This document shows, one piece after another, positions 1 to 64,000 of a stretch of DNA of 64,000 nt. The stretch is from Octopus sinensis (taxonomy: Eukaryota): the NCBI RefSeq assembly GCF_006345805.1, contig NC_043025.1:7378001-7442000 (forward strand), in the 5' to 3' direction. The notes beneath the pieces are model-generated. The model worked only from the letters and a program-made list of their open reading frames with translations, had not been told where the DNA came from and made no database searches. The position numbers and the translations under genes are program-made. Every line of letters starts with the position of its first letter. The stretch's first letter is position 1.

Positions 1-269
1 GAAAACATAAAGGGACAAAACAGGACAAAAGGTTACAAAAGGTTTTGTCCGTTTTTCGAAAGAAAAAAGTCCATGTAAACAAACTTTACAACAAAGAAAA
101 AATTCAACAGTTTACAAAAAACTCCCAATAGAGGAGACGCTTCGAAAAAAAGAAAAGGTCTCACGTGGAAAAACCCATAAATGAGAAGCCCTTAAGCTCA
201 ATAGATTCAAATCTTACATTTATTTTTATTTTTCTGTTATACCGTGGTATGTTGTGCCACAAAAGACTG

Positions 270-845
270 TTCTTATTTCTTTATTGCCCACAAGGGTTAA
301 ACAGAGTTGGAATAAACAAGGACAGACAAAGGGATTAAATTGATTACATCGACCCCCATGCGTACCTGGTACTTAATTTATCGACCTTGAAATGAAGAAG
401 GACAAAGTCGACCACGGCGGAATTTGAACTCAGAACATAACAACAGACGAAATACTTATTTCTTTACTATCCACAAGGGGCTAAACATAGAGAGGACAAA
501 CAAGGACAGATAAACGGATTAAGTCGATTATATCGACCCGAGTACGTAACTGGTACTTAATTTATCGACCTCGAAATGAAGAAAGACAAAGTCGACCTCG
601 GCAGAATTTGATCTCAGCATGTAACGACAGACGAAATACCTATTTCTTTACTACCCACAAGGGGCTAAACATAGAGAGGACAAACAAGCGCAGAGAAAGG
701 GATTAAGTCAATTACATCAACCCCAGTGCGTAACTGGTACTTATTTAATCGACCCCGAAAGGATGAAAAGCAAAGTCGACCACGGCAGAATTTGAACTCA
801 GAACGTAACGGCAGATGAAATACCTATTTCTTTACTACCCACAAA
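270..845 (-). mobile_element. SINE family B head-to-tail multimer (~190-bp units, ~3 copies)
   Basis: Repeated CTTTCATCCTTTCGGGGTCGATAAATTAAGTACCAGT core. Related copies: 7625-7937, 16466-16696 (monomer with head), 20041-20400, 22150-22620, 46612-46980, 47030-47215. Confidence 0.8.
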
Positions 846-875
846 GCCCTTAAGCTCAATATATTCAAATCTTAC

Positions 876-1061
876 CTTTATTTTTCTCTTCTTTTTCTCA
901 ACTATCTTCAGTAGTTTCTTTCGTAGTTTCTTCGAGATTACTACTTTGGTCTCCTTTTTAGCTGCTATCTTTTTCGTTTTCCGTTTTTCCGATGGTAGGA
1001 CGAGGGCATTGCTGTCGTCGTAGGAAGTTTGCTGACTTTGTACAGGAAGATCAAGTTGTAT
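876..1061 (-). CDS. DHX37: DHX37 coding exon 2 (gene continues left of the window)
   Basis: IQLDLPVQSQQTSYDDSNALVLPSEKRKTKKIAAKKETKVVISKKLRKKLLKIVEKKKRKIK matches the DHX37 DASNALVLP...KK-rich segment. Acceptor ctctcattttgtttattcaaag|, donor AAG|GTAAGA; phase 0/0, in frame with exon 1. An in-frame TAG acceptor at 1086-1087 cannot be excluded. Confidence 0.85.
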
Positions 1062-1765
1062 CTTTGAATAAACAAAATGAGAGACCTAGAGTAAATTTCC
1101 ATGCAACACTTTCAAAATAAGCGAAGTAACCAGTTCTAAAACAAGGTATAAATAGTAGCAATGCTGGACAGTAACGTTTTTTTGGCCACTATAACACGGC
1201 TGTTCTATAAAGAACTAGTTGCCCTATAAAGAGCAAGTTGGTTAACACTATTTTTTTTTTGTTTTGGTGTCCGGGTCACCCCCTCAGACGCTTTCGGAAA
1301 TTCCCGGCGTGAATTTTCCGAGGCCTCTCCCCCACTCCCCTTTCGTTTAGAGGAAGTTGTTTTACACCTATTACACAAATTTTTTTTGATTTTTTGACTG
1401 GGTTTAACGCTTTAGTTTAACCTACATTTACTACATTTTAACCCCAGGAAAATGTCCGGATCTTTTCGGTTTGAACAGCAGTTTTTTCTAGCGGTGTCAT
1501 ATGAAATTGTCACCCATAATTATGACCCTAGAACCAATCTAGTAGACAATAGAGAGAGTTGAAGACAGTGAGAGAGAGAAAGAGGGATAGTGAGAGCTAG
1601 TAATGACTAGAGAGAGTGTGAAACCGAGTAATAGAAAGAGAGAATGTAGAAATAGGGATAAAAAAGGGGGAGAGGTACTAAAAAGAAGTAGTGAGAGGGA
1701 GTAATAGAAAGGTAGATGTTGATATAGTTAGAAACAGAGAGAGAGAAAGCAACAGGTAGGGGTAG

Positions 1766-2184
1766 GGATCTTTTCGGTTTGAATGGCAGTTTTTTCTAGC
1801 GGTGTCATATGAAATTGTCACCCATAATTATGACCCTAGTATCGATATATTGCATTTCAATCTGTTTTAGGGTTAGGGGTGGGGGGAAGGGTATCTTTTT
1901 TTCTTCACAAATGTAAATAAACCCAATCTGTTTCTTAAACGAGGGACATATTCATACGGCACAGAATGTTTTTTTTTTACCTCAATAGACGTCATTGATT
2001 GGTTGAAATTGCAGAAATTGAAGAAAAAAAAAACAACAAATATGTTACAAACTATAGAATTTTCTCAATAAAGCCAAGAGAAAAAGATGTTTTATAAACA
2101 CATTCTTCCAGTATACGAAGTTTAAAAGTGTTTAGTTACGTGGAAATTATTTTTAAAAAATTGCCGTTCAAACCGAAAAGATCC
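1766..2184. mobile_element. MITE-like element with ~23-bp TIRs
   Basis: GGATCTTTTCGGTTTGAAYGGCA...TGCCGTTCAAACCGAAAAGATCC; second copy 5962-6361, partial copy 1458-1531; no coding capacity. Confidence 0.75.
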
Positions 2185-2207
2185 AAATATAGAAATCATT
2201 TCATATT

Positions 2208-2268
<61 letters not shown>

Positions 2269-2389
2269 ATTTCTATTAATATAATTAGCTAGTAAATGGT
2301 GATTTTTTTAATGAGTTGAATTAAAAGAAAATGTTGGACATAATATTTACTAACTGTGGAAAAAAAACTTTATTAATTTAGCACATATA

Positions 2390-2792
2390 GCGCAGGAGTG
2401 GCTGTGTGGTAAGTAGGTTGCTTACCAACCACCTGGTTCCAGGTTCAGTCCTACTGTGTGGCACCTTGGGAAAGTGTCTTCTGCTATAGCCTCGGGCCGA
2501 CCAAAGCCTTGTGAGTGGATTTGGTAGACGGAAACTGAAAGAAGCCTGTTGTATATATGTATATATATATATGTGTGTGTGTATATATGTTTGTGTGTCT
2601 GTGTTTGTCCCCCTAGCATTGCTTGACAACTGATGCTGGCGTGTTTACGTCCCCGTCACTTAGCGGTTCGGCAAAATAGACCGATAGAATAAGTACTAGG
2701 CTTACAACGAATAAGTCCCGGGGTCGATTTGCTCGACCAGAGGCGGTGCTCCAGCATGGCAGTAGTCAAAATGACTGAAACAAGTAAAAGAG
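2390..2792 (+). mobile_element. Dominant tRNA-derived SINE family A, representative (~30 full or partial copies in the window)
   Basis: Head with A-box-like TGGCTGTGTGG and B-box-like GGTTCAGTCC, internal (TA)/(TG) tract, 3' end GACTGAAACAAGTAAAAGAG. Other copies (approx.): + 4349-5070, 19490-19867, 28430-28866, 35245-35625, 48372-48780, 50135-50510, 50618-51020; - 5388-5792, 14855-15287, 20765-21266, 24883-25278, 27095-27527, 35735-35930, 39612-40031, 40830-41250, 51137-51523. Confidence 0.85.
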
Positions 2793-3913
2793 AGAGAGAG
2801 AGATCTCAGGAGTCAAGATTATTAAAAAGTAATGGAAGGGAGGTAATCGAACGAACCCAGTAATTTCTCTAGATATATACAATTTTTTTTGTAAATAATT
2901 CATATTAATATAGAATCATAATTAGCTAGTAAATGGCGATTCTTGTTTATTTACACATTCTTACACACGTGTAATGAACTGTTACCAAAATATCTTCATC
3001 TTATCAAATCCATGGATGCTGTCCAAAAACTAAAAACTAGTAAAAGAATAGATCACACACATTCTATGTGATTTGTGTAAAAACATCATATACATTGTTC
3101 TAAGAAATAATTTATTTACTTTCTTTAAAAAATTCTTTTATTTTATTCTGTAAAATCAACTCATTTGCATACGCGCAAGTCGTAGTAGGATCGACTAGTT
3201 ACGACTAGCTAGCGCGGACGCGCGACTGCGCGTACCGGGTCCAGTCTTCGCTAGTAGTACCAGTTATATGATGTATAAAAACATGTAATATACAAATAAA
3301 TATCTGTAAATATAAAACCATCCGAATTTCTGAGTACCTTATTTCTTCTAATATAAAATGCCTGTACATCACCTCCAAACCTTCCAATATATACATAAAT
3401 ATATAGATATATACGATGGGCTTCTTTCAGTTTCCGTCTACCAAATCCATTCACAAGGCTTTGGTCGGCCTGAGGCTATAGCAGAAGACACTTGCCCAAG
3501 GTGCCACGAAGTGGGACTGAACCCGGAACCATGTAGTTGGTAAGCAAGCTACTTACCACACAGTCACTCCTGCGCCTATATATACATATATATGACAGGC
3601 TTCTTTCAGTTTCCGTCTAAAAAATCCACTCACAAAGCTTTAGTAGAAGACACTTGCCCAAGGTGCCACGCAGTGGGACTGAACCCGGAACCATGTGGTT
3701 GGTAAACAAGCTACTTACCACACAGCCACTATTTTTGGGAATTTTTAAAACGTTTTTGCGAATTTATATTCTACACACGGGTATATTTGCACCACGTGGT
3801 AAAATTTGTTTTTACTTTGATCATAAGGTATGCAACACCAAATACTGAGTGGAGTCCAAACGACAACCACCAACAAATAGAAAGGTTTCTTTACAAAAAC
3901 TCAAAACTCCTAC

Positions 3914-3994
3914 CTTTTCCTGTTCTGTTTTATTAATGGCAATCTCCAGCTGTTGTCGACCTTTCTGATTATATCTTCTCCTCAATCGACCCAT
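3914..3994 (-). CDS. DHX37: ATP-dependent RNA helicase DHX37, coding exon 1
   Basis: Manual translation MGRLRRRYNQKGRQQLEIAINKTEQEK matches the DHX37 N-terminus as recalled (human MGKLRRRYNIKGRQQ). 81 nt, ends AAG|GTAGGA (phase 0). Confidence 0.9.
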
Positions 3995-4084
3995 GACTTT
4001 AACGCCTAAATTACGAACAGAATCTCCCTTTTTTTGCTAAAACAGAATCCCAAAACGTTTCACTCAAAATTACAGAACCTTAAA

Positions 4085-4090
4085 CACGTG
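4085..4090. promoter_or_regulatory. Candidate E-box CACGTG ~90 bp upstream of the DHX37 ATG (second CACGTG at 3793-3798 in intron 1)
   Basis: Two canonical CACGTG boxes flank exon 1; motif match only. Confidence 0.3.
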
Positions 4091-4478
4091 CGTATATTAT
4101 CAAGCAGAGCGGTCAATGATGAACATCAGTTCCTTGTGTAAAACATTTCCGGTTACAAACTAACAACACTCCGGGTTTATTTTCTTTACCTTTTTCCAAT
4201 TCTTAGAATTTTAATGTCTCTATTCTCTCTCTCTCTCTCTTTGCTCTTTTACTTGTTTCAGTCATTTGACTGCGGCCATGCTGGAGCACCGCCTTTTTAG
4301 TCGTTTGACATAATATTTACTAAAAACTTTATTAATTTGGCACATATAGCGCAGGAGTGTGGTAAGTAGCTTGCTAACCAGCCACATGGTTCCGGGTTCA
4401 GTCCCACTGCGTGGCAACTTGGGCAAGTGTCTTCTGCTATAGCCCCGGGCCGACCAAAGCCTTGTGAGTGGATTTGGT

Positions 4479-4806
4479 TTAAGAAGACTCCGCCGGTTAC
4501 GACGACGAGGGTCCCAGCTGATCCGATCAACGGAACAGCTTGCTCGTGAAATTAACGTGCAAATGGCTGAGCATTCCACAGACACGTGTACCCTTAACGT
4601 AGTTCTCGGGGATAATCAGCGTGACACAGAGAGTGACAAGGCTGACCCTTTGAAATACAAGTACAACTCATTTTTGCCAGCTGAGTGGACTGGAGCAACG
4701 TGAAATAAAGTGTCTTGCTCAAGGACACAACGCGTCGCCGGGAATCGAACTCACAACCTTACGATCATGAGCCGAATGCCCTAACCACTAAGCCACGCGC
4801 CCTCAC
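4479..4806 (-). mobile_element. Young tRNA-derived SINE nested in a family A SINE, with 12-bp TSD
   Basis: Head GTGAGGGCGCGTGGCTTAGTGGTTAGG...GAGTTCGATTCCC (A/B boxes); AGTGGATTTGGT duplicated at 4467-4478 and 4807-4818. Confidence 0.88.
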
Positions 4807-5208
4807 AGTGGATTTGGTAGACGGAAACTGAAAGAAGCCTGTCGTATATATGTATGTATACAGATATATCCGTGTGTGTCTGTGTTTGTCCCCCTAGCAT
4901 TGCTTGACAACCGATGCTGGTGTGTTTATGTCCCCGAAACTTAGCGGTTCGGCAAAACGGACCGATAGAATAAGTACTGGGCTTACAAAGAATAAGTCCC
5001 GGGTTCGATTTGCTCGATTAAAGGCGGTGCTCCAGCATGGCCGCAGTCAAATGACTGAAACAAGTAAATGGGTAAAAGGAGTCAATAAGATATATTAAAA
5101 AGTAATGGAAGAGAGGTAATCAAGATGATATAGTTACTAAATTTATAAAGTTTTTCTCCACAGGTAGTAAATATTATGTCTAAACATATTCTTTTAATTC
5201 GACTAATT

Positions 5209-6632
5209 AATAAAACAAATCACCATTTACTAGCTAATTGTGATTCTATATTAATAGAAATAGAGATATATTAATATGAAATATTTGCAAAAAATTCTAA
5301 ATATCTAGAGAAATTACTTGGTTCGTCTCGATTACCTCCCTTACACTACTTTTTAATATATCTTGACTCCTGAGATCTCTCTCTCTCTCTTTTACTTGTT
5401 TAAGTCATTTGACTGCGGCCATGCTGGAGCACCGCCTTTAGTCGAGCAAATCGACCCCAGGACTTATTCTTTGTAAGCCCAGTACTTATTCTATCGGTCT
5501 GTTTTGCCGAACCGCTAAGTGACGGGGACGTAAACACACCAGCATCGGTTGTCAAGCAATGCTAGGGGGACAAACACAGACACACAAACATATACACACA
5601 TACATATATATATATATACATACATATATACGACAGGCTTCTTTCAGTTTCCGTCTACCAAATCCACTCACAAGGCTTTGGTCGGCCCGAGGCTATAGCA
5701 GAAGACACTTTCCCAAGGTGCCACACAGTAGGACTGAACCTGGAACCAGGTGGTTGGTAAGCAAGCTACTTACCACACAGCCACTCCTGCGCTATATGTG
5801 CTAAATTAATAAAGTTTTTTTTCCACAGTTAGTAAATATTATGTCCAACATTTTCTTTTAATTCAACTCATTAAAAAAATCACCATTTTCTAGCTAATTA
5901 TATTAATAGAAATGGATATATATATATATATTTATATAAATATGAAATGATTTCTATATTTGGATCTTTTCGGTTTGACCGGCAGTTTTTTTAAATAATT
6001 TCTACGTAACAAAACACTTTTAAACTTCGTATACTGGTAGAATGTGTTTATAAAACATCTTTTTCTCTTGGCTTTATTGAGAAAATTCTATAGTTTGTAA
6101 CATATTTGTGGGTTTTTTTCTTCAATTTCTGCAATTTCAACCAATCAATGACGTCCATTGAGGTAAAAAAAAAACATTCTGTGCCGTATGAATATGTCCC
6201 TCGTTTAAGAAACAGATTGGGTTTATTTACATTTCTGAAGAAAAAAGATACCCTTCCACCCACCCCTAACCCTAAAACAGATCGATACTAGGGTCATAAT
6301 TATGGGTGACAATTTCATATGATACCGCTAGAAAAAACTGCCGTTCAAACCGAAAAGATCCCTACCCCTACCTGTTGCTTTCTCTCTCTCTGTTTCTAAC
6401 TATATCAACGTCTACCTTTCTATTACTCCCTCTCACTACTTACTATTAGTACCTCTCCCTCTTTTTTTATCCCTATTTCTTCATTCTCTCTTTCTATTAC
6501 TCCGTTTCACACTCTCTCTTTCTCTCGCTATATCCAACACTCTCTCTAGTCATTACTAGCTCTCACTATCCCTCTTTCTCTCTCTCACTGTCTTCAACTC
6601 TCTCCATTTCTTCCTCTCTCTATCGTCTACTA
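5209..6632. repeat. Right arm of ~1.4-kb inverted duplication
   Basis: Reverse complement of 1540-2951; ends ~150 bp before the VPS53 ATG. Confidence 0.9.
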
Positions 6633-6782
6633 TCTCCAACTCTCACATCTTCTCTCTCATCTCTCTCTTTTCATTAGTATCTATCTCTTTCACTCCCCTT
6701 CCTCCACCTCTCTCGCTCAAACACATCATCTCGATCCCCCTCACTTTACTCTTCTCCTCCCACTCTCGGCTCTGATGGCAAC

Positions 6783-45688
<38,906 letters not shown>

Positions 45689-45723
45689 GTTTCAAACCAA
45701 GCCATACATACATACACGCATAT

Positions 45724-45761
<38 letters not shown>

Positions 45762-45815
45762 GCGTGTAAATCTGTGTCCACATGTATGAATGTATATTAA
45801 TGTTTGTGGGTTATT

Positions 45816-45846
<31 letters not shown>

Positions 45847-45872
45847 CATACATATATATATATATATATATT

Positions 45873-45906
<34 letters not shown>

Positions 45907-47234
45907 TCTATATACTGTAATCTAAATGAACATGAAGAGACAAAACTCTGTATAAAGTAGAGTACTTATAATGATGTTATTCTACATACATGTTGAAGTA
46001 TATATATATATATATATATACATATATGTGTATGTTTATATTGACATTACTCGAAAAAAGAGCACCTGATATAGACTTCGGGTTTGACAATCGACAATGA
46101 TACATATATAATGAATTTCTTTTGGGATGTTGTATATATATATATATATATAAATGGGACAAAAATGCAATAGAGAACAATAAAGCATTTGGACAGATAG
46201 ACGATACAGAGGTGGATAGGAGAAATGACAATTAGAAGGACAGGGAAAAATGATGGGTCATGTCCTTTCCTCGGTCAAGTTACCAGAAGTCCTTACTGTT
46301 TCAGACAACACTTAAGAGACAGGTTTGTGTGTAAAATATATGACAATGGTACAAGATGAGGGGTGGAGAAGGATTGATTAATCTTTCAGGGTTTTTTTTT
46401 TGTTGTTGTTGATGATGATGATGGTGATATAAATAAATAAATGGAATAAAAAATATAAAAAATAATAATAATATTGATAATTCTTTCTGATTTTGGCTCA
46501 AGTCCAACAATACTACTTTATGTTCCATGCTGAAAAGATGAAAGGCGAAGTTGATTCAGTGAGGTTTGAACTCGGAACATGAATATTCAAAAGAAATACT
46601 ACAGAAGCTTTAGCACGTCGGGCAAAATGCGTAGCCGTATTTCGTCTGCCGAGGTCAACTTTGCCTTTCATCCTTTCGGGGTTGATAAATTAACTACCAG
46701 TTACGCACTGGGGTAGATGTAATCGACTTTATCCCTTTGTCTGTCCTTGTTTGTCCCCTCTATGTTTAGCCCCTTGTGGGCAATAAAGAAATAGGTATTT
46801 CGTCTGTCGTTAGGTTCTGAGTTCAAATTCTGCCGAGGTCGACTTTGCCTATCATCCTTTCGGGGTTGATGAATTAAGTATCAGTTACGCACTGGGGTAG
46901 ATGTAATCGACTTTATCCCTTTGTCTGTCCTTGTTTGTCCCCTCCATGTTTAGCCCCTTGTGGGCAATAAAGAAATAACTTTATCCAACACACTAAAGAT
47001 TCTGCCTCTGCACATTCAGATTTTTGCCACAAGGGTAGCTTGAGGGGAGAGGATTAAGTTCATTACATCAACCCCAGTGTTTCACTGGTACTTAATTTAT
47101 TGACTTCCAAAGGATGAAATGCAAAATCGACCTCGGTGGAATTTGAACTCAGAAGACAGCGATGGGTGAAAGTATTCCATCCAGCATGCTAACGACTCTG
47201 CCAGCTTGTTGCCTTACCACCTTGTATATAATAA

Positions 47235-47632
47235 CTAGCAGTATTGCCCGGCGTTGCTTGGGTTTGTAAGGGAAATAACTATATAAGCATTTTTAGAGAT
47301 GTAAAGTATAATAGCCATCTCAATATGGCTAACCACAAAGGGGGGTGTTACTGTAGCTTTTTATGTTTTGAGATTTAATAATAAATTTTTAGAGAGTTAC
47401 TTCCCTTATATAAACCGAGCGAAAATGCATTAAAAATGCGGAAAAATTATGGTAAATTTTTTTTTAATTGTAGACTCATCGTAGACGCGCGCTAATACCC
47501 AGAAGGGCTCGATATGAATCACAACTATAAGATACCCGGTTTTGGTTACACTGCACCGCAAAATGTGGGAGTAGTTAGGAATCTAAATCGTAGGAGACAG
47601 ACAGCACACAACTTCACTTTTATATATATAGA
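47235..47632 (-). mobile_element. Second copy of the same non-autonomous Helitron
   Basis: Same termini (TC...hairpin...CTAG between A and T) and internal sequence as 29751-30145. Confidence 0.82.
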
Positions 47633-47671
47633 TAATAATGATGATGATTTCAAATTTTGGTACAAGCTTTT

Positions 47672-48275
47672 GCAGCAGTGCTTGGAAGGAAGGTGTGTAG
47701 CGTGTGATCATCGCATTGACCATGACAGAGAAAGTTGAGCAGAGAATCTGCATCAAATTTTGCCAAAAGGTTGGCGATACCGGCTTAGAGGCCTGCACAA
47801 AGGGTTCATTGTTCTTGGCATAATCAAGGAGATTTTCTGCAACTGAAATCCAAGTGTCTTTTCGGTCAGCTGAAAGCAATTTTGGCAGAAACTTGGCAGA
47901 CACGTGTCTCATACCCAGATCTTCAGTGATGATGGACTGAACTGAACCGTAACTAATCTGCACATCCTCTGATAACTCACACAGATGGTGATTCGATGAT
48001 TTCCGCTCACAGCTGCGATGTTTTTCTCAGTTCTGCTGGTTGTGGGTCTCCGAGAACATTCGTCAATATCAAAATTTTTTCGACCATCTTAGAAACATCT
48101 GAACCTCTCGTACACTTGTGTGCAGCTCATACACTCCTCTCCATACACTTTCTGCAACTTTGCATAGGCCTCTGAGCAGGTATTGCCATAACAATTTTCT
48201 CTGTCATTGTCAATGCGATTATCACACGCTACACACCTTCCTTCCAAGCACTGCTGTAAACAGCGGAATTGAGCT
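47672..48275 (-). mobile_element. Rearranged mariner transposase remnant
   Basis: YAKLQKVYGEECMSCTQVYE and SYGSVQSIITEDLGMRHVSAKFLPKLLS on the minus strand; MTEKVEQRICIKFC duplicated on the plus strand. Confidence 0.75.
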
Positions 48276-48533
48276 AGACTGTTTAAACTTACTGCACATG
48301 CACAGCAGAGTTCATGGTCAATCTTTACCAAGCAGCTTCACTCTGCATGCTTTAGCTTCGTTACTATGGGCACAGGAGTGGCTGTGTGGTAAGTAGCTTG
48401 CTAACCAACCACATAGTTCCGGGTTCAGTCCCACTGCGTGGCATCTTGGGCAAGTGTCTTCTGCTATAGCCCTGGGCCGGCCAATGCCTTGTGAGTGGAT
48501 TTGGTTGACGGAAACTGAAAGAAGCCTGTCGTA

Positions 48534-48574
<41 letters not shown>

Positions 48575-49124
48575 TATATATGTGTATGTGTTTGTCCCCT
48601 TAGGATTTCTTGACAACCGATGCTGGTGTGTTTATGTCCCCATCACTTAGTGGTTCGGCAAAAAGAGACTGATAGAATAAGTACTGGGCTTACAAAGAAT
48701 AAGTCCCGGGGTTGATTTGCTCGACTAAAAGGCAGTGCTCCAGCATGGCCGCAGTCAAATGACTGAAACAAGTAAAAGAAAAAGATATATATATACATGT
48801 ATGCGTGTCTGTGTTTATCCCCTACCATCACTTGACAACCAATGTTGGTGTGTTTATATCCCTGTAACTTAGTGGTTTGGCAAAAGAGATAGATAGAATA
48901 GCCTTACAAAGAATAAGTCCTAGGGTTGATTTGTTTGACTGCGGCCATGATGGAGCACAACCTTTAGTCGAACACATCGACTCAGGTACTTATTCTTTGT
49001 TAGCCTAGTACTTATTCTATTGGTCCTGTTTGCCAAACTGCTAAGTGACGGGGACGTAAACACGAACATCGGTTGTCAAGCGATTGGTAGTGGACAAACA
49101 CAAACACACACACCTATATATATG

Positions 49125-49855
49125 TGAAAATCAAAATCGAAATCAATCAACATCAATGGAAATTGCAGCTGTGAAGCCAGTGCTGGTGGTACGTAAGAGA
49201 ACCATCCGAACGTGGCCGTTGCCAGCGCCGCCCCGACTGGCCTCGTTCCGGTGGCACGTAAAAAGCACCATCCGATTGTGGCCGTTGCCAGCCTCACCTA
49301 ACCTCTGTGATGGTGGCACATAAAAAGCACCATCCGATCGTGGCCGTTTGCCAGCCTCACCTAACCTCTGTGATGGTGGCACATAAAAAGCACCATCCGA
49401 TCGTGGCCGTTTGCCAGCCTCACCTAACCTCTGTGATGGTGGCACATAAAAAGCACCATCCGATTGTGGCTGTTGCCAGCCTCACCTAACCTCTGTGATG
49501 GTGGCACATAAAAAGCACCATCCGATTGTGGCCGTTGCCAGCCTCACCTAACCTCTGTGATGGTGGCACATAAAAAGCACCATCCGATTGTGGCCGTTGC
49601 CAGCCTCACCTAACCTCTGTGATGGTGGCACATAAAAAGCACCATCCGATCGTGGCCGTTTGCCAGCCTCATCTGGCACGTAAAAGCACCCACTTACACT
49701 CATGGAGTGGCTGGCGTTAGGAAGGGCATCCAGCCGTAGAAACACTGCCAGATCAGACTGGGCCTGGTGCAGCCTTCTGGCTTCCCAGACCCCATTTGAA
49801 CCGTCCAACCCATGCTAGCATGGAAAGCGGACGCTAAACGATGATGATGATGATA
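49125..49855 (+). repeat. Family C element with 62-63-bp tandem array (7 copies)
   Basis: GCACCATCC anchors at 49265, 49327, 49390, 49453, 49515, 49577, 49639. Confidence 0.88.
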
Positions 49856-51332
49856 TATATATATATATATATACACCAGGCTTTTTTCAGTTTGCATCCA
49901 CCAAATCCACTCACAAGACTTTGGTTGGCCCAAGGTGCTACATAGTGGGACTGAACCCAGAACCATATGGTTGGGAAGTAAGCTTCTTACCACACTGCCA
50001 CTCCTACGTGTTTTGTCATTATTAAGCTGGTGTTTGAACAAAGTTTTGATGGGGGTTTTTAACCCTTTTGGTAGCATATTTCAACAGAAATACACTGTCT
50101 TTGAGTCAATTACTTTTGAAATAATGAAGAATAAGCGCAGGAGTGGCTGTGTGGTAAGTAGCTTGCTAACCAACCACATGGTTCTGGGTTCAGTCCCACT
50201 GCGTGGCATCTTGGGCAAGTGTCTTCTGCTATAGCCCCGGGCCAACCAATGCCTTGTGAGTGGATTTGGTAGACGGAAACTGAAAGAAGCCTGTCGTATA
50301 TATGTGTATGTGTGTGTTTGTTCCCCTAGCATTGCTTGACAACCAATGCTGGTGTGTTTACGTCCCCGTCACTTAGTGGTTCGGCAAAAGAGACCGATAG
50401 AATAAGTACTGGGCTTACAAAGAATAAGTCCCGGGGTCGATTTGCTCGACTAAAGGCGGTGCTCCAGCATGGCCGCAGTCAAATGACTGAAACAAGTAAA
50501 AGAGTAAAAGAATATAATCAGATAATTTTATTTTTGGTGGATTTGGTAGACGGAAACTGAAAAGAAGCCTGTCGTATATATGTATATATATATAGATATA
50601 TATATATATTATATATGTAGGAGTGACTGTGTGGTAAGTAGCTTGTTTACCAACCACATGGTTCCGGGTTCAGTCCCACTGCGCGGCACCTTGGGCGAAT
50701 GTCTTCTACTATAGCCTCGGGCCGACCAAAGCCTTGTGAGTGGATTTGGTAGACGGAAACTGAAAAGAAGCCCGTCGTGTATATATGTATATATATATAT
50801 GCGTGTGTGTGTTTGTGTGTCTGTGTTTGTCCCCCTAGCATTGCTTGACAACCGATGCTGGTGTGTTTATGTCCCCGTCGCTTAGCGGTTCGGCAAAAGA
50901 GACCAATAGAATAAGTACTGGGCTTACAAAAGAATAAGTCCTGGGGTCGAGTTGCTCGATTAAAGGCGGTGCTCCAGCATGGCCGCAGTCAAATGACTGA
51001 AACAAGTAAAAGAGTAAAGAGTAAGAGTATAGAATCTACCAAGAATAGTTTCAGATTGGTTGGTCTCAAAAGGGTTAAATAAAATGGATTTTTAAGTTGG
51101 GAATGTTTTAAAAGGGCAGAAATTCTCTCTTTCTCTTAATTCAGTCATTTGACTGTGGCCATGCTGGAGCACTGCCTTTAGTCAAGCAAATTGACCCCAG
51201 GACTTATTCTTTGTAAGCCTAGTACTTATTCTATCGGTTCTCTTTTGCCGAACCGCTAAGTTACGGGGATGTAAACACACCACCATCGGTTGTCAAGTGA
51301 TGTTGAGGGGACAAACACAAACACACAAACAT

Positions 51333-51369
<37 letters not shown>

Positions 51370-51579
51370 CATAAGACAGGCTTCTTTCAGTTTCCGTCTA
51401 CCAAATCCACTCACAAGGCTTTGGTTGGCCCAAGGCGATAAGTAGAAGGTGCCACGCAGTGGGACAGAACCCGGAACCATGTGGTTGGTAGGCAAGCTAC
51501 TTACCACGCAGCCACTCCTGTGCCTAATTAGTATGATTAATTTCATAATTTACATCACCGGTCTGGAACCCCTATCTTG

Positions 51580-52122
51580 CCCAGGATATTAATCGTCTGG
51601 AAGCCGTTCAGCGACGTTCAACCAAAAGAATACCCTCCATCAGACATTTGCCATATTCTGAACGCCTTACTTCCCTGGGCATGGACACATTGAAACTCCG
51701 ACGTCTGGCAGCTGACTTGGCAGACACCCATAAAATTATCAACCATCTTACAAACAATAACTCTGAGCACCTTTTCAAACTCCACCCGTCTAACACCCGT
51801 GGACATATTTACAAAGTCAGAAAACAGCACAGCTCCCATGACTTTTGGAAACATTTTTTCATGCTGATAGTTGCTGATGTAAGGAACAAACTGCTGGCAT
51901 CAGTTGTTAGTTGTCGGAGCACTGCATCCTTCAAAACTTCCATGCTTCCTGAGATTCACCAACACTACACCTGATTTTCCCCCCTCCATACACACACAAG
52001 CATGTATCTGACTCATACATTGTTTGCTTTCCAGACATGTGTACATTACTGCATATGCTTTATACACACTTTCTAACAAGTTGTGGTGCACCTGAGCAAT
52101 GTATACAATAATTTCATTATTA
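51580..52122 (+). mobile_element. Second CR1/L2-like LINE 3' fragment (unamplified)
   Basis: DINRLEAVQRRSTKRIPSIRHLPYSERL...; same 3' UTR and (ATT)n tail as 41510-43030. Confidence 0.85.
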
Positions 52123-53988
52123 TTATTATTTATACCAGCCTCGCCTGGCCCCCGTGCTGGTGGTGCGTAAAAAGCACCATCCGTCCGTGGCCGTTTGCCA
52201 GACTTGTCTGGCACCACCATCCGTTTGTGGCCGTTGCCAGCGCCGCCCCGGCACGTAAAAAGCACCATCTGGTCGTGGCCGTTGCCAGCCTCGCCTGGCC
52301 CCGTGCCGGTGGCACGTAACAAGCACCATCCGTCCGTGGCCGTTTGCTACCTGTGCGGGTGGCACGTAAAAAGCACCCACTACACTCACGGAGTGGTTGG
52401 CGTTAGGAAGGGCATCCAGCTATAGAAACTCTGCCAGATAAGACTGGAGCCTGGTGCAGCCTCTGGCTTCCCAGACCCCGGTCGAACCGTCCAACCCATG
52501 CTAGCATGGAGAACGGACGTTAAACGATGACGACGATGACGATACATATGTGCCAGTCTCACGTAGAAAGCACCTGTGCCAGTGGGACATAAAAGCACCC
52601 ATTGCTCTCTCAGATTGGTTGGGGTTAGGAAGGGCATCCAGCTGTAGAAACTCTGCCAGATAAGACTGGAGCCTGGTGCAGCCTCTGGCTTCCCAGACCC
52701 CGGTCGAACCGTCCAACCCATGCTAGCACGGAAAACGGACGTTAAACGATGATGATGATGATACAACAGGCTTCTTTCAGTTTCTTTCTACCAAGTTCAC
52801 TCACAAGGCTTTGGTCGGCCCAAGGCTATAAGTAGCAGTGGGACAGAACCCTGGAACCATGTAGTTGGTAGGCAAGCTACCTACCACGCAGCCACTCCTG
52901 CGCCTAATTAGTATGATTAATTTCATACCAACCTAGTTAGAAAGCAGTTTTGTCAAACAATATACGCTAGAATGAAAGAAAAAAAAACAACAAACCAATA
53001 TGCCTGAATAAAAACATCTTGTAGTATTTATTCTGCCAGAATTGCACAGACAATTCCTTGCAACTCATGCCATTGGAAGTAAACATCAGGAACAAGTAAT
53101 TAGCAAGTTCATGCTATTTTATCATAAAATGCTTGTTATATAAAAATGAAATAAATAAATAAATAATTAAAAATTTACAGGTTATGAGTTCTCATAAGGA
53201 TCGGTTCGTTAAATATGTATCCAGTGCCGTCTGAGAAAGGTTAGTAAAACAAAGGGAGATAATTTAGGAGTGAGAAGTGTTGTTAGTGCCATTGGGGCTA
53301 TGACGACTCCTCTGGTGTTGGTGCTATAAAATGTATCCAGTACAATCTGTAAAGTGGTTAATTAAACATGGGGAGATAACTTAGGATTTCAGGGGTGTTA
53401 CCAATCTGCTGAGGGTATAGTAACCTCAGTAGTGTTAGTTCCATAATGATATGTATCCAGTACTCTCTCTCTAAAGTGGTTAGTACACAAGGGAAGAAGA
53501 TAACTTAGAACGAAGAAGTATTGCCAGTTCTGTTGAGGCTATGACAAGGCTCACTATTACCGGTGCCGCAATAAGACTATTGATATTAATACATTCTGTA
53601 AAATAGTTGGTGTTAAGAAGGGAATAGAAACCCCAAAAGGAAACATAAACAAGATATGGTCCCTTGACCTTTCTTGGAGGGCAATATCTCTGATTAAAGA
53701 ATTGAATTGCTACATGATGTCTGTCAAACCCATGCCAGCATGGAAAGCAGACGTAAAATGATAATGAGTATGATGATGAGGATGCAAAAATTATAGGATT
53801 ACGGGGGACACCATGGAAGGTTTCATCATAAAAGGTGTATCTCATAATGTTCATTGGGAAGGTGGGGGGTGGGAAGGGGATTAAGCCAGGAGAGACTCCA
53901 AGAAACACAATCACCCTTTTCTCTCTTCTCTTGTGCCAGACTTTACTCTTCACCGTTTAAACCAGCCACATCCAGCCTAAATATTCTA

Positions 53989-54420
53989 CCAGATCCTGCC
54001 TCTCACACCTACCCTACAATGTCATTCTAAAAATAAATAATCACATCATTGAAATCTCAAAGCTAGAAGATAATGTATGATTAATTCAAAACAAGGCCAG
54101 ATCCTGCCTCTCACACCTATCCTACAATGTCATTCTGAAAATAAACAATCACATCATTGAAATCTCAAAGCTATGAGATAATGCATGATTAATTCAAAGC
54201 AAGGCCAGATCCAGCCTCTCACACCTATCCTACAATGTCATTCTGAAAATAAACAATCACATCATAGAAATCTCAAAGCTATGAGATAATGCATGATTAA
54301 TTCAAAGCAAGGCCAGATCCAGCCTCTCACACCTATCCTACAATGTCATTCTGAAAATAAACAATCACATCATAGAAATCTCAAAGCTATGAGATAATGC
54401 GGGATTAATTCAAAACATGA
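53989..54420. repeat. 108-bp tandem repeat (4 copies)
   Basis: CCAGATCC anchors at 53989, 54097, 54205, 54313. Confidence 0.9.
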
Positions 54421-54800
54421 ATAAATAAGGGTTAAATTTCACAGGATTATCTGAATGCTAAGGGGTTAATATCTTGTCCCACCTAAAGAGTGGGCAGGTA
54501 ATTTAAACTCAGCTATTAATAAAGCATTCTATAATTTCACAGATTTTGCTCTTACAATGGTGATTTATCGATCATTCACTTTGTGCCTTTTTGATGGCCC
54601 CGGCAGACTGAGCTAGTTAGATGTGGTGACAACAAACACATGAAAGGTCAACAAGTGTTAAGATAGGTCACATGATATGCAAATGCTTTAGTTGGGATTA
54701 AAATCCCTTCCTATCTCAGTTTTCTTGTAATTTTCTATTTCAATGATTCATATATATATATGTTATGTATGTGCATATATATTTATACTGGAATGTGTAA

Positions 54801-54829
<29 letters not shown>

Positions 54830-54839
<10 letters not shown>

Positions 54840-57281
54840 CATTAGGAAGGGCATCCAGCTGTAGAAACGTTGCCAAATCAGATTGGAGTCTGGTGCAGCC
54901 TTCGGGCTTCCCAAACCTCAGTTGAACCGTCCAACCCCTGCTAGCATGGAAAGCGGACATTAAATGATGATGATGATGATATATATATATAGGGTATGAT
55001 GGGTAAATTGCCATATTATATTTTTAATTTTGTGCATTGTTTGTTTTTGATTTTGTAGACTACATAGTATAGTAGGGTCAGTTGGGCACCATCTGTGAGA
55101 AAAACAGCACCATGACGCATTTCACTCTGCCAGAAATTTGGAAACGACATGCTGTACTGCTTGGCATTCATGCCAGAAACTCCAATGCAAACACTTCAGA
55201 GTGTTTGGGTGTCAATCTGAGGAAATGTATCAAGAGTGGTAAAAATCAAACATCCAGTCAACATCATGGTGTTTGGAATGATCACTAGTGATGGCGACGT
55301 TATTCCTCCATTCATCTTCCCACACGGCCTCAGACTCAACATGGAGGCCTACATTAAGTGCCTGGAGGAGGTAGCGCGGCCCTTGGTCAAGAGTGGCTGC
55401 TGGAAGATCCTATGTCTGGTAGCAGGACTCTGCACCATTCCACACAAGCAGGAGAACCCACTCATGACTGTCAGACAATTTCTGTGACCACATCACCCCT
55501 AACACCTGATCACCTAACTTCCCAAACTGCAACCCCCTTGATTATTATGTGTAGGGCGCAGTTGAGCGAGGGACCGACAAAACTCCTTGTAACACCAAAG
55601 ATGAACTGCAGGCAAGAATGATGGCTGCATTCACCAACTTAAACAAGGAGACCACCCAGAAGAGTTGCAGGAGATTCTGAAGTCGTTTGGAGGCTGAGCT
55701 TGAAGCCAATGGTGATTTTATTGAATAAATTTACTCTTTAGTATTTCAAGACATTTTTATGTAATTTTGGTAAATATATCTGTTAAAATGAGATGTCAGC
55801 GTTATTTTCATTTTTGTGTAATTTAGATGACAGTTTATTCACTTATGTAAATCTCTCTCTCTATATATATATATCGAAAATCAAAAATCAAAATCGAAAT
55901 CGTTCAACATCAATGGAAATTGTAGCTGTGATACCAGTGCCGGTGGCACATAAGAGAACCATCCGAACGTGGCTGTTGCCAGCGCTGCCCCGACTGGCCT
56001 CCGTGCCGGTGGCACGTAAAAAGCACCATCCGATCGTGACCGTTTGCTAGCCTCGTCTGGCACCTGTGCAGATGGCACGTAAAAAGCACCCACTACACTC
56101 TCAGAGTGGTTGGCGTTAGGAAGGGCACCCAGCCGTAGAAACACTGCCAGATCAGACTGGGTCTGGCGCAGCCTACTGGCTTCCCAGACCCCAGTTGAAC
56201 CTTCCAACCCATGCTAGCATGGAAAACGGACGTTAAACGATGATGATGATGATTATATATATATATATACATTAGGAAGGGCATCCAGCTGTAGAAACGT
56301 TGCCAAATCAGATTGGAGTCTGGTGCAGCCTTCGGGCTTCCCAAACCTCAGTTGAACCGTCCAACCCCTGCTAGCATGGAAAGCGGACATTAAATGATGA
56401 TGATGATGATATATATATATAGGGTATGATGGGTAAATTGCCATATTATATTTTTAATTTTGTGCATTGTTTGTTTTTGATTTTGTAGACTACATAGTAT
56501 AGTAGGGTCAGTTGGGCACCATCTGTGAGAAAAACAGCACCATGACGCATTTCACTCTGCCAGAAATTTGGAAACGACATGCTGTACTGCTTGGCATTCA
56601 TGCCAGAAACTCCAATGCAAACACTTCAGAGTGTTTGGGTGTCAATCTGAGGAAATGTATCAAGAGTGGTAAAAATCAAACATCCAGTCAACATCATGGT
56701 GTTTGGAATGATCACTAGTGATGGCGACGTTATTCCTCCATTCATCTTCCCACACGGCCTCAGACTCAACACGGAGGCCTACATTAAGTGCCTGGAGGAG
56801 GTAGCGCGGCCCTTGGTCAAGAGTGGCTGCTGGAAGATCCTATGTCTGGTAGCAGGACTCTGCACCATTCCACACAAGCAGGAGAACCCACTCATGACTG
56901 TCAGACAATTTCTGCGACCACATCACCCCTAACACCTGATCACCTAACTTCCCAAACTGCAACCCCCTTGATTATTATGTGTAGGGCGCAGTTGAGCGAG
57001 GGACCGACAAAACTCCTTGTAACACCAAAGATGAACTGCAGGCAAGAATGATGGCTGCATTCACCAACTTAAACAAGGAGACCACCCAGAAGAGTTGCAG
57101 GAAATTCTGAAGTCGTTTGGAGGCTGAGCTTGAAGCCAATGGTGATTTTATTGAATAAATTTACTCTTTAGTATTTCAAGACATTTTTATGTAATTTTGG
57201 TAAATATATCTGTTAAAATGAGATGTCAGTGTTATTTTCATTTTTGTGTAATTTAGATGACAGTTTATTCACTTATGTAAA

Positions 57282-57314
<33 letters not shown>

Positions 57315-57691
57315 CGAAAATCAAAAATCAAAATCAAAATCGTTCAACATCAATGGAAATTGTAGCTGTGATACCAGTGCCGGTGGCACATAAGAGAACC
57401 ATCCGAACGTGGCCGTTGCCAGCGCTGCCCCGACTGGCCTCCGTGCCGGTGGCACGTAAAAAGCACCATCCGATCGTGACCGTTTGCTAGCCTCGTCTGG
57501 CACCTGTGCAGATGGCACGTAAAAAGCACCCACTACACTCTCAGAGTGGTTGGCGTTAGGAAGGGCACCCAGCCGTAGAAACACTGCCAGATCAGACTGG
57601 GTCTGGCGCAGCCTACTGGCTTCCCAGACCCCAGTTGAACCTTCCAACCCATGCTAGCATGGAAAACGGACGTTAAACGATGATGATGATG

Positions 57692-57720
<29 letters not shown>
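54830..57720. repeat. Near-identical 1430-bp tandem duplication (family C pieces plus deleted DD37D transposon, 54990-55850 and 56420-57280)
   Basis: ATTAGGAAGGGCATCC at 54841 and 56271; copies differ by a handful of substitutions and (TA)n length. Confidence 0.92.
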
Positions 57721-57725
<5 letters not shown>

Positions 57726-58054
57726 GATTTGATAGACTGAAACCAAAAGAAGTCCATTGTACATGTATGTATGTATATGTGTATGTGAACGGGTCTTCTT
57801 GTCTTAACACAATGTGACTGTTTTAGATAAGTGTCACTGTCAAATAAGCGTCCTTTGCTTCCAATATTCTCAGAAAAGATTGCGTTACCTGGAAACAGGT
57901 GAGAATTGGTGACAGGAACAATATCAGTTCATAGAATACCAGCTTCAACGAACCCTGTCCAACCCATGCAAGCATATAAAACTGGACATTAGAATGACGA
58001 TGATGCTTACATATCTATCTATCCGTCTATCTACCTTTATATATAGAAAATAAT

Positions 58055-58101
<47 letters not shown>

Positions 58102-58183
58102 CCCAATAATAAAAGGGTAAAATTAATTAATTATTAATTCATTTTACCAAGTAGTGTTCAGTATGTAAAAAGACCATTTACGG

Positions 58184-58483
58184 TATATATAAAACATTAC
58201 GTTATATAATTAGGGTTCAGTAAAATAATTTACTTTACCACACACTGAACTTTTAGAAATAGCAGCCCAAAAATCTTAGCTATTTCTTCTACTCTAAGAA
58301 AAGACTTCCAGACAATGTATATTCAAAAATAACTCTATACCTGCATGAGTTATTTTTGAGTATACATTGTCTGGGAGTCTTTTCTTAGAGTAGAAGAAAT
58401 AGCTAAGATTTTTGGGCTGCTATTTCTAAAAGTTCGGTGTGTGGTAAAGTAAATTATTTTACTGAACCCTAATTATATAACGT

Positions 58484-58498
<15 letters not shown>
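58184..58498. repeat. Foldback/MITE hairpin: ~152-bp arms, 11-nt loop
   Basis: 58184-58335 is the reverse complement of 58347-58498 with three mismatches. Confidence 0.92.
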
Positions 58499-58550
<52 letters not shown>

Positions 58551-59385
58551 AGTGCTGCCTCGACTGGTTCCAGTGCCGGTGGCACGTTAAAAGCACCAAC
58601 CGATCATGGCCGATGCCGGACCCCCCTGGCACCTGTGCAGGTGGCATGTAAAAAGCACCCACTACACTCGCGGAGTGGTTGGCGTTAGGAAGGGCATCCA
58701 GCTGTAGAAACTCTGCCAGATCAGACTGGAGCCTGGTGCAGCCTTCTGGCTTCCCAGACCCCGGTCGAACCGTCCAACCTGTGCTAGCGCGGAAAACGGA
58801 CGTTAAACGATGATGATGATGATGATACACACACACACACACAGAAAATAATACATGTTAGGAGGTGCATGGCTTAGTGGCTAAGGTGCTGGATTCATGA
58901 CTCTAAGATTGTGGTTTCATTTCCTTTACTGGGCAATGCTTGTGTTCTTGAGCAAAACACTTCACTACAGGTTGCTCCAGTTCACTCAGCTGGCAAAAAT
59001 GAATAATACTCTGATGGGCCAGCATCCCTTCCAGGGAGGAATACATATGCCATGGTGTCAGAGGAAACGGGCCTTATGAGTTTAAGGGCAGGGAAGGAAT
59101 GTTGGTCCTTTTTGATGTATGTTGGTAGGTATGCATGTATTATGTATATGTGTATGCATCTATGTATTTCTGAAACTATACACATATATATATGTGTGTG
59201 TAAACAAACTTATAAGCGCCACATGTGTCAGTAATCTACAGAAAATAAAAGTATTTGCAAATGCAAGAAAGCTGTGAGGACAGCTTAGAGAATCAGTTAA
59301 ATACCCTTTATGAGCTGGATAAATGTAGCCAGTAAGCTTGCGCAGAGTTCGATTCCTGGTGGAGGCTTTCTGGCTGCTTTTTCCG

Positions 59386-59393
59386 TATGTATG

Positions 59394-59454
<61 letters not shown>

Positions 59455-59458
59455 TATG

Positions 59459-59512
<54 letters not shown>

Positions 59513-59614
59513 ATATAATGTATATATATATGTATATTTATATATATGTATATATATATATATATTATATATATATATATGTATATATATATATGTTTAT
59601 ATATATATATATAG

Positions 59615-59666
<52 letters not shown>

Positions 59667-59716
59667 TATGTATATATAATATATGTATATATATATATGT
59701 TATATATATATATATG

Positions 59717-59752
<36 letters not shown>

Positions 59753-59781
59753 TATATATATATATATATTATATATATATG

Positions 59782-59829
<48 letters not shown>

Positions 59830-59882
59830 ATATATATATATATGTTTATATATATGTATATATATATGTATATATATATATA

Positions 59883-59953
<71 letters not shown>

Positions 59954-59994
59954 GTATGTATGTATATGTATATGTATATGTATATATATATATA
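59386..59994. repeat. ~600-bp (TA)n microsatellite
   Basis: Begins a few nt after the TMEM260 stop codon. Confidence 0.95.
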
Positions 59995-59997
59995 ATA

Positions 59998-62043
59998 CTA
60001 AGTTGTTTTGGTAACTTTGTCACGGATCTGCCTGCCATATCTCTTCAATGAACGGATAGCATCCACAATGTTTTGCAGCTGGTCATCTTCCGGTTTGCTG
60101 TCCACATAGAACTGAAGATGGTAGATGCTCTTCTTCAGCAGCAGATCCTTGTCCACCGTGTGTTCAATGTTCAAAAGCTTCGTACAGACCAGCGCGTAGT
60201 TCTTGTGCCAAAACGGTGGGAAGTCATCATGCCAGCTGATGGCATCGCTGTATACTTGATACGCAAGCAGGAACAGCTTCTTCTTCTCCTTCACGTTCTT
60301 GTTCAGTTCAGCAGTATCGTACATGTGTAATGCCATACCAATTTTCGCGTTCCACATCTCATCAGTGGCGACCTTTTCCCAAGATGTCTCAGCAAACCCA
60401 GTGTAAGAGTGGGTCCAGTTGAAAGCGACGTAACCGGTCTGGCGGACCCATTTTTTCAGCACCATGTGTTCCTTCTTTTGGACGAACTGCGAGCACACAC
60501 CAAAAGGCCATAACTTGTAACTCTTTTTCCATGAGGGCTCATATTCTTGCACCCCTATACAAGCAAATATTGGCCCGTTTGCGTAATTAACGTTGAGGAA
60601 TTTGGCAAAAGTGAACGATCTTCGACCATCTGGATGCCGCTTGTTTTTCAAATGCAAGAAATCCCCCGGAAAATCAATACGGTTATGATGTTTGCGTAGC
60701 ATGGGCAAAGCCCATTCATACGTTAGCAGTTCTTGGTCGAAAAGCTTCAGGTCTGATCTGACGTTTTTGCAGAAATGTAAATAACCGAAAGTTGCCGATG
60801 ATAAGTCTCCTCTTGTGAGAACGGTGGAATTTGGTGGGAAGCTGCGCAGGACGGTGTTGCTGAAGTCATGGACCACCGTCGCGTTGCTTTTGTTGCAGTA
60901 GGTGAAGTTGCGGTGGACTTGAAAGACCAAGAGGATCATCGAGGAAAAGAAGAACATACGTCTGAAGAAAGAAGACTTGATCTGGTTGTTGAGGTCCCCG
61001 TAGGTGAGAGAGGCCAGAAACACAAGCACCATGCTGGCCTGCATCCAGAAGCGCTCAACAACGCCGAGAAACAGGGGGTTGTTTATGTTGAGGTTAGCCC
61101 TCCACGAGAAAAACACCAGGTATGACACAAACATTAACAGATGCACAAGGGCGCAGCTGTATCCGGTGTACAGGCGGCGCACGATGGACCACACGGACAT
61201 ACCAAACAAGATGATGGCAACTGGAGTTAGAGTAAACCACTCGTGGATCATATAGAATTTTAGCCCCGTTATGAGACCGAGCCCTACTTCGTCCTTTCCC
61301 AGACTAAACGTACCATATTCTGATCGCATTAGATGAGTCCAGAACCCCGTTATGGTCCGCTGGTCACCCCAAGTCCATTTTGCTACATTCAGGTGTGCAC
61401 TTATAGGTAGGTACAAGTATGGCAAAAGACCAAGAATGAAGGGAACCAAAAGGGAGAATAAATTAGTCAGACGGAAGAGACCAGCCAGGTATAATTTAAA
61501 TATCACCCAAGGGATGAGGTAGAGGAGATAGATAAAGGATGTGTGCTGGTTGCACAGGCACAAGGCACTAACAAATGCCCCGATGCGAGCTAACCTTAGT
61601 TTTCTAGCCGGTTGTACAGCATTTTCTAGCATGAAGCTGAGGCAGGTGAGAATTGATAGGAATAAGTTGTTCAAGGAAAACACTTCTGCTGTTACAGACC
61701 AATTCCATGTTAGCCGGTTCACCGAGAATAGCGCAACGGCAAGCAAAGCGGCTGAAGGCTGACCAGTCTCTTTGAGAATTGTGTGTGAAAGAACGCCGCC
61801 GGTCAGTGCAGAAAAGGTGGCCGTTAGAACGTTTGCCCTCCAAGCAGGCGACCGATAGCTACAGCATTTAACGGCGAGGCTGGTCAGCATGGTGAATAGG
61901 GGGTATCCCGGAGGGTGGGAAACCCCAAACTGACAAGCAGAGGAGAGCAGTTCTCCGGTGTCACCCCCAGAAATGTCTGGATAGAGTGTTTTGATATACA
62001 GAGAAAGCAAGCCAATTGCCACGGTAATTGAAAAATAATCCAT
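59998..62043 (-). CDS. TMEM260: TMEM260 protein O-mannosyltransferase (DUF2723), 681 aa, single uninterrupted ORF
   Basis: Motifs [74 protein letters not shown] are collinear with recalled human TMEM260 over its full length. The Asp of GGD (human D52) is retained. A possible acceptor 20 nt upstream of the ATG suggests a further 5' exon. Confidence 0.96.
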
Positions 62044-62966
62044 CTCTGGATTCCTTTTTTTTGCTTGTTGAAAACAACAATAATGATAATAATAATAATG
62101 ATGATAATAATAATGATAATAATAACAATAATAATTTCAAATTTCGGCACAAGACCAGAACAATAATATTAATAATAATAATAATACTGTTGATATGTTA
62201 GACAGAGAAAAAAAAAACAGAAAAGAAAATGTGTTGTTAAGTTGTTAATTAGAGTCGAGAGAATTTGTGGTAATTAGTATAAACTAATTAACTATCATTA
62301 AAATAAAGTTTGCAATGTTTCTCAGATGGATCATTGCTTCTCAAAGTACAGTAAGATATTTTTTCTTATTCCATTCACAGTAACTGTGTTTTATCAGGTG
62401 GATAAAACTTGTTTTTTTACCGAAATTCTATCTGTATTTCTTCCAGTTTCTCACATTTCTGACATATTCTGATTATCGGTGATAATACTGACGTATGTAA
62501 ATATTACAGAGCTTCAACGAGTTTTTTCTGAGATGCTACAGCAAATTAAAAAGCGAGGGTCAGATATCCCCAAAATTCAGTTACCCTGGCAATCATCTGG
62601 TTCTGTGATGCCAGATAGGAGTGAATATATTCTGTGTGTGTGTGTATAGTATATGTATGTATGTATGTATGAGTGTGTGTGTGTGTATATATATAAATTT
62701 CAAAATGTGACCGCGTTTGTACCGTTGGCGATTTTTTTTCCTCTGTCTTCCCTTCTCTGGATCTTTCTTTTTCTTATGTTTCCGACGAAGAGCTCCGCTC
62801 GAAACGTTAAACCCTCCTTCTTTCCTGAGCGTCCAATAATACTACATTTGTTCCACGTCCTCGCGTTGTTGTGTTTTTTCGTGCTTTCTTGTTTGGATTA
62901 ACTTTATAAATATATATATATATATGTATGTATGTATGTATCTATGTATATATTAATAGTGTGTGG

Positions 62967-63028
<62 letters not shown>

Positions 63029-64000
63029 CAGTATTTACAGCGTTTAGAGGTACTCCAACAAACTGTTCATTTGAAGGTGTGTATTGGTGTATGCATGAAC
63101 TTATATATATATATCAGCCGAAATTTGCTATGATGATCCGGTTCCTGACTGAAGATTAAAGGCTTCGAATGACCCGTCTGTTTTCTGTGTTCGTCCCTTT
63201 GTGTATTTCACGTTCTTGTTTCTTTATATATAATTTTTATTCCTATATATATATATATATATATATATGGAGCTTGCTTCCCAGCTACATGGTTTCGGGT
63301 TCAGTCCCACTGCGTGGCATTTTGGGCAAGTGTCTTCTGCTATAGCCTCGAGCCGACCGGAGCTTTGTGATTGAATTCGGTAGGCGGAAGTTACTGCCGT
63401 GTGTGTATGTGTGCGTATAGCTGCTCGGTGCCTCTCCGAAAGAGAGAGAGAGGGGGATATTATTTACAATGTAGATATGCAATATATTTTACGCAATATA
63501 CAGGTGCTCTGACAGGTTGAAGGTGTGTGCTGTTGAATGTGTGTATGTAATATTTACAGGAAATAAATATATGTTCCTAGATTTTCCTGTTGGTTTTTTT
63601 TCTCCCTGTTATTATTGGGAACAGATCAATGTGTGGTGTGTATTGATTACACTTGCTTGATCAATTTTTTTTTTTGATCAGACGAGGGAATCAGGAATCA
63701 GATGTTCAGAAGCATCCATCAATAGATGAAGACGGCAATGACCTGTCGGATGTATTGACACCTGGAATATTAAAGAAAAGACGATTAATTGTTAAAATGT
63801 TTTTGATGAGTAATGTGTGGTCAGTATGTTAATAAGGTTCATCCTCATCATCATCATTTAACGTCTGCTTTCCATGCTGGCATGGGTTGGACGGTTTGAC
63901 TGAGGGCTGGCGAACCAGATGGCTGCACCAGTCTCCAATCTGATCTGGCAGAGCTTCTACAGCTGGATGCCTTTCCTAATGCCAACCACTCCGAGAGTGT

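What the first reader, a model, noticed from the sequence alone, without database searches (positions are those of the whole stretch)
1540..6632. 1.4-kb inverted duplication straddles DHX37 exon 1 and copies the VPS53 upstream region into DHX37 intron 1
Seen: arms 1540-2951 and 5209-6632 are reverse complements, carry the same MITE and a SINE with the same private mutations, and enclose DHX37 exon 1. The right arm ends 150 bp before the VPS53 ATG and includes its CT-rich upstream tract; the left copy points in the DHX37 sense direction ~480 bp before exon 2. Inference: possible duplicated promoter giving an exon-1-less DHX37 transcript; a substrate for flip-flop inversion of the start exon; or, if DHX37 initiates further upstream, a long dsRNA stem looping out exon 1.
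Basis: partly seen in the sequence, partly recalled or inferred. Interest (0 to 1): 0.72.

Follow-up and report, generated by a model that had tools for sequence, protein, structure and literature searches.

The report
Inverted duplication around octopus DHX37 exon 1
A real 1.4-kb stretch of mostly transposon-derived DNA from upstream of the octopus VPS53 gene was copied backwards into the first intron of the neighbouring DHX37 gene before two octopus species split. The copies have since swapped sequence, but nothing yet shows the structure does anything.

Summary
Window 1540-2951 and 6632-5209 form one collinear inverted alignment: 96.4% identity in ungapped columns, with 17 indels. The window is Octopus sinensis chromosome CM016887.1. 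The arms enclose DHX37 exon 1 (3994-3914, minus strand). The right arm ends 150 bp before the VPS53 ATG (6783), and the left arm lies 479 bp from DHX37 exon 2.

- **Not an artefact.** O. vulgaris, from a separate assembly project, has both arms and the same outer junction.
- **Age.** Argonauta has the same head-to-head gene pair but no repeat. The O. bimaculoides assembly is too gapped to date the event further.
- **Direction of copying.** The right arm is the parent. Its CT-rich tract is orthologous to the tract upstream of VPS53 in O. bimaculoides.
- **Outer junction.** The left copy joins an 84-bp MITE end through 2 nt of microhomology.
- **Exchange between arms.** Four-way site patterns, shared indels and a 256-bp near-identical stretch indicate gene conversion after speciation.

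My best reading is an ordinary, probably neutral, inverted low-copy repeat made by templated repair or template switching. In both species DHX37 exon 1 lies in the same, functional orientation. Interest is low to moderate.

The parts
1540..2951 (.). Left arm, the derived copy, inside DHX37 intron 1. In + orientation it holds a GA-rich tract (1542-1765), a MITE (1766-2184), an (AT)n run, unit U (2267-2389), a SINE (2390-2792), the SINE flank and a partial second U (to 2951).
   Evidence: Collinear inverted alignment to 6632-5209. Both arms are present in O. vulgaris, L003 4895-6341.
5209..6632 (.). Right arm, the parental copy, upstream of VPS53. It holds the flank and partial U2, the SINE (5387-5792), U (5793-5915), (AT)n, the MITE (5962-6361) and a CT-rich tract (6362-6632) that continues unduplicated to the VPS53 ATG.
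   Evidence: The CT tract is orthologous to O. bimaculoides L001 9586-10000, directly upstream of its VPS53 ATG.
2952..5208 (.). The 2257-bp spacer between the arms. It holds DHX37 exon 1, about 240 bp of repeat-free sequence upstream of its ATG (3995-4234), and several SINE fragments.
   Evidence: Sequence. Same orientation in O. vulgaris: window 3578-4213 matches L003 6901-7549 plus/plus.
3914..3994 (-). DHX37 exon 1 coding part (MGRLRRRYNQKGRQQ...), with the GT donor at 3913-3912.
   Evidence: tblastn. The annotated 1189-aa gene with DEAD, Helicase_C, HA2_C, OB_NTP_bind and DHX37_C domains ends at this position. The Argonauta orthologue is 74% identical.
876..1061 (-). DHX37 exon 2, 479 bp from the outer end of the left arm.
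   Evidence: tblastn. Splice sites read from the sequence.
6783..6884 (+). VPS53 exon 1 coding part. The 150 bp before it are not duplicated.
1458..1541 (+). An 84-bp fragment of the MITE 5' end lying at the outer end of the left arm. It starts exactly at the MITE terminus (GGATC...) and joins the duplicated segment through 2 nt of microhomology (TA).
   Evidence: Positions 1458-1531 are 97.3% identical to 1766-1839. The junction is identical in O. vulgaris, where the fragment reads ...GTATCGATCTA|GTAGACGATAG.
2294..2549 (.). Near-identical stretch between the O. sinensis arms (partner 5888-5633): 256 bp with one difference. I read it as a recent gene-conversion tract. It contains the five shared 'private' SINE mutations.
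   Evidence: Only 0.085% of random placements of the 65 differences give so long a stretch.
4303..5121 (+). An older third local copy of [end of U + SINE + 3' flank], 84-85% identical to the left arm (BLAST pieces 2333-2525 and 2514-2848; the SINE part is up to 92% complementary to the right arm without gaps). It is interrupted by a nested tRNA-derived SINE (4490-4806) and is inverted relative to the adjacent right arm.
   Evidence: (I2, D8, D13). Sub-threshold tRNA match at 4731-4800. Also present in O. vulgaris.

Best explanation
This is a lineage-specific inverted low-copy repeat (a small inverted segmental duplication), not a mobile element and not an artefact.

**Origin.** In an ancestor of O. 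sinensis and O. vulgaris, 1.4 kb from the TE-filled intergenic region between the head-to-head genes DHX37 and VPS53 was copied in reverse into DHX37 intron 1. The copied piece held part of the CT-rich tract upstream of VPS53, a MITE, a low-copy unit and a SINE. I infer that the copying was replicative or repair-templated: template switching, or double-strand-break repair with a templated insertion. The outer junction joins position 84 of a MITE fragment to the copied segment through only 2 nt of microhomology. The inner junction lies inside non-mobile sequence.

**Since then.** The arms have exchanged sequence by non-crossover gene conversion, so they evolve partly in concert. A crossover between the arms would invert the 2.26-kb spacer and cut the DHX37 promoter and start exon off from the rest of the gene. 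I infer that such products are removed by selection.

**Function.** I consider the structure selectively neutral or slightly hazardous, with no demonstrated regulatory role.

**Shown versus inferred.**
- Shown: the structure, its presence in two species, the direction of copying, the shared junction, and the mosaic site patterns.
- Inferred: the molecular mechanism of origin, gene conversion as the cause of the mosaic, and neutrality.
For: 1. **One collinear inverted alignment.** It crosses several unrelated elements and their junctions at 96.4% ungapped identity. The non-SINE parts have no other copy in the window, in L001 or in L003, apart from the MITE fragment and older local pieces.
2. 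**Both arms in O. vulgaris.** L003 4895-6341 and 8415-9850 align with 52 mismatches in 1386 ungapped columns. The same MITE-fragment junction is present.
3. **Predates speciation.** Arm-specific substitutions are shared across species at 1625, 1647, 1987 and 2167. A 28-bp segment is absent from both left arms, present in full in the O. sinensis right arm and in part in the O. vulgaris right arm.
4. **Absent from the outgroup.** Argonauta hians has the same head-to-head genes, with 1903 bp between the ATGs and a 1.46-kb intron 1. It has no inverted match at E<=1e-20 in the 12 kb examined.
5. **Direction of copying.** The CT tract upstream of VPS53 in O. bimaculoides is orthologous to the right arm. 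The left tract is cut short and abuts a MITE fragment.
6. **Exchange between arms.**
   - Site patterns are 11 species-specific, 5 arm-specific and 4 cross. Arm-specific sites lie in the outer part and species-specific sites in the inner part (Fisher p = 0.0014 on a split chosen after seeing the data).
   - An 11-bp indel and a 174-bp element are each shared by both arms of one species only.
   - The O. sinensis arms differ at 3 of 304 sites in 2257-2560, against 3-6% elsewhere (randomisation).
   - All five shared private SINE mutations are absent from both O. vulgaris arms.
7. **No coding or known RNA content in the arms.** There are only spurious SINE-derived ORFs, no Rfam family and no tRNA.
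8. **A documented parallel.** A human F8 rearrangement placed an inverted duplicated segment in intron 1 through a 2-base microhomology junction. It was attributed to template switching (PMC7507428).
Against: - Neutrality is an absence-of-evidence argument. No transcript, TSS, small-RNA or population data could be obtained with the tools used here.
- The duplicated part of the CT tract is fairly well conserved against O. bimaculoides: 183/208 in ungapped columns, including a block of about 48 bp with one difference. It may therefore carry VPS53 regulatory sequence, which the left arm would duplicate.
- The 84-bp fragment starts exactly at a MITE terminus. That suggests a transposase-made junction, which a pure template-switch model does not explain. 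The MITE may have been there first, or aberrant transposition may have been involved.
- Some species-specific shared variants could reflect short-read polishing across two near-identical arms rather than biology.
- The shared 174-bp indel lies between (AT)n runs, where parallel deletion is conceivable.
- Genome-wide copy number of the arm could not be checked.
Confidence: 0.72

Rival explanations
1. Duplicated promoter. The left arm carries a working copy of VPS53 upstream regulatory sequence. It drives a DHX37-sense transcript that starts in intron 1 and lacks exon 1.
For: - The left arm holds 224 bp homologous to the CT-rich tract 150-420 bp upstream of the VPS53 ATG, oriented toward DHX37 exon 2, 479 bp away.
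- That tract is moderately conserved against O. bimaculoides: 183/208 ungapped, with a near-invariant block of about 48 bp that is intact in all four arms.
Against: - The copy lacks the 150 bp next to the ATG, whose last ~92 bp are 85/94 identical to O. bimaculoides. The position of the VPS53 TSS is unknown.
- Exon 2 contains no Met codon (translation). An exon-1-less mRNA would lose the N-terminus that is conserved from octopus to human.
- The left tract has lost 28 bp (in both species) and 16 bp (in O. sinensis) relative to the right. It shows no more constraint than its surroundings.
- The annotated gene models start at exon 1.
Confidence: 0.1
2. Hairpin RNA. A long DHX37-sense transcript runs through both arms and folds into a ~1.3-kb double-stranded stem that loops out exon 1. 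One possible source is upstream-antisense transcription from the VPS53 promoter. The stem would be a substrate for ADAR editing or Dicer.
For: - If co-transcribed, the arms are predicted to form 1313 inter-arm base pairs, with a co-fold energy of -2239 kcal/mol against -362 and -299 for the arms alone.
- Editing clusters in dsRNA are widespread in animals (title and abstract of PMC5625713; PMC9989829 listed).
Against: - The right arm lies 1.2-2.6 kb upstream of the DHX37 ATG, beyond a compact repeat-free stretch of ~240 bp that probably holds the DHX37 promoter.
- No evidence exists for a start beyond 6632 on the minus strand.
- The arms decay and lose pieces at about the background rate. The inner 150 bp of the left arm is replaced by a microsatellite in O. 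vulgaris.
Confidence: 0.07
3. Invertible segment. Recombination between the arms flips the spacer that carries the DHX37 promoter and start exon, either as a regulated switch or as a standing inversion polymorphism.
For: - The arms clearly interact, as the conversion signatures show.
- They keep perfect runs of 132 and 123 bp.
- Two 'cross' sites (2677, 2698) share a derived haplotype between the O. sinensis left arm and the O. vulgaris right arm. A reciprocal exchange would explain this.
- The same geometry in human F8 (int1h-1 in intron 1, int1h-2 outside the gene) yields recurrent inversions (PMC7507428).
Against: - Both assemblies show the spacer in the same, functional orientation.
- Inversion would uncouple exon 1 from exon 2 of a helicase gene with a conserved role in ribosome biogenesis (from general knowledge). 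It would be a loss-of-function allele, as it is in F8.
- No recombinase gene or recombination site is present.
- Two cross sites are weak evidence. Homoplasy or polishing errors could also produce them.
Confidence: 0.05
4. Composite mobile element or coincidence. The two arms are independent insertions of one larger transposable unit, or of the same MITE and SINE by chance.
For: Most of each arm consists of repeats: a MITE with 30-bp terminal inverted repeats and a SINE with 13 other near-full-length copies in the window.
Against: - The homology includes the junctions between elements and low-copy sequence, and the CT tract native to the VPS53 upstream region.
- No other copy of 1542-2389 occurs in about 64 kb of O. 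sinensis, 46 kb of O. vulgaris or 27 kb of assembled O. bimaculoides sequence.
- There is no target-site duplication at 1530-1539 versus 6633-6642.
- The arm ends are not element termini.
Confidence: 0.04
5. Assembly artefact, for example a fold-back chimeric read.
For: Inverted duplicates can arise from chimeric long reads.
Against: - The arms differ at 48 sites and 17 indels.
- The same structure is found in the separate O. vulgaris assembly, with species-specific differences and arm-specific shared substitutions.
- The two assemblies come from different projects (PMC10700109).
Confidence: 0.02

Closest known systems
Human F8 int1h-1 / int1h-2 repeats, and the template-switch insertion into F8 intron 1 described in PMC7507428
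   Same: One repeat copy lies in intron 1 and the other outside the gene. Recombination between them inverts the segment between the repeats and splits the gene. In the reported patient, an inverted duplicated segment entered intron 1 through a 2-base microhomology junction. That matches the 2-nt junction here.
   Different: The F8 repeats are described as almost identical and lie about 126 kb telomeric to the gene. Here the arms differ by 3.6%, are 2.26 kb apart and consist mostly of transposon sequence. No inversion allele has been seen. This is an analogy of geometry and mechanism, not homology.
Sex-chromosome palindromes with arm-to-arm gene conversion (human Y P1-P8, primate X palindromes)
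   Same: These are inverted duplicates with a unique spacer. Their arms exchange sequence by gene conversion, are shared between related species, and undergo occasional inversions (abstracts and titles of PMC3723533 and PMC8327919).
   Different: Those arms are described as large and more than 99% identical, and they carry testis-expressed gene families. X palindromes are reported to be preserved by selection. Here the arms are 1.4 kb and 96% identical, conversion is patchy, they hold no genes, and there is no sign of selection.
Inverted SINE/Alu pairs in transcripts that form ADAR-edited dsRNA
   Same: Each arm holds an inverted SINE. The arms would form a long duplex if they were in one RNA.
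   Different: Co-transcription is not shown. The right arm lies upstream of the likely DHX37 promoter. The homology extends far beyond the SINE.
Foldback / long-TIR transposons and bacterial invertible promoter switches
   Same: Inverted arms flank an internal segment that contains a promoter.
   Different: There are no target-site duplications, no element termini at the arm ends, no recombinase and no second orientation. The internal segment is a host gene's start exon.

Membership tests
Inverted low-copy repeat / inverted segmental duplication | Collinear homology across several unrelated sequence elements, including their junctions | tested here: met
   A single alignment 1540-2951 vs 6632-5209 runs through the GA/CT tract, MITE, (AT)n, unit U, SINE and flank.
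Inverted low-copy repeat / inverted segmental duplication | Low copy number: the unit as a whole is not a dispersed repeat | tested here: inconclusive
   No further copy of the non-SINE parts was found in the window, L001 or L003. The whole genome could not be searched with these tools.
Inverted low-copy repeat / inverted segmental duplication | A real genomic structure, reproducible in independent data | tested here: met
   Both arms and the same outer junction are present in O. vulgaris GCA_951406725.2.
Palindrome with arm-to-arm gene conversion | Arms of one species share derived states that the orthologous arms of a sister species lack, although the duplication predates the split | tested here: met
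   There are 11 species-specific against 5 arm-specific sites. An 11-bp and a 174-bp indel are each shared within one species. Five private SINE mutations sit in both O. sinensis arms only. A 256-bp stretch has one difference. Caveat: polishing artefacts cannot be excluded.
Palindrome with arm-to-arm gene conversion | Very high arm identity (more than 99%) maintained along the whole arm | tested here: not met
   Overall ungapped identity is 96.4% in O. sinensis and 96.2% in O. vulgaris. Only a sub-tract of ~300 bp reaches 99%.
Foldback or long-TIR transposable element | Target-site duplication flanking the outer arm ends, and multiple genomic copies | tested here: not met
   The flanks AGAACCAATC (1530-1539) and TCTCCAACTC (6633-6642) are unrelated. 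No other copies were found in the sequence available. The interior holds a host exon.
Invertible DNA switch | Both orientations of the internal segment occur | tested here: not met
   [quoted passage not shown] This is only two haplotypes, and no read-level data were available.
Invertible DNA switch | A dedicated recombinase or recombination sites | tested here: not met
   ORFs of 60 aa or more in 1400-6800 are SINE- or MITE-derived and spurious.
Duplicated (alternative) promoter | The copy contains the parental core promoter/TSS and initiates transcription | not testable with these tools
   No TSS or transcript data. The copy covers -150 to -420 relative to the VPS53 ATG and lacks the proximal 150 bp.
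ADAR/Dicer substrate hairpin | Both arms lie in one transcript | not testable with these tools
   Only the pairing potential could be computed. Look-ups of ORFs in the arm found no transcript contigs.

The most novel reading that the evidence does not exclude
The repeat is kept because it acts on expression. Antisense transcription from the VPS53 promoter region would run through the right arm, DHX37 exon 1 and the left arm. The resulting ~1.3-kb hairpin would be edited or diced and would couple the output of the two head-to-head genes. Alternatively, occasional reciprocal exchange between the arms (hinted at by the two 'cross' sites at 2677/2698) flips the DHX37 start exon in some cells or lineages.
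Probability: 0.06. Interest if true: 0.65.

Novelty: new member of a known kind. Interest (0 to 1): 0.27.

Why it matters
As it stands, this is a well-documented small example of a known process. An inverted low-copy repeat, built from transposon-rich DNA, formed beside an essential gene's start exon. It survived speciation and evolves partly in concert.

Its value is mainly as a natural marker.
- The shared junction and mosaic site patterns give a dated case of intrachromosomal gene conversion in a cephalopod genome. The event is older than the O. sinensis / O. vulgaris split, put at about 2.5 million years in PMC10700109.
- The geometry is the same one that causes recurrent gene-breaking inversions in human F8.

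It would matter more if transcript or long-read data showed a second DHX37 start site, an edited hairpin or an inversion polymorphism. Those checks are cheap, because Iso-Seq and FLAM-seq data for the O. vulgaris annotation (PMC10700109) and long-read data for both species already exist.

Tried and rejected
- **Known RNAs.** An Rfam scan of 1-8000 at a permissive threshold found nothing in the arms. The only hits were sub-threshold microsatellite-driven miRNA matches at 7047-7630 and a sub-threshold tRNA-like match in the nested SINE. ARAGORN found no tRNA.
- **Coding content.** ORFs of 60 aa or more in 1400-6800 are all SINE- or MITE-derived. There is no transposase or recombinase.
- **Transcript or read contigs.** Exact look-ups of two ORFs from the right-arm MITE found nothing. 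O. sinensis VPS53 isoform X2 is not on record as a gene product.
- **O. bimaculoides as outgroup for the left arm.** The locus has six N gaps between DHX37 and VPS53. DHX37 exons 1 and 2 were not found in the assembled parts, so presence or absence of the left arm cannot be decided. A MITE-family copy at L001 6182-6378 has a different 3' flank and is probably not orthologous.
- **'The copy misses the conserved promoter part.'** I first thought this and then tempered it. The duplicated distal tract is about as conserved (183/208) as the proximal 92 bp (85/94).
- **Aberrant-transposition models for the origin.** I considered hybrid-element insertion and sister-chromatid transposition. Simple forms predict that the MITE terminus is followed directly by the MITE body and its 3' flank. 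The observed order is [MITE 1-84][GA tract][full MITE], so I rejected them as the sole mechanism. A role for a pre-existing intronic MITE is not excluded.
- **The bacterial promoter/terminator scan** was not used, because it does not apply to an animal genome.

Full report
**Source and genes**

The first 8 kb of the window are 100% identical to Octopus sinensis GCA_006345805.1, chromosome CM016887.1. Window position 1 equals L002 position 3219.

- They locate the DHX37 start exon at 3994-3914 and exon 2 at 1061-876 on the minus strand.
- They locate 19 or more VPS53 exons from 6783 to 45685 on the plus strand.
- An assembled VPS53 protein is 98% identical to the annotated O. sinensis VPS53.
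- The annotated minus-strand neighbour that ends at window 3994 is a 1189-aa protein with DEAD, Helicase_C, HA2_C, OB_NTP_bind and DHX37_C domains.

The two genes are head to head, with 2789 bp between their ATGs. The same arrangement holds in O. vulgaris (2666 bp), in O. bimaculoides and in Argonauta hians (1903 bp).

BLAST of 1400-3000 against the window returns one inverted alignment, 1548-2948 vs 6608-5213. A global alignment gives 1301 matches, 48 mismatches and 17 gap openings, which is 96.4% identity in ungapped columns. The lower figures from ungapped extension come from indels, not from divergence.

In left-arm orientation each arm contains:
- a GA-rich tract, the reverse of the CT-rich tract upstream of VPS53;
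- a 419/400-bp MITE with 30-bp terminal inverted repeats;
- an (AT)n run;
- a low-copy unit U;
- a SINE with 13 other near-full-length copies in the window;
- about 150 bp of flank.

Only the SINE is a dispersed repeat here. The homology crosses every junction, so this is a duplication of a composite segment, not a coincidence of insertions. No target-site duplication flanks the structure. The arms hold no credible ORF, Rfam family or tRNA.

**Not an artefact, and older than a speciation**

O. vulgaris (GCA_951406725.2), from a separate assembly project (PMC10700109), has both arms at L003 4895-6341 and 8415-9850. They differ at 52 of 1386 ungapped columns.

The outer junction of the left arm is the same in both species. 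Four substitutions (1625, 1647, 1987, 2167) separate left arms from right arms in both species. A 28-bp segment is absent from both left arms, present in full in the O. sinensis right arm and in part in the O. vulgaris right arm. The duplication therefore predates the split, which PMC10700109 puts at about 2.5 million years.

Argonauta hians has the same gene pair, a 1.46-kb intron 1 and no inverted repeat in the 12 kb examined.

O. bimaculoides is undecidable for the left arm, because its locus is riddled with N gaps. Upstream of its VPS53, the CT tract runs on for about 100 bp where O. sinensis has the MITE. This suggests the MITE, and therefore the duplication that contains it, arose after that lineage split off. 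PMC10700109 puts that split at about 34 million years.

**Direction of copying and origin**

The right arm is the parent.
- Its CT tract continues unbroken to the VPS53 ATG.
- It is orthologous to the O. bimaculoides tract.
- The left tract stops at 1542.

There it abuts an 84-bp fragment (1458-1541) that begins exactly at the MITE 5' terminus. The first 74 bp of that fragment are 97% identical to the MITE inside the arm. In O. vulgaris, where the fragment is less mutated, the junction reads ...GTATCGATCTA|GTAGACGATAG. It shares only TA with both source sequences. The inner junction (2951/2952) lies inside the second U unit and is not an element end.

I infer a templated copying event: template switching during replication, or break repair with a templated insertion. 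It either landed in a pre-existing intronic MITE or carried a short extra templated piece. A human case with the same layout has been described: an inverted duplicated segment inserted into F8 intron 1 through a 2-base microhomology junction, attributed to FoSTeS/MMBIR (PMC7507428). Simple aberrant-transposition models do not give the observed order [MITE 1-84][GA tract][full MITE].

The site has a longer history of local rearrangement. A third, older copy of [end of U + SINE + flank] lies at 4303-5121. It is 84-85% identical to the left arm and inverted against the right arm.

**The arms exchange sequence**

Given a duplication older than the species split, orthologous arms should be each other's closest relatives everywhere. 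They are not.
- Among four-way informative sites, 5 are arm-specific, 11 are species-specific and 4 are 'cross'.
- Arm-specific sites lie in the outer GA tract and MITE. Species-specific sites lie mostly in U and the SINE (Fisher p = 0.0014 for a partition chosen after seeing the data).
- Both O. sinensis arms keep an 11-bp string that both O. vulgaris arms lack.
- Both O. vulgaris arms hold a 174-bp dispersed element in the (AT)n run that both O. sinensis arms lack.
- The O. sinensis arms differ at 3 of 304 sites across 2257-2560, against 3-6% in the other segments.
- A 256-bp stretch with one difference is reached in 0.085% of random placements of the 65 differences.

Both O. vulgaris arms have the family-majority base at all five. 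Each O. vulgaris arm also carries its own 9-13 private differences in that segment, so they were not simply polished to a consensus. The simplest account is mutation in the O. sinensis lineage followed by arm-to-arm gene conversion.

Caveats:
- Short-read polishing across near-identical arms could create some shared or swapped variants.
- The 174-bp indel sits between microsatellites, where parallel loss is possible.

Two cross sites (2677, 2698) would need reciprocal exchange, homoplasy or error. I leave them unexplained (note).

**The functional proposals**

1. **Second promoter.** The geometry is as described. The duplicated tract is moderately conserved against O. bimaculoides (183/208 ungapped), as is the non-duplicated proximal 92 bp (85/94). 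I cannot say on which side of 6632 the VPS53 start site lies. The left tract has lost 28 and 16 bp and shows no special constraint. Exon 2 has no Met codon. Verdict: untested.
2. **Flip-flop.** The arms evidently pair and recombine. In both assemblies, however, the spacer is in the orientation that keeps DHX37 intact. Inversion would detach the promoter and start exon, as the analogous F8 intron-1 inversion does. I expect rare, deleterious inversion alleles rather than a switch.
3. **Hairpin RNA.** The pairing potential is very large: 1313 inter-arm pairs. The right arm, though, lies beyond the compact repeat-free 240 bp upstream of the DHX37 ATG. No transcript evidence could be obtained with the tools used here.

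**Verdict**

This is a real, evolutionarily shared inverted low-copy repeat with patchy concerted evolution. It most likely arose by templated repair or template switching and is most likely neutral. It is a new instance of a known kind of structure.

Its closest analogues are the F8 int1h repeats, for geometry and hazard, and sex-chromosome palindromes, for arm-to-arm conversion (PMC3723533, PMC8327919). It differs from both in size, identity and content.

Interest is low to moderate. It would rise if existing transcript or long-read data revealed a second start site, an edited hairpin or an inversion polymorphism.

Noticed in passing
window 54824-57709: A tandem direct duplication of about 1.43 kb (54824-56269 vs 56254-57709), 98.8% identical, lies downstream of VPS53. 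It is younger than the inverted duplication studied here. A 558-bp repeat at 15292-15842 matches both units in inverted orientation at 87%.
   Followed up: no
window 8866-10160; 12477-13974; 32610-35000; 41633-42755: Large tandem arrays sit inside VPS53 introns. One is a G+C-rich 89-bp-period minisatellite at about 8900-10160, with copies up to 99% alike.
   Followed up: no
window 294-845 and 7181-7966: Three tandem 184-bp units lie in DHX37 intron 2. Related copies lie in VPS53 intron 1. This appears to be another repeat family present on both sides of the gene pair (families D5-D7).
   Followed up: no
L003 5603-5776 and 8953-9126; window 3266-3386, 14064-14240: A 174-bp dispersed element ('Y') sits inside the (AT)n run of both O. 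vulgaris arms (98.3% alike) but in neither O. sinensis arm. Related copies occur in the O. sinensis spacer and in a VPS53 intron.
   Followed up: partly
window 2677 and 2698 (partners in 5209-6632; L003 arms): At two sites 21 bp apart, a derived haplotype is shared by the O. sinensis left arm and the O. vulgaris right arm. The other two arms keep the family-majority state. This could be reciprocal exchange, homoplasy or a polishing error.
   Followed up: partly
window 4235-5121 vs 5290-5850: An older, tighter inverted pair lies next to the right arm: a third SINE copy with shared flanks, inverted against the right-arm SINE, with about 170-320 bp between them. It shows repeated fold-back-type rearrangement at this site and is also present in O. 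vulgaris.
   Followed up: partly
L003 10001-46492; L001 10001-25450: There are annotation problems in relatives. O. vulgaris VPS53 is split into two gene models (434 aa and 363 aa). The O. bimaculoides model is truncated (664 aa), and its DHX37 model is also partial (699 aa) in a locus full of N gaps.
   Followed up: no
window 6393-6440 (and 1693-1740 in the left arm): A block of about 48 bp in the CT-rich tract (CTTTCTAACTATATCAACGTCTACCTTTCTATTACTCCCTCTCACTAC) differs at one position between O. sinensis and O. bimaculoides and is intact in all four arms. It may be a regulatory element, but the conservation is not statistically compelling on its own.
   Followed up: partly
L001 6182-6378: O. 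bimaculoides has a diverged copy (74%) of the same MITE family in the region expected to be DHX37 intron 1, in left-arm orientation but with a different 3' flank. An assembly gap hides its 5' part.
   Followed up: partly
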